From Shigella phage pSf-1: a DNA stretch of 51,821 nucleotides. Made by a program: the position numbers and the translations under genes. The notes beneath the pieces are model-generated. The model made no database searches and had not been told where the DNA came from. It was given only the letters and a program-made list of their open reading frames with translations. The stretch lies in the sequence record KC710998; one strand, 5' to 3'. Within the stretch, counting starts at the first letter, position 1. Each line of letters begins with the position of its first letter. Below are positions 1 to 51,821 of the stretch, one piece after another.

Positions 1-1208
1 TGTTCATTCCCGTCTACATAAATACCAGCCCCAGGAGCTAAGGAAATACTTTTCGCTCCTGAAAAAGCACCATTTTCATTAAACTGATAATACTGTGATA
101 ACCCATTATGAAATACTCCTATTGTATGCTTTCCTACGCCTACTTGAGTCTCAAAATAAGACTGAGAAGATCCAATATCTTCACCTTGTGTACTCTTTAG
201 TTTTGAATGGTATATACCTGCGTTTGCAGTAGATGCATTTTCCGTTTCATTTTCAACATTAAGACTAAAGAACTTTGGCGCATGTTTCTCGCCAAGTCCT
301 ATATTGTTTCTGATGCCATTTGCGTCAATAGCTCCAGTACCACCAGAAGAAATAGCTAAAGGCACAGTTTCAAATGCACCAGATCCAGAAATATCTCTCT
401 GAAAAACAAGAAGACCATCATTTCTGATAACAAGCCTATATTCTCTATTTCTAGAGTACAAGATAGTATGTACGTAATCCTGAAAAAATGAATCAATACT
501 AAGCGTCTGGCGAGCAGATTCAATGTCAGAAAGATCTTTAAGATTCTGATCCTTATGCAATAGATTTTCAGGATTTACCTGTTGCGCCCACTGGCGAGCT
601 TCATCACGCGCCAATACAGCCTGATCGCGAGCGCCAAAAGCCTCTTGTTTAATGGCTTCCGTTTCGATTATAGCTGAATCTTTAATCTGTTGCGTTTGCG
701 CCTTGATTGCGTCAGTGTCTGATTTAATCTGGTTTGTTTCAGCAACAGCAGAATCCTTTATCTGTTGAGTGTTGTTTTTCAGTTGTTCAGTAGCAGCGCG
801 ATCATTGGCCGTTTTCTCTGCATCACTTTTAACCTGATTAGCCAGATCTTGCAGCTGTTTTAGGTCAAAGTTTTTGAAAAATTCAATAGCTTCCTCGATC
901 TGAGTTTCTTTGCTTTGATAGTAACGCAGCGTTTCCGCAACATCTTGCGCTAGTCCGTCAACAGTGATTGAGTCATGCAGCAAAATAATGTAGTTGCTTC
1001 GCCCAATTTCAGCGCCGCCAGTTGTGATGGCGCGTATTTGTGTATCGCTGATAACTTCACTGATCACAGCCGCTTGGAATGGTGCATCAATGAAAAAGAT
1101 TGTTGCACCAGGGCGAATGAGCGTTAGTTGCTCTCGCCATTTTGTGTCGTATCCAGTGATATAACCTTGCGCGTCCATTGACGCTTGTCCGGTTCTGTAA
1201 ATCGCCAT
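1..1208 (-). CDS. tail fiber protein, N-terminal part (3' end runs off window start; probably continuous with 50899..51821)
   Basis: ATG at 1208..1206 preceded by GGGAGA RBS; minus-strand frame open to position 1 (MAIYRTGQASMDAQGYITGYDTKWREQLTLIRPGATIFFIDAP...); absent from ORF track because truncated by window edge. Confidence 0.55.
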   Translation of the reverse strand, partial: MAIYRTGQASMDAQGYITGYDTKWREQLTLIRPGATIFFIDAPFQAAVISEVISDTQIRAITTGGAEIGRSNYIILLHDSITVDGLAQDVAETLRYYQSKETQIEEAIEFFKNFDLKQLQDLANQVKSDAEKTANDRAATEQLKNNTQQIKDSAVAETNQIKSDTDAIKAQTQQIKDSAIIETEAIKQEAFGARDQAVLARDEARQWAQQVNPENLLHKDQNLKDLSDIESARQTLSIDSFFQDYVHTILYSRNREYRLVIRNDGLLVFQRDISGSGAFETVPLAISSGGTGAIDANGIRNNIGLGEKHAPKFFSLNVENETENASTANAGIYHSKLKSTQGEDIGSSQSYFETQVGVGKHTIGVFHNGLSQYYQFNENGAFSGAKSISLAPGAGIYVDGNE

Positions 1209-1264
1209 GCGTTTTCTCCCGTGTTGCATGTTAATGTCAATGCAGATAATAGCATTTGCTAAGG

Positions 1265-1289
1265 CAAAAAAAAACCCCGCAATGCGGGG
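1265..1289 (-). terminator. rho-independent terminator downstream of primase gene
   Basis: CCCCGC-aat-GCGGGG hairpin preceded on + strand by A9 (T-run on minus strand). Confidence 0.6.
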
Positions 1290-1307
1290 TAAAAGTAGCA
1301 GTGACAT

Positions 1308-2240
1308 TTAGAGAAGAGATTCAGGTTTGTAAACCTTTCTCTCTATCCCTTGCCTGTAATTATCATGAATCGGCATCATAATTTCAAGTCCTCTTTCCTC
1401 GGCAGCAATGATCGCGTCACGGTCTGTACTCTTACAGACAACTCGCATTCTTCTGTTGCCTTTATACCTGTAAGCTACAATCTCAATATTCGTTGCATCA
1501 AAGCAGGCCCAAACCTCTTGACCAGTTGCAAGGTGAATATGTTGCGCATCAATCCAGTCAACGCAAAGATAGATAGTCTTATCGGTGCTTCCTGTTCTAA
1601 CAACCGACCCCCGCGTGTAGTCCTTTGCGAGAAAAGACTGTTTACCTTCTTCATCAATGAAAAGCACATTGCACATTTCATCATCAACATCATCTGAATG
1701 CACAAGGTAACATGGTAACGCGTGAATGTATCGACCATCTTTTACGCCGCAATCATAATGACCATCTTCAGGCGGGTATATTCCTTCATATGTGCTTAAC
1801 GGCGTGCGATCAAATTTTAGTGTTTTTGACATAACGCGCTCGCAGCATTCATGGCTTGCCTGTTTCCCAAACGAATAACCAGAATCACGAGATACTCGCT
1901 TATTTGCCTTGATTCTATAGTCCTGCGGAACTTTTCCAAGAAAACGGCCCAAAATATTGATCACTTCGCTGTAAGGTTCTCCGGTTAGCTTCATGATCCA
2001 ACCAATTCCGGTATCATTACCGCACACGTTGCAGATCGCACCGCCATCGCCTTTTTTATCGCCAAGTTTATCCGTCCATCTGAAGCGATCCTTTCCGCCG
2101 CAGTGGGGGCAAGATTGATGCTTGCCGTTAAAAACTTCATTTGGAAGACCGCAAATACTTTGTAGCGCCTCACGCCACAATCCTTGCATATATGGGAGAA
2201 CATCTTCCTTTTGATAAACCATAAAGTTTTCGTTATTCAT
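1308..2240 (-). CDS. DNA primase (P4-type zinc-binding / toprim-like)
   Basis: CPHCGG...CNVCGND zinc-ribbon motif; start moved to internal ATG (MNNENFMVYQ) with GAGGTG RBS; track ORF 1308..2342. Confidence 0.6.
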   Translation of the reverse strand: MNNENFMVYQKEDVLPYMQGLWREALQSICGLPNEVFNGKHQSCPHCGGKDRFRWTDKLGDKKGDGGAICNVCGNDTGIGWIMKLTGEPYSEVINILGRFLGKVPQDYRIKANKRVSRDSGYSFGKQASHECCERVMSKTLKFDRTPLSTYEGIYPPEDGHYDCGVKDGRYIHALPCYLVHSDDVDDEMCNVLFIDEEGKQSFLAKDYTRGSVVRTGSTDKTIYLCVDWIDAQHIHLATGQEVWACFDATNIEIVAYRYKGNRRMRVVCKSTDRDAIIAAEERGLEIMMPIHDNYRQGIERKVYKPESLL

Positions 2241-2295
2241 ATGCACCTCAAACAAAAAAGCCTGACAGATGATAACATCATGCCAGGCATTGTTT

Positions 2296-2769
2296 TTAGC
2301 AATTAGTGCTTTCAGGTTTATACAGGAATCCGCCAGGTTCATAATCTGACATTCTTACCACTCGCAACATTTCACGCTTATCACATCTCTTTGTGAGCGG
2401 TTTTCCATTGGAATCAAATCGCAGATCTGGACGACAGAATGAAGCGCGATAGCCTTGACAGCCATACTTTTTGTAATCGTTATGCACCTTTTGAGCGCCA
2501 GCGGCTGAAATCATACCGCGAACTCGCCACTGATTTACAGTTTGCTGGCTAACGTTAAGACGTTTTGCCATTGCTGACACACTTCCGTAATACTCAATAA
2601 GGATGTCAAGTCGAGCTTTTAGTCCGGCTCGCACTTCATCTTTTAGTACATAGTATCCTGTCGGGCGCTTGCGCTTCTTCTTATCCTTCCCTCGTCGAGT
2701 TCCGTTGTTTCCATTAATTGTGCGCTTGTCAATCTTGCCAGTTGATACTGCGATTCGCTGTTCTTTCAT
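2296..2769 (-). CDS. HTH DNA-binding protein (Cro/YdaS-like regulator)
   Basis: helix-turn-helix segment SVSAMAKRLNVSQQTVNQWRVRG; basic N-terminus; divergent from helicase gene. Confidence 0.5.
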   Translation of the reverse strand: MKEQRIAVSTGKIDKRTINGNNGTRRGKDKKKRKRPTGYYVLKDEVRAGLKARLDILIEYYGSVSAMAKRLNVSQQTVNQWRVRGMISAAGAQKVHNDYKKYGCQGYRASFCRPDLRFDSNGKPLTKRCDKREMLRVVRMSDYEPGGFLYKPESTNC

Positions 2770-2783
2770 TATTCATTCTCCAA

Positions 2784-2826
2784 TAGCATTTTTTGTTAAA
2801 CGATGATTTAATGATTGTGTATTATA
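2784..2826 (+). promoter_or_regulatory. conserved promoter cassette (variant ATAGCATTTTTTGTTAAAC + 18 nt + TATTAT) upstream of helicase
   Basis: member of repeated motif family; spacing and -10-like hexamer conserved. Confidence 0.5.
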
Positions 2827-2858
2827 CACGCCAAATGGCATTACTCAAAGGTTTTAGA

Positions 2859-4541
2859 ATGATTCCAAACATTGAAAAGCAAATATCAGCACTTGGTGAA
2901 GCGGTAATTAAATCCATTCAGGAGCGATTCACTGTTGGCGATATTGTGCCTTACCCTTACCAGTGCGTTGCATACGCTGAGATCGCAAAGCGTATGAAAA
3001 ATTATGAGCATCCATTCTTTGTTAAAGCGTCCGTATCGGCTGGCAAAACATTGGTGTTTGCAATGGTTGCTCACCAGTGCCGGAAAATGGGCTTGAAAAT
3101 GATGGTCCTTGCTCGCCAGGCTGAGATTGTGGGTCAGGATTCTGAAGAGATAACAAATCTTGGTGTGCCGAACTCCATCTATTGTGCAGGACTGAAGACA
3201 AAAAGCGCATACTTTCCGATCGTTGTTGGTTCTGAGGGAACTGTAGTTAATGGACTGTTTAAAGCGCTTGGCGACTATGTTCCGCACGTTATCGGGATTG
3301 ACGAGTGTCACCAGGTGGATTGGGAAGACCTTGCCGACGCAATAGACAAAGACGAATCATTTTTGCAAATGACGACGAAGAAAGGCGAAAAAGTACCAAA
3401 TCCAGATTATGACATAACAAAGGGAAGCAGGAACAGAAATACAGAGTTCCTGATTGGTGAAGATGGCTTGCCAATGGAGGGAACAGGCCGCACACAATAC
3501 ACTGTCATTATCATGGAAATGATGCGACGTTGCAGGAAAGCATATGGCCATGAACTGCGCATATTTGGCATGACTGGATCGGAGTTTCGCGGCGTAGTCC
3601 CGATCCTGGTAGAAGACAAAAAACAAAAAGGATTCTGGCGTGAACAGGTTACTAATATTGACACCAACTACCTGATCAAATTCGGTTCTGTTGTGCCAAC
3701 AAATTTTGGCGACGTTGGCGATCTAGGGTATGACCTTTCAGAGTTTGAGGCATCCAGCGAGGATGGCGTTGCAGACTTTGACGCTAAAACGCTTCGTAGG
3801 ATGGAACAAAAAATTCATGAAGAAGCGACCATGACAAAGCGCATCATGGCAAAAGTTCACGAGATCTGTAAAAACCGCAACGGCGTACTTGTGACATGTG
3901 CAGGAGAAAGGCATTGCAAAGAGGCAGCGGCAGCGTTGCCACCTGGAACTACTTACAGGATCATTACTGGTAAGACTGGCGACAATCAGCGCAAGGAGTG
4001 GTTGAGGGAAGCATACGAAGGGAAGGTAAAATACATCTTCCAGGTTCAGGCGCTAACAACTGGCGTTAACGTTCCGTTTTGGGATACGTCGGTTATATTG
4101 CGTAAGATTGGATCTCTTACGTTGCTGATTCAGCTTTTAGGGCGCGGAATGCGACTACTTAAGAAGTGGCATAAGGAGCAAGGATTCCAGAAAGATGATC
4201 ATCTCGTCATGGATTTTTCAGGAACGATGGACGAGTTAGGGGAACTTTATTTTGATCCGATACTGGAACAGGCGCAACATCAGAAGCGATTCAGGAACGG
4301 TAAAGATCCGAAGCCTTGTCCTGTTTGCGGAACTCTTAATAGCTATTATGCTCGTCGTTGTATGCACGTAGACGAAAACGGCAACAGATGCGAGTGGTTC
4401 TTTAAATTCAGGACATGCGATGATCAGATTGACCCGCGCACTAAAAAGATTATTCATCGCGGTTGTGGAACGAAAAATGATATTGCGGCCAGGGTGTGCA
4501 GACATTGCGACATGTCATTGATTGACCTAACGAGAAGTTGA
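2859..4541 (+). CDS. SF2 (DEAD/DEAH-type) DNA helicase with C-terminal zinc ribbons
   Basis: Walker A VSAGKT, GIDECHQ (DExH box), C-terminal CPVCG...CRHC; start chosen at ATG 2859 downstream of promoter cassette (track ORF starts 2793). Confidence 0.7.
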   Translation: MIPNIEKQISALGEAVIKSIQERFTVGDIVPYPYQCVAYAEIAKRMKNYEHPFFVKASVSAGKTLVFAMVAHQCRKMGLKMMVLARQAEIVGQDSEEITNLGVPNSIYCAGLKTKSAYFPIVVGSEGTVVNGLFKALGDYVPHVIGIDECHQVDWEDLADAIDKDESFLQMTTKKGEKVPNPDYDITKGSRNRNTEFLIGEDGLPMEGTGRTQYTVIIMEMMRRCRKAYGHELRIFGMTGSEFRGVVPILVEDKKQKGFWREQVTNIDTNYLIKFGSVVPTNFGDVGDLGYDLSEFEASSEDGVADFDAKTLRRMEQKIHEEATMTKRIMAKVHEICKNRNGVLVTCAGERHCKEAAAALPPGTTYRIITGKTGDNQRKEWLREAYEGKVKYIFQVQALTTGVNVPFWDTSVILRKIGSLTLLIQLLGRGMRLLKKWHKEQGFQKDDHLVMDFSGTMDELGELYFDPILEQAQHQKRFRNGKDPKPCPVCGTLNSYYARRCMHVDENGNRCEWFFKFRTCDDQIDPRTKKIIHRGCGTKNDIAARVCRHCDMSLIDLTRS

Positions 4542-4903
4542 GCGGAAAGCACTACACAAAAAACGACTGGTTCAAGGTGCAATCTTTCTCGGTTGACATA
4601 ACGAAAAACCAGAAAGGGATAATATTTAATTATGAGCTTTCCGATGGCATGGACACTTTCAGGGCGAGAGAGATATTTTTCCCTGAATCTGAGAGCCAAA
4701 TTTGCCGCGCAAAATGGCGAAGCGTTGCTCTTAAGCACATACCAGATCGCCGCGTTGCTGGCATGGTGGCGAGCTATCGTAATGCACGAAAAATAATGCA
4801 ATATGTGAATCACATTATGCCGCCATCGCGTGTGACTCACCGCAAGACTAGCAAGGGTGAAGATAATTTGTACAAGAAGGACTTTAATTATGGCAATAAC
4901 TGA
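4538..4903 (+). CDS. hypothetical protein (TTG start overlapping helicase stop)
   Basis: ORF track; no recognisable motif; start uncertain. Confidence 0.3.
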   Translation: MSGKHYTKNDWFKVQSFSVDITKNQKGIIFNYELSDGMDTFRAREIFFPESESQICRAKWRSVALKHIPDRRVAGMVASYRNARKIMQYVNHIMPPSRVTHRKTSKGEDNLYKKDFNYGNN

Positions 4904-5309
4904 TAAAGGCGATTATCTGGAGTTTTACGAAAGAGATCCGACGGATACGCTAAAAGAGGAATCACACCAGATTGGGGCGTTTCAATGGTTAACTTATGCT
5001 CATCCTGAATTTCTTGCCTGGCATACGAAAAATGAGGGAGAAAAGGGTATCGCTACCGCAATGATGGATCAGCAAGCTGGACTCGTTAAGGGCGTAAGTG
5101 ATTTTATCATCCTGATTGGATTAAAAGGCCGTTACCCATTCGCGGCTATTGAGATGAAACGCGTCAATAAGTCTGGCAAGGGCAAGGCTTCACCAGTCAG
5201 CAAGGAGCAAAAAGCCTTCTTGCGCCGTGTGCGTGAGCTTGGCGGATTCGCTGCCGTAACATACGGATATAAGCAATTCATGATCGCGGTAGAATACATG
5301 ATGAAATAG
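4890..5309 (+). CDS. VRR-NUC domain nuclease (PD-(D/E)xK)
   Basis: KGVSDFIIL...IEMKR motif pattern typical of VRR-NUC; ATG 4890 with AAGGA RBS. Confidence 0.6.
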   Translation: MAITDKGDYLEFYERDPTDTLKEESHQIGAFQWLTYAHPEFLAWHTKNEGEKGIATAMMDQQAGLVKGVSDFIILIGLKGRYPFAAIEMKRVNKSGKGKASPVSKEQKAFLRRVRELGGFAAVTYGYKQFMIAVEYMMK

Positions 5310-5349
5310 CACTTTTTGTTAAAACAGGCGCGAAGGATTGCGCCATAAT
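5306..5349 (+). promoter_or_regulatory. conserved promoter cassette (ATAGCACTTTTTGTTAAAAC + hairpin spacer + CATAAT)
   Basis: motif begins at stop codon TAG of upstream gene; spacer GGCGCGAAGGATTGCGCC is an inverted repeat. Confidence 0.55.
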
Positions 5350-5383
5350 AACACCAGTTCAACAAGCAACAGGTAATTAAGAA

Positions 5384-6085
5384 ATGAGCAAAGAAACCGA
5401 AGTGACATTTGAACAAATAGAACGCGAAACATTCATTGGCAATGCTCTTGCTACTGGTGGTCATTACCAGGCTGTTAAACCAAATCAATATTTCAAAGTG
5501 ACTGGCAACCGCTATAACGGAAGCAATACGCCGGACGTTGTGCGCGATTTGTGGTCTACGCCGTCTGAGCTTGTCGAATGGATGGAAAGCGAATACGGTG
5601 ATTATGACATCGACGCGGCGGCAAGCAAAGAAAATGCTGTATGTGAAAAATTCTACAGCAAGGAAACAAATTGTTTAAAGCGTTGGTGGGGTAGTAATAA
5701 GCATATATGGCTGAATCCACCGTATAGCAATATTACGCCATTTGTTAAGAAGGCGATTGAGCAAATGGAGCACAACAATCAGATCGACATTCTGTTACCT
5801 TGCGACACATCAACAGGATGGTTTTATGAAGCGCAGCAGCGCGCAGCGGAAATCATCTGGATCACTGGCGAAGTTTACCAGGAGGATGGAACAGAATATT
5901 CCCGCACCGGACGCCTGGCGTTTACTTCCGCGCTAACAGGTAAACCAGTGCAGGGAAACAACAAAGGAAGCGTTATTTTCATCATGCGCGAACTTAAAGA
6001 AGGTGAGCAGCAGAAAACGCGATACGTTAAAATCAGCGACATTTGCCCTTCGGTGGCAGACCGTCGCGCACGGAAACGGAGCTAA
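5384..6085 (+). CDS. dam: DNA N6-adenine methyltransferase (phage Dam-like)
   Basis: NPPY catalytic motif (WLNPPYSN), size about 233 aa. Confidence 0.7.
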   Translation: MSKETEVTFEQIERETFIGNALATGGHYQAVKPNQYFKVTGNRYNGSNTPDVVRDLWSTPSELVEWMESEYGDYDIDAAASKENAVCEKFYSKETNCLKRWWGSNKHIWLNPPYSNITPFVKKAIEQMEHNNQIDILLPCDTSTGWFYEAQQRAAEIIWITGEVYQEDGTEYSRTGRLAFTSALTGKPVQGNNKGSVIFIMRELKEGEQQKTRYVKISDICPSVADRRARKRS

Positions 6086-6088
6086 AAC

Positions 6089-6329
6089 CATGCAAAAAGA
6101 AAGAAGCGTTTATTTAAATGAAACTGGCGAATGGTTGTTATTTCGCGCTATGGTTTGCGAAGCGATTGATAAAAACGAGTTCGTAAAACCGCTATTAGGT
6201 TGCGATCCGTGGGAGTTTACAAGCGCGCTTGATATGAGTTTTGAGGAAACAAGAAAACTACCGCTTGAAAAATGGCATGAGCAGATCGGTAAAGACTTGC
6301 AAGAGTTTTACGAATCCGCGTCAAAATAG
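6089..6329 (+). CDS. hypothetical protein
   Basis: ATG 6089 with GGAG RBS; ends in TAG that is part of next promoter motif. Confidence 0.45.
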
Positions 6330-6370
6330 CACTTTTTGTTAAAACGCCCGGCCTTGTGTCGGGCATAATT
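6326..6370 (+). promoter_or_regulatory. conserved promoter cassette
   Basis: ATAGCACTTTTTGTTAAAAC + GCCCGGCCTTGTGTCGGGC hairpin + ATAATT. Confidence 0.55.
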
Positions 6371-6401
6371 TTTTCATCAAAACGAACAAGAGGAAAATAA
6401 A

Positions 6402-6581
6402 ATGGTTGTTTACGATCCACGCGCTTTTAAAATTGCTCAAGAAGTTTCACGCGAATCTGTTGCTGGCGGTTCGGTTAACGGCTATCAGTTTGATTGGTCG
6501 GCAGCAATGACCCTGCTTAAGGTTGCATATGGTCACGCGCCAATTGAAACAGCGGAGGAATATTATAAGCATGAAGGTTGA
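6402..6581 (+). CDS. hypothetical small protein (59 aa, below ORF-track cutoff)
   Basis: ATG 6402 with AGAGGA RBS immediately after promoter cassette and CATCAAAACGAAC leader. Confidence 0.4.
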   Translation: MVVYDPRAFKIAQEVSRESVAGGSVNGYQFDWSAAMTLLKVAYGHAPIETAEEYYKHEG

Positions 6582-6813
6582 ACAAGGTAGGCAGGCCGTA
6601 TGGGATCACGCAAAGGAGTGCGGGATCTCTGAAGACATAGCCAGGATAGCAAAATATTTTGATATTGCTGACATAAGCATTATCAGCGGCGACAAAATGA
6701 CATTTCTCAATGAACGACCGCGCAAGATGCATCGCGTACCAGCAATACCAACAAAGATTGATTTCAAAGAGGCTATGGCGAAAATTCGCGAGCCGCGCAA
6801 ATACTACAAATGA
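6571..6813 (+). CDS. hypothetical protein
   Basis: ATG 6571 with GGAGG RBS; track ORF 6523..6813. Confidence 0.45.
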   Translation: MKVEQGRQAVWDHAKECGISEDIARIAKYFDIADISIISGDKMTFLNERPRKMHRVPAIPTKIDFKEAMAKIREPRKYYK

Positions 6814-6911
6814 GGATTATTATCATGTGGCGTTTGTTACTTTTGCCCTTACCTGTTATGATGGCGACCTCTATTGTATACGTTGTCATAATGAGATAAG
6901 GAGAATTTTTG

Positions 6912-8027
6912 ATGAAGCAAATCAAAATCACAGATGAACAATTTATCAATGAGCGCAAGCAGGGAAAGACATATAAGCAAATCGCTAATGAGTATGGTAT
7001 GAACGTTCGCAGCATTGAGCGACGCGCGGCACGATTAGCAAAGCAAGGTAAAGTTACAACCATAGGATCACCTGGTTTTGGTGTTACTGGAGAATCAAAG
7101 CTAATTGATAAAGATGGCAATGTGGTTATGACATGGATTAAGACAAGTAAGGACCGCGAACAGTTAGAAGCATTAATGCAGGCCGCTATGGATGCATTTA
7201 GCGAAGAAGTTCCTCGACTTGATCCACAGCCAGAATCACAAAAGGATTATAGCGAGACGTTATCACTGTATCCGATCTTTGACATGCACTTGGGCGCAAT
7301 GGCGCATAAGCATGAATGCGGCGAGAATTGGGATACAGCAACAGCAGAGCGCGCAATGAATAATTTCATTGATTATTCCATCCAGTGCGCGCCGGATAGT
7401 GAAAAAGCTGTTTTGCTGATTGGTGGTGATATGCTTCACAGCGACGGACTGGAAGCGGTGACACCTGCAAGCGGTCACGTATTAGATCAAGATAGTCGAT
7501 ACGCAAAACTTGTTTATGTTGCCATCCGGTCAGTGCGTCGAGCAATCACAAAGCTGTTATCAAAACACAAAAACGTCGAGATTCAGATTATTGAAGGAAA
7601 CCACGACCAAAGCGGCATGATCTGGTTGCGCGCAGCAATGGCGGCAGCATATGAGAATGAGCCACGAGTGCATGTTGATGTATCTCCGCGAGTAGTTCAT
7701 CACACACAGTATGGCAAAACATTCCTGGCATATCATCACGGGCACACTATACGCAAGCCTGAAACATTACTAATGATGTGCGCGGCAGACTGGCGCGAAG
7801 ACTTCGGAAATTCAAAAATGATGTATGCTCACGTAGGGCACTGGCATCATCAGACAGTAACTGAAACAAGCCTGGGCATTGTTGAAGTGCATAGCACTAT
7901 GGCGGCAAAAGATGCATATGCTGCGCGCGGTGGATGGCGTTCTCGTCGCCGCGCGGCTGTTATTGTTTACGATAAAGAATACGGAGAAGTGGGGCGATTT
8001 ATGCATTATCCAGAAATGGCTGATTGA
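6912..8027 (+). CDS. calcineurin-like metallophosphoesterase with N-terminal HTH domain
   Basis: phosphoesterase motifs DMHLG, GGDMLHSD, EGNHD, HGH, GHWHH; N-terminal HTH-like segment; AAGGAG RBS. Confidence 0.65.
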   Translation: MKQIKITDEQFINERKQGKTYKQIANEYGMNVRSIERRAARLAKQGKVTTIGSPGFGVTGESKLIDKDGNVVMTWIKTSKDREQLEALMQAAMDAFSEEVPRLDPQPESQKDYSETLSLYPIFDMHLGAMAHKHECGENWDTATAERAMNNFIDYSIQCAPDSEKAVLLIGGDMLHSDGLEAVTPASGHVLDQDSRYAKLVYVAIRSVRRAITKLLSKHKNVEIQIIEGNHDQSGMIWLRAAMAAAYENEPRVHVDVSPRVVHHTQYGKTFLAYHHGHTIRKPETLLMMCAADWREDFGNSKMMYAHVGHWHHQTVTETSLGIVEVHSTMAAKDAYAARGGWRSRRRAAVIVYDKEYGEVGRFMHYPEMAD

Positions 8028-8070
8028 ACTTTTAATCATTAAAATATAAATATAAATCATCAATTTAATT

Positions 8071-8101
8071 GGGCGTGGCATTTTGCTTCGCCCTTTTTTT
8101 A
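8071..8101 (+). terminator. rho-independent terminator
   Basis: imperfect GC hairpin (GGGCGTGGCA...TGCTTCGCCC) followed by T7. Confidence 0.5.
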
Positions 8102-8173
8102 TTCCTTTTTGTGAGTTCAATGGTTAGGATACAAACAATTAATTGTTGACTTTTATCTACAGGAGATCTAATC

Positions 8174-8389
8174 ATGAAAGATTTTTTAAACGCCGCAACT
8201 TCCGGTACTGGCGGCGCGTCAATCACTGGCGCGGTAACTGGTCAAACAACTATCGCAATAGCCAGCTTAGTTTTGATGGCTGCATTTGGTATGTGGGGCG
8301 CTTATCTTCGTTGGCGTGATAGCAAGGCGCTACGTGACGCTCTTGAATGCGGTGATATTAAGAAAGCTATTGAGATCAGAGGTAAATAA
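8174..8389 (+). CDS. holin (small, pinholin-like)
   Basis: 71 aa, hydrophobic core, charged C-terminus, directly upstream of and overlapping endolysin start. Confidence 0.55.
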
Positions 8390-8877
8390 TGAGTATAAAA
8401 CAAAGAGTGACCGCTGCGGCTTTTGGCGTTGCTCTTGCCCTTACTTCTCCGCTACTGGAGGAAATAGAAGGAGTAAAATATAAGCCGTACAAAGATATTG
8501 CTGGGATATGGACGGTTTGCGCCGGAATAACTGGACCTGACGTAATACAAGGCAAAACGTACACACAAAGAGAGTGTGATGCACTACTGGCAAAGCATAT
8601 CAAGATCGCAAAGGATGAAGTTGATAAGAGTGTAAAGGTTGACATTCCTGATACAATGCGCGCAGCAATGTATTCATTCACATACAATGCTGGAACTGGA
8701 GCTTTTAGAAATTCAACCATGCTTAAGCTGATTAATAGAGGTCGTTACATGGAAGCGTGTAATCAGTTATGGCGATGGACCAAGTACACCAATCCAAAAA
8801 CTGGAAAGAAAGAAACGTCTAAAGGACTGCGCAACCGCCGCGCGGTGGAATTTAAATATTGCATTAAGGATCTGTAA
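8389..8877 (+). CDS. SAR endolysin (T4-lysozyme-like muramidase)
   Basis: N-terminal weakly hydrophobic Ala/Gly-rich signal-anchor-release segment; catalytic E-x8-D-x5-T triad ([16 protein letters not shown]). Confidence 0.7.
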
Positions 8878-8879
8878 TT

Positions 8880-9296
8880 ATGCGAAAGTTATCACTAATC
8901 GCGATCGCTGTTATTTTGTCTGGATGTTCAAGCGTTACGCCACTGACCGGATTAATCGGTAGTAAGCCGGAAATCACCGCGCAGGCAGGAGCGGAGAACG
9001 TAAAGCAGACCGTAGGCCTGACAGCAAAACAGGACGCAAGCAACAAGCAGGATACAACCATTAAAGATTCGAAAGTTGACACGGTTGATACTTCCAGCAA
9101 AAAGGAGATCAAAACGTCAACCATTCAGGCAAACACCATCAAGGCTGATAAAATCCAGGTTGTGCAGGGTGAGCAAAGGAAGTGGTACGATCCTATAATC
9201 TATTGCGCTGCAATTTTCAGTGGTCTTTTGACTATGCTTTACTTTTCCTACCGCAAAGACAACAAAAAGGAGCTTAACGCCTCCTTTGTTTTATAG
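8880..9296 (+). CDS. unimolecular spanin (lipoprotein with C-terminal TMD)
   Basis: N-terminal lipobox LSGC and C-terminal transmembrane helix; position after endolysin. Confidence 0.6.
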   Translation: MRKLSLIAIAVILSGCSSVTPLTGLIGSKPEITAQAGAENVKQTVGLTAKQDASNKQDTTIKDSKVDTVDTSSKKEIKTSTIQANTIKADKIQVVQGEQRKWYDPIIYCAAIFSGLLTMLYFSYRKDNKKELNASFVL

Positions 9297-9512
9297 TGAA
9301 TCCATCAAATCTTGAAAGCTGTTTCCGCTATAATCATTCTCGACAAGAATGTAAGCACCTTTCTTCTTTATATCCCATAACATTTCATTGTATTCGTAAC
9401 GATTTATTTCAAACGTGCTGCCATCTTCTCTTGTCGCAGTTCCTTTGTCGTTGAAAACATCAAAAGTTACATTGATGATTTTTGTCTCTTTCTTTGTTAC
9501 TTTGATAGCCAT
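9291..9512 (-). CDS. hypothetical protein
   Basis: ATG with AGGA RBS downstream of minus-strand promoter cassette; track ORF 9291..9578. Confidence 0.4.
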   Translation of the reverse strand: MAIKVTKKETKIINVTFDVFNDKGTATREDGSTFEINRYEYNEMLWDIKKKGAYILVENDYSGNSFQDLMDSL

Positions 9513-9543
9513 TTTTAAAATCCTCATATTCGTTTCGATGAAA

Positions 9544-9588
9544 CAAATATACCGATACGAGATCGGGAGTTTTAACAAAAAGTGCTAT
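9544..9588 (-). promoter_or_regulatory. conserved promoter cassette (minus strand)
   Basis: reverse-complement motif GTTTTAACAAAAAGTGCTAT, 17 nt spacer with CCGAT/ATCGG inverted repeat, TATATT, CATCGAAACGAA leader. Confidence 0.55.
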
Positions 9589-9705
9589 TCAATACGCTTT
9601 ACAGTAACCAACAAAACGCCGTCCTCATCACACAAATTATGCTCTGATATATCAAACGCTCGCATGTCAGAATGAATGAGCGTTAACATTGCGTGCATGA
9701 AGTCG

Positions 9706-10113
9706 TCATGTGAGATTGAACTTACGGCGCAGAACTTCAATATTTTGTCTATTAGCATTTGACGTAAACAATTCTTCATCGCTCATTTCTCCGATCCTTA
9801 AAACATCCCTTACCCATTCGTTTTGCATACCTTCCAGACTGTAAAGTTCAAACGAGAAAGGTCGATTTGCAGACCCTTTCTTACACCAGAACTTTCCACC
9901 AACTCCATCAAGATAACCAGCGGTCATCATTCTTGCGCAAAACTCTTTTGAAACGGCGGTTGCAAACATTCTCGGCGTAAATCCTGCGGCCCTTGCGAGC
10001 CGCTCACATTCTCTATGCTGAAATATAAATTTTGCGATATGTTGACGTGTAAACCATTCGAATGACTCACACCAGCGATACAGATCCAAGATAAACAAAA
10101 TGTTACCTCCCAT
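9706..10113 (-). CDS. hypothetical protein
   Basis: ORF track; downstream of HNH gene in same operon. Confidence 0.35.
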   Translation of the reverse strand: MGGNILFILDLYRWCESFEWFTRQHIAKFIFQHRECERLARAAGFTPRMFATAVSKEFCARMMTAGYLDGVGGKFWCKKGSANRPFSFELYSLEGMQNEWVRDVLRIGEMSDEELFTSNANRQNIEVLRRKFNLT

Positions 10114-10615
10114 GATTGCAGTGATATTTTAGTTCGTTTTCTTTTGATCTTCTTGCGCAAGCCGCATCAAATATAGTTTTAAAATATCCAATACAAAATG
10201 TTTTTCCTAAAACTCCTATTTGTGCATAATACAGTCCATCTTTAGTTATTGTAACCCCAGTTAATCCAGTTTTGTTTCTTTTGTTTTTTGATAAGTTTTT
10301 TTGATTATCTTTCTTTCTAACAAGTCTTAGATTTTCTATCCTGTTGTCGTCGCGAATGTGGTTAATGTGATCAATCTCATATCCTTCTAGTATAGCGCCG
10401 TTATGCATTTCCCATATTATCCGATGCGCCAAAAATCTCCTTTTATTTATGTTTAATAATATATAACCAGATTCTAAATCCTTACATCCTGCAATCTTAC
10501 CAGAATATTGAGTGTTACATTTGCTCATTATTCTTTCGCATGAGAAGTGGCTTAATGGCCTGGTGCGCCATATAAGCGCACCATTTGAATATGTAAAATA
10601 ATCATGCCAATTCAT
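10103..10615 (-). CDS. HNH homing endonuclease with AP2-like DNA-binding domain
   Basis: HNH motif EIDHINHIRDDNRIENLRLV...N; AP2-like segment GVTITKDGLYYAQIGVLGKTFCIGYF; GGGGTAA RBS. Confidence 0.65.
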   Translation of the reverse strand: MNWHDYFTYSNGALIWRTRPLSHFSCERIMSKCNTQYSGKIAGCKDLESGYILLNINKRRFLAHRIIWEMHNGAILEGYEIDHINHIRDDNRIENLRLVRKKDNQKNLSKNKRNKTGLTGVTITKDGLYYAQIGVLGKTFCIGYFKTIFDAACARRSKENELKYHCNHGR

Positions 10616-10619
10616 AAAA

Positions 10620-12203
10620 TTACCCCAGCAATGTTGGATTTACGAAAACAACGCCATTAATCACGCAAATATAGTTTCTTTCCTCAAGCATCGGAAGCAG
10701 TTGCGTTTCCATTCGCTTCATTACTCCAGCCTGACCAACAAACGGCTTAACTTTTCGTGCTGCCTCATATATAGCGCGAACATTCAATATCCCCTTATTA
10801 GCCTTGCCGTGTCGAGTAATGATCTCGATTAGTTTACCCATTTCAGCATCATCACCAGCGTAGCCAGAAGCGTTGGCGGCGCTAATGTATGTTTTGCTCA
10901 ACTCGCTAAACATCAGTAGTGCTTCCTGAACGGTTTCAACCTCAATCTCTTTCGACTTTTGAGGGTATCCGCCAGGGTTAAACCAATTGCGGATAGTGTG
11001 CAAAACCGAAGCAATCCTGATCACCTGCTTATCCATTTTTCCAAGCGCACCGCGCAGCATTGTATGCGAATACTTTCCGCCATCGGCAAGGTGCGGTTCC
11101 ATTTCCTGACGAGCCATGTTAAGAACTCGCATTGCTGATTTGCTGATCTTAAGCTGGATGTTTGATTCACTCATGATGTTATGGATCAGCTTAAAATATT
11201 GACTTTTCAGTTCTCCATCAACAGGCTCATAAGTCGAATCACCGTTATCATCAACAAACTTTCGACGACCTAAAAATGATTCCTCACGCACAAGCAAATA
11301 ACGCTCACTTACACCGATACCGCGCGATCCTGCATCCATGATGGCATTGATTGTTTCATCCTGGGCAATTACCGCCATACAGCCAAGAGCTTTAAAACTC
11401 ATATTGTTGTCAGCGTTTGCACGAGCTATAGAAACATGACCGTGATCCCATGCTTTTAATACAAGTTCGCTGTTGGTTTTACGTTCACTATTGGCATATG
11501 TCAGACCTAAAAGGCTGTTAATACTCGTTGCCTCGTCTGAAATTACAGCAAAGTTACCCTGGCGATTATTGATTCTTGCAAGTCCTTCCGGCGTGGTGTC
11601 GGACACAGGGAAAACTATGTCACACATCTTTTCCAGTTTTTCTTCCAGATCTTCTTTCTCCTGGTACAGAGATTCCATATCAGCGCCGGAGCGCTCGCTT
11701 TTCATCTCTTTTGCAAGACCTGCCAACTTTGCCTGAATCTTTTTTCTTTCCTTCTTTCGCTGATCGTTAATTCTTTCCACTTCTGCAACCATTGGAGCAA
11801 GTGCCAAGCTGTTAACGGCAGATTTACCAGTTGATGGAGGCTGGCTTGTAACAACGTACAGAGCGGTTGGTTGATCCGTTCCGTGATACTCAACAGTGAA
11901 GCGTCCAAGCATTGCAGCAGACACGCATCCGATAAAATGCATATATGCCGATGATTCAGGGAACTGAACTGATCGAGCAATGTTGCGCGCCAACTTGCCA
12001 ACAATATCAACATCATTGCCAAGAGAAATTACAGGGTAGCGATCGTTTCCGTTATTAACATCATTAACCTCACCCCAAAAGCTGGACGATTGACGGTATC
12101 CGTTTGCCTGAATGGACACGCGCACCGGAGACAATCCTTGTGCATCAGCTAATTCGATAATTTGTTTTGGTGTTAGTTTGTTGGTTTCAAACGAAAAATT
12201 CAT
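10620..12203 (-). CDS. DUF3987-like P-loop ATPase (putative replicative primase-helicase-associated protein)
   Basis: Walker A-like PPSTGKS, Walker B-like AVISDEAT; start at MNFSFETNK (ATG 12203, AAAGGAG RBS) downstream of promoter cassette. Confidence 0.5.
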   Translation of the reverse strand: MNFSFETNKLTPKQIIELADAQGLSPVRVSIQANGYRQSSSFWGEVNDVNNGNDRYPVISLGNDVDIVGKLARNIARSVQFPESSAYMHFIGCVSAAMLGRFTVEYHGTDQPTALYVVTSQPPSTGKSAVNSLALAPMVAEVERINDQRKKERKKIQAKLAGLAKEMKSERSGADMESLYQEKEDLEEKLEKMCDIVFPVSDTTPEGLARINNRQGNFAVISDEATSINSLLGLTYANSERKTNSELVLKAWDHGHVSIARANADNNMSFKALGCMAVIAQDETINAIMDAGSRGIGVSERYLLVREESFLGRRKFVDDNGDSTYEPVDGELKSQYFKLIHNIMSESNIQLKISKSAMRVLNMARQEMEPHLADGGKYSHTMLRGALGKMDKQVIRIASVLHTIRNWFNPGGYPQKSKEIEVETVQEALLMFSELSKTYISAANASGYAGDDAEMGKLIEIITRHGKANKGILNVRAIYEAARKVKPFVGQAGVMKRMETQLLPMLEERNYICVINGVVFVNPTLLG

Positions 12204-12230
12204 TGGTGATAACTCCTTTTTGATGCGGCA

Positions 12231-12274
12231 ATAATACCGCACCAATGCTACCCGCATTTAACAAAAAATGCTAT
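12231..12274 (-). promoter_or_regulatory. conserved promoter cassette (minus strand, variant ATAGCATTTTTTGTTAAATG)
   Basis: motif + 19 nt spacer + TATTAT upstream of DUF3987 gene. Confidence 0.5.
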
Positions 12275-12487
12275 TTGATCCGCTCTATGCTAACTAAGAT
12301 TTTTTCTGGTTCCTTTGCACTATGGCAATGCGCGGTTACAGAATCAACAAAATCAAAGTAAAGTGATTTGTGATATGAGAATCCAATCAGCCACCCAACC
12401 ATCGTTTTCTTTATTGGCCTGACTATATCGCATGATTGAAGGTTTTTGTTGCTGAATGAGTCACCTTATAGCGATATTCAGCCTTGA

Positions 12488-12874
12488 TCACTTATACATA
12501 GCCTCAAACAAATGACAGCCACCAGCGGAAAATCCAACTTCTTCGCGGTACAGCGTCCAGCGGTCGCCAGCTTCATCAAACACATAACCAGCAACAGCGC
12601 CAAGTGCTCGGCCTTGCTCAATCTGGTAGCGCTTTCCTTCTTTGAAATGCTTTTTACAAGGGATCTTGTGATCTACAAAGGTGCATTTAATTGTTTTTGT
12701 CTTGATATGACGATAGTCAGACTCAACAGCGTTTTGCCACTTGCTACCCTTTGTAATGCTCTTTACCTGGAATTGTTCCAACTCGATCACATCATCGCTA
12801 CCAGCGATTTTTTCGTATACAACTTTATAACGACCGTTCATCAAAACGTTGGTTTTATTGCAGATAACTTTCAT
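12488..12874 (-). CDS. hypothetical protein
   Basis: ORF track; AAGGAG RBS; downstream of promoter cassette. Confidence 0.45.
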   Translation of the reverse strand: MKVICNKTNVLMNGRYKVVYEKIAGSDDVIELEQFQVKSITKGSKWQNAVESDYRHIKTKTIKCTFVDHKIPCKKHFKEGKRYQIEQGRALGAVAGYVFDEAGDRWTLYREEVGFSAGGCHLFEAMYK

Positions 12875-12904
12875 CGTTTATTTCTCCTTTCGTTTCGGTG
12901 AAGT

Positions 12905-12949
12905 GATTATGCCAGGTTTTGCACCTGGCGTTTTAACAAAAAGTGCTAT
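12905..12949 (-). promoter_or_regulatory. conserved promoter cassette (minus strand)
   Basis: 44-nt core identical to the plus-strand cassette at 17701..17744 (includes hairpin GCCAGGTGCAAAACCTGGC). Confidence 0.55.
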
Positions 12950-13655
12950 TTTGCGTTTGCTTCAAAGACGGCGCGAGCAAAACCGCGCGGTGTGAGGGAG
13001 CGGATCATCTTTGTGCGAGATGATTTTCCGCCAGTTTTGGCCCAACCAGGATTATCCTTGTCATCCTCTTTAGGAAGGATTGTTGCGCGCGGAGGAATAA
13101 CAAATCCGTTTCCAGTCCAAAGGCATGTTTTCTTAAAGTACCGATCCCGCGCCGGAATAATATCAGGGAAGTCGGGATGCTTATCATCTTCCGGCAGATA
13201 GCAGCATAATCGCACGGATGGAACGTATAATCAGGCTTACGCCATAACGTTGACAGCTTGCCTACAGGATTTTCGATCATGTAAGGAACGCCGAAATAAT
13301 CAGCGATATGCGCCGCGATTCTGCAAGTGTCGGCGGCCTCATCCTGGAACGCTGGATTCTCAAGGCGTTTTTTGGTCCAATGGCGAGATCCGCTATTTGC
13401 AAGGTCAGTGCACGGCGGAAATGCCATAATGAAATCAGGCTTGCCCCAATTTTCAAGTTTTGCGGTATATTTGAATAGCTCATCAATCCACACATTAACG
13501 TAAAAAATATTATCATGGATTATGCGCACTGATTGGTAGTCGCCATGATCTGCATCATCGTAATTAAAGCAAATGCATTTATATCCAGCATCAGCCCAAT
13601 CTTTAACGGCTTTACCAGATCCATCAAACAAAGAGAATATTAAACCTTTATACAT
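12946..13655 (-). CDS. C5-cytosine DNA methyltransferase-like protein, apparently frameshifted
   Basis: motif I LFDGSG, motif IV FPPCTDLANSG (PC dipeptide), motif VI ENPVG; coding continues in another frame (track ORFs 13005..13655 and 12946..13215). Confidence 0.45.
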
Positions 13656-13888
13656 TTCATCACCTCAAAACGGAAAGCATCTGGGCAGTTCGGATCAAAA
13701 TTGCAACCACAATCATTAACAATCATAGTTGGATCTGCAAATGCAGCGCCGCATTCATGGTCCATATCCATTTCACCCAACGCATCATCAAGCGTCCTGA
13801 TTTTATATGCGACTTCAAGCGCGGCCTCTTTATTCAGTCCGGCATCTTCTGCTTTTTGCAGTCGCTCAAAAAAACCGTCTTGACTCAT
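13640..13888 (-). CDS. hypothetical Cys-rich protein
   Basis: ORF track; Cys-containing CGCNFDPNCPD segment; overlaps start of methyltransferase-like gene. Confidence 0.4.
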   Translation of the reverse strand: MSQDGFFERLQKAEDAGLNKEAALEVAYKIRTLDDALGEMDMDHECGAAFADPTMIVNDCGCNFDPNCPDAFRFEVMKCIKV

Positions 13889-13998
13889 TTAATAAACTCC
13901 TTAACAACAGCAAGAATAATCACAAGCCCAGCAGTAAAAACAAGCAAACCGACAAGGCCAATCATAACACTAAATAAAACATCAAGCGTCTTAATCAT
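13885..13998 (-). CDS. small hydrophobic peptide (about 37 aa)
   Basis: ATG..TGA minus-strand ORF MIKTLDVLFSVMIGLVGLLVFTAGLVIILAVVKEFIK, single predicted TM helix; stop overlaps next start (ATGA). Confidence 0.3.
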   Translation of the reverse strand: MIKTLDVLFSVMIGLVGLLVFTAGLVIILAVVKEFIK

Positions 13999-14010
13999 TT
14001 ATTCACCATT

Positions 14011-14036
14011 GATAAAATGGGAGGCGGAAACCTCCC
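14011..14036 (-). terminator. putative terminator (minus strand)
   Basis: perfect GGGAGG/CCTCCC hairpin followed on minus strand by ATTTTATC. Confidence 0.4.
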
Positions 14037-14045
14037 ATTGGTTAA

Positions 14046-14273
14046 TCATACAGCCTTCCAGCTTTCAATAAACATGCTGTTTTCTTCCAGCAGTTTAATC
14101 AATTCTTCGCGCGTGTATTTGCGGATTTTACTACCTGGATGTGAGCCAACAACAAACACACCTTTACCACTCGTGATTGTTAACTGGTTGATTCCGCAAG
14201 ATTTATCCATCTTAATTGCGACGCGGTGATGTGCATCAACAGTGTTCATGATGTTAGTAACTTTAGCTTTCAT
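14046..14273 (-). CDS. hypothetical protein
   Basis: start at MKAKVTNIM with GAGGAT RBS; track ORF 14046..14336. Confidence 0.45.
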   Translation of the reverse strand: MKAKVTNIMNTVDAHHRVAIKMDKSCGINQLTITSGKGVFVVGSHPGSKIRKYTREELIKLLEENSMFIESWKAV

Positions 14274-14303
14274 TATGCAATCCTCATTATATTTGGTGTG
14301 ATA

Positions 14304-14346
14304 ACTATACCAGGTTTGAGAAATATTGTTTAGCAATTCGTGCTAT
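14304..14346 (-). promoter_or_regulatory. conserved promoter cassette (minus strand, variant ATAGCACGAATTGCTAAAC + TATAGT)
   Basis: same variant upstream half as cassettes at 19381 and 21896. Confidence 0.5.
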
Positions 14347-14447
14347 CAGTTGAAATAGCTATGGCGCTTTGCTCGCTTGCCTTCTCCGCCATAATGATCA
14401 TTTGCAACAGCTACCATCCAGGAATTATGGAATATTATTAGCTTCAT

Positions 14448-14729
14448 CTAATTAATGCCAACAACGTTAAAACTTACAGCTTTTGTTGCGCTAAATACAT
14501 ACGCTTCAACAGCATCACCAAATACACGAATTTTTCCATAGCCGTACTGCGCATTCATATTGCGCCAAACCGTCCTGTTAGAACAGAACGCGTTACCAGT
14601 CTTGATAAGATTATCCATCTCTTTTCTTAGGTCATGATAATCAAGCCAGAATCTATAGGCGCGTTGTTTAATGAGTTTCGCCTTGATTGCTTCGGCTGAG
14701 TTTTTAAAATCGCTGTTTTTGTATGCCAT
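14448..14729 (-). CDS. hypothetical protein
   Basis: ORF track; start overlaps stop of upstream gene (translational coupling). Confidence 0.45.
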   Translation of the reverse strand: MAYKNSDFKNSAEAIKAKLIKQRAYRFWLDYHDLRKEMDNLIKTGNAFCSNRTVWRNMNAQYGYGKIRVFGDAVEAYVFSATKAVSFNVVGIN

Positions 14730-14923
14730 TACACAACCTCCATAATAGTATTGAATCCACGCAGTTTGAAAGAGTTTCCATGTTTAACAACGTTCCATGT
14801 CAGGCCGGAGTGATACGCAACCATATCCTCAAGATCAATTGTGATGATAGCGCCTTTCTTAAAGATTCCTTTCTCGTGAGTGGTGTCACGCTGTACAACT
14901 TTAACATCAACTTGATTTTCCAT
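14729..14923 (-). CDS. hypothetical protein
   Basis: ORF track; GGA RBS in conserved leader. Confidence 0.45.
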   Translation of the reverse strand: MENQVDVKVVQRDTTHEKGIFKKGAIITIDLEDMVAYHSGLTWNVVKHGNSFKLRGFNTIMEVV

Positions 14924-14954
14924 TTTTAAATCCTCGTTCGTTGTCGATGCGCTT

Positions 14955-14998
14955 AATATACCAATCAGAGGCGCATCGGTTTTAACAAAAAGTGCTAT
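14955..14998 (-). promoter_or_regulatory. conserved promoter cassette (minus strand)
   Basis: motif + spacer, TATATT enclosed by 8-bp inverted repeat CGATGCGC/GCGCATCG. Confidence 0.55.
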
Positions 14999-15285
14999 TC
15001 AACAACAGATCCAGTTAAAGAGATAAGTGCTCTTGTGATCTTGTGTCTGCGATACTGACGCGCAACAACCGGAAGATTTTCACCGCTTTGATGACCGAAG
15101 CAGATCGGCAACTCACCCTCAAGAGAGCGGAAGCCGCCAAATTCAAGATCCCGCACTGGATTTGAGCGCCACGCTTCAATAAATCCGCGTTCGTCACGCG
15201 TGATATAGCGGTATATGTTAGGGAGGGGCAATTGTATCCCCTCAAAATCCACGGTATCGGTATAGCTGTAAAACTTAGAACTCAT
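14995..15285 (-). CDS. hypothetical protein
   Basis: start at MSSKFYSY overlapping stop of upstream small gene; track ORF 14995..15402. Confidence 0.4.
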   Translation of the reverse strand: MSSKFYSYTDTVDFEGIQLPLPNIYRYITRDERGFIEAWRSNPVRDLEFGGFRSLEGELPICFGHQSGENLPVVARQYRRHKITRALISLTGSVVE

Positions 15286-15427
15286 AATCAACAACTCCAA
15301 ACTCGTTGACGATTTGCGCCTTATAGAAGCCGCCATTTTTCGCAAGGTTGTAGCATGCCGCCACAGTTTCAAATTCGCGCACTTCCGGCTGGCTGTTTTC
15401 ATGTTCCCAGGTAATCAGAGTAACCAT
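15275..15427 (-). CDS. hypothetical small protein (50 aa)
   Basis: ATG after conserved leader CATCGACAACGAAAGCGAGGA; MVTLITWEHENSQPEVREFETVAACYNLAKNGGFYKAQIVNEFGVVDYEF. Confidence 0.4.
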   Translation of the reverse strand: MVTLITWEHENSQPEVREFETVAACYNLAKNGGFYKAQIVNEFGVVDYEF

Positions 15428-15460
15428 TTTCAAATCCTCGCTTTCGTTGTCGATGTGTGT

Positions 15461-15504
15461 AATGTACAGGAATACGAGGATTGAGTTTTAACAAAAAGTG
15501 CTAT
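15461..15504 (-). promoter_or_regulatory. conserved promoter cassette (minus strand)
   Basis: motif + 18 nt + TACATT + CATCGACAACGA leader. Confidence 0.55.
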
Positions 15505-15771
15505 TTAGTCCAGGAGTTCGATTTCGCGCTCGCCAGTTAACGGATCTTTGATCCAGAATCCGAGCGCCTCACCGTAAATACCGCCATAGAATCCAAGCGC
15601 CGACAGATCCTCACCTTTAACAAATACCAGATCCCCGCTACGGCTTACGTGAGATACGTTAACGATAACCGGAAAGGTGCGATCCTTAAATGCAGGCCGC
15701 ATGGCGTAACACCCGTTATTGAGCAAACGTGCTTTGCGCTTAACTGGAATAGGTGCATTGATTCGCGCCAT
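15505..15771 (-). CDS. hypothetical protein
   Basis: track ORF 15505..15810, start moved to MARINAPIP. Confidence 0.4.
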   Translation of the reverse strand: MARINAPIPVKRKARLLNNGCYAMRPAFKDRTFPVIVNVSHVSRSGDLVFVKGEDLSALGFYGGIYGEALGFWIKDPLTGEREIELLD

Positions 15772-15784
15772 CTTTATTTCTCCT

Positions 15785-16030
15785 TCATTGTTGATCGTGT
15801 TTAACGGCAATCAGAACACCACAGGACTCGTTAATGAATTTTGCCATTCGCTTATCATCACCAGCAGGGATTAGCGCATTACACTCGCGTTTGCTACTGA
15901 ATACCGTCACTTTATGGAATGATGCGAACGGCATCGACGGGAACTCTACTGTTTGCGTCAAGATCCGCAATCCCATCTTTTTGGCCCTTACCTGGGCCTC
16001 AGCGAGTTCAAAATCCACTTCATTAATCAT
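15785..16030 (-). CDS. hypothetical protein
   Basis: ORF track. Confidence 0.4.
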   Translation of the reverse strand: MINEVDFELAEAQVRAKKMGLRILTQTVEFPSMPFASFHKVTVFSSKRECNALIPAGDDKRMAKFINESCGVLIAVKHDQQ

Positions 16031-16299
16031 TTCTTGATCTCCTCGGCAATAAACTTCAGGACTTTGCGCAAAAACACTTCATTATTGATGGTCGCTGGCA
16101 ATTCCTCTTTCACTTCTTGCGGCAGGTAAACGTTGCCATGCCAGGTTAAGCAATCGTAGTTGATACGATAAGAGCAAAGCCACTCGCAATCGTTATCCGC
16201 TTCCCAAATGCAGAGTTGCAGAACATCGCCAAAATTCTCAACAGTCAGGTCCAGACCGTGACGCTTTGCAAAGTTGAAAGTGGTTTTGCTGATGTTCAT
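16027..16299 (-). CDS. hypothetical protein
   Basis: start MNISKTTF after conserved leader; track ORF 16027..16371. Confidence 0.45.
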   Translation of the reverse strand: MNISKTTFNFAKRHGLDLTVENFGDVLQLCIWEADNDCEWLCSYRINYDCLTWHGNVYLPQEVKEELPATINNEVFLRKVLKFIAEEIKK

Positions 16300-16337
16300 T
16301 TGCTTTCTCCTGATGGGTATCTCGTTTCGATGCGTGT

Positions 16338-16381
16338 AATGTACCCGATCAGGATGATTCAGTTTTAACAAAAAGTGCTAT
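16338..16381 (-). promoter_or_regulatory. conserved promoter cassette (minus strand)
   Basis: motif + 18 nt + TACATT + CATCGAAACGAG leader. Confidence 0.55.
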
Positions 16382-16974
16382 TTCTCAACTGGCGATTATT
16401 CCAACTATTCCATTAATCAGGAATAACAAGAATAACTCATTCGCGATCACCTGGATTGTGAGACTTTGAGTTTGGTCAATTTTAATCAAGTGATTAACTT
16501 TTTGTGTGGAGGGGATAGAGAAACGCGGCCCTCTTGCGTCCTTTCCGGCAATCCTGGCGCGCGCAATTGTTATCTTCTGTTATCGCTGTTATGCGTGTTA
16601 TTCCGGCGTGGAATCGCATAACAAAAAATAACAAGAAAAATCCATATAACATACTAAAAAATAAGGATTATTTATTTATATGTATCTATAAATTATTATC
16701 TGTTATGTGTGTTATGTGGGCGTATTGATACCAGATGTATTTTGGTGATTGTATGTGGTTGTGTGTTGGCTTGTATGTATATATGGGGTGGGGCGTATCC
16801 GCGCATTTTTAGATAACACGCAAAAACAACATTGATTTATAAGGAAAAGAACATGAATTTTGTTTCGTTCTTGAAACACAACATTGAAAAACTGCCAATA
16901 ACAATTAAAAACAGTTGACACGCCAGGAATGGTAAATGATAATGCAGCCACTGAATCACGAGGGGGGATAAAGC
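16382..16974. repeat. noncoding AT-rich island with TGTTAT/ATAACA iterons and TG-rich repeats (candidate origin or regulatory hub)
   Basis: four direct TGTTAT copies at 9-10 bp phasing (16568-16601), three ATAACA copies (16618-16651), TGTTATG x2 (16701-16715), GTGATTGT/TGTATGT repeats; no ORF of 60 aa or more. Confidence 0.6.
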
Positions 16975-17292
16975 ATGAGTGAGTCTGTGTTTACAAATGA
17001 GCTTCGCAAGGTTGCAATTGCTCTAGCCACTGGAGTACATGAATCTATCCAGATACCTGAAAGATGGGTAAGGCAGCACCTGGAGGGCAAGAAGTCAGCC
17101 AGCAACGCCGGATCATATCTGCGTCAGATTATGGGGCGCGTTCCAGAAGTGGCGGAGAAGGGGCGAGTTTCAGTATCAAAGAAACCTTACGGCCCTGATA
17201 GCGAATACTTCGGCGAAAATTACTTTGATGTGTCGATTGTTAATGCGCCGAATCGCAGGGTTTACAACAAGGCCGCGCTTGAGAAGCTGTAG
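16975..17292 (+). CDS. hypothetical protein (first gene of plus-strand early cluster)
   Basis: ATG with GAGGGGGGA RBS; a second frame stays open past the stop (possible indel). Confidence 0.45.
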   Translation: MSESVFTNELRKVAIALATGVHESIQIPERWVRQHLEGKKSASNAGSYLRQIMGRVPEVAEKGRVSVSKKPYGPDSEYFGENYFDVSIVNAPNRRVYNKAALEKL

Positions 17293-17445
17293 CGAAAGCA
17301 AAGCGCCAGGTTGCTGAGTCAATGCTTAAAGTCTCACCAAGCCTAGCGAACTACTCGCCAGATGAATATGAAACACTTGCTAAGGCGATCGCAGATTTTC
17401 ACGCGATCATTAAAGAAACATACCTTAACGATGAGGAACAATAAA

Positions 17446-17694
17446 ATGAGCAAACTTACGCTTGATGAACTGATGGAAAAAATTGATGAAGTGGGCTTTA
17501 ACAAGCTGGTTGATTTCCACTTGACCGCATGTGAAATCACCGCGCAGGAGTTTAGCGACATGCTATCTGATGCGAGCGAGATTTACACAAGCCTATGCGA
17601 AAGAGAAATCAAAGTCATTGAAATTGAGATGCCTGGAGATCCGGTATTCGCAAGGCTTGTGGCTGCATTCGATGAGGAGAATGTTGGACTCTGA
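17446..17694 (+). CDS. hypothetical protein
   Basis: ATG 17446 with GAGGAA RBS; track ORF 17362..17694. Confidence 0.45.
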   Translation: MSKLTLDELMEKIDEVGFNKLVDFHLTACEITAQEFSDMLSDASEIYTSLCEREIKVIEIEMPGDPVFARLVAAFDEENVGL

Positions 17695-17700
17695 CCGGAA

Positions 17701-17745
17701 ATAGCACTTTTTGTTAAAACGCCAGGTGCAAAACCTGGCATAATA
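17701..17745 (+). promoter_or_regulatory. conserved promoter cassette
   Basis: ATAGCACTTTTTGTTAAAAC + GCCAGGTGCAAAACCTGGC hairpin + ATAATA + CATCGAAACGAG leader. Confidence 0.55.
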
Positions 17746-17776
17746 ACCTCATCGAAACGAGATTGAGGAAAACAAA

Positions 17777-17962
17777 ATGGCACGTCGCATCACCAAAGAC
17801 CTTAAAGTCCTGAACAAAGAAAACGTAGTTAAAATCCTGGTTATCTGGGGATACAACGAAGAAACAGCAAAGCAGAAGGTAGAGGCAGGTTATGACATGG
17901 CTGTAAAAGCAATGCCAAACGACGACGCCAAAGGTATTGCAAACTATGTAGCTTTCTTTTAA
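17777..17962 (+). CDS. hypothetical protein
   Basis: ORF track; GAGGAA RBS. Confidence 0.45.
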   Translation: MARRITKDLKVLNKENVVKILVIWGYNEETAKQKVEAGYDMAVKAMPNDDAKGIANYVAFF

Positions 17963-17977
17963 TTAGCAGGTGAGTAA

Positions 17978-18163
17978 ATGAAAACGAAATTAGTCCATAA
18001 ATCAGAAATCAAGATCGGCGATACTGTGATTCACAACGGTGAGCTTAGAACGGTTGGCAAAGAGTCAATAAGCCACGATGAATTTATGGGGATCTTGTTG
18101 TTCGGTGACTCTTATCGTCTTGGTTACAAGATGGTTGAGCTTGTGGAAGAGGTAAAATTCTAA
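17978..18163 (+). CDS. hypothetical protein
   Basis: ORF track; AGGTGAG RBS. Confidence 0.45.
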   Translation: MKTKLVHKSEIKIGDTVIHNGELRTVGKESISHDEFMGILLFGDSYRLGYKMVELVEEVKF

Positions 18164-18208
18164 ATAGCACTTTTTGTTAAAACTCGAAAACGATAACCAG
18201 GCATAATA
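18164..18208 (+). promoter_or_regulatory. conserved promoter cassette
   Basis: motif + 19 nt + ATAATA. Confidence 0.55.
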
Positions 18209-18261
18209 AATCACATAGGGCGGCACGGCGTCGCCCAAAAAACCAATCAGGAGAAAGCACC

Positions 18262-19155
18262 ATGTTAAAACTTGCTGACATTAAATTCCCGATCACTTTC
18301 GAATCTCGTGGCGTTGGTCATTACATTTTTACCGATGAGAAAACATGCCATAACGTTTGGTTGCACAGCGATAAGCCAAGCCCATCAACAATGGAGATTC
18401 AGCACTTCATTGATGCGCATAATCAGCACTACAACTCAATCCGTGACTACGGCTACGCAATGCCAGGCTACACATGCTTGCACTACAAGCCATATAAGGG
18501 CCAGGTGTTACCAGTGCGCTCACCGGAACGCGCAGAGATTCCGATGGTCAATATGAAAACCTGCGACTACAAAAAGCTGTGGTGCTTAAGTCTGGAAAAT
18601 ATCAAGTATCCGATCACGTTCCACACGACTGGTAAGTCAACGATTCGCTACACATCGCGCGACAATGGCGTTTATAGCGATGGTACGAAATCAGAGTTGA
18701 AAGTTGATTTCTTTGTCAATGGTCACAACAAATTCAATCCGCACAACGAAGAGGATAAAGTGTATTACGTGGAAGACATTACAAAACACTTGTTTGGAGA
18801 AACTCCATTCGGCGGCGGGAAGACGGCAATTCAGAAAATCATTGGCGAGGAGATCCATAAAGCGGCTGTCGAAATGAAAGCGCCTGGAGGCTGGCGTATT
18901 GACAAGAGCGCCTTTGCCTATCAAGAAATCGTAACGCAGGGCGCGATTGAAGATATGCCAGTTAAAGCCACGCTAAAAGGAGTCCGGCTTGATGACGGCA
19001 GTTGGTATGAATTAACGGCTACACCAAAGACGATCGAAATTCATGATGATGTTGTTATCCTTCTGCTTCACTACGGCGGCACTAAAAACCGGACTGTTGC
19101 AGGTGAGATCAGCATCAAGCGCGGAACGATGGTTAAGTGGAAGGTGAAGATTTGA
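18262..19155 (+). CDS. hypothetical protein with internal tandem duplication
   Basis: two similar segments (ADIKFPITFESRGVGHY... and ENIKYPITFHTTGKSTI...); AGGAGA RBS. Confidence 0.5.
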   Translation: MLKLADIKFPITFESRGVGHYIFTDEKTCHNVWLHSDKPSPSTMEIQHFIDAHNQHYNSIRDYGYAMPGYTCLHYKPYKGQVLPVRSPERAEIPMVNMKTCDYKKLWCLSLENIKYPITFHTTGKSTIRYTSRDNGVYSDGTKSELKVDFFVNGHNKFNPHNEEDKVYYVEDITKHLFGETPFGGGKTAIQKIIGEEIHKAAVEMKAPGGWRIDKSAFAYQEIVTQGAIEDMPVKATLKGVRLDDGSWYELTATPKTIEIHDDVVILLLHYGGTKNRTVAGEISIKRGTMVKWKVKI

Positions 19156-19231
19156 GTTTGTTCACTGCGGCGCACGTCGCCGCATGGATCGGATTGTTTG
19201 CCTACCTGTTTAGCTTTTATTGAGGTGAGAG

Positions 19232-19384
19232 ATGGCTACCTGGATTTTGCTGATTCTTATGATTGATGGCGGCGTTGACCATATCGAAATGAATAGCCAG
19301 CAATCTTGCATTGAGGCACGAGAGCAGATCAAGAACAACAACAGGTTTTATGCGTACACTCACACGCTATGTATTAAGAAATAG
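19232..19384 (+). CDS. small membrane protein (50 aa)
   Basis: MATWILLILMIDGG... hydrophobic N-terminus; GAGGTGAGAG RBS; stop TAG lies in next promoter motif. Confidence 0.35.
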   Translation: MATWILLILMIDGGVDHIEMNSQQSCIEAREQIKNNNRFYAYTHTLCIKK

Positions 19385-19423
19385 CACGAATTGTTAAAAC
19401 TCAAATGTGGGGCCAGGTATAAT
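19381..19423 (+). promoter_or_regulatory. conserved promoter cassette (variant ATAGCACGAATTGTTAAAAC + TATAAT)
   Basis: TATAAT lies in loop of GGCC...GGCC inverted repeat. Confidence 0.55.
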
Positions 19424-19453
19424 GGCCTCACTTTCAACGAAGGGGATAAAACG

Positions 19454-19684
19454 ATGTACGTTAACAAGAAGATGAAATGCGTTTCCGTTGGCTATGGTTT
19501 CACTGGCATGTTCAAGCCTGGCGAAATCTATATGGCGCAAAAGTTGAAATCATCAACCGGATCTTTTTACGTCAGCAACAGCAAAGGGCATCGCATGTTC
19601 CTGAACGGTGGTGAAGGCACTAAGGTTATGGCGCACGCTATGGTGATTGCTGAATTTGAGGAAGTGAAAGATGGAAACAAATAA
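19454..19684 (+). CDS. hypothetical protein
   Basis: ATG 19454 with AAGGGGA RBS; track ORF 19391..19684. Confidence 0.45.
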   Translation: MYVNKKMKCVSVGYGFTGMFKPGEIYMAQKLKSSTGSFYVSNSKGHRMFLNGGEGTKVMAHAMVIAEFEEVKDGNK

Positions 19685-19892
19685 GCGCGTTAAGCACAAG
19701 TTTATTGATAATCATGGCGATGCACTTGAGGTATATAAGTTCGGCGATCGCGTGTTTATTGATGGCACGTTTGAAGGTGGGCGCAGGCCGGATTTTAGAT
19801 CGATACTCACCATTGACCAGGTGCGCAAGCTGGCGGATAAGTTAAATGATCTGGCAGATGAAATCGAATACAAGCAAATTCATTTTAATTGA
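19671..19892 (+). CDS. hypothetical protein
   Basis: ORF track; GAGGAAG RBS. Confidence 0.45.
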   Translation: METNKRVKHKFIDNHGDALEVYKFGDRVFIDGTFEGGRRPDFRSILTIDQVRKLADKLNDLADEIEYKQIHFN

Positions 19893-19903
19893 TAGGTTTG
19901 ATA

Positions 19904-20443
19904 ATGAAAAAATACGAATTTGAACTTTGGGGCAGCAAATACCATTTTTCCACTAGCAAGCCGATTGTTATCGTTGACCTGGACGGAACGTTATCAGACG
20001 GAACGCATCGCTTGCACCTGCTTCCGACAGAAGATTTGCACCTTACAGAAAGCTGGGCTGAGTTCAATAAGGCGGCTGTTGGCGATTCGCCGATTAAGAG
20101 CACTGTTGCAGTGGTTAACGGTTTGTGGATGTCAGGATTTGCCATCGTTATCCTGACTGGACGCAGCGATGAAGTTGCGATGGATACATGTAAATGGATT
20201 GGCGAGAATGGCATCAAATACGACGCGTTAATCATGCGCCGCAAGGAAGACAACCGCAAAGATACGATCATCAAAGAAGAAGTATTGCGAGCTATCGGAC
20301 TGGAAAACATTGTGTGCGCCTTTGATGATTCGCCTAACGTGGTTAAGCACTTCCGCAGCCTGGGAATCACAACCTATCAGGTCACGGAATACGACAAGCC
20401 ACATAATCATATCCAATCGCATGGCGTGGAGGAATTGAAATGA
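19904..20443 (+). CDS. HAD-superfamily phosphatase (polynucleotide 3'-phosphatase-like)
   Basis: HAD motif I IVDLDGTL (DxDGT); size about 180 aa. Confidence 0.55.
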   Translation: MKKYEFELWGSKYHFSTSKPIVIVDLDGTLSDGTHRLHLLPTEDLHLTESWAEFNKAAVGDSPIKSTVAVVNGLWMSGFAIVILTGRSDEVAMDTCKWIGENGIKYDALIMRRKEDNRKDTIIKEEVLRAIGLENIVCAFDDSPNVVKHFRSLGITTYQVTEYDKPHNHIQSHGVEELK

Positions 20444-20601
20444 CCTGGTTACTTTTAATCTTTGTCACAAGTTACAACTCCGCCGCTATTGAATCGCAAG
20501 AGTTCCACGGCGAATCAAGGTGTCAGGAAGCACGAAAACAAGTTGTTCTCCACATGTCAGATAGTGGGAAAGATGTAACAGCGCTATGCGTTCGTAAGTA
20601 G
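20440..20601 (+). CDS. small protein with N-terminal hydrophobic segment (53 aa)
   Basis: ATGA overlap with phosphatase stop; stop TAG lies in next promoter motif. Confidence 0.3.
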   Translation: MTWLLLIFVTSYNSAAIESQEFHGESRCQEARKQVVLHMSDSGKDVTALCVRK

Positions 20602-20641
20602 CACTTTTTGCAAAAATAGATTGTCGGGCTTGCGGTATAGT
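20598..20641 (+). promoter_or_regulatory. conserved promoter cassette (variant GTAGCACTTTTTGCAAAAAT + TATAGT)
   Basis: TATAGT in loop of GGGCTT/AAGCCC inverted repeat; CCATCGACAACAAACGAGGA leader. Confidence 0.5.
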
Positions 20642-20672
20642 AAGCCCATCGACAACAAACGAGGATTAAATC

Positions 20673-20783
20673 ATGGCTAACAAGATCGAGTTTTTTAAAG
20701 CGGTAGACAAGATTGATGCGCGCCAAGTTTCTTTGCTATCCAGTCAATTGACGGTGAGGATATGGCATACAACGTTATCATAG
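20673..20783 (+). CDS. hypothetical small protein (36 aa; may be fused with next ORF if an indel is present)
   Basis: ATG with GAGGA RBS after cassette. Confidence 0.3.
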   Translation: MANKIEFFKAVDKIDARQVSLLSSQLTVRIWHTTLS

Positions 20784-20932
20784 AAAAGAATCGCAGCGTA
20801 AACGAGCTTATCATGCTTGTGGTTAAGTTCGGGAAATGTGGGTGGCTTGATTCTGGAGTAGAGCCGCGCCGCCGCGACATGCAAGATCCAGTTCTGCTTT
20901 ACACGCTTGTAATTGAAGGAGGCAGCAAATGA
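20762..20932 (+). CDS. hypothetical small protein (56 aa)
   Basis: ATG with GGTGAGG RBS; below track cutoff. Confidence 0.3.
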   Translation: MAYNVIIEKNRSVNELIMLVVKFGKCGWLDSGVEPRRRDMQDPVLLYTLVIEGGSK

Positions 20933-21114
20933 TTTGGTTACTTGTATTTTTAGTTGTTTTCCTTTATATTTCAGGCTTATTCATCTTCCGCGCGCTGGTG
21001 AAAACATGCGATTGCACGGATAAAGATCAGCCTCTTGTTCTGATGTTCTGGTTTGTGTGGTTTTGGGTGGCGCTTTACCAGATTGTACGGGATAAAAGCG
21101 GATTCAAGTGGTGA
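20929..21114 (+). CDS. small integral membrane protein (two predicted TM helices)
   Basis: MIWLLVFLVVFLYISGLFIF...WFVWFWVALYQIV; ATGA coupling. Confidence 0.45.
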   Translation: MIWLLVFLVVFLYISGLFIFRALVKTCDCTDKDQPLVLMFWFVWFWVALYQIVRDKSGFKW

Positions 21115-21308
21115 TTCTTACTATAGCGCATTCACGCAGTGCGCTATGTTGAGATAACAACATGAGATCATGAAGATGCGAAACTTCGAAAAAATCGTAT
21201 CCAAAAAGAAGCGATACAGCTACCACGAGCACCAAGAGATGAATCAACGCTATCGCAATAAGCGCCAGCGCAAAGGTAAACATTCCAGTAAACATGGAGA
21301 AAATCAAT

Positions 21309-21899
21309 ATGAAACGCGACATTATCATTCTTAACGGGCCGCCAGGAGTTGGCAAAGATACGCTTGCGGCATACTTAACGGGCCATCGTTACGCAGCGGT
21401 TAAAGCGTCATTTAAACAGCCTATGTTCGATATTGCATTCTCCATGCTTGGCGTTTACCGATATGACGAGTTCATTGATCTGTATAACGACCGCGAGCAG
21501 AAAGAAAAGCCTCAAGCAATCTTGCAAGGTAAGTCGCCGCGACAATTCATGATCTGGATTAGTGAAGAAGTCATGAAGCCAGCTTTTGGCAAGCAATATT
21601 TCGGAAATCGCATGGTTGAGCAAGTACACGAGATGTACAGAGATTTGGCTGTTGTAATTAGTGATGGCGGATTCCCTGAAGAAATCAAGCCGCTCGTTAA
21701 GGCAGGCCATGAGGTGCACATTTGCCGACTGCATCGCGAAGGCTTCACGTTTGATGGCGATTCACGAAACTATATTGACCTGAGCGGATACCATCACCGA
21801 GTCAATCATTACGACTTCACAATGATTGATGGCGAGCCAGAAAAGACTGTTGAAGAGATCATCAAAACGGTGCAGTGGAAACACACAAAGATTGAATAG
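21309..21899 (+). CDS. P-loop nucleotide/polynucleotide kinase
   Basis: Walker A GPPGVGKDT near N-terminus; start ATG 21309 with GGAG RBS (track ORF from 21294). Confidence 0.55.
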   Translation: MKRDIIILNGPPGVGKDTLAAYLTGHRYAAVKASFKQPMFDIAFSMLGVYRYDEFIDLYNDREQKEKPQAILQGKSPRQFMIWISEEVMKPAFGKQYFGNRMVEQVHEMYRDLAVVISDGGFPEEIKPLVKAGHEVHICRLHREGFTFDGDSRNYIDLSGYHHRVNHYDFTMIDGEPEKTVEEIIKTVQWKHTKIE

Positions 21900-21939
21900 C
21901 ACGAATTGCTAAAAGCGGGGCGCAATGCCTCGCTATAAT
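21896..21939 (+). promoter_or_regulatory. conserved promoter cassette (variant ATAGCACGAATTGCTAAAAG + TATAAT)
   Basis: TAG of kinase stop codon inside motif. Confidence 0.55.
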
Positions 21940-21969
21940 GCAAACACCAATCAACGAGAGGAAATCATC

Positions 21970-22371
21970 ATGGTAGAGTTAAACGACATTCGCGTTGGAA
22001 CAAGATTTCGCGTAACCTGGGCAGATGAAAATTGCGGCGTTAGTAAGGGGCAGGTTGTTACGGTGGATAGTATTTATCGCGGATACAGCAAAGACTTTCG
22101 CCGACCACGCATCAAGAATGGCTATATCATTACTCGACGTTTTGGCTTTGAGTGTTATTGCGTAGTGGCTACTCAAGGAGTTTTGATTGAGCTTCAGCGA
22201 ATCAGCGATCATCGCGGCTGTCATGTTAAGACAATGAAAGCACCATTTCAGCGAGCGCGATACGATGCGCGACGGATGCGCCGACTTGCTCGAAATGCGT
22301 TCAAGTTCAAAAAGCCTGGCAGTGATTTTTACGGCATGTACAAAAGGATTGCGCGAAATGCTGGGAAATAA
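21970..22371 (+). CDS. hypothetical protein (basic C-terminus)
   Basis: ATG 21970 with GAGAGG RBS; track ORF 21925..22371. Confidence 0.45.
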   Translation: MVELNDIRVGTRFRVTWADENCGVSKGQVVTVDSIYRGYSKDFRRPRIKNGYIITRRFGFECYCVVATQGVLIELQRISDHRGCHVKTMKAPFQRARYDARRMRRLARNAFKFKKPGSDFYGMYKRIARNAGK

Positions 22372-22470
22372 CAACAACGCAACCAATCCAAAGCCGCCAT
22401 TTGATTTTCATGAAATCATGATTGTGTTATTCTTGATTCTCTTAGTTGTTTATTCAGTGAGGGCCGCAAT

Positions 22471-22734
22471 ATGGTTTTTAATGCACTAAAACGAATCTTT
22501 AAACCTGAATACCGGATCGTTGCTTGCACAGAATGCAAGATTTATTATCTGCAACGCCGCCGCGTTATTAGTGGGGATTGGGAATATCTGACGGATGATG
22601 CTTTCGGATTTTGGGCTATGGAGTTCAATAGCTACAGCGAAGCGCGTGAGTACGCTAAAAAGTTGCACAAGTTCCGACCTTACAAACTGCGTTTGCTGGT
22701 TGTCAAAAAATGCGACGTGTGGGATCACGTATGA
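22471..22734 (+). CDS. hypothetical protein
   Basis: ORF track. Confidence 0.4.
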   Translation: MVFNALKRIFKPEYRIVACTECKIYYLQRRRVISGDWEYLTDDAFGFWAMEFNSYSEAREYAKKLHKFRPYKLRLLVVKKCDVWDHV

Positions 22735-22907
22735 AAAGAGTAATTATAACTTTTATTGCACTTATCGCTGGTTCTCACTTGGCTTATGGGTATAGCGGCA
22801 TTGTTGAGTCAATCGGCGGAATGATTATCTTCCTGGCTGGCGCATATTACGGCTATGGCGATGGATTTAAAAATGGCAAGCGTTACATCCTGACCGGGAA
22901 GAAATAA
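22731..22907 (+). CDS. small membrane protein (58 aa)
   Basis: MKRVIITFIALIAGSHLAYG...GMIIFLAGAYYGYG. Confidence 0.4.
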   Translation: MKRVIITFIALIAGSHLAYGYSGIVESIGGMIIFLAGAYYGYGDGFKNGKRYILTGKK

Positions 22908-22950
22908 TTTTTAACCGCGCCGCTTCGGTGGCGCTAAAAGGAGGAAACAA

Positions 22951-23238
22951 ATGGCTAAAAGCAATCGTAAAATGTTGATTAACGCATTCGAAAAGGCGGC
23001 GCTTGAGCGTGGTTGGAATGACTCATTTCACACGGCAAACTGTATCCGCCGTTACGGATTCAAGAATTGCCGCTCATGGGCGCGTGAAATGGCTTCATGG
23101 TATGATCTTGATGCGCATTACCTTGATATGGATTGCGCCCTGGTTGAAATGATTGAGCAGGCCGCATTAGAGGATCGACCATTAACGCAATCTGATTTTG
23201 ACGATTTTGTTCGCGATGAAATCTATTACATGAGCTAA
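22951..23238 (+). CDS. hypothetical protein
   Basis: AAGGAGGAAA RBS preceded by UUCG-loop hairpin. Confidence 0.45.
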   Translation: MAKSNRKMLINAFEKAALERGWNDSFHTANCIRRYGFKNCRSWAREMASWYDLDAHYLDMDCALVEMIEQAALEDRPLTQSDFDDFVRDEIYYMS

Positions 23239-23280
23239 TAGCACTTTTTGTTAAAACTTCCGCGAGGGCATTTGTTAAAG
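23238..23280 (+). promoter_or_regulatory. conserved promoter cassette (with TAAAGT -10-like)
   Basis: motif overlaps TAA stop/TAG; CATTGAAGCGAAACAGAGGA leader. Confidence 0.5.
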
Positions 23281-23313
23281 TGTCCTCATTGAAGCGAAAC
23301 AGAGGAAATCAAA

Positions 23314-23526
23314 ATGAAAATTCGAATCACCAGGGTTGACATTGACCGCAACGACGGAAGCATTACCCTTGAGCAATGCGGGTTCAAAGTTGGTGACATT
23401 GTAGAGGTTGACGGATTCTTTCGTGATGGTTCTTACTGCGTGTTAGCAATCCGCAACACGGAAGAAATTCGAATCGGTGATAACATCGGCGTAAACCATG
23501 ACGAATGCGAGGTAGTAGAGGAATGA
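23314..23526 (+). CDS. hypothetical protein
   Basis: ORF track; AGAGGAAA RBS. Confidence 0.45.
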   Translation: MKIRITRVDIDRNDGSITLEQCGFKVGDIVEVDGFFRDGSYCVLAIRNTEEIRIGDNIGVNHDECEVVEE

Positions 23527-23771
23527 TCACGATTAACCTTTCAGAAGAGCAAGCAAAGAAACTCCTGCATGCTGTAGGTTCTCGTGCACTTTGCGGATCA
23601 ACTGATGAAATGATGATTGATCATGAGGTTGCAAGAGAGCTTTTTACTCAGCTTGAGCAAAAATTCTCACCACGTCCGACCGACGCGGCAGAAACTGCAA
23701 AATGGCTTGCTGAGAATGGATACACGGCTTTAAAAGTTCACAACTGGAAGCGAAAAAACGAAGCGTTGTAG
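23523..23771 (+). CDS. hypothetical protein
   Basis: ATG 23523 with GAGGAATG; track ORF 23505..23771. Confidence 0.4.
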   Translation: MITINLSEEQAKKLLHAVGSRALCGSTDEMMIDHEVARELFTQLEQKFSPRPTDAAETAKWLAENGYTALKVHNWKRKNEAL

Positions 23772-23856
23772 AATGCTGGATTTTAATTAAAACTGAATGC
23801 CTAATACAGCGAACAGGACGCATTTTGACGAGGCATTTTTTATGTAAGGTGATTCA

Positions 23857-23985
23857 ATGGATAACTACATAAAACCGTCGCAGTGGTGCGCAAAGAAGCA
23901 AGAGGAAGCATTAGAGCGTGGCGACACTGAAACAGCAATGCACTATTTCGAAATGTACAACTTGTGGAAGGGTAGAGGTCTGTAA
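23857..23985 (+). CDS. hypothetical small protein (42 aa)
   Basis: AGGTGA RBS; MDNYIKPSQWCAKKQEEALERGDTETAMHYFEMYNLWKGRGL. Confidence 0.3.
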   Translation: MDNYIKPSQWCAKKQEEALERGDTETAMHYFEMYNLWKGRGL

Positions 23986-24215
23986 TGTTTGGAATGAGCG
24001 AGGCACAATTCAACGCTGCAAAACGCCAGGCTAAGAAGTGCGGCGAGGCAATGAAGGCTGATGTTGAAAAGCGCGGGAAGTATGTTGATGAAGTTATGAA
24101 GGGCATTATTGCCGAACATTATCAGCCAGTTGCGCCAATGCTGACAATTACCCAATTCATCTGGTTGTGTGGTTATCTTCGTGGTAGATGGGGAAGCGCA
24201 TTTGACCGCGAATGA
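23985..24215 (+). CDS. hypothetical protein
   Basis: ORF track; ATGTTTGG overlapping previous stop. Confidence 0.4.
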   Translation: MFGMSEAQFNAAKRQAKKCGEAMKADVEKRGKYVDEVMKGIIAEHYQPVAPMLTITQFIWLCGYLRGRWGSAFDRE

Positions 24216-24244
24216 TTGACAACGATTTCCTGATTGGTTAGCAT
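24216..24244 (+). promoter_or_regulatory. sigma70-type promoter (TTGACA-17 nt-TAGCAT)
   Basis: perfect -35 hexamer, 17-bp spacer, 4/6 match -10; followed by about 110 nt structured leader. Confidence 0.45.
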
Positions 24245-24361
24245 ATTCAGCGTTTACATAAGAGCGGCATTAGTGCCGAACGGGTGGCGCGGTTGCCACG
24301 AAACAACGGCGATATGCAGGTTTTTACCGTAAGACGTATTGCCTTTTTTATAGGTGTATAT

Positions 24362-24595
24362 ATGGAAAAGTACAAATTAACTTTCATGTTTAATAACATG
24401 GTGATGAATCCCTTAAATGGTTACGCTTGCAATAGCTTTTCTGTTACCGTGAATGCGGATGAAATTGAGGATGATGGTAAATTTATCCTAATAGGTGATT
24501 ACATTTATCCTATTCACAATATCAATTGCATCAAACGCGAGATCGTAAAAGATGAAATACAAGGTAAGGTTGACGATCAGGCGAATGGGGCGTAA
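24362..24595 (+). CDS. hypothetical protein
   Basis: ATG 24362 with AGGTG RBS; track ORF 24284..24595. Confidence 0.4.
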   Translation: MEKYKLTFMFNNMVMNPLNGYACNSFSVTVNADEIEDDGKFILIGDYIYPIHNINCIKREIVKDEIQGKVDDQANGA

Positions 24596-24737
24596 TTGCT
24601 CGTCATGTAGACAGAGTTTTGAATGTGAGGTTGAGGCGCGCGGAGAGCTTGAGGCGGCAGCAAGAGCAAAAGAGTTGTCCGGCGCTAATCAAGACACTCA
24701 CCAGTTTTCAATAGATCTTGTAAGGAAAATATCATGA
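24552..24737 (+). CDS. hypothetical Cys-containing protein
   Basis: ORF track; overlaps previous ORF, start uncertain. Confidence 0.3.
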   Translation: MKYKVRLTIRRMGRNCSSCRQSFECEVEARGELEAAARAKELSGANQDTHQFSIDLVRKIS

Positions 24738-24973
24738 GTTCTGTAATTATTGGTTTGGTTGCTTTAATCATTGGTGTTCTAATCGGCTTTGTCGCTGTAT
24801 CTTTCGTTGTGGCTGTTGGTGTTCGCTATAAGTCAAAAAAAGGTGAATTTGCTTTAGCGTTTTGGGATGAAGAGCAGAAAGTTTGGCAGGTTCGCGGTCA
24901 CTATTTATCAATCGGTGGCAGGATTCACAGCACTATGAAAACAAATCCAGAAAAAGTAAAATACAAGTATTGA
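24734..24973 (+). CDS. small membrane protein
   Basis: N-terminal TM helix VIIGLVALIIGVLIGFVAVSFVVAVGV; AAGGA RBS. Confidence 0.45.
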   Translation: MSSVIIGLVALIIGVLIGFVAVSFVVAVGVRYKSKKGEFALAFWDEEQKVWQVRGHYLSIGGRIHSTMKTNPEKVKYKY

Positions 24974-24980
24974 CCAACTA

Positions 24981-25002
24981 CCCGCCAAATGGCGGGTTTT
25001 TT
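24981..25002 (+). terminator. rho-independent terminator followed by TATAAT promoter-like element
   Basis: CCCGCC-aaat-GGCGGG + T6; TATAAT at about 25020. Confidence 0.55.
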
Positions 25003-25053
25003 ATTGCCTGCAATTTGTCTATAATGAGGCTTTGTTATAAAGGAGGGCGCATT

Positions 25054-25574
25054 ATGGCTAAAAACGTTGAGCCAGCAGTAAAGGCTTGCAATTTTAAAAA
25101 ACTATATAATAAGCAATATGGCGATATAGCAAAAATGACAAAGGCGCACAAGTACACGCCGGAACAGGTATTTGATCTGGCTGTTCGTTACTTTACGTGG
25201 GCTGAGGAAAACCATATACAGGCTGCGGAAACGGCATCCTTTCAGGGTGACGTATACGAAAGCAAGATTCACAAGCCGCGCGTGTTCACCTTAAACGGAT
25301 TCCGATTATTCGCTGGCCTTTCTGCCTCCGTACTTGAAAAATGGCGACGCGAGCAGGATTTAGCGATGTTATGGACTTTATCGACGGCGTTGTTTACGAG
25401 CAAAAATTCCAGCTTGCCGCAAACAATATTGTTAACGCCGGATTCATTGGTAAGGAGATCGGCATTGAAAAGCCAGCCACCGTTACCATTGAGAATAACA
25501 CAAGCGCCAGCGTTGACGCTGTAACGGCGGAGGAAGTCAAAGAGGCGGTAATTGACATTCTGGAGAAGATATAA
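25054..25574 (+). CDS. terminase small subunit (apparent frameshift near 25357)
   Basis: N-terminal part ...KPRVFTLNGFRLFAGLSASVLEKWRREQ in one frame, C-terminal part GFSDVMDFIDGVVYEQKFQLAANNIVNAGFIGKEIGIEKP in another (track ORFs 24883..25524 and 25341..25574); AAGGAGGG RBS. Confidence 0.55.
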
Positions 25575-27142
25575 TGCTGATTTGGGAAGACTTAACAGCG
25601 GCGCAAAAGCGCGCCGTTAAGGAAATGAGCGAATATTCATTCGAAAAGATGATCCGCATTTGGTTTCAACTTCTCCAGGGGCAAAGGTTCTTGGGAAACT
25701 GGCATTTCAGTTACCTATGCAGCGAAGTTGAAAAAATCATCAAAGGCGAGTCACAGAATGTAATTTTCAACATAACGCCAGGCAGTGGTAAAACAGAGAT
25801 ATTCTCGATCCACATGTCACCTTATGCGTCATTGAAAAGTAAGAAGGTGCGAAATCTTAATCTTTCGTTTAGTGATGGCCTTGTCCAGCAGAATAGCAAC
25901 CGCATCAAAGAGATTATTGGTTCTCCAGAATGGCAGGAGCTATGGCCTGGAAAGCTGGCAAAGGCGAGCGCAAAGGATTTGATTGTAACAGATGGCGGCA
26001 AGGTTAAATTACAAGTCAACTCGCGTTCTATTGGTGGTCAGGTTACTGGTCTGCGTGGCGGATACATGGACGATGGATTTACTGGTATGCTGGTTCTTGA
26101 TGATCCAGACAAACCGGATGACATGCTTTCTAAGGTGAAGCGCGAAGCCGGACACATGCGCCTAAAGAACACGGTGCGATCGCGTCGAATGAAAGACACT
26201 ACGCCAATTGTGATGGTTCAGCAACGTCTACACGTCAATGATTCAACGTGGTTCATGACAAACGGCGGTATGGGCGGCATCCAGTTTAAGGTGGTAAGTA
26301 TTCCGGCGCTCGTTACTAAGGAATACCGCGAAACGCTTCCTGATTGGTTAAAGCCTGAGTTTGATCGCGATGTTTTGTCCAGTAAGCCAGTGATGATTGA
26401 TGGTGTTGCTCATTATTCGTTCTGGCCTGCTAAGGAAAGCGCGGAGGAATTACTTGCACTTCGAAATGCTGATCCGTACACGTTCGCCAGTCAGTATCAG
26501 CAACAGCCTGTTGCGCTTGGTGGTAACGTGTTTAAAACAGAGTGGTTCCAGTATTACGGCAGCAGCGAGAAATGCACGCTACCAAAACCGGATCGCTTTG
26601 AATATACATTTATCACGGTTGATACCGCGCAGAAAACAGGTGAGCTTAACGACTACTCCGTGATCTGTTATTGGGGGATGTATAAAGATCGTGTCTACTT
26701 CATTGATGGCGTTCGCGGAAAATGGGAAGCACCGGACCTTGAGACGAATTTTGTTGCATTCGTTAATCAGTGCTGGAAGCGCAATAAAGAATGCGGAACG
26801 TTGCGAAGGATTCATGTTGAAGATAAATCATCTGGCACTGGCTTGATTCAGAGTGCAGCGAAAAAAATCATGATCAAGATCAATCCCGTTCAGCGCGATA
26901 AAGACAAGGTTACGCGAGCAATGGACGCAGCGCCAGTAATGCGCGCCGGACGCGTAGCACTTCCAGAATCCCATCCTATGCTGGCTGAGATACTAGCTGA
27001 AGTTGCGGCGTTTACATTCGATGATAGCCATCCTCATGATGATATTGTTGATAACATCATTGATGCGGTTAACATTGAAATGAACATGGCAGATGATCCG
27101 GTTGGAAGAATGAAAAAATTGGCAGGTTTGCGGAACAAATAG
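25574..27142 (+). CDS. terminase large subunit
   Basis: Walker A ITPGSGKTE, 522 aa, follows TerS. Confidence 0.7.
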   Translation: MLIWEDLTAAQKRAVKEMSEYSFEKMIRIWFQLLQGQRFLGNWHFSYLCSEVEKIIKGESQNVIFNITPGSGKTEIFSIHMSPYASLKSKKVRNLNLSFSDGLVQQNSNRIKEIIGSPEWQELWPGKLAKASAKDLIVTDGGKVKLQVNSRSIGGQVTGLRGGYMDDGFTGMLVLDDPDKPDDMLSKVKREAGHMRLKNTVRSRRMKDTTPIVMVQQRLHVNDSTWFMTNGGMGGIQFKVVSIPALVTKEYRETLPDWLKPEFDRDVLSSKPVMIDGVAHYSFWPAKESAEELLALRNADPYTFASQYQQQPVALGGNVFKTEWFQYYGSSEKCTLPKPDRFEYTFITVDTAQKTGELNDYSVICYWGMYKDRVYFIDGVRGKWEAPDLETNFVAFVNQCWKRNKECGTLRRIHVEDKSSGTGLIQSAAKKIMIKINPVQRDKDKVTRAMDAAPVMRAGRVALPESHPMLAEILAEVAAFTFDDSHPHDDIVDNIIDAVNIEMNMADDPVGRMKKLAGLRNK

Positions 27143-27172
27143 CACGAATCGACAAACCAATATATAATCAAA

Positions 27173-27195
27173 GGCTGGAAAATCCAGCCTTTTTT
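27173..27195 (+). terminator. hairpin + T-run between terminase and portal genes
   Basis: GGCTGGA-aaa-TCCAGCC + T6; preceded by ATAGCACGAAT...TATAAT partial cassette. Confidence 0.4.
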
Positions 27196-27210
27196 ATTGG
27201 AGGAAAGATA

Positions 27211-28490
27211 ATGAGTAAATCACGAATCGTTAAGGCTGATGGCTATAACGAGATCTTTAAAGGCGAGAATTGCAAATCGCGAGTAGAGCAACCATTCTAC
27301 ATGCAATCAATGCCATACAAGACACTTGCTGACTTTTACGAAAAAGACGGCCTGGCAAAAAGGGTTATTGACGTAGTACCAGAGGAAATGGTTTCCCCTG
27401 GCTTCACGGTTGACGGCGTGGCAGACGAGGCAGCATTCCGTTCTTTGTGGGATGAGAAGCGATTGAATGCAAAAATTATTGATGCGCTTTGCTGGTCGCG
27501 TTTGTTTGGTGGATCTGCAATCATTGCTCTTGTTCAGGATGGGCGAGCGCTCAAATCACCTGTAAAGCCTGGTGCCATGTTGGAGGATGTGCGAGTTTAC
27601 GATCGCTATCAGATTCGCGTTGAAGCGCGCGAAACTAATCCACGCAAGGTTCGCTATGGTGAGCCAGTGCTTTACACTGTAACGCCAGGCGGAGACTTGC
27701 CGGAATACCAGGTACACTACACGCGAGTTTGCATTATCGACGGTGAGCGGATACCTAACGCAAAGCGACGCAGCAATGATGGCTGGGGTGAGTCAGTTCT
27801 TAACAAGCGACTTGTTGAGGCTATTGTTGATTATAACTATTGTGAAACATTGGCAACGCAATTATTGCGGCGGAAGCAACAGGCGGTATGGAAGGCTAAA
27901 GGACTCGCTGACTTGTGCGATGATGAAGAAGGTGTTAGCGCGGCACGTCTGAGGCTTGCGCAGGTTGACGATGAGGCGGCGTAGGCAGGGCCATTGGTAT
28001 TGATGCTGAGGATGAGGAATATGATGTTCTTAACTCTGACATTAGCGGCGTTGATTCTTTTCTGGAAAAGAAAATGGATCGCATCGTTTCCCTTTCAGGT
28101 ATTCATGAAATCATCCTGAAAAATAAAAACGTTGGCGGAGTTAGCGCAAGCCAAAACACGGCGCTTGAAACATTCTATAAGCTGATTGAACGAAAACGCG
28201 TTGAGGATTACAAGCCTATTCTTGAATTTCTATTGCCGTTCATCATTAGTGAGCAGGAGTGGAGTATTGAGTTTTCACCTTTGAGCGTACCTAGCGATAA
28301 AGATCAGGCTGAAATTCTGAATAAGAATATCGACTCAATCAGCAAGGCTATTGATGGTCAGTTCCTTGATGTTGAAGAAGCGCGCGACACGTTGCGAGCA
28401 ATCGCCCCAAGCGTTAAACTAAAGGACACTAATAAAATCAAGCTGCCGGAGCCAACTGAGCCGGAGCCAGGCACGCAGGGGAATGAGTAA
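27211..28490 (+). CDS. portal protein (apparent frameshift near 27970-27985)
   Basis: two adjacent track ORFs (27211..27984, 28074..28490); second frame is open back to about 27975, so one indel joins them; position between TerL and head morphogenesis gene. Confidence 0.5.
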
Positions 28491-29254
28491 TGAAAGTGAA
28501 AGGCGTTGTTAAACAATGGCGTTTTCCTGAAGCAAGCGAGCGGCAATTTAGCCGCTCAATTCAGGAGGCAATTAGAGATCTGGTAGTTCTCATGCGTAAT
28601 AGGACAAAAGCGATGAAGTTTGACGCAACCGATAATGAGATCAACAGCGCAGAAGATGAAATTAACAGCCTGGCAACTGACCTTATAGCTGGCATTGTTT
28701 CCACTCTTCCTGCAATCGCGTTGACCATTTATAAATTCAATGCGAAGCAGTTTATCAATGTTGCCAAGTCAACTGGCGGAAAGGATAATACGGCGGTAAT
28801 TGTTTTGATCGCGGTTGGCGCTAACGCTAACGAGGATTGGTATCAGACGCTCTACGGTCAATGGCACGGGCTTACAGAATCATCGCTAAGGAAGTTATTC
28901 ACAAACATTGTTTCTGATTGGTCAACAAACATTCGTAATGCAAACTTTCGCGGAAGCAATGATAAACAGGTTAATGATCTTGCAGAAAAGAGATTTGCTG
29001 TTTATAGCTCTTGGGGTAAAACGAGATCAGAAAACATTATCGGCGCGTGGAATAGTCGCCTGATGCGCCAGCGCCTTTATGATGCTAAGGTAACTCATTA
29101 TTTCTGGCATGGAATGTTAGATGACAGAGAGCGCTTGCAGCATGTGTTATGGGAAGGTAAAAGAATAGCGCTTAATGCAATTCATGATTTCCCTGGTGAG
29201 CCGTGGGGTTGCCGTTGCTGGGCGATTCCAGATTGGAATAATAAAGGAGAGTAA
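28490..29254 (+). CDS. head morphogenesis protein (Mu F / SPP1 gp7-like)
   Basis: C-terminal motif FPGEPWGCRCWAIP. Confidence 0.55.
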   Translation: MKVKGVVKQWRFPEASERQFSRSIQEAIRDLVVLMRNRTKAMKFDATDNEINSAEDEINSLATDLIAGIVSTLPAIALTIYKFNAKQFINVAKSTGGKDNTAVIVLIAVGANANEDWYQTLYGQWHGLTESSLRKLFTNIVSDWSTNIRNANFRGSNDKQVNDLAEKRFAVYSSWGKTRSENIIGAWNSRLMRQRLYDAKVTHYFWHGMLDDRERLQHVLWEGKRIALNAIHDFPGEPWGCRCWAIPDWNNKGE

Positions 29255-29257
29255 TTA

Positions 29258-30370
29258 ATGAAGGCAAAACAAAGATTTGATAGCGTCCAGGTTAAGGCGC
29301 ATTTTGATGATAATGGCTTTTTAGTGGATCGCCCAATTGTGGCGCGAATTGGTTTGCAGGAGTACCGCACACCGTATGGAATCAGGCGAGAGTTCCGACC
29401 AGCGTCAGAAGTGTTTAAGGCTGATTCGCTTGCTACGTTCGCAGGCAAGCCGATCACTATCGGTCACGTCACAGTGACGCCAGATAATGCGGATCAGGTT
29501 GTTGTTGGTTCATGCGCTGGCGCTGGTGTTCCAAATGGGATTGGCGTTGAAGTTCCGTTAAGCATTTATTCAAAGCGAGCAATTGAGAGCGCAAAAAAGA
29601 AAGACACGGCGGAAATTTCAGTTGGTTACACATCAATTGATATTGATAAACCAGGTTGGGGCAATAATAAAACTGGCGATTACTTGTTTGAGGAAGACAT
29701 TAAGGAAGACTGGAAGCCTGATTCTCCTGATTGGGTTAAATTTGACGCCATTCAGACGAATATCCGTGTTAATCACATTGCGCTCGTCTTTCGTGGTCGT
29801 GCTGGCATTGCCAAATTAAATCTTGATAGTGAACAGGATTTTCCGTATAGTGACGAGGTTCTAAATGACAAAGGAGATGAGGAAATGACAGTAAAAATTA
29901 AACTTGATGGCGCGGTAGAATTTGATGTTCCAAAGGCCGTTGCTGATCATATTGAGGCGTTAAAGGCAGATGCAAAAGCTGCAACCGAAAAAGCTGATGG
30001 CCTTGAGGCCGAGCGCGACGCCCTGAAAACTAAAGTCGATGGCATTCCGGCGCAGATTGCAGAAGCTGTTAAGAAGGCAAAGACTGACGCAGAAGAACAC
30101 GCCAAGCTGGTTGCAGATGCAACTGAAATTGGCATCAAGTGTGACGGCCTGGACGCTAAAGCGATCAAAGTTGCTTACGTCAAAGAAGTCACTGGCGCTG
30201 ATATTTCAGAAAAAGCCGATGCATATATTGAAACAGCTTTTGACCTTGCGAAGCAGTCTGATAAAATGGCGGCGCAGCGTAAATCTGTTAAGGGCGATTC
30301 TTTCGAGTCTGGCAAGAATGAAAAAACCGACTCCCTTGATCCGACTGCGCGTTTGAAAAAACTTAAATAA
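29258..30370 (+). CDS. scaffolding protein / prohead protease-like
   Basis: C-terminal Ala/Lys/Glu/Asp-rich predicted coiled coil; position before capsid genes. Confidence 0.45.
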   Translation: MKAKQRFDSVQVKAHFDDNGFLVDRPIVARIGLQEYRTPYGIRREFRPASEVFKADSLATFAGKPITIGHVTVTPDNADQVVVGSCAGAGVPNGIGVEVPLSIYSKRAIESAKKKDTAEISVGYTSIDIDKPGWGNNKTGDYLFEEDIKEDWKPDSPDWVKFDAIQTNIRVNHIALVFRGRAGIAKLNLDSEQDFPYSDEVLNDKGDEEMTVKIKLDGAVEFDVPKAVADHIEALKADAKAATEKADGLEAERDALKTKVDGIPAQIAEAVKKAKTDAEEHAKLVADATEIGIKCDGLDAKAIKVAYVKEVTGADISEKADAYIETAFDLAKQSDKMAAQRKSVKGDSFESGKNEKTDSLDPTARLKKLK

Positions 30371-30382
30371 GGAGAAATAAAT

Positions 30383-30895
30383 ATGGCTACAATTGGAGCA
30401 AGTTATTTTGCTGTAATGTCTCGTGCGTTACCTGGTCAGGTTTCTGACACTTCAGCTTATAATATTGATGGCGCTTGTGTTCTTGAGAATGCGGCAGGCA
30501 ATCAGAACAAAAACATTTTTGTTGGTGTTGCAGTCCAGCATGGCGGCGTTGACGCGATGGGTAATAAACTGATTAAGCCTATGGCGGCAAGCGGCAAGGC
30601 TTACGGCGTTGCAATTCGATCCCACTTCCAGACGACTTCGGCTGACGGTCGAATGATTTATGAGTCTGGCGGCGGAATCAACGTAATGACTGAGGGGCGT
30701 GTTTGGATGTTGGCTAAAGACGCTTCCGCGCCAACGTTCGGCACTACAATCAAACTGTCTGATGATGGTCAGGTTGATACCGCGTCTGGTACTATCGAAA
30801 CCAACTGGATCGCGACTGGTGATTTCACCAAGTTTCAAGACTTGAAGCTGGTAGAGGTTCAGGTGCAAAAAGTTCCGGCAGTTTCAGCAGTTTAA
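30383..30895 (+). CDS. capsid-associated structural protein (paralog 1)
   Basis: AAGGAGAAA RBS; shares GVAV...G.VW.L...AP..G pattern with ORF 30985..31374. Confidence 0.4.
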   Translation: MATIGASYFAVMSRALPGQVSDTSAYNIDGACVLENAAGNQNKNIFVGVAVQHGGVDAMGNKLIKPMAASGKAYGVAIRSHFQTTSADGRMIYESGGGINVMTEGRVWMLAKDASAPTFGTTIKLSDDGQVDTASGTIETNWIATGDFTKFQDLKLVEVQVQKVPAVSAV

Positions 30896-30902
30896 TAAAT
30901 AT

Positions 30903-30924
30903 GGCGCTCACTGAGCGCCTTTTT
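30903..30924 (+). terminator. rho-independent terminator
   Basis: palindrome GGCGCTCA-c-TGAGCGCC + T5. Confidence 0.6.
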
Positions 30925-30984
30925 TATATTTGGGGTTATCATGAGTGATTATTCAGTCATTGTTGGCGCTGAGTCGCAGGGTGC

Positions 30985-31374
30985 ATGGTCGATTCTTCAA
31001 TAATGGTGATTAACGGATCTTTCGTGTGCGGAGATGAATTTATTGAGCCAGGTAAGATTGTGCGACTATCACATATAACAAATGGATACAAAATAGCAAG
31101 TGTTAATGGGGATCTCGTTATTGGTGTGGCAGTAAGGCCGCCGTACTCGTGCATATATGAGGAGGGTGATCCCGTTAGTGTAGTTAGTAGAGGTAGTGTG
31201 TGGTGCTTAACTTCTGAGAGCGAAGCGCCAGAATACGGAGATAAGGTGTTTGTAACGCAAGATGGTGATGCGTCATACAGTGAAGGCGACTTACTGAGCG
31301 GTTGGATCTTTACTGGCGAACATGTAAAGGTTGATCATGATTCATATATTGTCGGGGTAAGCATTAGCGCATAA
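30985..31374 (+). CDS. capsid-associated structural protein (paralog 2)
   Basis: ORF track; similarity pattern to 30383..30895. Confidence 0.4.
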   Translation: MVDSSIMVINGSFVCGDEFIEPGKIVRLSHITNGYKIASVNGDLVIGVAVRPPYSCIYEEGDPVSVVSRGSVWCLTSESEAPEYGDKVFVTQDGDASYSEGDLLSGWIFTGEHVKVDHDSYIVGVSISA

Positions 31375-31392
31375 CACAAAATTATGTTGCAC

Positions 31393-31411
31393 GTTTAACA
31401 AAAAATGCTAT
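31393..31411 (-). promoter_or_regulatory. orphan copy of conserved motif in reverse orientation upstream of capsid gene
   Basis: GTTTAACAAAAAATGCTAT on + strand; no minus-strand gene downstream. Confidence 0.4.
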
Positions 31412-31457
31412 CATTGGGGCGTTACATACTAACAGCCTTTATATATGGAGGAAGAAA

Positions 31458-32432
31458 ATGGAAAAAGAAAAATTTGATCAGCTAGATGCGGATATTGTTT
31501 CTAGCCATCTGGCTACTCGCGGCGTTAAGGGTGATGCTTCTGATATGGGTATCTGGACGGCGCAAGAGCTTCACAAGATCCGCTCAACTGCTTACGAGAA
31601 AGAGTATCCGGCAGGTTCGGCGCTTCGTGTATTCCCTGTAACTAATGAGCTTTCTGATACTGATAAGACTTTTGAATATCAGATGTTTGACAAGGTTGGT
31701 TACGCAAAAATTATCGCTGATTACACCGACGACCTACCGACCGTTGACGCGCTGATGTCCAGCGAATTTGGTAAAGTGTTCCGCCTGGGTAACGCGTTCT
31801 TGATCTCCATTGACGAAATCAAGGCTGGTCAGCGTACTGGCAAGAGCCTTTCCACTCGCAAGGCAAACGCAGCGCAAAACGCGCATGATCAGGAAGTTAA
31901 CCGCTTGGTGTTTAAGGGTTCAAAACCGCATAAGATTCTTTCGGTGTTCGAACATCCTAACCTGACAAAGATCGTGTCTTCTGGCTGGTTAAGTAGTGAT
32001 GAAAACACCAAGTTCCCGCAGGCTGCATCTGATGAACTGGAAAAGGCTATTGAAACCATTCAGACCATCACCAATGGTCAGCACCGAGCAACCAACATCC
32101 TGATTCCTCCGTCTATGCGCAAGGTTCTTTCCGTTCGAATGGAAAACACCACTGAAAGTTATCTGGAATACTTCCAGAAACAAAACAGCGGAATCACCAT
32201 TGACTCAATCGCAGAGCTTGAGGATATTGATGGCACAGGAACGAAAGGTTGCCTGGTATATGAGAAAGACCCGATGAACATGTCGATCGAAATTCCAGAA
32301 GCATTTAACATGCTTCCGGCGCAACCAAAAGATCTGCATTTCAAAGTTCCGTGTACTTCAAAATGTACTGGCTTGACGATTTACCGTCCGTTTACGCTAG
32401 TGCTTATTACTGGCTTGAAAAAATCAGGTTAA
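31458..32432 (+). CDS. major capsid protein
   Basis: 324 aa, GGAGGAAGAAA RBS, position in head module; followed by strong terminator. Confidence 0.5.
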   Translation: MEKEKFDQLDADIVSSHLATRGVKGDASDMGIWTAQELHKIRSTAYEKEYPAGSALRVFPVTNELSDTDKTFEYQMFDKVGYAKIIADYTDDLPTVDALMSSEFGKVFRLGNAFLISIDEIKAGQRTGKSLSTRKANAAQNAHDQEVNRLVFKGSKPHKILSVFEHPNLTKIVSSGWLSSDENTKFPQAASDELEKAIETIQTITNGQHRATNILIPPSMRKVLSVRMENTTESYLEYFQKQNSGITIDSIAELEDIDGTGTKGCLVYEKDPMNMSIEIPEAFNMLPAQPKDLHFKVPCTSKCTGLTIYRPFTLVLITGLKKSG

Positions 32433-32445
32433 TCGTATAACATTT

Positions 32446-32474
32446 GGGAATCCTTAACTGGATTCCCTTTTTTT
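32446..32474 (+). terminator. rho-independent terminator
   Basis: GGGAATCC-ttaact-GGATTCCC + T7. Confidence 0.65.
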
Positions 32475-32489
32475 ATTGGAGGTTATGAA

Positions 32490-32762
32490 ATGGCTAAAGA
32501 AAAAACTGTAACGCTAAAGGTTTCCGGCGTGTGCCTTATCATTGTTGATGGTGAGCATTATCATCCAGGCAAAGAGTTTGACGTAGAAGAATCAAAATTG
32601 AAAACAAGCGCGTTTGAATATCTAATTGCAAAAGGCGATCTGGAGGTTAAAGACAACTCCGCATTGAACGAAGAAATCAAACAGAGCGCAGCAAGCAAAC
32701 GTAAAAAAGATCCGCGAGAGGGCAAGAGCAAAGCCGAACTTGAAGACGGCGGCATCTATTAA
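32490..32762 (+). CDS. hypothetical head-module protein
   Basis: ORF track; GGAGG RBS. Confidence 0.4.
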
Positions 32763-32809
32763 TAAAGAGGGCGCTTATAGCGCCCTTTGTCATATCTGGA
32801 GGAAACACA

Positions 32810-33226
32810 ATGGTTGATGAATTTTTCACTGACGCAGAAATCACGCAGCAAATCGTGAAATTAGCGCCACCGATGAAACAGATTGATCCAGATTTAATGG
32901 TGGCATGGATTGATCTGGCAAAGGAATTTGTTTGCAAGAAGCGGTTTAAAGAATCATATCCTAAAGCGGTTGCTCTTTATACGTTGCACCTTATGACGCT
33001 TGACGGAGCTATGAAGCAAGAGGGGGAAAGCGTAGAGAGTTACTCACGGCGCGTGGCGTCATTTTCCCTGACTGGTGAATTTAGCCAGACATTTGATCGC
33101 GTGTCCGGCGATTCAAGCGGAAAAGAGATTAGACAAACTCCGTGGGGCAAAATGTATGAGACGTTAAATAGAAAAAAAGGCGGTGGATTTGGCCTTGTGA
33201 CTGGATTTCGGAGGCGCTGCAAATGA
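32810..33226 (+). CDS. putative head-tail connector/adaptor protein
   Basis: position and size; GGAGGAAA RBS. Confidence 0.35.
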
Positions 33227-33594
33227 ACTATAACGAGATCGCAAGAATGGCAACCGAAGGAATTAACTTCTTTAGTGATGGCAACGGTGAGTTTAAGTGC
33301 ATAACGCAGCGCGGAAGCGTTGAAATCATCGGAGGCGAAGAAGTAGAAAAGCCAGAGATTAGTGTAATGATTAAGGGTTTAATTAGATCCCCAAAAGTCC
33401 GAGAGGTTGACGGCGAGACAATACGAGTAACCGATAAGTTGGGAGTTTTTAACAATAAAGTTGAAATTAAGAACGGGTATCATATTGATGTTGATGGTGA
33501 ATTATATGTTGTAGTTGAAGCAAGACCAATCAGACAAACCAATGTCACAGTTGCTTATCGGCCTATTTTGAGAAGGATTTCCGTGCATGGCTAA
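33223..33594 (+). CDS. putative head-tail joining protein
   Basis: position; overlapping start/stop coupling. Confidence 0.3.
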
Positions 33595-34030
33595 AAACTA
33601 CACGATAAGGGAATTTCACGGCAACATTGATGCGTGGATAAACGCCGTTGATAGTGGACTAAAAGATTGCGTGGAGTTGTTCGCCGAAAAAGTACACACA
33701 GATTTGGTTAAGCGTTCTCCGGTAGATACTGGTCGTTACCGTGGAAACTGGCAGGTAACAGCAAATAAGCCGCCATTGTATGCGCTTAACCAGTACGATA
33801 AGCACGGCGACAAAACGATCGCGGAAGGCAAGCGCGCCATATACGCGATTTTACGAGGTGGCGGAGCAGTAAGAGCCATTTATTTTTCCAACATGCTTAT
33901 TTATGCCAACGCGCTTGAGTACGGTCATTCAAAACAAGCGCCAGCGGGTGTTCTTGGGATTGTAGCGGTTAAGTTGAGATCTTATATGGCTGAAGCAATA
34001 AAAGAGTCGAGGGCTAAAAATGCACTATGA
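33587..34030 (+). CDS. HK97 gp10-like tail completion protein
   Basis: TGRYRGNW and SNMLIYANALEYGHSKQAPAG pattern. Confidence 0.5.
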   Translation: MAKNYTIREFHGNIDAWINAVDSGLKDCVELFAEKVHTDLVKRSPVDTGRYRGNWQVTANKPPLYALNQYDKHGDKTIAEGKRAIYAILRGGGAVRAIYFSNMLIYANALEYGHSKQAPAGVLGIVAVKLRSYMAEAIKESRAKNAL

Positions 34031-34418
34031 ATTAATGCTATCTGCGCGTAAGGCGCTGGCGACTGAATACGAAACCAGATTCATGATCGCTTATGAAAAC
34101 GTAGAGTTTACGCCACCTGGTGACGGTTCGCCGTGGTTGAAGTTTGACTATGCCGAAGTTGACACAGAATACTTGTCATTGGATCGCAAGTGCGTTTCTT
34201 ATATCGGAATGATTCAGGTTGGTATTGTGTTTCCACCAGGTTACGGAACTGACAGGCCGCGCGTTCTCGCTAAAGAGATTGCGCAATTCTTTTACGATGG
34301 TAAAATGCTGGAGCATGGTTATATATATGAGGGTGCAAGAGTTCACAAGCCGCTCAAGAGTGAAAGCGGTTGGATTCTCCCAATAAGGTTTTATGTTCGA
34401 ATTGAAACAAAGGAGTAA
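34020..34418 (+). CDS. putative tail terminator protein
   Basis: position immediately upstream of major tail gene. Confidence 0.35.
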   Translation: MHYELMLSARKALATEYETRFMIAYENVEFTPPGDGSPWLKFDYAEVDTEYLSLDRKCVSYIGMIQVGIVFPPGYGTDRPRVLAKEIAQFFYDGKMLEHGYIYEGARVHKPLKSESGWILPIRFYVRIETKE

Positions 34419-34423
34419 AAATT

Positions 34424-35086
34424 ATGCATTTACCAAATGGATCGCAAATTTTCGTTGAGAGCAATCGCGGAAGCGCTATTGATGCAACGGCAGTATCAAA
34501 CGCTAAAGATCCTGTATTCACCGTTGCATCTGGCGGAACTGCGTACAAGAAAGGTGATTATGTTATCATCACTGCGTCTTCTTGGGGTAAGCTGATTGAT
34601 CGTGTTATGCGTGTAAAGACTGACGGTGAAGAAACAAGCGTGACTCTTGAAGGCGTAGATACTACTGATCAGAACGTTTTCCCGTCTGGCGGTACTGCAT
34701 CTTTTGCCAAAATTGATGCATGGACTGAGATCCCTTGCGTTCAGGATTTGTCGCAGGACGGCGGCGAACAGCAATACTACACTTATCAGTGTTTGTCAGA
34801 CGATCAGGAACAGCAGTTACCTACCTATAAGAGCGCCGTTTCTCTTACCTACACTTTTGCGCACGAATACGATAACGCGATCTATCCGCTATTGCGTTCA
34901 GCAGATGAATCGGGCGAAGTAACCGCGCTTCGTATGTATGTACCAAAAGCAAAAGAGATGCGTTGCTGGGCTGGTGTACTTTCATTTAACGAGATCCCAC
35001 AAACGACCGTTAACGAAATGGAAACCGTTTCCCTGTCTGTATCCCTGAAAGGTCGATTCACCTTCCTACCTTCTCAAGTAGCATAA
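34424..35086 (+). CDS. major tail protein
   Basis: 220 aa; position upstream of G/T chaperone and tape measure; followed by terminator. Confidence 0.5.
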   Translation: MHLPNGSQIFVESNRGSAIDATAVSNAKDPVFTVASGGTAYKKGDYVIITASSWGKLIDRVMRVKTDGEETSVTLEGVDTTDQNVFPSGGTASFAKIDAWTEIPCVQDLSQDGGEQQYYTYQCLSDDQEQQLPTYKSAVSLTYTFAHEYDNAIYPLLRSADESGEVTALRMYVPKAKEMRCWAGVLSFNEIPQTTVNEMETVSLSVSLKGRFTFLPSQVA

Positions 35087-35092
35087 TCACAA

Positions 35093-35114
35093 GGGGCGTT
35101 GCGCCCCTTTTTTT
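35093..35114 (+). terminator. rho-independent terminator
   Basis: GGGGCG-ttg-CGCCCC + T7. Confidence 0.65.
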
Positions 35115-35152
35115 GTTACTGTACAATCAAGCTACACGATTCATAATCAATT

Positions 35153-35173
35153 CTTTTAACAAAAAGTGCTATC
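35153..35173 (-). promoter_or_regulatory. orphan copy of conserved motif in reverse orientation upstream of tail chaperone gene
   Basis: CTTTTAACAAAAAGTGCTATC on + strand, 13 nt before ATG 35186. Confidence 0.4.
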
Positions 35174-35185
35174 AAGGGGAAAGAA

Positions 35186-35503
35186 ATGTCAAAAATGAAA
35201 TTGACGATTGGGCCGCTTCCTGACTTTAAATTACCAGTGAAATTTGCAATGCCTAACGGAGAAGATCAAACAATTATCTTCACAGTTCGCCACCGCAAAA
35301 CAAGTGAGATTCACGAGCGCTACACGTCAGATACTCCAATGAGCGATGTTGAAATGATCACCTTCCTTGCTTCCGGTTGGAATCTTGATGATGAATTTAA
35401 CGAAGAAAATATTAAACAGCTTCTTGATTACTACCCAGCGACAGCAATCGGATTAACTAGCGCATACATGAAAGCGCTTGCGGGGCAGCGAGTAAAAAAC
35501 TAA
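35186..35503 (+). CDS. tail assembly chaperone G-like
   Basis: 105 aa, AAGGGGAAAG RBS; ends at slippery heptamer. Confidence 0.55.
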   Translation: MSKMKLTIGPLPDFKLPVKFAMPNGEDQTIIFTVRHRKTSEIHERYTSDTPMSDVEMITFLASGWNLDDEFNEENIKQLLDYYPATAIGLTSAYMKALAGQRVKN

Positions 35504-35814
35504 AAAGGGCGGTTTACCTGTTTTATCAGAAACCGCCGACAGATGCAGAGCTTGAGGCCGTTGGCCTTACAAGGGCAGACTATGAAGGAGAAGATCCGCC
35601 AGAGGTTATATTTGATGAAAGCATGATGCAATCATGGGATATATTTTGCGCAATGCAAACGCAATGGAGATGTTCTGGCGGTGGCGCTTACGGGTTTGAT
35701 TATAATGTCTTGCCTATGCTTTTTGAGATTTACAAGGTTGAGGATCGCGAGATGGCGCTAAACGACTTGCGAATCATGGAGCAAAAAGCACTTGAAATGA
35801 TGCATTCAAAATAA
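35186..35814 (+). CDS. tail assembly chaperone GT-like fusion (programmed -1 frameshift product)
   Basis: -1 frame is open from slippery site A_AAA_AAC (35494..35500) through ORF 35623..35814. Confidence 0.5.
35494..35500 (+). promoter_or_regulatory. -1 ribosomal frameshift slippery heptamer A AAA AAC
   Basis: XXXYYYZ heptamer immediately before G stop codon. Confidence 0.5.
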
Positions 35815-35853
35815 GCGCCTACGGGCGCTTTTTTATTACCTGGAGGATTAATA

Positions 35854-38526
35854 ATGTCAGAACAATACGCAGGCTTGACGCTTGGGGTTGACGTTTCTCA
35901 ACTCAACAATGCTGTAAAGTCTTTGCAGCAATTCAAGAAGGCAAACGACGACGCAAAGGGAAGCGTTGAGAGTTTTGTTGATTCAGAGGTTGTTGCAAGA
36001 CAAAGAGCCAAACAACTGGCTGAGGAATTGGCAAAGCAGAAGCAAGAATTTAAAGCAATTCAGTCGGCAATAGATCCGACAGCAAGCAAAATGGATAAGT
36101 TGCGCCAGGCGGCAACACAGCTTGATGCGCTTTGGAAAAAAGGAATTGTGCCGGATGATACATTCTTTGAGTTAGGATCAATTCTTGAGACGCAGCAAAA
36201 CAAACTGATCGCAACTAAAAAGGCGCTAACTGAAGAAGGCCGCGCGGCGCTTGAGGAAGCAAAAAACAAGGCAAGGGCAGAGGCTGAGGCAAGAAAGTTT
36301 ATTGCGGCATTGCAGGCGCAAGCTGACGCAGCGGAAAAAACAAAATCAGAGCTTGTCGAAATGAGAGCCGCACAACTTGGAGTTAGTGCAGAGGCAGCGC
36401 CATTTATTGCAAAAATGAAGGAGCAGGAAAAACAAGCCTCAAAACTTGGCGTTTCTATGGGGCAGTACAAGCAAGCAATGGCGCAATTGCCAATGCAGAT
36501 CACTGACGTTGTTACTTCTCTTGCTTCAGGTATGCCAGTATGGATGATCGCAATCCAGCAGGGTGGGCAAATCAAGGACTCATTCGGCGGTGTTGCTAAT
36601 ACGTTTAAAGCGCTAATGACATTTGTCACGCCTTTAAGTGTAGGAATGACGGCGCTGACTGGTGCTCTTGGTTATGCTGCATATAATGCATACAAAGCAA
36701 ATGCACAATTGAAGGAGATCACAAAAACCGTTCAGGAGGCAACAGGTCTTTCCGGTGAGTTTGCAGAGCGGATCGCAACTGGAATCCAAGCGCTATCTGA
36801 CAAGACAGGAGAGAGCGCCGACAATCTGGCAAAGGCATACATAAGCACTAAGGATGGAGCAACCGAGGCCATACAAAAACTCGTCGATGTTGGATTTACC
36901 TATGACGAAGCAAAGGCAAAAGTAAACGAATACAAAAACGCATCAAGTTTTGTAAGTCTTAACAATGAAATTGCTGATCACAAAAACAAGGTTCTTGAGC
37001 TTGGCGATTCATGGTATGCGGTCTTAAAAGCAAAACGTGATTATGCTTCACCGTCCGGCGGGCTGTTGGGGAAAGAGCTTGGTTATGTGAATCCAATGCT
37101 GCAATTTGCGAAGAACACCTATGAGGATATAGGAAAGATTGTAAAAGATGCGAATAAGGATATGGCGGAACGAGCAGCACGCATCGACAGAGAAAACCTT
37201 TCCTTAAACAGAGTTCGAGCGGCGCAAGAGGCTTTAAACAAAGCCATAGAGGATCAGAAGAACGTAGCAAGGACAGCAGACGAAGAGTTGAAAAAGCGCG
37301 CGGCTGAGAACGTGGAGTTCAGGCGAAAAGAGCTTGAAGAGGCGAAGAAGGCGCAGCAGCAAAAGGAAAAAGTTGGTGGAGTTGTAAAAGCACCAACAGA
37401 GCAGCTTGATAAGGAGCTATATGTTCTCAAGGCGCAACTTGAAACGCTGAAAGAGCACCGAACTGTAAATGATGTTATTTCACGCCAGAGGCAATCTTTG
37501 TGGAGCATTGAAAAGCAGATCCAGATCCTGGAGGAAGCGCAAAGCAAACGCAAGCTGACAAAGGCTGAACAGGCGTTACTAAACGAGCAAAAAGCAGTTA
37601 TTGCTATGGCAAAAGAAAAGGCCGAGATAGGCGATCAGATTGTTTTGCAACAAAGAAAGAACAAGCAATACCAGGAAGGGCTTAAATTCATTCAGCAAAC
37701 ATCAGATGCTATTGACGCTATGAACTTGCGACAGTCTGGAGCTACAGATCTGCAAATCCAGCGAGAGCTTGAGTTGAAGAAGTTGCGAACTGATTATGTT
37801 GCTGGCGGCGGTAGTATCGACGATGAAATTTATCAGCAGATGGAAGCAAAGCTGAAAGAGTATTACGCAACTGAGGATCAACTTAGAAATAACTGGATTG
37901 CAGGAGCAAAAAACGCATGGGAGGTTTACGGACAAGATGCAATGGATATGTACGGAAACGTGCAAGATATTGCAAGCGAGGCGCTCAACGGTCTAACCAA
38001 CCAAATGGCTACATTCCTTGCAACAGGCAAGGCAAACTTTAAGAGCTTCGCAACGTCAATCATCCAAATGATTATCCAGATGATCACGAAGATGGTTATC
38101 TTTAATGCCATATCTGGTGCGATTGGAGGTGACACTTGGACGATTGGAAGCCTTCTTAAAAATGTTGGATTTGCAACTGGTGGATACACTGGCGACGGCG
38201 GGAAGTATGAGCCAGCAGGTGTTGTTCATAAAGGCGAGTTTGTCATGACGAAGGAGGCCACGAAGCGGATCGGAGTTGGAAACCTTTACAAAATGATGCG
38301 CGGTTATGCAAATGGCGGCGTTGTTGGCGGCACTTCATACACTGGCGGCGGCGTTTCATCAGGAGCAACAAACCTTAATATTGGTGGGATTAGCGTTGAT
38401 ATTAACAACGGAAACGATCCGAAGGGGTTAGAGACTGGCGTAAAAATGATTTTCACTGATATGATTAAGCGTTCCTGTACGCAGGGTGGGGAAGTTTACG
38501 AATTTGTTATGTCTAAGCGGGGGTGA
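35854..38526 (+). CDS. tape measure protein
   Basis: 890 aa, Ala/Lys/Glu-rich predicted coiled coil, Gly-rich C-terminal region, position after G/T. Confidence 0.75.
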
Positions 38527-38879
38527 TAGTGAAACTTGAGCAATTCAAATGGTGCACGCAAACGCAAGGAGGCGGCGGCACTATGACCACATCAAATAAC
38601 GACAGGGAAATCTCATTTGGTAATGGTTACACGCAGGTTGCTTCAGGAGGGTTTAACACGGTACGCAGGGAGTTTTCCATTGTCTATGTTGGCAATGATT
38701 ACAGAGACGTTGTTGACTTCCTGAATGGACACAGGCTGAAGCCGTTTTTATGGTTTATGCCTGACGGTCAACCTGGTCTATTCAGGGTAAAATCTGGTAG
38801 CGTTGGATTAACTCCAATATCAGCAACCGTTCAGGAAGTGAAAGCAACATTTACTGAGCAATTTACATCAATGCAATAA
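38523..38879 (+). CDS. minor tail protein (lambda M-like)
   Basis: 118 aa directly after tape measure. Confidence 0.5.
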
Positions 38880-38882
38880 TTC

Positions 38883-38907
38883 AAGCCGCCTTTGTGCGGC
38901 TTTTTTA
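38883..38907 (+). terminator. rho-independent terminator
   Basis: AAGCCGC-ctttgt-GCGGCTT + T6. Confidence 0.55.
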
Positions 38908-38940
38908 TTGATGATACAATGCACGAAAGGAGGTGCAATT

Positions 38941-39702
38941 ATGGCTAATGAAACAACAGGTCGCGCGGATCTTGAAAATTGTCTGCAAAGCCTTTACCCT
39001 GGCGAGATTATCACGCTAATTGAGATTGACGGCACAAAGTTTGGCGCAAACATTTACCGCATACACAATGAGAACATCTCATACACTGCGGAAGAATTAT
39101 TGCAGGCGCGAGAAACTGGAGTTCTTCCGCCGAAAGAGATTACATTCCGTGGCGAGGTTTACGGCGCGCGCCCGTTTGGAATATCTGGAATCAACTTCAC
39201 AAGCAACGGAAAGGCTGATAAGCCACAATTGATACTATCAAACCTTGATAGCCAGGTGAGCGCGATGATTCGCAACTTTAACGGCATGATGCAAGCTAAG
39301 GTTACAATCTGGATCACGCCAGCGGAATTAATGGGGAAAGATGGCAGCATTAAAGATGGAGCCTCAAGAAAGCTGGTTTACTACATTGAGCGCCCAAGCC
39401 ATTACAATAGAATGATGGCGAAATTTGACCTGACATCGCCTTATGATATGGATGGAATAATGATTCCTCCGCGAATAACTCAAAGCGTTTGTTATTGGGC
39501 GCAGCGTGGATGGTATCGAAGCGGAAAAGGTTGCGGATACAATGGATCGCGAATGTTTGACAAAGACAACAATCCTGTAACAGATCCATCTCAAGACTTT
39601 TGCGCAGGAACTGTAACAGCGTGCAAACTTCGTTTTGGTGCAGATCAGCAGCTTGATTTTGGCGGTGCACCAGTAGCAAGCCTGTTAAGGAGAAATCAGT
39701 GA
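38941..39702 (+). CDS. minor tail protein (lambda L-like)
   Basis: start ATG 38941 with AGGAGGTG RBS (track ORF from 38908); position. Confidence 0.55.
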   Translation: MANETTGRADLENCLQSLYPGEIITLIEIDGTKFGANIYRIHNENISYTAEELLQARETGVLPPKEITFRGEVYGARPFGISGINFTSNGKADKPQLILSNLDSQVSAMIRNFNGMMQAKVTIWITPAELMGKDGSIKDGASRKLVYYIERPSHYNRMMAKFDLTSPYDMDGIMIPPRITQSVCYWAQRGWYRSGKGCGYNGSRMFDKDNNPVTDPSQDFCAGTVTACKLRFGADQQLDFGGAPVASLLRRNQ

Positions 39703-40433
39703 TGATTAGTGCAAAAATAAAACTTGAAATAATGCAGCACGTAAAAGATGAATACCCGCGCGAGGCGTGCGGGGTTATCACTCAAAAATCACGCGTGCAA
39801 AAATACCACCGCATAACCAACGTGCATGATGATCCTGAAAATCATTTTGAGATGGACGCAATTGAATATGTTGAAGCGTGTGAAAGTGGCGAGCTTATTG
39901 CTGTTGTGCATAGCCACACTGGAGACGGGGCAAGTACAATTCCAAGCTCCCATGATACATGCATGTGTGATGAAATGGGTGTTTCATGGGTTATTGTGTC
40001 ATGGCCCGAAGGTGATATGAGAATAATTGAGCCTGAATCTCGTCCTCTGATTGGTCGCCCGTGGTCGCTTGGGGCGTATGATTGCTGGGGGCTTATTATG
40101 GCATGGCATAAGCAACATGGCGTTATCCTGAATGATTTCAGGAAACCATATGAATGGTGGAAGCATGAGCACGGCGAAAATCTTTACCAGGAAAATTATC
40201 TGAAAGAGGGTTTTGTTGAAACAGGAGAGCCGCCAAAACCTGGTGATATGGTTATCTTTCAGCTTTCCGCGCCAGTGTGGAATCATGCAGGCATTTATCT
40301 TGGGAACAATCAGTTGCTTCATCATGCCTTTGGTAAGTTGTCGAGGGTTGATTTGTATTCTGGATGGTATCAGGAACATGCAAAAATGGTTTGTAGACAT
40401 AAGGATCTGAAATATGACTTTGAAGGTAATTAA
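39702..40433 (+). CDS. tail assembly protein K-like (JAB/MPN + NlpC/P60)
   Basis: JAMM motif HSHTGDGASTIPSSHD; NlpC/P60-type Cys in YDCWGLI. Confidence 0.7.
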   Translation: MISAKIKLEIMQHVKDEYPREACGVITQKSRVQKYHRITNVHDDPENHFEMDAIEYVEACESGELIAVVHSHTGDGASTIPSSHDTCMCDEMGVSWVIVSWPEGDMRIIEPESRPLIGRPWSLGAYDCWGLIMAWHKQHGVILNDFRKPYEWWKHEHGENLYQENYLKEGFVETGEPPKPGDMVIFQLSAPVWNHAGIYLGNNQLLHHAFGKLSRVDLYSGWYQEHAKMVCRHKDLKYDFEGN

Positions 40434-41010
40434 ATTATCTGGATCTTTAGGCCGAAGATTTGGAGTATTTCATAAGATGGCTGTTGATTCATACCCAGAG
40501 GCAATACGCGCACTATCTTCGCAGGTGGAAGGATTCAAGGACTACATGCAAAGCGAAGTAGGATCGCGAATGCGTTACGCTGTATTTGTTGACGGTAAGA
40601 ATGTAGGACAGCACGATGAAAAAGCGTGGCAATGTGCAAAGGAAGTGAGGATTATTCCAATCCCAACAGGTTCAAAGTCTGGCGGGTTGTTTCAGGTTGT
40701 TCTTGGCGCGGTTATTATGGCGACTGCATTTTTCACTGGCGGCTCTTCACTTGCGTTAATGGGTGCTTTTGCATCGTCTGCTTTTATGATGGGTGGAGCA
40801 ATGGTACTTGGCGGAGTAATGCAAATGATCTCACCGCAGCAAGGAGGATCAAGATTGTCATCCCAATCAGCAGAAAACAAGCCGTCTTATGCTTTCGGTG
40901 GCGCTGTTAACACAACGGCAGCAGGATACCCAATACCATTGCCATATGGTCAAAGGACCGTCGGCGGAGCTATCTGGTCGGCTGGGAGTTATGCAGAAGA
41001 TAAGGCTTAA
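40414..41010 (+). CDS. tail assembly protein I-like
   Basis: position; Gly/Ala-rich hydrophobic C-terminal half. Confidence 0.5.
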   Translation: MTLKVIKLSGSLGRRFGVFHKMAVDSYPEAIRALSSQVEGFKDYMQSEVGSRMRYAVFVDGKNVGQHDEKAWQCAKEVRIIPIPTGSKSGGLFQVVLGAVIMATAFFTGGSSLALMGAFASSAFMMGGAMVLGGVMQMISPQQGGSRLSSQSAENKPSYAFGGAVNTTAAGYPIPLPYGQRTVGGAIWSAGSYAEDKA

Positions 41011-41019
41011 TATAAAAGA

Positions 41020-41046
41020 GTCGCGCGTTGCGCGGCTTTTTTTTTG
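41020..41046 (+). terminator. rho-independent terminator
   Basis: GTCGCGC-gtt-GCGCGGC + T9. Confidence 0.6.
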
Positions 41047-41090
41047 CCCGTATAATTCAACAAATCAAATAGCACAAAAGGTGAAAAAGC

Positions 41091-44000
41091 ATGGCTGAAA
41101 ATATGATAACGGGCAGTAAGGGTGGATCATCAAAACCTTATGTGCCAAAAGAGATGGAAGATAACCTGATCTCAATCAACAAAATCAAAATCCTTCTTGC
41201 CGTTTCCGATGGTGAGTGCGATCCAGATTTCACGCTTCGCGATCTGTATCTCGATGATGTTCCGGTAATTGCAGACGACGGAACTGTTAACTACCAGGGT
41301 GTGAAAGCTGAATTTCGACCTGGAACGCAGACGCAAGATTACATCCAGGGGTTTACTGACACATCAAGCGAAGTGACGCTGGCGCGTGACATTACTACAT
41401 CAAATCCTTATGTAATTTCTGTAACCAACAAAACATTATCGGCTATCAGAATCAAAATGCTAATGCCAACAGGCATCAAGCAAGAGGATAACGGCGATCT
41501 TGTCGGCGTTAAGGTTACTTATGCTGTTGATATGGCTGTTGACGGAGACTCTTACAAAGAAGTATTGCTAGACACCATCGAAGGTAAAACGCGTTCCGGT
41601 TACGACAGAAGCCGAAGGATTGACCTTCCGGCATTTAATGATCGCGTATTGCTTAGGGTTAGAAGGGTTACGGCAGACAGCGCATCATCTCGCGTTACTG
41701 ATCTGATTAAGCTACAAAGTTACGCTGAGGTTATTGATGCAAAATTCCGTTATCCTCTGACTGGTCTTGTATACGTTGAATTTGACAGTGAGTTGTTCCC
41801 TAACCAGATCCCTAACATTTCAATCAAGAAGAAATGGAAGCTGATTAACGTTCCGAGTAACTACGATCCTGTTTTGAGAGAGTATCACGGTTCATGGGAT
41901 GGTACTTTCAAGAAAGCGTGGTCGAACAATCCGGCGTGGGTTCTTTATGACATTATCACAAACCAGCGATACGGATTAGATCAGCGAGAACTTGGTGTGC
42001 AGGTTGACAAATGGAGTCTTTACGAAGCGGCACAATACTGCGATCAGAAAGTGCCGGATGGAAAAGGCGGTACAGAGCCGCGTTATCTATGCGACGTTGT
42101 GATTCAAAGCCAGATTGAGGCTTATCAGCTTATTCGTGATATTTGCTCAATCTTCCGAGGCATGAGCTTTTGGAATGGCGAGAGCTTGTCAATCGTCATT
42201 GATAAGCCGCGCGATCCGTCGTACATCTTCACCAATGACAACGTTGTTGATGGTGATTTTCAGTACACAACAGCAAGCGAAAAGAGCATGTACACGCAGT
42301 GCAACGTGACGTTTGACGACGAACAAAACATGTATCAACAGGACGTAGAGGGCGTATTCGACACAGAGGCCGCATTGCGCTTTGGATACAATCCGACAAG
42401 CATAACAGCGATCGGATGTACACGCAGGAGTGAGGCTAATCGGCGCGGTCGATGGATACTAAAAACCAACTTGCGCAGCACTACGGTAAACTTTGCTACT
42501 GGACTGGAAGGCATGATCCCATCAATAGGTGATGTGATTGCTATTGCTGACAACTTTCACAGCAGCAACCTGAAGTTAAACCTGTCAGGGCGCGTGATGG
42601 AAGTTTCCGGCTTGCAGGTATTCGTTCCGTTTAAGATTGATGCTAGACCAGGTGATTTCATTATCATCAACAAGCCGGACGGTAAGCCAGTTAAGCGCAC
42701 AATCTCAAAGGTAAGCGGTGACGGAAAAACCATTGAGCTAAACATTGGGTTTGGGTTTGAAGTTAAACCTGACACGGTTTTTGCAATCGACCGCACTGAT
42801 ATTGCGTTGCAGCAATACGTTGTAACGAGTATCGGCAAAGGTGATGATGATGATGAATTTACATACTCCATCACGGCTGTTGAATATGACCCGAACAAAT
42901 ACGACGAGATTGATTACGGAGTAAACATTGACGACAGGCCAACTTCAATTGTCCAGCCTGACACAATGGCAGCACCGGAAAACGTGCAAATATCCTCATA
43001 CTCGCGAATTGTCCAGGGGGCAAGCGTTGAAACAATGGTTGTGTCGTGGGATAAAGTACCTTACGCATCGCTGTATGAAATGCAATGGCGAAAAGGTGAT
43101 GGCAACTGGCTGAATACACCACAGACCGCAAACAAAGAAATTGAGGTTGAAGGTATTTATTCAGGAAACTACCAGGTAAGGGTTAGATCTGTTTCTGCTT
43201 CCGGTTCCACATCGCCGTGGTCCAGAATTGTGACAGCTTCACTGACTGGTAAGGTAGGAGAGCCAGGTGCGCCAGTTAACTTAACTGCATCCGACAATGA
43301 GGTGTTTGGCATTCGTGTAAAATGGGGCATGCCTGAAGGGAGTGGAGACACTGCATACATTGAGCTTCATCAGTCGCCAGATGGAACAGCGGAAAACTCA
43401 AGCCTATTAACGCTGATCCCATACCCACAATATGAATACTGGCACGGGACGCTTCCGGCTGGTCATGTTGTCTGGTATAGGATTCGAAGCGTTGACAGAA
43501 TCGGCAACGTTTCCAGCTGGACTGATTTTGTTAGAGGCATGGCTTCAGATGATGTTGAGGCTGTTTTAGGCGATATTCTTGATAAGATTTTTGATACCGA
43601 AGCAGGAAAGGATCTGAAAGAGAATGCCATTGATAGCGCAAACAAAATCAAGGATCAGGCACAAAGCATCATTCAAAACGCATTGGCGAATGATACGGAC
43701 GTTAGGATTATGAGGAAGGAGAACGGAAAACGCAAAGCCGAGTTTAGACAATCAATCCAATTGATCGCAAGTGAAACTGAAGCGCGCGTTACCGCAATGA
43801 CGCAACTTAAGGCTGAATTTGACGATGAAATAACTAGCGAAGTAACGAGACTCGATCAGGCAATTGCAACAGAATCGGAAACGCGAGCAACAGCCATTGA
43901 GGAATTGAAATCACAGATTGGTGATGATATTCAGGGGCAATTAACGCGGGTTGAGGAAGCGATTGCAAACGAAACAGAGGCGCGCGTTTCGGCTGATACA

Positions 44001-44543
44001 GCATTAACAGCGAAGTTTGGAGATGTTGAATCAGCGCTTACAGAAAAACTTGATTCATGGGCTGGCGTTAATGGAGTTGGAGCACAGTACGCAATGAAAT
44101 TGGGATTGACCTACAACGGGCAGAAGTACAGCGCCGGAATGGTCATGCAGTTATCAAACAGCGCTCAAGGTTTGATTTCACAAATCCTTTTTGATGCTGG
44201 CAGATTTGCTATCATGACGAGTTCTACCGGAGGTTCGTATACATTGCCTTTTGTGGTCGAAAATAACCAAGTTTTCATCAATAGCTTGTTAGTTAAGGAT
44301 GGATCAATAAACAATGCGAAGATTGGAAACTTTATTCAGTCAAATAATTGGGATGGTAACAATGGTTGGCACATAAATAAAAATGGCGATGCGTATCTAA
44401 TGAACGCAACAGTTAGAGGTTCACTTTACGCATCAAACGGAAATTTTTCTTTTAATGGTACTAACAATACAGTTGTTATAAATAACAATGGTATAACTGT
44501 AAACCTTCCTAATGGCGGTCGCGTTGTTGTTGGTGTTTGGTAA
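41091..44543 (+). CDS. tail tip / host-specificity protein (lambda J-like)
   Basis: 1150 aa; N-terminus GSKGGSSKPYVPKEMEDNLISINKIKILLAVSDGE resembles J family start; GGTGAAAAAG RBS. Confidence 0.7.
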   Translation: MAENMITGSKGGSSKPYVPKEMEDNLISINKIKILLAVSDGECDPDFTLRDLYLDDVPVIADDGTVNYQGVKAEFRPGTQTQDYIQGFTDTSSEVTLARDITTSNPYVISVTNKTLSAIRIKMLMPTGIKQEDNGDLVGVKVTYAVDMAVDGDSYKEVLLDTIEGKTRSGYDRSRRIDLPAFNDRVLLRVRRVTADSASSRVTDLIKLQSYAEVIDAKFRYPLTGLVYVEFDSELFPNQIPNISIKKKWKLINVPSNYDPVLREYHGSWDGTFKKAWSNNPAWVLYDIITNQRYGLDQRELGVQVDKWSLYEAAQYCDQKVPDGKGGTEPRYLCDVVIQSQIEAYQLIRDICSIFRGMSFWNGESLSIVIDKPRDPSYIFTNDNVVDGDFQYTTASEKSMYTQCNVTFDDEQNMYQQDVEGVFDTEAALRFGYNPTSITAIGCTRRSEANRRGRWILKTNLRSTTVNFATGLEGMIPSIGDVIAIADNFHSSNLKLNLSGRVMEVSGLQVFVPFKIDARPGDFIIINKPDGKPVKRTISKVSGDGKTIELNIGFGFEVKPDTVFAIDRTDIALQQYVVTSIGKGDDDDEFTYSITAVEYDPNKYDEIDYGVNIDDRPTSIVQPDTMAAPENVQISSYSRIVQGASVETMVVSWDKVPYASLYEMQWRKGDGNWLNTPQTANKEIEVEGIYSGNYQVRVRSVSASGSTSPWSRIVTASLTGKVGEPGAPVNLTASDNEVFGIRVKWGMPEGSGDTAYIELHQSPDGTAENSSLLTLIPYPQYEYWHGTLPAGHVVWYRIRSVDRIGNVSSWTDFVRGMASDDVEAVLGDILDKIFDTEAGKDLKENAIDSANKIKDQAQSIIQNALANDTDVRIMRKENGKRKAEFRQSIQLIASETEARVTAMTQLKAEFDDEITSEVTRLDQAIATESETRATAIEELKSQIGDDIQGQLTRVEEAIANETEARVSADTALTAKFGDVESALTEKLDSWAGVNGVGAQYAMKLGLTYNGQKYSAGMVMQLSNSAQGLISQILFDAGRFAIMTSSTGGSYTLPFVVENNQVFINSLLVKDGSINNAKIGNFIQSNNWDGNNGWHINKNGDAYLMNATVRGSLYASNGNFSFNGTNNTVVINNNGITVNLPNGGRVVVGVW

Positions 44544-44547
44544 TGCA

Positions 44548-44572
44548 AAGGGGGCTTTTGCCCCCTTTTTTA
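44548..44572. terminator. bidirectional rho-independent terminator between convergent genes
   Basis: GGGGGC-tttt-GCCCCC flanked by A-run and T-run. Confidence 0.65.
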
Positions 44573-45535
44573 ATACATATTTGGAGTGAATGGTATAGGC
44601 ATTGAAATATTTATATTAAATGGAAATTGAGCGCCGCTCTGAGTAGAATAGTTACCTACCCTTGTTCCTGGGGTACTTCTTACGTTGCCACCACTCATGC
44701 ATACGCCCTTGTATCGAATGTTATTATATCCACCCGTAACTCTACATATTGTACCTGTTCTCAGTATTGGGAAAAATCCACCGCACCACTGCCAACCATC
44801 ATTTATCGCCATAGTCCCGCCAAGAACAAAAGGACGTCTAACGCTTGAGAAAACTATCTGACCAGCAGGATTGCTCATAGTGATTCCTGGTCCTGGAGGT
44901 GGTGGAGTGTTATTAAATATTACGAGTTGCACGTATACGCTCGCGCCAACGTCATCAATTCCGTTATAGTTTGCATCTCTGCACCATATCGTGTTGCCGT
45001 CAGATTCCAGAGTTACGTTTGGGTTATCCCACATTCCGAAAGGAACACCCTGGACTGGCAACTGAGCCTGACCGTTAACCTGGATTCCTCCAACAAATGC
45101 CGCGCTCATTAACCTGGCGTTGTTCGGTATTGATGCAAAGTCCGTTGAGTCGCTAACAAGTATCCCCTGATTACCCGCCTGAGCGGGGAGTATTTCGTAG
45201 CAGTTGCCGTAAAACCTCATTCTCCTTCCCCTGCTCCCGTTAAAATTACCTACCGTTATTCGACCAGTTGCGTCATTTACCTTTTGAAAGCTGGTTAAAT
45301 AATAAACTTCCGGTATGTAATCCATATCGTCGATATAAACGGCTTGAGATGGAAGGCAAAAAGCCGTTGATCCTGGACTCATTTGCAAACCAAAATCAAA
45401 TACTGATCCAGATGAATCAACTCCGTCGGCTTGTATAGGTCCACACCATGATGGGGCGCGAAGTCCCGATGTTATCTCCATTGCCGGACGACCGTCATTT
45501 AGGTTTATATATATTCCCTGCCCCATAATTACCAC
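44570..45535 (-). CDS. putative receptor-binding protein (inference from context)
   Basis: 321 aa, Gly/Asn/Ser-rich; co-oriented with and directly downstream of lipoprotein gene; convergent with J. Confidence 0.35.
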   Translation of the reverse strand: MVIMGQGIYINLNDGRPAMEITSGLRAPSWCGPIQADGVDSSGSVFDFGLQMSPGSTAFCLPSQAVYIDDMDYIPEVYYLTSFQKVNDATGRITVGNFNGSRGRRMRFYGNCYEILPAQAGNQGILVSDSTDFASIPNNARLMSAAFVGGIQVNGQAQLPVQGVPFGMWDNPNVTLESDGNTIWCRDANYNGIDDVGASVYVQLVIFNNTPPPPGPGITMSNPAGQIVFSSVRRPFVLGGTMAINDGWQWCGGFFPILRTGTICRVTGGYNNIRYKGVCMSGGNVRSTPGTRVGNYSTQSGAQFPFNINISMPIPFTPNMY

Positions 45536-45759
45536 TCTTTAGTTTTGATTGATACCTTGCCGCTAAAGTTGCCCTGGACGTCATCGGATGACAGACCTTT
45601 GAATCGCATATCTATTTCGCCAGCCGGAATCTTCTGACCATCAACTAATCGCACCATGCAAGATCCGTAAGTGTAAGTAACACAGTCGCCATTTTTAAGA
45701 TTCTGAGCACAACCAGTCAGGGCAACGGCTGCAATCAAAACGGCGATTAACTCTTTCAT
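45529..45759 (-). CDS. small lipoprotein, Llp/Cor-like superinfection-exclusion candidate
   Basis: signal peptide + lipobox LTGC at residues 14-17; 76 aa; AAGGAG RBS. Confidence 0.5.
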   Translation of the reverse strand: MKELIAVLIAAVALTGCAQNLKNGDCVTYTYGSCMVRLVDGQKIPAGEIDMRFKGLSSDDVQGNFSGKVSIKTKEW

Positions 45760-45790
45760 CTTGGTATCTCCTTCGTTGTTGTTGGTTGCA

Positions 45791-45834
45791 ACTATACACG
45801 ATCTTGCGGTTGGCGTTTAGCAAAAAGTGCTATT
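45791..45834 (-). promoter_or_regulatory. conserved promoter cassette (minus strand, variant ATAGCACTTTTTGCTAAAC + TATAGT)
   Basis: motif + 18 nt + TATAGT + CAACAACAACGAAGGAG leader. Confidence 0.55.
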
Positions 45835-46259
45835 CTTGTTCTTTTTGTTATCCGGTGTTCTCAAATCTGCGGAGTCTTAAATTTAGCTCAAAAAGCGAAC
45901 AACAATAGAGCGCAATACATACAGATAATATATATACATACATATAAATCAATAAGTTAGTAGTATATATATTCATGTTTGTTCTTTATTGTTATCTATG
46001 TTTTGTGTGATTTTGTGTGTCTGGTGATTTTTCTGTGATTGTGCATGTGTCATTGGTTATGTGTGTCTATATATCTATATCCGGCGCAAATTGAGGAACA
46101 AGAGAACAAAAGATAACAAGGATATTTATCAATCACTTACATGTAAGTTTTGTTATCTAAGTTGGCTATAACGTTGTTAGAACAGAAAAAACAAAATAAC
46201 TATTGACTAAACGCATCAAATAGCTACAATGCAGACATACCAACCAATGAGGGCAAATC
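45835..46259. repeat. noncoding AT-rich island with TGTTATC/GATAACA iterons, TATA-repeats and GTGATT/GTGTG repeats
   Basis: copies of TGTTATC at about 45845, 45990, 46151; GATAACA at 46113; TATATATACATACATATAAAT tract; no ORF of 60 aa or more. Confidence 0.6.
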
Positions 46260-47321
46260 ATGAATAAGTTTATGGCGTACACCAGCGAAGAAATGAGCAA
46301 TGAGCTTTATCACGATCCAGAAGCGTGGACGGCTGATTATGTTAGTGGATCAAGCCTTGCAGAGATTTACAGCACATGCCCGGCGGCGTGGAAGTTCAAG
46401 CCGCGCGACGACAAGAGCAAGGCGCTAGTTTTCGGTACGCAGTCGCATACCAACTTTGAAAGCAAGGAGCTTTTCGAAAAAACATATCGCCGTGCGCCAG
46501 CGCCAGAAGACTTTAAGGATCTGATAACCAGCCAAACGGCGCTTGCTGCAAAGCTAAAATCATTTGGCCTGAAAGGTACAACAGGAAAGACTTACCCTGA
46601 ACTTATAAAAATGTTGGTTGACTGCGGAGAAGACCTTAACGTCATGTGGTTAATCGACATGATCGCAGAAAGTCAGGCCAGGGCTGACGGCGTGCAGCTA
46701 ATCGAATCTAAAGATTACGATGCGTGCGTGGCAATGCGCCAGGTTCTGGAATCAATACCTGAACATAACGCATGTATGAATAGCAAGACAGCACAACGTG
46801 AATTATCGTTGTTCGGTGAAATCAACGGCGTAAAAGTCAAAGTGCGATGCGATCACGTTGACGTAACGAAGAACGTAACAGCAACTTTGATTGATGGTTA
46901 CGATGAAAAAGGACAGCCGATTTGCCGCGATATTATTTATCCAGAGGCGATTGTGATCACTGACTACAAAACAACGATGAGCGCTAATCCGGCTGAGTTT
47001 ATGCGCCTGGCCTACAATCACGGCTATTATCTGAAAATGGCGTTGCAATGTGATTTATTCAGGAAAGCGTATCCAGAAGAAAAGCGACCTATAGTTGTGC
47101 GCCTGTTAGCGCAAGAGAAGAAAGAGCCTTACTTGCCGTTAGCTTTCCGCATGAACAGCGAGCAATTGAAGATCGGGCGCATTCAGTACATGAGCGTAAT
47201 TAACCAGTTTGCCATGTGCCAGCAACATGACGTTTGGCCTTCGTATTCAAACGGTGAGCCGGAGGTTTGCCTTGATACTCCTGATTGGGTGCGACGCCAG
47301 TTTAAGCAATATCTTATTTAA
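46260..47321 (+). CDS. PD-(D/E)xK family exonuclease (recombination exonuclease candidate)
   Basis: ITDYKTT motif (RecB/Cas4-like nuclease motif); upstream of Erf and SSB. Confidence 0.5.
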   Translation: MNKFMAYTSEEMSNELYHDPEAWTADYVSGSSLAEIYSTCPAAWKFKPRDDKSKALVFGTQSHTNFESKELFEKTYRRAPAPEDFKDLITSQTALAAKLKSFGLKGTTGKTYPELIKMLVDCGEDLNVMWLIDMIAESQARADGVQLIESKDYDACVAMRQVLESIPEHNACMNSKTAQRELSLFGEINGVKVKVRCDHVDVTKNVTATLIDGYDEKGQPICRDIIYPEAIVITDYKTTMSANPAEFMRLAYNHGYYLKMALQCDLFRKAYPEEKRPIVVRLLAQEKKEPYLPLAFRMNSEQLKIGRIQYMSVINQFAMCQQHDVWPSYSNGEPEVCLDTPDWVRRQFKQYLI

Positions 47322-47402
47322 ACAGCACAAATAGCTAAACAAATGAAAAATGCGGTGTTATAATTCACCGCATAAGTTAACAGCAAGAGTAAGGAAATAA
47401 AC

Positions 47403-47681
47403 ATGGAAAACAAACAAGTGTCAGAGGTGGCAGTTCATATCAATAATTTTGCAACTGGCATGGCTATGTTGCTTCGTGATTTTGTAGCGCCGCTTGATCC
47501 AACGGCAGGCGCAGAAGAGATGGAGTACATCAGAAAAGTAATTGATGCAGTCGATAACGTCGTACTTGTTGCAACAATGAGCGAAGACAACGAGGAAGCA
47601 ATCAAGGCGGTAAAAGAAAGTTCTGATCGCATGATGGAAAATCTGATTAAATTACACACCAAAGAAGAAACAAAACATTAA
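47403..47681 (+). CDS. hypothetical protein
   Basis: ORF track; AAGGAAATAAAC RBS. Confidence 0.4.
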   Translation: MENKQVSEVAVHINNFATGMAMLLRDFVAPLDPTAGAEEMEYIRKVIDAVDNVVLVATMSEDNEEAIKAVKESSDRMMENLIKLHTKEETKH

Positions 47682-47726
47682 CAGCAATAAGGCGGCTAAA
47701 GCCGCCATTAATTACGGGAATTAATC

Positions 47727-48383
47727 ATGAAACTATCAGAGCAATTCGACAAGGTTTTACCAGCACTGCATAAGGCGCGCAGTTTGTTTGTAAAGGTTAA
47801 GAAGGATAAGCAAAATACACACTTAAAAAACCGTTACGCGACACTTGATTCCGTTCTTGATGCAATCACTCCAGCACTCAACGATAACGAGCTAATGTTG
47901 ATGCAGGATATGATTGAAAGCGAACAACCTAACAGAATCAAGGTTGAGACAACAGTTCTTCATGTTTCCGGTCAGTGGGTTAAATTCTATGCTGAATTAC
48001 CAATAGTTAAAAACGATCCTCAAGGTGTCGGATCTGCATTCACATACGCGCGTCGTTATGCAGCCGCCGCAGCATTTGGCTTAAGCCAGGCAGACGATGA
48101 CGCACAGATTGCCGTTAAATCTGCAAACGACTGGAAGCGTGACATTGAGAAATGCGAAAGCGTAAACGAATTGCAAGAAGTGCTTAAATCAGCATGGAAG
48201 GCAAGCGATCCGGCAAGCAAGCAGGTAATTAAAGAGCATTACGAAAAACGCAAGGCAGAGCTTGAGATCGGAAAAGCACGAGGATTTAATCCAGCGCAAC
48301 CAAAGCAAAATCTTGCATCACCAGAAGTTGACACAAAAAACGACGAGCAAGTAAAATCACAAAGTATCACTGATTTTGAATAA
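47727..48383 (+). CDS. erf: Erf-like single-strand annealing protein
   Basis: size and composition; context exonuclease-Erf-SSB. Confidence 0.5.
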
Positions 48384-48390
48384 TTGACAT

Positions 48391-48412
48391 GGGGCGCTTG
48401 CGCCCCTTTCTT
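48391..48412 (+). terminator. putative terminator
   Basis: GGGGCG-cttg-CGCCCC followed by TTTCTT. Confidence 0.45.
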
Positions 48413-48427
48413 ACAGGAGTATAAAAC

Positions 48428-48880
48428 ATGCATATTATTACTGGTGAGATCCGAAAAGAGCCGCGAGTAAAGCAAATGCCTAACGGCAGCACACTTTATG
48501 TGGTTGAACTTTCAGAGCGATACAAAGATAAAGATGGAAACTGGCAATATACAAACTACAGTTTCTTTTTTAATGCTAAAACAGAAGGACTTAAGGGTTG
48601 GTATGATGAGGCGTTCCAGGTTGGCAAGGTTATTTCTGTATCTTGCGACACGCTGCGCATTGAAACGCGTGAATATAACGGAAAGATGTATTCAAGTTTA
48701 ATGCCAGGAGGATTTGCAAATCTTATCTTCAGTCAGCGCGGGGAAAGTCAGCAACAATATCAGCAGCGAACGCAAGGGGGATGGGGCCAACCACAACAAC
48801 AGAATCAACCGCAACAACCGCAACAGCCAAGACAAAGCAATCAACCTCCTATGGACTTTGACGACGACATTCCTTTCTGA
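48428..48880 (+). CDS. ssb: single-stranded DNA-binding protein
   Basis: C-terminal acidic tail DFDDDIPF identical to canonical SSB tip; Gln/Pro/Gly-rich linker. Confidence 0.8.
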   Translation: MHIITGEIRKEPRVKQMPNGSTLYVVELSERYKDKDGNWQYTNYSFFFNAKTEGLKGWYDEAFQVGKVISVSCDTLRIETREYNGKMYSSLMPGGFANLIFSQRGESQQQYQQRTQGGWGQPQQQNQPQQPQQPRQSNQPPMDFDDDIPF

Positions 48881-48885
48881 TCAAC

Positions 48886-48908
48886 AAAGGGGCATTACGC
48901 CCCTTTTT
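48886..48908 (+). terminator. rho-independent terminator
   Basis: GGGGC-attac-GCCCC + T5. Confidence 0.55.
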
Positions 48909-49152
48909 CACTTTCAGCCATCCCAAGCACGGCAATAACCTTAACAGCAATTCGCTTTGCAAGTTCAGTTTGATGAGCGTTAAGTTTTCCAGTGGTCATT
49001 ATTGACAACATTCCGCTCATACTTCCAAGCCCGTTAAAATCTGACATTGCCGATTTCATGATTGATATTGGTGAGTGACCTTCATCAGCTATTGTGTGCG
49101 CTCTCTCTGACAAGTCTTTAACTACCTGATCAATTCCTTCACTTTTCGTCAT
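48895..49152 (-). CDS. hypothetical protein
   Basis: ORF track. Confidence 0.35.
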   Translation of the reverse strand: MTKSEGIDQVVKDLSERAHTIADEGHSPISIMKSAMSDFNGLGSMSGMLSIMTTGKLNAHQTELAKRIAVKVIAVLGMAESEKGA

Positions 49153-49630
49153 TTGCTTTTCCTTCAGGAGTTGATTGCTGTTCTGGCATTACAGGCCACG
49201 GGCTAATTGATTCCCTTTCTGCTACTGCCTTTTCAGGTTCAATTCCTAAAAACTTTCCTACAAACTCACCAACAAAATTTGAGCTATCGCTTACATAAAC
49301 ATGCATCCTGTCTAGATCTGCAACAGTAACGCTATTTGGTGCGATCATGATCCTCTGTTGGTGAAAACCGATATACATCACATTAGCCGGACGCTCAAGA
49401 GTTCCCATATTTGGCGCAATTACGCCCATTATCCAACAATAATGAATGTTGCCATCAAGAGGTTCACATCCTGCGTTAAGCCAGTTTACTTTCTGGTGTG
49501 GGAATGCCATTGATGAATCAGTAGCATCACGCCGTAACGACCATTTAACGCCGCCAATCTCAATGATTTGTTTCGGCCTCATTCCGTTGAATTGAGTCAC
49601 GCCAGCGCCATTTTGATTAATGTTTTGCAT
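49139..49630 (-). CDS. hypothetical protein
   Basis: ORF track. Confidence 0.4.
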   Translation of the reverse strand: MQNINQNGAGVTQFNGMRPKQIIEIGGVKWSLRRDATDSSMAFPHQKVNWLNAGCEPLDGNIHYCWIMGVIAPNMGTLERPANVMYIGFHQQRIMIAPNSVTVADLDRMHVYVSDSSNFVGEFVGKFLGIEPEKAVAERESISPWPVMPEQQSTPEGKANDEK

Positions 49631-49644
49631 ATCGGTTAACCTTT

Positions 49645-49968
49645 TTACATTGATTTCATTTTACGCAATGCGCAGATACAAGCGGCAGCAAGATCGGTTA
49701 ATTCTTTCTCTATGCCATGATGCGAGCCGTCTGCCTTTTCGGTCATTAGCTCTTTGTATTCCATTTCTACAATCAACATTAAGCCGCCTGGCTTGTCAAT
49801 GTGCGCGTCCCAGGTCTTAGGATAGTGCTTAGTTCTTTCCATAACACTTCCCATAACTGAATCATGTTTGCTATCTCGCTCATAATCATCATCATGATCA
49901 TCACTCCCTATTGAAACTCGCGGCAAATGAATGCGCGGTATTTTATAGCCAGCATAACGGATCTTCAT
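49645..49968 (-). CDS. hypothetical protein
   Basis: ORF track. Confidence 0.4.
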   Translation of the reverse strand: MKIRYAGYKIPRIHLPRVSIGSDDHDDDYERDSKHDSVMGSVMERTKHYPKTWDAHIDKPGGLMLIVEMEYKELMTEKADGSHHGIEKELTDLAAACICALRKMKSM

Positions 49969-50017
49969 TATCTCGCCCTCTTGATGAAAAGCGCCCCGAA
50001 AGGCGCTTGATTTATTA

Positions 50018-50719
50018 TCAGCCGCAACAGCCAGTAGGCGGAGTCTGAGGAGTAGGCAACTTGAAGTTTACCAATTGCTCTACCTGGTTGATTTTGCAAT
50101 TCAGTGCGGCGGTCTGGTTTGCCTGAGAAAGAGCAAAACGAGCCTCCTGCAACTGAGCTTTCATATCGCAAATCAGAACAGCCTGAGAATCAGCGAACTG
50201 TTGACGAATCAGATCTCGCGTTGCGTTACCTTGTCGCTCAATGTTCAGGTTAGTCTCGCAGCAACATCTCTCCGCTGCAATCTGTGCCTGATAGGAACGC
50301 TCAAGAGCATTAACATCAGCAGCATTAATTGCAGCAACCGTCTGGTTAGTACCGCTAACAATCGCGGTATTCAGTCCGGCGAAACCTTGCACCGATGCAA
50401 GCAGGTTTTGCGTATTCTGGCTGGTAATGCCGTTAAAGGTTGATGCGGCGGAGCGCTCAACGGTAAGGTTTGTGGAGTTTTGGCCTTGCAGAGTTTGCAG
50501 CCCCAGGTTGTTTACGCCTGTCTGGATGTTGTTAATACCATCAAGAACAGCGTTAGCACCGACAGCAACAGCAGCACCATCACCACCATAACCGCCGCGA
50601 CCATTAAAGCCGTTACCAAACCATGACCCAATCAGGCCACCAACAGCACCGCCAAGACCAGCCGCGCCAGCTTCGCCACCAAAACCACCACCAGTAGGGA
50701 GTAAAGTCATATCTGACAT
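50018..50719 (-). CDS. glycine-rich protein with Cys cluster (function unknown)
   Basis: N-terminal GGGFGGEAGAAGLGGAVGG...GRGGYGG low-complexity region, internal CCC and C-terminal GCCG; AGAGGAA RBS. Confidence 0.45.
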   Translation of the reverse strand: MSDMTLLPTGGGFGGEAGAAGLGGAVGGLIGSWFGNGFNGRGGYGGDGAAVAVGANAVLDGINNIQTGVNNLGLQTLQGQNSTNLTVERSAASTFNGITSQNTQNLLASVQGFAGLNTAIVSGTNQTVAAINAADVNALERSYQAQIAAERCCCETNLNIERQGNATRDLIRQQFADSQAVLICDMKAQLQEARFALSQANQTAALNCKINQVEQLVNFKLPTPQTPPTGCCG

Positions 50720-50854
50720 AGTAAATTCCTCTTTGACGTTAAAAAAATTAAAAAAAAGTTTGCAACATTTATGTTACGACAAAGAGTATGCGCCCAATTA
50801 CCATGAATAGATATAAAATATTTGTAAGCAATATGTAAGCAACTAGCATAAAGA

Positions 50855-50883
50855 CGAAAAAAAGCGCAGCATGAGCCGCGCTT
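50855..50883 (-). terminator. rho-independent terminator downstream of tail fiber gene
   Basis: AAGCGC...GCGCTT hairpin, followed on minus strand by T-run. Confidence 0.55.
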
Positions 50884-50898
50884 GAGTTAAAAATATTG

Positions 50899-51821
50899 TT
50901 ATTTATTGAGCAGTGCAGCAACAGCCGCCTTTAATTCGTCTATCTCCTTTTGCTGGTTTTCGATCATTCCTCCCATGTAAACCATAGCGCAAGCCATATC
51001 AGCCATGATCACGTTGTTGTCAAGAGCAAGCGTATCATCTGCTTTGTCAACCACAATTTGACGATCTACATATTCTTCACCTTCATCATTAACGCCTATA
51101 ACATCTGCAAAAATGTCCCCGCCAGGTATTAGCTTTACATATTCAGGATCTATTTTTAGCAGATCCTGAGCTATCATCCCAAATCGCTGAATGTTGCTTC
51201 CATTGTATTTAAACATTGTCGGAAGCCACTGCATAACGCGATCATAGCTTTCCTTTCCATCTGTATAAATTATATCGTGCTTCAAATCTCTGTCAGAGTT
51301 AGCGGCCTTTTGAAAAATGAAATTTCCACTTGATGACCATGTGGTTATATCGTTTGAGGCTGGCTGAAACTGGAAGTTACAGAAAAAATTACCATCACCA
51401 CGAAGTCTTAATGAGCAAAAAGGCCAAGCATTATTTCCCTGTGGGATAAGACCCCAAGTTGCACGAATTGGATAACCACCAGTTGATTGTGTACCCCATG
51501 AAAGGCCAGGCGCCCATCCACCGTCATTGTTAGGGATAATCTCGCCCCAAACAAGAGCATTACCCCAATAGTTAGGATCATCCATCCATTTGTTGGGTTT
51601 TGCCAGTGTATTGAGCAGAATGCGTTCTGCCGTCAGGGTAAAACTTGTGCATATAGCTTTGCACACCATGTTTATACAGTTCAATCCCAAACGACTCAAT
51701 TTGTGCAGCACCGCCTCTGATCAAACCAGCGATAGCGTAATCGCTATACCAGTTGTAACGACTTACACCAGTCCATGAGTTCATTGGTGGATTCATGATT
51801 GAATATAGTTGTGACGGATTG
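50899..51821 (-). CDS. tail fiber protein, C-terminal part with S74-type intramolecular chaperone domain (frame disrupted near 51580-51715)
   Basis: SDRDLKHDIIYTDG... autoproteolytic chaperone-like motif in ORF 50899..51711; upstream ORF 51578..51796 is in frame with the minus-strand ORF at 1..1208 if window ends are joined. Confidence 0.5.

Follow-up and report, generated by a model that had tools for sequence, protein, structure and literature searches.

What is a phage genome keeping in a long stretch of DNA that carries no gene? The window analysed here, i.e. the 51,821 nt of Shigella phage pSf-1 (KC710998), is the genome of a T1-like coliphage (Drexlerviridae, Hanrivervirus), and it has only two large non-coding gaps, at 16372-16974 and 45760-46259. 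The latter, 500 bp long, is flanked by a cor-type lipoprotein gene (45529-45759, minus strand, Pfam PF24052) and the exonuclease VIII gene (46260-47321, plus strand), and its main part, 45835-46259, is called island 2 in the following. On balance, we favour the reading that the two islands are iteron/DNA-unwinding element (DUE) replication-origin modules that are coupled to early promoters, so that DNA replication would probably begin with the loading of the phage's MCM-like helicase at these sites.

The initial description of the region as non-coding was borne out. The three ORFs of 40-44 aa in the island are intact in only one to three of 34 relatives, and frameshifts or stops interrupt the island's small ORFs even in relatives with 93-95% identity, so hidden small genes could be ruled out. 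The same is true for a structured RNA or a member of a known RNA family, because Rfam yielded no match for the whole window (gathering threshold) or for the island (E ≤ 1), and a folding signal was absent in the island (z-scores of -0.8 to +0.9).

The module opens on the left with phased TGTT(A/C)T repeats, continues with a (TA)n core, inverted repeats, and another TATA patch, and ends on the right with a sigma70 early promoter. Its left neighbour, outside the repeat system, is the promoter cassette of the cor lipoprotein gene (45791-45834, minus strand), which consists of a -10-like TATAGT (45791-45796) and a 21-nt T1-family direct repeat (AATAGCACTTTTTGCTAAA, 45816-45834, minus strand, repeat family D1-D4). 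This copy is situated upstream of cor and oriented in its direction, and it fits the T1-like direct repeat with the consensus aaATAGCACnnnTTGnTAAAA that has been reported for TLS, T1, and Rtp (PMC11447400). The window contains at least 16 copies of it.

The left outer iteron array (45837-45862, plus strand) is composed of TGTTCTT (45837), TGTTATC (45846), and TGTTCTC (45856) with a phasing of 9-10 bp, and it is the best conserved non-promoter block of the island (conservation 0.76, visible as a footprint across relatives). The left inner iteron block (GAACAACAATAG..., 45889-45915, minus strand) is inverted, and together with 45979-45993 on the other side of the core it makes up a dyad (inverted repeats I1 and I4); the copies in this block are degenerate spellings in the window, one of them lying at -47 '>' from the core centre. 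The (TA)n-rich core itself (45914-45975) is, together with 16645-16705, the least stable duplex of the window and a candidate DUE; it holds a perfect 11-nt inverted repeat (I5), with the arms AATATATATAC and GTATATATATT at 45927-45937 and 45963-45973. On its right side, at about +35 '<', the inner iterons TGTTCTT (45980) and TGTTATC (45990) follow with a spacing of 10 bp (45980-45996, plus strand).

The right half of the island begins with a G+T-rich, C-poor block (45997-46065, plus strand), in which the GTGTG/GTGATT repeats of the first-pass annotation were recovered as three copies each of GTGATT and TGTGTG; the base composition of 45976-46075 is 56% T, 24% G, and 8% C. A second, short TATATA patch and a subsequent GC clamp, CTATATATCTATATCCGGCGC, occupy 46066-46088 (conservation 0.65-0.68); by direct reading, the same element takes an equivalent position in island 1 as well as in the islands of T1, TLS, Rtp, and N141. 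The right outer iterons (GGAACAAGAGAACAAAAGATAACAA, 46096-46119, minus strand) are inverted, with AGAACAA (46103) and ATAACAA (46113) at +152 and +160 '>' and a conservation of 0.75. They are followed by a footprinted block, AATCA(A/T)NNNACTTAC (46125-46148, plus strand), in which an IHF-consensus match (TATCAATCACTTA at 46127-46139, fitting WATCAANNNNTTR) and a 14-bp palindrome (ACTTACATGTAAGT at 46135-46148) are located. An IHF-like site had been proposed near 46126; the match and the conserved block are real, the latter recurring in about all of the 34 Tempevirinae sequences, of which only nine retain a strict IHF consensus. The window has six such matches, three of them in the islands. The last elements are the promoter-proximal iterons (46151-46185), i.e. 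TGTTATC (46151, plus strand) and AGAACAG (46179, minus strand), which form the inverted pair I3, and a sigma70-type early promoter, TTGACT-16-TACAAT (46203-46230, plus strand). This promoter serves the exonuclease VIII-Erf-SSB operon, lies about 255-300 bp to the right of the core, and is the most conserved part of island 2 (0.80). It is the equivalent of P51 of TLS, which has been listed together with P01 and P57 (P51 in Table S1; PMC11447400).

The repeats are far from randomly distributed. TGTTATC/GATAACA occurs 18 times in the window versus an expectation of 7.0 ± 2.3, and 18 copies were reached in none of 100 shuffles. Seven of the 18 copies reside in the two islands, which represent 2.1% of the genome, and TGTTATC is enriched 29-fold there. 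The four copies in island 2, at 45846 (plus strand), 45990 (plus strand), 46112-46118 (minus strand), and 46151 (plus strand), are within 1-2 nt of the originally annotated positions. The hexamer TGTT[AC]T is present nine times in island 2 and 13 times in island 1, i.e. at densities of 18 and 21.6 per kb versus 1.5 per kb elsewhere, again with 9-10 bp phasing. At least two repeats per side flank the core in opposite directions, 45889-45915 (minus strand) versus 45980 and 45990 (plus strand) in the inner dyad, and 45837-45862 (plus strand) versus 46103 and 46113 (minus strand) in the outer dyad. The resemblance of the TATA-rich tract to a DUE was also substantiated, in that the least stable 60-mers of the window start at 45914 and 16645 (z = 4.8 each; the third has z = 3.5). 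The most G+T-rich plus-strand 70-mers start at 45999 (84% G+T; z = 4.6) and 16741 (80%). Hexamer repeats and TG-rich blocks are indeed common to both islands.

DnaA boxes (TTWTNCACA) are lacking in either island even when one mismatch is allowed (background 2.2 per kb), and GATC is depleted to one site per island versus 5.5 per kb genome-wide, which speaks against a DnaA/oriC-type origin. Of the earlier proposal of paired origins, the true pair, the repeat/DUE anatomy, and the meltable core stand, whereas an origin of the DnaA type is unsupported.

The partner module, island 1 (16566-16974, plus strand), is located about 29 kb from island 2. Its iterons are at 16568, 16578, 16587, and 16596 (plus strand), at 16618, 16628, and 16646 (minus strand), and at 16701 and 16710 (plus strand). 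They are accompanied by an AT core (16645-16705), a G+T block (16717-16795), a TATA patch with a G clamp (about 16776-16800), inverted iterons (16813, 16848, and 16898), and the promoter TTGACA-17-GATAAT (16915-16943), the equivalent of P01 of TLS. Smith-Waterman (SW) comparison of the two islands gave scores of 28 (forward) and 33 (reverse), versus 13.2 ± 1.7 (maximum 21) for dinucleotide shuffles, so the suspected similarity exceeds that of base composition. The islands have six forward and 22 reverse 9-mers in common, versus 1.9, and their alignment is colinear from the 21-nt repeat at the left edge through the promoter at the right edge. The two islands are paralogous, colinear copies of one module that evolve in concert. 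Among the six genomes compared, it is in pSf-1 that the two copies have diverged most (SW score 28), and a dyad of exact words is seen less cleanly in the window than in the loci L064 and L065 or in Webervirus.

The module pair is not a peculiarity of pSf-1, but a cis-acting feature that is carried by all Drexlerviridae examined. We compared six complete genomes from four lineages (two Hanrivervirus genomes, T1, TLS, Rtp, and Webervirus N141), and in every one of them the islands rank first and second in duplex instability (z = 4.3-6.0, with the third segment at z ≤ 3.8). In addition, an AT core (z = 3.6-5.7) is present upstream of exonuclease VIII in 76 of 76 IMG/VR loci, at a distance of 290-349 bp in 73 of them; for island 1, the distance from the core to the first ATG is 246-343 bp across the family. 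The repeat words are lineage-specific, e.g. TGTTATC, TTGTTTC, TGTAACA, GATTACA, TTGTCAC, TTGTCCC (seven copies), GGAGGAT (seven copies), and GTAAGAT (ten copies), while their positions relative to the core stay constant despite the change of word (about -100 '<', -40 '>', +35 '<', and +150 '>'). The nearest copies flanking the core are in opposite orientation in 56 cases and in the same orientation in 16. Some words are restricted to the islands, i.e. TGTAACA in T1 (6/6) and CCGCGGAAA in Rtp (4/4), and GTAAGAT is largely so in N141 (13/19).

Within each genome, the two islands use one repeat word in common, and their similarity (Rtp 92, N141 84, Henu8 55) is higher than that between genera (12-33). 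Among close relatives, the island also changes more slowly than the synonymous sites of the adjacent gene (0.90-0.95 versus 0.85-0.87). The genomic context is less constant. The location at a junction of divergent transcription, which had been assigned to both islands, is true for the window but not conserved: the TLS island is situated between co-directional genes, and that of Webervirus N141 downstream of the primase gene. Island 2 always accompanies the recombination operon, even the inverted one in N141. In L064, L065, and N141, the exonuclease promoter is of another type (a 21-nt repeat fused to TTGACT), and the module is unchanged. The G+T-rich block was discarded as a family-wide feature, since it is extreme only in Hanrivervirus and partly in TLS (island 2).

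Two phage proteins are candidate readers of the iterons. The first is the DUF3987 helicase (10620-12257, minus strand, Pfam PF13148), the gene of which is about 4 kb from island 1 and about 33.5 kb from island 2. Neither its sequence nor its profile matched any PDB sequence. The AlphaFold2 model (pLDDT 86.6, pTM 0.84) predicts an MCM-like (SF6) fold with a winged-helix topology at the C-terminus (aa 469-539), and the top 35 or so Foldseek matches of this model are MCM2-7 or archaeal MCM proteins (probability 1.00). The MCM-like assignment draws also on PMC4889955. The second candidate is a Cro/YdaS-type HTH protein (2296-2769, minus strand) whose gene heads the primase operon; the sigma70 promoter of this operon (2848->2821, minus strand) is the third early promoter and has neither repeats nor a core. 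The operon includes a Zn-ribbon/Toprim primase (1308-2342, minus strand, Pfam PF08273), a homologue of the N-terminal primase domain of P4 alpha. Within the HTH protein, it is the HTH segment that varies, and there is a 1:1 correspondence between its recognition helix and the repeat word; the C-terminus of the helicase and the HTH helix both vary by lineage. An assignment of the HTH protein, 71% identical to the Webervirus protein, as reader of the 21-nt repeat was withdrawn because the alignment placed the variability in the HTH segment.

The single mosaic genome found, that of ESCO41, has the genes of both candidate readers from one donor type. Both of its islands are Rtp-type, and so are the HTH protein (91%), the DUF3987 helicase (92%), the SF2 helicase (93%), and VRR-NUC (94%). 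In contrast, exonuclease VIII (50%), Erf (42%), the first early gene (37%), and the primase (45%) are not Rtp-like. Judged from these sequences, the island type in ESCO41 co-segregates with the HTH protein and the helicases, and not with the neighbouring genes or the primase. Further contrasts did not discriminate between the two readers, as L031 and L033 both use the same TGTTT-type words, and SRT8 and IME347 are not close enough to T1 to serve as a contrast.

For comparison, we considered known replication systems. The Rep protein of staphylococcal pathogenicity islands (SaPIs) is an MCM-like helicase-initiator that loads itself, carries a winged helix at its C-terminus, and binds iterons of 5-6 bp. 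SaPI origins contain 6-12 iterons that surround an AT-rich centre, at least two per side and in opposite directions (PMC9371898). The T1-like islands likewise have short (5-8 bp), element-specific repeats on opposed flanks of a central AT-rich region, and in both cases there is a separate primase gene and an MCM-like helicase bearing a winged helix at the C-terminus. By analogy, the repeat/DUE anatomy is that of origins read by self-loading helicases. There are also differences. The SaPI origin is single and directly downstream of rep, whereas the T1-like module is present in two copies far from the helicase gene, each of which is fused to an early promoter. The phage helicase belongs to the DUF3987 family and the SaPI initiator to the SaPI Rep family, and the phage, unlike SaPI, has a Cro-like HTH protein as an equally good candidate reader.

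A second parallel is the satellite phage P4, the alpha primase-helicase of which binds the type-1 iterons (TGTTCACC) of ori and crr. In the annotated record of P4, these two regions are separated and both contain the iteron with 9-11 bp phasing in both orientations, i.e. as in the T1-like phages, two separated cis regions have one iteron word. TGTT-type words resemble TGTTCACC, and TLS uses TGTTCAC(G/A); the P4 iteron itself is not used in the window, which has TGTTATC and TGTTCT[TC], and the words of other lineages are unrelated. The phage primase matches the primase domain of P4 alpha (BLASTP, E = 5e-14), but no counterpart of the D5-type helicase or the Pox_D5 origin-binding domain of P4 alpha was detected in the phage, P4 alpha did not match the phage helicase, and the fold of the latter is MCM-like, not SF3. 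With only the primase domain in common, an initiator of the P4 alpha type was ruled out. Moreover, the T1-family modules are equivalent copies with their own AT cores, whereas P4 has an origin and an auxiliary site. A pair of origins is also known from Bacillus phage SPP1, a virulent siphovirus of roughly 45 kb with pac-type packaging, in which oriL and oriR share repeated boxes and an AT-rich stretch and are bound by one origin-binding protein. That protein is unrelated, SPP1 uses a DnaB-type helicase with a loader, and one of its origins is inside the initiator gene.

We infer the following sequence of binding, melting, and initiation at the module. Host RNA polymerase would fire the early promoters right after injection, and a phage DNA-binding protein, most likely the winged helix of the MCM-like DUF3987 helicase, with the Cro-like HTH protein as an alternative or additional binder, would next occupy the iterons on both flanks. 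The (TA)n core would then melt, helicase rings would load on either side, the P4-alpha-type primase would prime, and host Pol III would extend; adjacent transcription may aid opening. Several points weigh against an origin function. The fixed distance to the early promoter and the Cro-like HTH protein fit transcription control equally well, both candidate readers vary by lineage, and the islands are distant from the helicase gene, unlike in SaPI or P4. The pSf-1 islands are also the most diverged pair and have a less clean dyad, and the presence of two equivalent origins in a genome of 50 kb would itself have to be explained. A bolder reading, which we put forward tentatively and regard as doubtful in its entirety, is that the modules are an obligate pair of T1-family origins bridged by one lineage-specific initiator, i.e. 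the winged helix of the MCM-like helicase and/or the Cro-like HTH protein, similar to what P4 alpha does at ori and crr. Such a bridge would couple early transcription to initiation across 29 kb, perhaps along with copy-number control by handcuffing, and gene conversion would keep the specificity of the copies in step with the initiator. The searchable literature holds no experimental or marker-frequency data on any T1-like phage, and subscription journals may mention the islands.

The main alternative to replication origins is a hub for the control of early transcription, which we consider possible, though not likely. The repeats would be operator or enhancer sites of a Cro-like HTH protein that switches the island promoters off or on in the early-to-middle transition, and the (TA)n core would be an upstream bendable or supercoil-sensitive element. 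In the window as well as in TLS (P01, P51, P57), there are only three consensus sigma70 promoters, and each island has one of them. The distance from the core to the ATG is nearly constant at about 300 bp for both islands across the family, two iteron copies lie less than 60 bp upstream of the -35 element, and both the co-segregation of the HTH protein with the island type in ESCO41 and the 1:1 pairing of its recognition helix with the repeat word are as expected for such a regulator. However, it is the AT core, 250 bp upstream of the promoter, on which the repeat arrays centre, the third sigma70 promoter lacks the module, and the module persists in L064, L065, and N141 with the other type of exonuclease promoter. 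Nor are repression and activation known to require a repeat dyad that surrounds a genome's least stable DNA. Transcription control and an origin are compatible, because initiators often autoregulate adjacent promoters.

Architectural or pairing sites appear improbable. A phage protein would bridge the modules by looping or handcuffing for circularisation, recombination-dependent replication, or packaging, with no initiation taking place there. The concerted evolution that keeps the copies alike and the precedent of P4 ori and crr as a two-site system are compatible with this idea. Island 2 heads the exonuclease VIII-Erf-SSB operon and travels with the recombination operon, but in ESCO41 neither exonuclease VIII nor Erf co-segregates with the island type. 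Island 1 adjoins the presumed pac region, where the records of T1, TLS, and Rtp begin and end. The pac-proximal extra segment of island 1 (16384-16565), however, is missing from island 2, so a packaging function would not be common to both. The left part of island 1 was rejected as a homologue of the T1 genome end, as the matches are weak (82% over 34 nt), and the link between the two is therefore only positional.

The absence of any specific function, i.e. AT-rich spacers that are alike by base composition or a hidden small gene or RNA, might be suspected from the hypothetical proteins that some GenBank records place within the homologous island and from promoter-like matches in the AT core that are no commoner than in shuffles, but this very improbable reading is already contradicted by the tests described above, i.e. 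by an island similarity far above dinucleotide shuffles, conservation beyond synonymous sites, an architecture kept in all 76 loci, small ORFs that are broken in near-identical relatives, and the negative Rfam and folding results.

T1 belongs to the seven classic T phages, and T1-like phages are common laboratory and fermentation contaminants as well as candidates for phage therapy. The authors of recent papers on T1-like genomes report that they were unable to find either an origin or iterons (PMC11447400, PMC7718038). The study on TLS describes the promoters and the 21-nt repeats and states that there are no iteron-type repeats anywhere in TLS (PMC11447400), whereas the iteron/AT-core module, undescribed there, is present in TLS between those promoters and repeats. 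The module provides two targets of about 400 bp and two candidate binding proteins for the origin question. If the islands are origins, they would be an example from a bacterial virus of MCM-like helicase loading at a dyad origin, part of the mosaicism of the genomes would be explained by the origin and the initiator moving together, and engineers would have defined sequences to spare or to use as phage-dependent replicons. In the case of transcription hubs, the islands would account for the control of the early programme in this family.

The window represents a T1-like siphovirus genome (Drexlerviridae, Tempevirinae, Hanrivervirus) that is complete or nearly so. The island studied here (island 2) fills a 500-bp gap (45760-46259) between a cor-type lipoprotein gene on the minus strand (45529..45759) and the exonuclease VIII gene on the plus strand (46260..47321), which heads the exonuclease-Erf-SSB operon. 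Together with its flanks, it is 89-97% identical to Shigella phage ESh4, to E. coli phages Fulano1, Henu8, aaroes, and damhaus, and to others. About 18 "Campylobacter phage" records (GenBank MG065636-MG065687; H2-H8 and H22-H30 among our nucleotide matches) are ~92-94% identical to the coliphage region; their host label, Campylobacter jejuni, is doubtful. A simple gene map reveals no large non-coding stretches besides this gap and 16372-16974 (island 1). GC-rich hairpins with a T run behind them (AAGGGGCnnnnGCCCCTTTTT) are found at the ends of gene clusters (35091, 41020, 44548, 48390, and 48887) and are probably intrinsic terminators.

Each element listed for the gap in the first-pass annotation was found again, no more than 1-2 nt from its reported position. 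TGTTATC/GATAACA occurs at 45846, 45990, 46112-46118 (minus strand), and 46151; the window contains 18 copies compared with 7.0 ± 2.3 expected, a number reached by none of the shuffles, and 7 of the 18 are located in the two islands. The true repeat word is broader, i.e. TGTT(A/C)T with a phasing of 9-10 bp, and its density is 18/kb in island 2 and 21.6/kb in island 1 versus 1.5/kb elsewhere in the genome. In an unbiased k-mer enrichment, ATAACA, GATAACA, AGAACA, and (TA)n ranked highest in both islands. The TATA tract, which had been likened to a DNA-unwinding element (DUE), is more than AT-rich: by nearest-neighbour energies, no duplex segment of the genome is less stable than the 60-mers at 45914 and 16645 (z = 4.8 for both, 3.5 for the third segment). 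On the plus strand, no 70-mers are richer in G+T than the two TG blocks, which lie to the right of each core.

The proposed similarity of the two islands exceeds shared composition, with Smith-Waterman local alignment scores of 28 (forward) and 33 (reverse) versus 13.2 ± 1.7 in dinucleotide shuffles, and the islands align colinearly. Six genomes were compared, i.e. the window, T1 (Tunavirinae), TLS (Tlsvirus), Rtp (Braunvirinae), Klebsiella phage KPN N141 (Webervirus), and Henu8. The within-genome pairs of Rtp and N141 score 92 and 84, with nearly identical cores of ~90 nt, and islands of different genera score lower, 12-33. The two islands of a genome thus evolve in concert. Among the six genomes, divergence between the islands is greatest in the window, and its island-1 module (16566-16974 versus Henu8 2181-2590) is polymorphic within Hanrivervirus, the window carrying a minority variant: 26 phage records contain this module, compared with 181 for island 2. 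The module also matches BEK26 (71%), there at the island-2 position. Island 1 has an additional left segment (16384-16565; 98% identity to Henu8) with ATTATTCC/GGAATAA inverted repeats, which is absent from island 2. This segment is a candidate pac region because the T1, TLS, and Rtp records begin and end at a positionally equivalent place, a purely positional link.

In all six genomes, the two least stable duplex segments reside within the two homologous islands (z = 4.3-6.0, compared with at most 3.8 for the third segment). A low-stability core was likewise found upstream of exonuclease VIII in all 76 IMG/VR loci analyzed (exonuclease identities of 54-99%), 290-349 bp from the start codon in 73 of them. 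The island-1 core lies at a similar distance (246-343 bp) from the other early operon, measured to its first gene. That gene (DUF7174, 16975-17292) encodes 105 aa in the window and 150-190 aa in Henu8, T1, TLS, Rtp, and N141; the window protein looks C-terminally truncated, and the family is conserved in position with only 14-37% identity between genera. The divergent-transcription junctions noted in the first-pass annotation are incidental, because the island stays with the exonuclease operon both in N141, where the operon is inverted, and in TLS, where it follows a co-directional gene. In Tempevirinae, the island evolves more slowly than the third-codon positions of the adjacent gene, and conservation is strongest in the left repeat array, in the core, in a second TATA patch together with its GC clamp and inverted repeats, and in the promoter.

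The repeat words are lineage-specific and their geometry is fixed. The words are TGTTATC/TGTTCT in the window, TTGTTTC, TGTTTTC, and TGTTCAC in other Tempevirinae, TGTAACA/GTGTAAC in T1, GATTACA in SRT8, TTGTCAC in IME347, and GTAAGAT (10 copies) in Webervirus; TTGTCCC (at least 7 copies) and GGAGGAT (7 copies) are further lineage words. They are located at about -100, -40, +35, and +150 from the core centre in the orientations < > < >, and the nearest copies flanking the core have opposite orientations in 56 cases and the same orientation in 16; for example, the core of one relative's locus (L064) is bracketed by GGGACAAATATGGGACAAATAT ... TAGTTGTCCCATTTGTCCCG. Each word is found in both islands of its lineage and is nearly restricted to them (T1 TGTAACA, 6 of 6 copies; Rtp CCGCGGAAA, 4 of 4; N141 GTAAGAT, 13 of 19).

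The left edge of each island contains one copy of a 21-nt repeat, AAATAGCACnnnTTGnTAAAA, previously described for TLS, T1, Rtp, and Rogue1 (PMC11447400). At least 16 copies are present in the window, on the plus strand at 2781, 5304, 6324, 17699, 18162, 19379, 20596, 21891, 23236, and 27134, and on the minus strand at 9561, 12257, 12922, 14971, 15477, 16354, and 45806. Every copy is oriented towards its downstream gene, and a -10-like hexamer follows after ~22 nt; judged by sequence, the repeat looks like the phage's middle/late promoter element. A 62-nt inverted duplication (12890-12951 and 17699-17760; 95% complementary) places one cassette of 21-nt repeat, hairpin, and -10 element on opposite strands flanking island 1. 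TLS has only three consensus sigma70 promoters, P01, P51, and P57, the last of which drives the HTH-regulator-primase operon (PMC11447400). P01 and P51 form the right edges of the two islands, and the window's counterparts of the three are at 16915-16943, 46203-46230, and 2848->2821. In L064 and L065 (both ~1410-1450) and in N141 (~46180-46230, minus strand), the plain sigma70 promoter of exonuclease VIII is replaced by a hybrid, in which the 21-nt repeat is fused to a TTGACT -35 element (ATAGCACTTTTTGACTTGC), suggesting that the repeat overlaps the -35 region of its promoters.

Two proteins are candidate readers of the repeats, a DUF3987 helicase (10620..12257) and an HTH protein (2296..2769). 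According to an earlier proposal (PMC4889955), DUF3987 proteins are replicative helicases of the MCM-like SF6 type that carry a winged helix at the C-terminus and usually occur together with a primase. An AlphaFold2 model of the window protein (41 sequences; pLDDT 86.6, pTM 0.84) has winged-helix topology at aa 469-539, and in Foldseek, MCM2-7 or archaeal MCM subunits account for its ~35 best matches, with Orc1/Cdc6 next; at the level of the model, the proposed MCM-like fold with a C-terminal winged helix is confirmed. Variability is highest at aa 19-60 and 481-500. The true start of this minus-strand ORF (10620-12257) is probably ~18 codons past the first possible start codon, as homologues have 527 aa and model residues 1-24 have pLDDT < 50. 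In the HTH protein, the basic N-terminus and the Cys-rich C-terminus are conserved and the HTH segment is variable; recognition helix and repeat word pair 1:1 over ~50 contigs, a correspondence confounded with phylogeny. The ORF is conserved family-wide, and the Henu8 RefSeq annotation (NC_049853, 38933-39400) lacks it between primase (gp52) and helicase (gp53).

ESCO41 (NC_047820) is a mosaic, and most of its proteins are 40-70% identical to all reference genomes. Both of its islands are of the Rtp type (89.6% over 297 nt and 75.5% over 343 nt) and do not match those of T1, TLS, N141, or the window. The flanking genes are not Rtp-like (exonuclease VIII, 50% to Rtp versus 70% to the window; Erf, 42%; first early gene, 37%), and neither is the primase (45%). 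The Rtp-like set (85-96%) comprises the Cro-like HTH protein (91%), the DUF3987 helicase (92%), an SF2 helicase (93%), VRR-NUC (94%), the lysis genes (holin, endolysin), the lipoprotein, Pnk, and a few small ORFs. Therefore, the islands co-segregate with a small group of regulatory and replication proteins whose genes lie elsewhere, the pattern that would be expected if cis sites match a trans-acting reader.

The anatomy of the module, known here from sequence and model, agrees point for point with the description of SaPI origins, in which 6-12 penta- or hexanucleotide iterons surround a central AT-rich region, with at least two oppositely oriented iterons per side; their reader is the winged helix of a self-loading, MCM-like helicase, and the primase is a separate protein (PMC9371898). 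In contrast to SaPIs, T1-like phages have two such modules per genome, both remote from the helicase gene and each joined to an early promoter; their helicase is from another family, and there is a second protein that could read the repeats. In P4, the iterons likewise occupy two regions apart from each other (ori and crr; phasing 9-11 bp), a precedent for such an arrangement, and its alpha primase domain is homologous to the T1-like primase; no counterparts of the alpha helicase and origin-binding domains were found in the window.

Paired candidate replication origins, one of the functions originally suggested, are the best reading of the islands, though not with all the partners envisaged. 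An origin of the DnaA/oriC type is excluded, and a role of IHF is doubtful, although the IHF-like site is present (46127-46139) and three of six consensus matches in the window are in the islands. In the main rival reading, the HTH protein controls both island promoters through the repeats, which would act as operators or enhancers. The fixed promoter distance and the co-segregation of the HTH protein favour such control, but the repeats are arranged around the core, which lies 250 bp upstream, no module accompanies the third sigma70 promoter, and the module is kept where the promoter type differs. Transcriptional control and origin function are mutually compatible. A further rival is a pairing or architectural role of the two islands. 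Chance resemblance, small genes, and structured RNA were each rejected on testing.

Published analyses state that TLS lacks iterons throughout its genome (PMC11447400) and that a replication origin was not found in SU57 (PMC7718038), and the searchable literature yielded neither transcriptome nor origin-mapping work on any T1-like phage. We rate the module as a duplicated iteron/DUE candidate origin that would serve a self-loading MCM-like helicase. The finding is of above-average interest because these modules are the first concrete, testable candidates for replication origins of the T1 family.

Follow-up and report, generated by a model that had tools for sequence, protein, structure and literature searches.

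A Glycine-Rich Protein with a Near-Invariant Cysteine Triad Heads a Mobile Four-Gene Phage Cassette and May Act at the Cell Envelope

Introduction

What is the role of a glycine-rich, cysteine-bearing protein encoded just beyond a phage tail fiber gene? The question arises at one end of the 51,821-nucleotide sequence of Shigella phage pSf-1 (KC710998; the whole stretch is called the window here), a Hanrivervirus of the T1-like group. An earlier note on this DNA had proposed that the protein could be a fiber-associated adhesin, a fiber chaperone, or a membrane-penetration factor. The gene and its neighbors have no assigned function, even though this group of coliphages is well sampled and includes members of the BASEL collection, and the labels that GenBank gives to the protein and its partners clash ("sugar-binding protein," "lateral tail fiber chaperone," "matrix protein," and "TerL"). 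In this study, we investigated the gene, its relatives, and its genomic surroundings by homology searches, structure prediction, and comparison of loci. Recognizing one portable, dispensable cassette corrects these contradictory labels.

Results

A conserved gene bracketed by hairpins

The upstream part of the locus is laid out as follows.

50862..50883, minus strand: intrinsic terminator at the boundary between the tail fiber gene and the cassette (9-bp stem, 6 G-C pairs, U7 tail)
50720..50861, minus strand: AT-rich leader/promoter region, kept among Hanriverviruses and containing the Shine-Dalgarno sequence
50018..50719, minus strand: gene 1, first in the cassette, encoding the Gly-rich/CCC protein (from the ORF list; PHROG 9288, E = 6.7e-125; 230 homologues)
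49989..50008, minus strand: hairpin directly 3' of the gene 1 stop codon (-12.3 kcal/mol, z = -2.4, short U run)

Exactly one ORF occupies the gene 1 interval. It begins with ATG, encodes 233 amino acids, and ends with a TGA followed by TAATAA, and a Shine-Dalgarno sequence, GAGGAA (50726-50731), lies 6 nt 5' of the start codon. Its translation bears out what the earlier note had described: a Gly/Ala-rich N-terminal tract (GGGFGGEAGAAGLGGAVGGLIGSWFGNGFNGRGGYGGDG, residues 10-48), an Asn/Gln/Thr-rich region, an internal CCC, and a C-terminal GCCG. Glycine makes up 20 of residues 1-52, the whole protein is rich in G (13.7%), A (13.3%), N (9.9%), Q (9.0%), and T (7.7%), and the cysteines at positions 152, 153, 154, 184, 208, 231, and 232 supply the CCC and GCCG motifs.

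The match to PHROG 9288 covers residues 1-233 on profile positions 1-234, and the same profile was matched by 36/36 diverse relatives. At E<=1e-3, a search of a 5.8-billion-protein set returned the 230 homologues, and when proteins representing clusters at 50% identity were searched with a profile, 120 of them, one per cluster, matched. Because of the full-length PHROG match and the homologues found in these large searches, gene 1 is a genuine gene kept by conservation and no chance reading frame. Membership in PHROG 9288 supplies a name and no function, as the PHROG is without functional annotation, structure, or experimental data. Comparison of gene 1 with Pfam, NCBIfam, PADLOC, and PDB sequences gave nothing above threshold, and comparison of its predicted model with BFVD by Foldseek gave no fold match above threshold; the failure of the earlier note to recognize the family was thus well founded. 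The family is real and widely conserved in phages and has no homologue of known function. A ricin-B match in the PDB sequence search was noise (E = 0.62), although it could have given rise to the "sugar-binding" label. Among the anti-phage defense models of PADLOC, none matched genes 1, 3, or 4 of the cassette described below, and the best match of gene 2 was at E = 0.026.

The minus-strand ORF upstream of gene 1 (50899-51711) continues past the end of the window. It carries a Peptidase_S74 intramolecular-chaperone domain (E = 2e-8), matches tail fiber PHROGs, and corresponds to an S74-type lateral tail fiber gene, which confirms that gene 1 lies downstream of the tail fiber. The further proposal that it belongs to the tail fiber operon fares less well: the two genes are adjacent, but a strong terminator separates them (50862..50883; -15.7 kcal/mol, z = -4.4), and this element is annotated as a terminator in phage G29-2. 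The leader that follows contains a direct repeat, two copies of TTGCTTACA, and a near-palindrome, AACATAAATGTT, at 50764-50775. This 12-mer is found again upstream of the gene 1 homologue of phage Sasha, and a search for a sigma-70 promoter upstream of gene 1 gave no consensus match. Terminators are annotated in G29-2 and Sasha at the position equivalent to the hairpin behind the stop codon, which is possibly an attenuating terminator that reduces the output of the three genes downstream.

Gene 1 heads a four-gene cassette

Gene 1 is followed by three further genes, so that the cassette comprises genes of 233, 107, 163, and 85 amino acids.

49645..49968, minus strand: gene 2, 107 amino acids, PHROG 9157 (jackhmmer; BLAST matches to Seuratvirus, PY100, and temperate locus L011)
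49139..49630, minus strand: gene 3, 163 amino acids, PHROG 8329, with a beta-rich domain and an acidic tail bearing an SPWP motif
48895..49152, minus strand: gene 4, 85 amino acids, helical, PHROG 7239 (PHROG match)
48886..48906, no strand assigned: hairpin at the convergent junction with ssb that ends the cassette, annotated as a terminator in G29-2

The product of gene 2 has a charged, His/Asp-rich N terminus and a conserved helical C terminus (PPxTW...MEYxEL...KELxxLAAA), and its gene lies directly downstream of gene 1, or one small ORF away, in the window and in 18 fetched loci searched with jackhmmer. Homologues of gene 3 adjoin the gene 1 homologue in Seuratvirus, PY100, and loci L009, L010, L012, and L013; its AlphaFold2 model (pLDDT 76) gave no significant fold match. 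Gene 4 has homologues in the matching position in Seuratvirus and PY100, and proteins of similar size stand there in L009, L010, and L011. None of the products of genes 2 to 4 has a signal peptide or a transmembrane helix.

The gene order is kept, and homology can be detected, in Hanrivervirus, Seuratvirus, PY100, Sasha, and the metagenomic loci L009, L010, L012, and L013. At L011 and L017-L024, which are temperate, gene 2 shows detectable homology, and slots 3 and 4 hold ORFs of similar size; the ~180-amino-acid proteins in the gene 3 position of temperate relatives compare with the 163-amino-acid family at an hhalign probability of 9%. Records in the phage collection number 218 for gene 1, 138 for gene 3, and 113 for gene 2, with matching host breakdowns, and the excess for gene 1 arises because T5-like phages carry remnants of it.

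The cassette is mobile and dispensable

Carriers of the cassette include Hanrivervirus, Seuratvirus, 9NA-like phages, the myovirus PY100, a metagenomic myovirus, a T7-like podovirus, and temperate siphoviruses, and among the apparent hosts of the temperate relatives are Bilophila and Paludibacteraceae. Its position differs from one phage to another. It lies between terL and the portal gene in Sasha, within the early genes of PY100, behind the capsid and connector genes in L022, behind the tail tube gene in L017, and between the tail genes and the integrase in temperate L011, which is the classic moron position. In both Sasha and PY100, it begins at a divergent intergenic region. T1 and the Warwickvirus vB_EcoS-95 have the identical junction of ssb and fiber gene without the cassette. 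Elsewhere, there are deletion fusions (P0121 and KurtStettler) and frameshifted copies (T5-like phages), and Seurat retains only a remnant. From this comparison of genomes, the cassette is an autonomous, horizontally mobile, accessory, and dispensable unit: autonomous because terminators flank gene 1 on both sides and another follows gene 4, and accessory because it is absent from the T1/Warwickvirus junction and deleted, fused, or frameshifted in other phages.

This distribution bears directly on the idea that gene 1 is a tail fiber accessory, that is, an adhesin or chaperone for the S74-type lateral fiber. Gene 1 does adjoin S74-type lateral fiber genes in Hanrivervirus, Seuratvirus, and T5-like Epseptimavirus, and in KurtStettler its homologue forms an in-frame fusion with a protein that has an S74 domain. 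However, the cassette lies far from fiber genes in Sasha, PY100, L017, and L022, T1 and Warwickvirus make lateral fibers without it, the T5-like phages have only broken copies of gene 1, and the KurtStettler fusion lacks the conserved N terminus and therefore looks like a deletion. Together with the terminator between the two genes, these observations argue against the adhesin proposed in the earlier note and against a chaperone, for which the fiber in any case carries its own S74 intramolecular chaperone. A comparison of the gene 1 protein with Peptidase_S74 and tail fiber assembly families in Pfam and PHROG gave no match. The tail fiber reading, which the BASEL annotation of the fused ORF also adopts, is largely refuted by the distribution of the cassette, and we regard it as highly improbable.

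A putative membrane anchor precedes a predicted cysteine-bearing helical stalk

The gene 1 protein can be divided into the following parts.

50609..50719, minus strand: codons 1-37, conserved acidic N-terminal motif MSDMTLLP and glycine-zipper segment, a putative membrane anchor
50564..50608, minus strand: codons 38-52, variable Gly/aromatic/Arg linker (FNGRGGYGGDGAAVA), the part with the highest alignment variability
50060..50563, minus strand: codons 53-220, Asn/Gln/Thr/Ala-rich helical stalk (AlphaFold2 and conservation profile)
50258..50266, minus strand: codons 152-154, Cys triad of the CCCET motif
50021..50059, minus strand: codons 221-233, Pro/Thr-rich tail ending in GCCG

The glycine zipper has the form G23xxxG27xxxG31xxxG35, and its GxxxG register is kept across the relatives of gene 1; column entropy in the family alignment is low at residues 1-10 and 31-40. 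The only hydrophobic segment in the protein is the N-terminal one, and a C-terminal transmembrane anchor is absent. Distant members have hydrophobic helices, such as GILIILFFLIFGG and IWVILLFILLAGG, where gene 1 has the zipper, with Kyte-Doolittle values of up to 2.14. The N terminus is most likely a membrane anchor because these distant members have a true hydrophobic helix at the zipper position. The 19-residue Kyte-Doolittle maximum of the gene 1 segment itself is just 1.13, which falls short of the classical transmembrane threshold, so the segment could be peripheral or resemble a fusion peptide and form no stable transmembrane helix.

AlphaFold2 gave residues 1-52 a pLDDT of <50, with the Gly-rich N terminus disordered, and predicted a single long helix from residue 51 to 220 (pLDDT 64-83) in a model of moderate overall confidence (mean pLDDT 62). 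The stalk has a conserved QNTQNLLASVQGFAGLNTAI box at residues 101-120 and a hypervariable patch at residues 121-140, its tryptic peptides are 48-52 residues long, and an analysis of coiled-coil periodicity found no significant 3.5-3.7-residue (heptad) signal in it. In distant members, a QGFxGLN unit is repeated every 22 residues, as counted by eye. The CCC motif is present in 216/221 family members, and C153 and C154 are almost invariant even in members of 22-40% identity. Cys208 and the C-terminal CC are jointly present or jointly absent in 120/120 close homologues. This pattern suggests oligomers that may be locked by disulfides or by metal. A metal-binding idea drawn from the His-rich gene 2 product was set aside, as the His-rich tract is not kept across the gene 2 family.

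Two lines of evidence on topology conflict. The anchor has a more acidic N-terminal flank (D+E 1.5, K+R 0.33) and a more basic C-terminal one, and these charges, along with three soluble partners free of signal peptides, favor an N-out/C-in arrangement. The co-variation of the cysteines and the low-charge Asn/Gln/Thr composition favor an oxidizing, extracytoplasmic stalk.

The low hydrophobicity in the enterobacterial clade is also what would be expected if the protein were not inserted in the membrane at all and served as a soluble or peripheral filament or condensate scaffold that, with its partners, organizes something in the cytoplasm; it would have low-complexity Gly/aromatic heads, a rod of helix, and cysteine cross-links, similar to keratin or intermediate filaments. 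The linkers of the GGYGG/GGWGGRG type, the Arg/Asp/Gly-rich disordered region in gene 2 of temperate relatives, and the apparent solubility of all three partners fit such a scaffold. The transmembrane helices at the homologous position in distant members are unmistakable, however, and these helices, the conserved GxxxG register, and the lack of support for filament formation make a scaffold doubtful.

A different role for a membrane-active N terminus would be in the virion: the gene 1 product could be a packaged membrane-penetration or ejection protein, with a fusion-peptide-like or tape-measure-like N terminus that inserts at infection and with partners that chaperone it. The earlier suggestion of a membrane-penetration factor is conceivable, since the zipper and the hydrophobic helices of distant members make the N terminus look membrane active. 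Class I fusion subunits, such as influenza HA2, resemble gene 1 in that a hydrophobic, Gly-rich peptide containing Trp/Phe at the N terminus leads into a long helix rich in Asn/Gln. HA2 also gave the best PDB sequence matches of the gene 1 profile, although these were marginal (residues 4-86, E = 0.012, 18 bits) and are probably compositional, and gene 1 differs in having no C-terminal transmembrane helix, receptor-binding partner, or identified second heptad repeat. The adjacent cysteines in the stalk recall the "cysteine zipper" of the RSV F stalk, which is reportedly engineered. In the membrane-inserting segments of tape measure proteins, a Gly-rich hydrophobic stretch is likewise followed by helices, and PHROG 167 (tape measure) matched gene 1 weakly (E = 0.0066). 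Tape measure mimicry was rejected as a candidate: the score of a local match over 26 columns with the tape measure protein that the window itself encodes was reached by 60/1000 composition-preserving shuffles (p~0.06), and that protein is of normal size (890 amino acids). The proteome of T1-like vB_EcoS-95 comes from a phage that lacks the cassette and thus has no bearing on a place in the virion. We consider a virion-borne protein possible, though unlikely.

No match in Pfam, NCBIfam, or the PDB backs the likeness to colicin translocation domains and filamentous-phage adsorption proteins (g3p) drawn in the earlier note, and the resemblance is one of composition. Only a Gly-rich flexible N-terminal region is shared with colicin domains and g3p linkers; the Gly tract of gene 1 holds a conserved hydrophobic GxxxG helix, and the protein, unlike colicins and g3p, contains neither a receptor-binding nor a cytotoxic domain. 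Channel-forming peptides and class II microcins can contain glycine zippers, and gene 1 could by extension be a pore former or bacteriocin-like toxin that is released at lysis or acts on its producer, with immunity proteins or chaperones as partners. One of 36 family members matched Pfam Gly-zipper_Omp (E = 0.043, under the gathering threshold), and the N terminus ends in ...PTGG, which is loosely like a double-glycine leader. Nevertheless, no bacteriocin or glycine-zipper family (Gly-zipper_Omp/YMGG) was matched significantly, genes for export or processing are absent from the cassette, a protein of 233 amino acids with a long conserved helical body is unlike a microcin, and a virulent phage has no obvious gain from killing potential hosts. 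A toxin is thus very unlikely.

Gene 1 is unlikely to be a spanin

The putative bitopic layout of gene 1, with an N-terminal hydrophobic anchor, a long helix outside the membrane, and conserved cysteines, is also seen in i-spanins (lambda Rz and T7 gp18.5; PF03245), and in Rz conserved cysteines form intermolecular disulfides. This raises the prospect of a lysis membrane protein, either a large-domain holin or antiholin similar to T4 T, RI, or RIII, or a periplasm-spanning, spanin-like or outer-membrane-disrupting factor. The Pro-rich end of gene 1 completes an i-spanin-like architecture, and a LCDAKAKIxxLE motif of the family aligns locally with LADAKAENDAL of lambda Rz. In addition, lysis genes stand directly beside the cassette in L009, the cassette occupies the holin position in T7-like L010, and its frequent loss in isolates recalls the T4 r genes. 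The direct comparisons argue against this assignment. The hhalign probabilities for gene 1 were 4.2% with lambda Rz, 0.6% with T7 gp18.5, and 1.3% with the Rz-like protein of L009, and Pfam Phage_lysis did not match it. The genomes concerned have spanins of their own: the window encodes an endolysin (8389-8877) and a u-spanin (8880-9296), L010 has a plainly visible overlapping i/o-spanin pair, and a lysozyme is encoded in L009 along with an Rz-like gene. The cassette is ~40 kb from the lysis cassette in the window, and the ORF list shows no lipobox ORF embedded in or adjacent to 50018-50719. Unlike i-spanins, gene 1 is encoded outside the lysis cassette without a partner lipoprotein gene, and its Gly-rich linker, CCC triad, and three soluble partners have no counterpart in them. 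On the hhalign values and the spanins already present in the same genomes, we reject a spanin identity, and we view the broader assignment to the lysis proteins as unlikely. The cassette is neither a tail fiber component nor part of the canonical lysis machinery.

Discussion

The analysis of this locus demonstrates a gene, the family to which it belongs, and a mobile, dispensable cassette that it heads, together with the absence of any known homologue. Our preferred explanation, to which we assign a probability of roughly one in three, is that the gene 1 product is an inner-membrane stalk protein of an accessory envelope-acting module that serves superinfection exclusion or lysis timing. It would most likely be a single-pass inner-membrane protein, anchored by the short acidic N-terminal peptide and the glycine-zipper helix. 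A flexible Gly/aromatic linker would connect this anchor to a stalk of ~170 residues, mostly helical and bearing the near-invariant Cys triad, and the Pro/Thr tail would come last, with its terminal Cys pair co-varying with Cys208. As the first gene, gene 1 would probably give the most abundant product of the cassette, and the other three would be small soluble proteins. The complex could act at the envelope of the infected cell and confer a conditional advantage, with the likeliest roles being to block DNA entry by superinfecting phages or to tune the timing of lysis. We infer membrane insertion, oligomerization through the cysteines, the relative abundance of the product, and the physiological role from features of the protein and the cassette; the searches found no homology linking the family to exclusion, lysis timing, or another function.

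Superinfection exclusion and moron membrane proteins provide a parallel in genetic terms. HK97 gp15, T4 Imm and Sp, and P22 SieA are small examples of this class. Like the cassette, such proteins are encoded by autonomous accessory units near tail or integrase genes that are dispensable and patchily distributed. They act singly, in contrast to the four-gene cassette with its long stalk protein, and are not known to share sequence similarity with it, nor did the searches reveal any. Known exclusion proteins are usually the products of single genes, and four genes are unusually complex for an exclusion system.

A bolder proposal, to which we give only a small weight, is that the four genes encode a new envelope-acting phage machine. 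A class-I-fusion-like, cysteine-zipped stalk with a membrane-inserting Gly-rich N-terminal peptide would then remodel, bridge, or breach the Gram-negative envelope without recourse to holins, spanins, or tape measure proteins, as a plug-in cassette traded among siphoviruses, myoviruses, and podoviruses. If so, the few kinds of phage protein known to manipulate the Gram-negative envelope would be joined by a new one. If the preferred reading is correct and the stalk protein excludes phages or sets lysis timing, the cassette would matter for the design of phage cocktails. The cassette is common to T1-like, 9g/Seurat-like, and 9NA-like phages, PY100-like myoviruses, a T7-like podovirus, and temperate phages, and it is a tractable genetic unit because sister phages with and without it exist in nature.

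Gene 1 and its immediate setting

Gene 1 is clearly a real gene, since its product matches PHROG 9288 over its full length (E=6.7e-125) and has homologues, 230 of them at E<=1e-3. The window is approximately a whole Hanrivervirus genome (Drexlerviridae, T1-like), and the 2.2 kb around gene 1 shares 95% identity with Salmonella phage slyngel and 91-98% with the coliphages G29-2, vojen, egaa, grams and KarlJaspers. This coliphage region is also 97-99% identical to the 'Campylobacter phage' records A123, A118, A16a and A15b (MG065669, MG065675, MG065636 and MG065637), which list Campylobacter jejuni as host and are probably mislabelled or contaminant. A GAGGAA Shine-Dalgarno sequence stands 6 bases ahead of the gene 1 start codon. 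The Gly-rich N-terminus and Cys cluster described in the earlier note are borne out by composition, with Gly at 20 of residues 1-52, a body enriched in Asn, Gln, Thr and Ala, and Cys at 152-154, 184, 208 and 231-232. Its placement of the gene downstream of the tail fibre is likewise correct, as the following features of this region indicate.

50899-51711, continuing past the window end, minus strand: tail-fibre ORF with a Peptidase_S74 intramolecular-chaperone domain and matches to tail-fibre PHROGs
Between fibre gene and gene 1, minus strand: strong terminator (-15.7 kcal/mol, U7)
50018-50719, minus strand: gene 1, 233 aa, ATG start
3' of the gene 1 stop codon, minus strand: weaker hairpin (-12.3 kcal/mol)
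Downstream of gene 1, minus strand: gene 2, 107 aa, PHROG 9157, function unassigned
Downstream of gene 1, minus strand: gene 3, 163 aa, PHROG 8329, function unassigned
Downstream of gene 1, minus strand: gene 4, 85 aa, PHROG 7239, function unassigned

The G29-2 annotation marks both hairpins as terminators. Just past the fibre terminator, the leader holds two copies of a direct repeat, TTGCTTACA(T/A)AT (50830-50850, minus strand), which is kept among Hanriverviruses; a search of this leader for a consensus sigma-70 promoter found none. The near-palindrome AACATAAATGTT (50764-50775, minus strand) lies ~45 nt before gene 1 both in the window, where it occurs once, and in G29-2; it is also present upstream of the gene 1 homologue in the unrelated 9NA-like phage Sasha (L031:5192-5203). 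It may be an operator travelling with the cassette or a chance occurrence in AT-rich DNA.

A mobile four-gene cassette

Gene 1 belongs to a mobile four-gene cassette and not to the fibre. The cassette recurs in phages of several kinds:

Seuratvirus KurtStettler: all four genes, order kept, genes 2-4 at 51-67% identity
Myovirus PY100: all four genes, order kept (ORF29-32)
9NA-like Sasha: gp07-gp10, assigned by position and size, located between the terL and portal genes; gp07 and gp10 are each followed by a terminator
Metagenomic myovirus (L009): same order
T7-like podovirus (L010): order kept, without gene 2
Further viral contigs: same order

In Sasha, gene 1 is homologous and genes 2 and 3 match related 9NA-like records. 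Temperate relatives (L011, L017-L024) have recognisable genes 1 and 2 and ORFs of ~180 and ~80 aa in slots 3 and 4, the ~180-aa protein scoring 9% against the gene 3 family by hhalign; a genome scan placed close relatives of this temperate type in Bilophila and Paludibacteraceae assemblies. The position of the cassette varies, following tail fibres, capsid/connector genes (L022) or the tail tube gene (L017), adjoining an integrase (L011), or forming its own divergent unit (Sasha, PY100). Phage-collection records number 218 for gene 1, 138 for gene 3 and 113 for gene 2, with matching host breakdowns, and the gene 1 surplus is due to T5-like phages that hold remnants only.

Two neighbouring genes were also seen. 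In Seuratvirus a 67-aa Cys-rich protein (MCGNTNRCCLG...CNC..., KurtStettler bas22_0028, L004:6782-6985) follows the cassette; it has no window counterpart and is possibly a further partner. A viral contig encodes, a few kb away from its cassette, a 470-aa protein bearing a Cas_Csy2 domain (E=1e-15; L017:10776-12188, minus strand), which may be a phage-borne CRISPR-Cas component.

Judging from related genomes, the cassette is dispensable: in T1 and in the Warwickvirus vB_EcoS-95, of a sister genus, ssb directly adjoins the convergent lateral fibre gene, and the cassette is missing. Natural deletion derivatives exist as well, namely P0121, a protein from 11 contigs of up to 61 kb in which gene 1 is fused at ...CCCETNLNIER to mid gene 3 (PVNVMY), and Seurat (NC_027378, 20427-20543), where a gene 3 piece alone is left within a 'tail fiber protein' annotation. 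In KurtStettler, gene 1 lacks its first ~16 codons and is fused in frame to the upstream S74-domain ORF (bas22_0024, L004:3981-5513), probably through a deletion, and this fusion gave rise to the misleading 'putative lateral tail fiber chaperone' label copied into phage PJ16. Epseptimaviruses carry frameshifted gene 1 remnants after an S74 fibre gene, as in the T5-like Salmonella phage polluks (L005:4749-5339, directly 3' of the lateral fibre gene, without genes 2-4), and ~80-100 Epseptimavirus records give similar partial matches, a pattern suggesting that the 3' end of the fibre gene moved together with the start of the cassette. Because the cassette is absent, fused or remnant in several phages, the recurrent S74-fibre neighbourhood in enterobacterial phages is best taken as joint transfer of neighbouring DNA, not functional dependence. 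The adhesin or chaperone role suggested in the earlier note has that neighbourhood in its favour; against it stand the terminator between fibre gene and gene 1, the occurrence of gene 1 within a mobile cassette elsewhere and the cassette-free T1 and Warwickvirus genomes, and we regard a fibre accessory as the least probable of the readings considered here.

Anatomy and probable membrane anchor of the gene 1 protein

The 230 homologues lack Pfam domains and informative names. Profile searching across 1.8 billion cluster representatives added 120 more distant ones, one per cluster, and alignments of close and distant members, together with a per-position entropy profile, divide the protein into six parts:

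Part 1: conserved N-terminal peptide, M-[SDTE]-[DE]-M-x-L-[LIV]-P
Part 2: hydrophobic segment with the register G23xxxG27xxxG31xxxG35, leading to a conserved GSWFGNG at its end
Part 3: variable Gly/Trp/Tyr/Arg linker
Part 4: long low-charge region with the very conserved box QNTQNLLASVQGFAGLNTAI, followed by a hypervariable patch (residues 121-140)
Part 5: motif CCCETNLNIERQ...ATR...LICD(L/M)K
Part 6: Pro/Thr-rich tail, with GCC frequent at its end

The QGFxGLN unit of part 4, counted by eye, occurs in 1-3 copies at ~22-residue spacing in distant members. AlphaFold2, run on an 82-sequence alignment, gave with moderate confidence (mean pLDDT 62) a disordered stretch at residues 1-52 and one helix at 51-220. 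Heptad periodicity gave no significant signal in the protein, so this result lends no support to a canonical coiled coil. CCC is present in 216 of 221 family members, and Cys208 and the C-terminal Cys pair are jointly present or jointly absent without exception among 120 close homologues, the pattern that would be expected for mutual bonding or a shared metal.

The N-terminal segment of the gene 1 protein is weakly hydrophobic (Kyte-Doolittle 1.13), as a non-membrane scaffold would allow. In distant members the homologous position is occupied by unmistakable transmembrane helices, among them GILIILFFLIFGG, IWVILLFILLAGG and WWIIILFLFAFC, and because of these we conclude that the N-terminus is a probable membrane anchor; a soluble scaffold seems to us improbable. 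The helices are flanked by acidic residues on the N side and slightly basic ones on the C side. These flank charges, like the cytoplasmic partners, favour an N-out/C-in topology; the Cys co-variation and low-charge composition favour an extracytoplasmic stalk.

We rejected a relationship to spanins, as the protein has no Rz homology and no lipoprotein partner and the host phages have spanins of their own: a u-spanin in the window (8880-9296, after the endolysin at 8389-8877), an overlapping i/o-spanin pair in the podovirus L010, and others in the myovirus L009. A tape measure relationship was also rejected, since the PHROG 167 match is weak and the local similarity to the tape measure protein encoded in the window does not stand out from shuffled sequences. 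Neither PADLOC nor NCBIfam returned a match for the protein.

A possible role at the host envelope

The joint best explanation, to which we give a probability of about one in three, is an anchored, Cys-locked inner-membrane stalk that serves as an envelope accessory in superinfection exclusion or lysis timing. The gene 1 protein would be a bitopic inner-membrane protein with a glycine-zipper helix as its anchor, and its helical stalk would oligomerise and be locked by the Cys triad and the contact between Cys208 and the terminal Cys. The hairpin 3' of gene 1 would leave its product more abundant than the three soluble partners. At the infected cell's envelope the complex would serve as an accessory of conditional benefit, most plausibly by keeping out superinfecting phages or by shifting the time of lysis. 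The comparisons above establish the gene, its family, the cassette and the cassette's mobility and dispensability; membrane insertion, oligomerisation, stoichiometry and physiological role are inferred from them. We favour such an accessory because the unit is autonomous in the manner of a moron, with terminators on both sides and a divergent intergenic start in Sasha and PY100, because the cassette sits between tail genes and an integrase in a temperate relative, and because it is spread across phages with unrelated virions, which argues for a host feature as target and not a virion feature. A direct part in lysis, as a lysis-related membrane protein, would share the predicted anchor; the window, L009 and L010 have spanins of their own, and we consider it as improbable as the scaffold. 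The Gly-rich anchor could also recall a pore-former or bacteriocin, which we think very unlikely.

The best PDB sequence matches of the family profile are influenza HA2 residues 4-86, which comprise the fusion peptide and first helix, and coronavirus spike ~711-830 (E ~0.012-0.02). The match suits the predicted layout of the gene 1 protein, in which a Gly-rich hydrophobic N-terminal peptide with Trp/Phe leads into a long polar helix, and this keeps a membrane-active role open; with a marginal score and compositionally biased regions, the resemblance is treated as analogy, not homology. A penetration protein borne by the virion is in our judgement unlikely, if somewhat less so than the scaffold or lysis protein.

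If the inner-membrane stalk is correct, the cassette could tentatively be placed with the accessory or moron membrane modules of phages; a machine of a new type acting on the envelope is unlikely. No relative of any of the four genes is characterised, and in GenBank they carry guessed labels that contradict one another. The cassette is well defined and easily tested, because natural plus and minus phages exist.

Other observations in the window

Three further features were noted.

47403-47681, plus strand: 92-aa ORF between recE and erf, PHROG 11265, 'tail length tape measure protein'
44570-45535, minus strand: 321-aa ORF immediately past the J-like tail tip gene and on the other strand, matching PHROG 1265 ('membrane protein', moron category)
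1-1300 and 50899-51821, minus strand: lateral tail-fibre ORF overrunning the window's high end

The label of the 92-aa ORF, which G29-2 shares, looks like a propagated mis-annotation because of the position and size of the ORF. The place of the 321-aa ORF is another accessory slot, since T1 has cor and other genes there. In relatives the fibre gene is followed by a primase gene, whose apparent equivalent in the window is the ORF at 1308-2342 (minus strand); because the fibre ORF overruns the end and this primase-like ORF lies near the start, the window is apparently a complete genome, circularly permuted and cut within the fibre gene.

Follow-up and report, generated by a model that had tools for sequence, protein, structure and literature searches.

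The Shigella phage pSf-1 record as a circular map opened within the lateral tail fibre gene, and its probable consensus errors

Introduction

The sequence record of Shigella phage pSf-1 (KC710998) begins and ends inside open reading frames of a tail fibre gene, which raises the question whether its two ends are neighbours in the genome and, if so, what the gene across them encodes and why its frame is broken again close to one end. The window referred to below is the whole record, 51,821 bp long with a GC content of 44.0% (the Hanrivervirus comparison figure in the table of PMC7552041 is 44.1%).

Several published findings bear on this question. TLS, a phage of the same subfamily, uses pac-site headful packaging like T1 and has terminally redundant, partially permuted virion DNA with a submolar pac fragment; in Drexlerviridae it is the terminase that defines both the pac site and the partially permuted ends (PMC11447400). 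For the same packaging reason a Tunavirus was assembled as a contig with overlapping ends (PMC7471380). The lateral fibres of Drexlerviridae have only the far N-terminus in common, and their locus lies between the recombination genes and the primase/helicase genes (BASEL preprint). In pb1 of phage T5, a 133-residue chaperone with the residues Ser1264 and Lys1269 is cleaved off after trimer folding, which unmasks the receptor-binding tip (PMC4690869).

Materials and methods

Window positions 50700..51821 were joined in silico to positions 1..1300, and the reverse complement was translated from the ATG at 1208..1206. A joined stretch of 2232 nt was used as a megablast query against 50,697 phage records. 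The reference Hanrivervirus genomes were slyngel (a Salmonella phage, NC_049821), G29-2 (Escherichia phage vB_EcoS_G29-2, NC_049822), herni (NC_049823) and vojen (NC_049824). Proteins of slyngel were compared with the window by tblastn, and vojen served as the second reference for indels. The variant of the fibre gene with the deletion was sought in IMG/VR and in metagenomes as the 21-mer CAACAAATGGATGGATGATCC.

Results

An open reading frame across the ends of the record

The minus-strand frame from 1208 had been described as remaining open across 1|51821, and translation bears this out: an uninterrupted ORF of 483 codons leads from ATG 1208..1206, preceded by GGGAGA, through the join to TGA 51580..51578. 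The protein sequence over the join is ...GAGIYVDGNE-H-NPSQLYSIMNPP..., also given as ...GAGIYVDGNE-H-NPSQLYSIMNPPMNSW..., and the codon of His403 (CAC) is split 2+1 between window positions 2..1 and 51821. About 81 codons are open beyond the join, with a chance probability of about 2%; the open frame is genuine, and homology is decisive beyond this chance figure.

A second minus-strand frame is open from 51711 to TAA 50901..50899 and holds SDRDLKHDIIYTDG. This ORF (50899..51711, GTG start) had been taken for the C-terminal region of the fibre, which is correct below approximately 51585, whereas 51586-51711 is an alternative frame of the upstream part. The fused gene (1208 to 1, then 51821 to 50899) comprises 2131 nt, that is 3n+1, and therefore one frame break is needed. 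In tblastn, residues 1-423 of the slyngel fibre protein gp40 match the 5' part of the pSf-1 gene at 91% identity, and residues 505-731 match the 3' part at 99.1% identity in frame -3. The features of the locus are listed in Table 1; on the 5' side, the fibre transcription unit is bounded by the hairpin behind the upstream primase gene.

Table 1. Window positions of the parts of the fibre gene, the adjacent hairpins and the other split genes
Feature	Positions	Strand	Basis or remark
5' part of the lateral tail fibre gene, codons 1-402 and two bases of codon 403	1..1208	minus	translation
N-terminal anchor domain, residues 1-179	672..1208	minus	phmmer, PHROG
Same frame past the join, to the premature TGA 51580..51578	51578..51821	minus	translation, alignment
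Frame break, two GG runs vs GGG, net 2-nt deficit	51582..51587	minus	MAFFT and BLAST
3' part of the fibre gene, read in the shifted frame: remaining distal receptor-binding region, chaperone, TAA	50899..51585	minus	tblastn
Peptidase_S74 domain, residues 579-710	50902..51297	minus	Pfam PF13884
Intrinsic terminator-like hairpin followed by a T run, just past the fibre stop	50862..50883	minus	homologous site annotated as terminator in G29-2
Terminator-like hairpin after the upstream primase gene	1274..1290	minus	homologous terminator annotated in G29-2
Small terminase gene (terS), split	25354		1-nt deletion in C/G run
Portal gene, split	27977		1-nt deletion in C/G run
679-aa helicase gene, split	4527		1-nt deletion in C/G run
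Methylase-like gp58 gene, split	13201		1-nt deletion in C/G run
gp14 homolog, split	30977		1-nt deletion in C/G run
gp56 homolog, split	12430		1-nt deletion in C/G run
gp75 homolog, split	20718		1-nt deletion in C/G run

The record as a closed circle

The size and GC content of pSf-1 are typical for Hanrivervirus (about 49-52 kb, about 44% GC). At the nucleotide level, each half of the window matches herni, vojen, slyngel and G29-2 at 94-97% identity with 75-100% query cover. Genera are demarcated in ICTV practice at about 70% genome-wide nucleotide similarity, and by this measure pSf-1 belongs to Hanrivervirus (Drexlerviridae, Tempevirinae). The BLAST map of pSf-1 against slyngel is colinear around the circle, with conserved gene order.

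In the megablast search of the 50,697 phage records, 11 contained one place that spans at least 80% of the joined 2232-nt stretch. Five 'Campylobacter phage' records of the E6 type match it in a single piece (100% coverage, 95.1% identity), and slyngel and G29-2 also cover 100% of the query; the matches in E6-type records, slyngel and G29-2 are always internal to the record. The four-way MAFFT alignment contains no indels except a 63-nt in-frame block and a 2-nt gap, and the join is free of any. G29-2 is identical to pSf-1 base for base over 51821|1, and in the whole-genome BLAST pairing window position 51821 corresponds to slyngel 29348, and position 2 to slyngel 29350. In the reverse direction, the end-to-start join of slyngel lies inside one HSP at window 21371..23755. 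No overlap was found between the first and the last 3 kb of the window. The ends of the record are thus adjacent in independent relatives, with neither gap nor duplication. Synteny continues through the join (primase, fibre, 233-aa gene): the genes at the window start (primase, regulator, helicase) and those at its end (233, 107, 163 and 85 aa) follow the same order as in the relatives.

Because the join is gapless in the relatives, slyngel closes in the same way and head and tail do not overlap, the window can be read as one complete circular unit. The proposal that the record is a complete, closable genome linearised inside the tail fibre gene therefore holds, and the check suggested for it, joining the ends in silico and aligning them to relatives, gave a seamless fit to E6-type records, slyngel and G29-2. 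Judged from its sequence, the pSf-1 record is the circular map of a Hanrivervirus (a T1-like siphovirus), one unit long and opened at an arbitrary point. The opposing view, in which the record stops at genuine physical ends or at a misassembly join and the ORF continuity is coincidental or chimeric, is highly improbable: its sole point is that the record is linear, and against it stand the seamless join in three related genomes, the reciprocal closure of slyngel and the fact that the pac-type ends of the family lie close to the terminase region rather than within the fibre gene.

The E6-type matches belong to a group of records (MG065643.1 and about 20 siblings) that are titled 'UNVERIFIED: Campylobacter phage' with the host C. 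jejuni and are in fact enterobacterial Hanriverviruses with about 95% identity. They are probably mislabelled or represent contaminant phages.

Terminase and packaging

The small terminase is of the P22 gp3 type. The slyngel TerS ortholog scores 37.3 bits with the Pfam family GP3_package (P22 gp3 family; cut-off 29.4), and the pSf-1 copy is 94-100% identical to it and split by a 1-nt deletion. Circular closure is expected, since pac-site headful genomes are terminally redundant. The preliminary description had stated that linearisation inside the fibre gene fits headful packaging; this is true only in a general way, in that terminally redundant genomes yield circles on assembly, but the cut point itself is uninformative. 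Where the circle is opened was chosen arbitrarily by the assembler or depositor and says nothing about physical ends or packaging.

Domains of the fibre protein

After repair of the frame break (see below), the 710-aa protein matches tail fibre PHROGs over its whole length, with PHROG families matching residues 1-180. The anchor is homologous to residues 1-182 of the Klebsiella phage depolymerases 7vyv/7lzj (phmmer, E = 5e-51). Conserved anchor, variable remainder and locus are all as in Drexlerviridae lateral fibres, and the pSf-1 gene order agrees. In six metagenome contigs with an identical downstream gene, the fibre gene is common only over its first 350-600 nt.

The coiled-coil shaft has repeats of the QQIKDSA type. 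The 63-nt (21-codon) in-frame block, at window 611/612, is present in slyngel and G29-2 and absent from pSf-1 and E6, apparently a length polymorphism of repeat units in the shaft.

An S74-type chaperone motif had been noticed at the C-terminus, and Pfam recovers it: Peptidase_S74 (PF13884) matches residues 579-633 over profile positions 1-58 of 58, with 34.2 bits against a curated cut-off of 22 (E = 3.2e-8). Within SDRDLK, Ser579 (codon 51297..51295) and Lys584 (codon 51282..51280) form a dyad five residues apart, the spacing of Ser1264/Lys1269 in T5 pb1, and the 132-residue domain (133 residues in pb1) extends to the C-terminus. The assignment rests on the Pfam profile, as a search of PDB sequences with the last 151 aa found nothing of the S74 type beyond one weak match (8hqz, E = 0.11). 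T5 pb1 itself was not recovered in the PDB sequence search.

Relatives of the distal fibre

From approximately residue 229 onwards the fibre is 82% identical over 480 residues to gp079 of OSYSP, a T5-like phage of E. coli O157:H7, where gp079 follows the collar protein for L-shaped fibre attachment. At the nucleotide level, the distal part of about 1.18 kb (fibre nt 916-2095; window 50983..51821 and 1..293) shows 88-91.5% identity to T5-like fibre genes of OSYSP, EC148 and SUT_E phages, several of which were isolated on E. coli O157:H7. To judge by these matches, the distal fibre is the product of a cross-family exchange of a host-range module between Drexlerviridae and T5-like phages.

Metagenome and Logan contigs of about 51 kb encode an identical 233-aa protein beside fibre alleles of 495-708 aa, one of which has Phage_tail_C_2 in place of S74. 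The variable alleles beside this gene show rapid allele turnover at the fibre locus. As comparators at the frame break these contigs were unusable, since their fibre alleles diverge after the anchor. Elsewhere in the window, 10101-10618, 16581-18240 and 44349-45707 have no BLAST match to slyngel; the last of these segments lies just after the gpJ-like tail-tip gene, and the BASEL work places the terminal receptor-binding-protein locus after the gpJ-like gene.

The frame break in the fibre gene

A further frame break had been placed within about 51580-51715, and two missing bases were found at 51582-51587. The letters at this site are ATGGATGGATGA in pSf-1 vs ATGGGNTGGGAYGA in four comparators, one G being short in each GGG run. 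pSf-1 reads CAAATGGATGGATGA with GG runs at 51587-51586 and 51583-51582; E6 has CAAATGGGATGGGATGA / ATGGGATGGGATGA and an intact frame, slyngel and G29-2 have CAAATGGGGTGGGACGA, and the T5-like OSYSP has CAAATGGGCTGGGATGA. E6, slyngel, G29-2 and OSYSP all translate to QQMGWDDPNYW here, with the frame continuing. The two missing G's create the TGA at 51580..51578, and their restoration yields a single ORF of 710 aa.

The search for the 21-mer CAACAAATGGATGGATGATCC gave no matches in IMG/VR and 21 metagenome contigs, none of which has the flanks of pSf-1 or aligns to the fibre gene. In 20 of the 21 it stands just after an ATG (MSNNKWMDDP... or MTTNKWMDDP...), and in the remaining contig the context is different. 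These matches were rejected as coincidental, all being in unrelated contexts. In the fibre context, the deleted variant was found in no other sequence of IMG/VR or the metagenomes. The intact pattern occurs in one IMG/VR contig, which is of OSYSP size, a sample too small to say much.

One-base deletions across the record

Comparison with slyngel proteins by tblastn revealed seven other genes that are split over two frames in pSf-1 and intact in relatives (Table 1). Slyngel and vojen both carry the extra base at each of the seven sites. With the fibre included, at least eight genes of the record are frameshifted. The 3' end of the spanin gene likewise has a 1-nt deletion, at 9271. An exact protein look-up found no record of the truncated portal fragment of pSf-1.

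When window-specific indels were defined by slyngel and vojen agreeing against pSf-1, 15 deletions and 2 insertions were obtained. Each of the insertions pairs with a deletion close by, so that the unpaired events are 13 deletions and no insertions. Further window-specific 1-nt deletions, at 22951, 30938, 45928, 46111 and 13681, are intergenic or at gene boundaries, mostly in A runs; some of the small deletions in diverged or intergenic stretches could be real. Taken as a sequence pattern, the one-directional, run-associated deletions point to base-calling or consensus error. A phage with broken portal, terminase and helicase genes would not be viable, and thus the deletions cannot all be real.

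Three of 14 small deletions (12430, 25354 and 30977) fall inside CCWGG, a Dcm-type motif that accounts for 1.2% of the sequence (post hoc binomial P about 6e-4), and another deletion adjoins CCAGG at 12916. Base modification has been reported to induce nanopore read errors (PMC11610603), and Drexlerviridae phages encode adenine and cytosine methyltransferases (BASEL preprint, PMC7552041). The overlap with CCWGG suggests methylation-linked base-calling errors. The errors may be attributable to a particular sequencing platform; a long-read-only assembly of methylated phage DNA would account for both the deletion bias and the link with CCWGG.

Discussion

The pSf-1 record is very probably a unit circle opened arbitrarily in codon 403 of a fibre gene that, when intact, encodes a protein of about 710 aa, and its frame break is very probably an error. 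Most likely the fibre gene is broken by a base-calling or consensus error rather than by biology. The evidence for this is indirect: 1-nt deletions of the same kind occur in seven further conserved genes, of which three are indispensable.

Two other accounts of the break were weighed. According to the first, the 2-nt deficit is real and leaves the phage either with a truncated fibre of 483 aa that has neither distal tip nor chaperone, or without any functional side fibre. On K-12 or rough hosts, Drexlerviridae and T5-like phages are considered able to do without their lateral fibres, which would make such a loss viable (BASEL preprint), and the break removes exactly the receptor-binding end. 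We nevertheless consider a real truncation unlikely, given that the genes of portal, small terminase and helicase have comparable 1-nt deletions, not all of which can be genuine if the phage is viable; moreover, the last 227 residues have kept 99.1% identity to slyngel and show no other damage, and no other fibre sequence in IMG/VR or the metagenomes carries the variant. A mutation of this kind can be selected during propagation on laboratory strains lacking O antigen. In its wider form, in which the missing G's are a natural or laboratory-selected variant and the fibre is either truncated or re-initiated as a second polypeptide at ATGGATGA, the proposal is rather improbable as well. If it were true, the locus would provide a small example of G-run slippage switching off a host-range determinant.

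According to the second account the break is functional, through programmed frameshifting, stop/start coupling (ATGGATGA) or a natural two-protein fibre, and this is very improbable. An ATG of the downstream frame (51585..51583) overlaps the TGA at 51580..51578, superficially like a coupled two-gene arrangement, and two-protein lateral fibres are known in related phages (BASEL preprint). However, this ATG is preceded by no Shine-Dalgarno sequence, and CAAATGGATGGATGA contains no slippery heptamer. Two phage families are represented among the four comparators, which all read through the conserved QQMGWDDPNYW, and the site falls within a stretch continuously alignable and highly similar to T5-like fibres (nt 916-2095; 851-2043 vs OSYSP). 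Programmed frameshifting was rejected, as the relatives have a single intact frame and there is no slippery site. The record-wide pattern of deletions is the simpler account.

With the break read as an error, the product would be a homotrimeric side fibre of about 710 aa, with an N-terminal anchor common to Drexlerviridae followed by a coiled-coil shaft. The distal domain, exchanged with T5-like L-shaped fibres, would presumably bind a surface glycan. By analogy with T5 pb1 and the endosialidase of phage K1F, the S74 chaperone may aid trimer folding and then cleave itself off before Ser579, and the tip exposed in this way may then bind the glycan.

All of this lies within known phage biology: the initial observation is correct but ordinary, and the main value of the analysis is practical, as a warning on record quality. 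Annotators should rotate the record or join its ends, because the fibre gene otherwise falls apart into two unlisted fragments and is lost. In the genes of the fibre, portal, small terminase, helicase and four others, the frame breaks should be treated as probable consensus errors that need polishing, and not be reported as pseudogenes or recoding. The fibre itself is a clear but expected case of Drexlerviridae/T5-like module exchange at a host-range locus.

Compared with known systems, pSf-1 shares with T1 and TLS the small terminase of the P22 gp3 family and a genome that closes into a circle, TLS being of the same subfamily; their mode of packaging was demonstrated for TLS, whereas pSf-1 is known as a unit-length sequence from which pac site and redundancy are not readable. 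To the Hanrivervirus genomes slyngel, G29-2, herni and vojen it is 94-97% identical over most of the genome, with the fibre gene likewise between the primase gene and the 233-aa gene, and with the same circular gene order, size and GC content. The opening point of these records is different; slyngel and G29-2 have a fibre of 731 aa vs 710 aa, owing to the 63-nt block, and the Hanrivervirus relatives have intact genes where at least eight are frameshifted in pSf-1. E6, A143 and C4 (MG0656xx, Hanrivervirus) provide the best full-length fibre match (95.1%, single piece, 711-codon class); unlike pSf-1, they have ATGGGATGGGATGA at the break site and an intact frame. With the T5-like L-shaped fibres (OSYSP gp079, T5 pb1), the pSf-1 fibre has in common a C-terminal chaperone, predicted to be self-cleaving in pSf-1, with a Ser...Lys dyad; in contrast to them, its anchor and shaft are of the Drexlerviridae type, and its length is 710 aa vs 969 aa in OSYSP and 1396 aa in T5 pb1.
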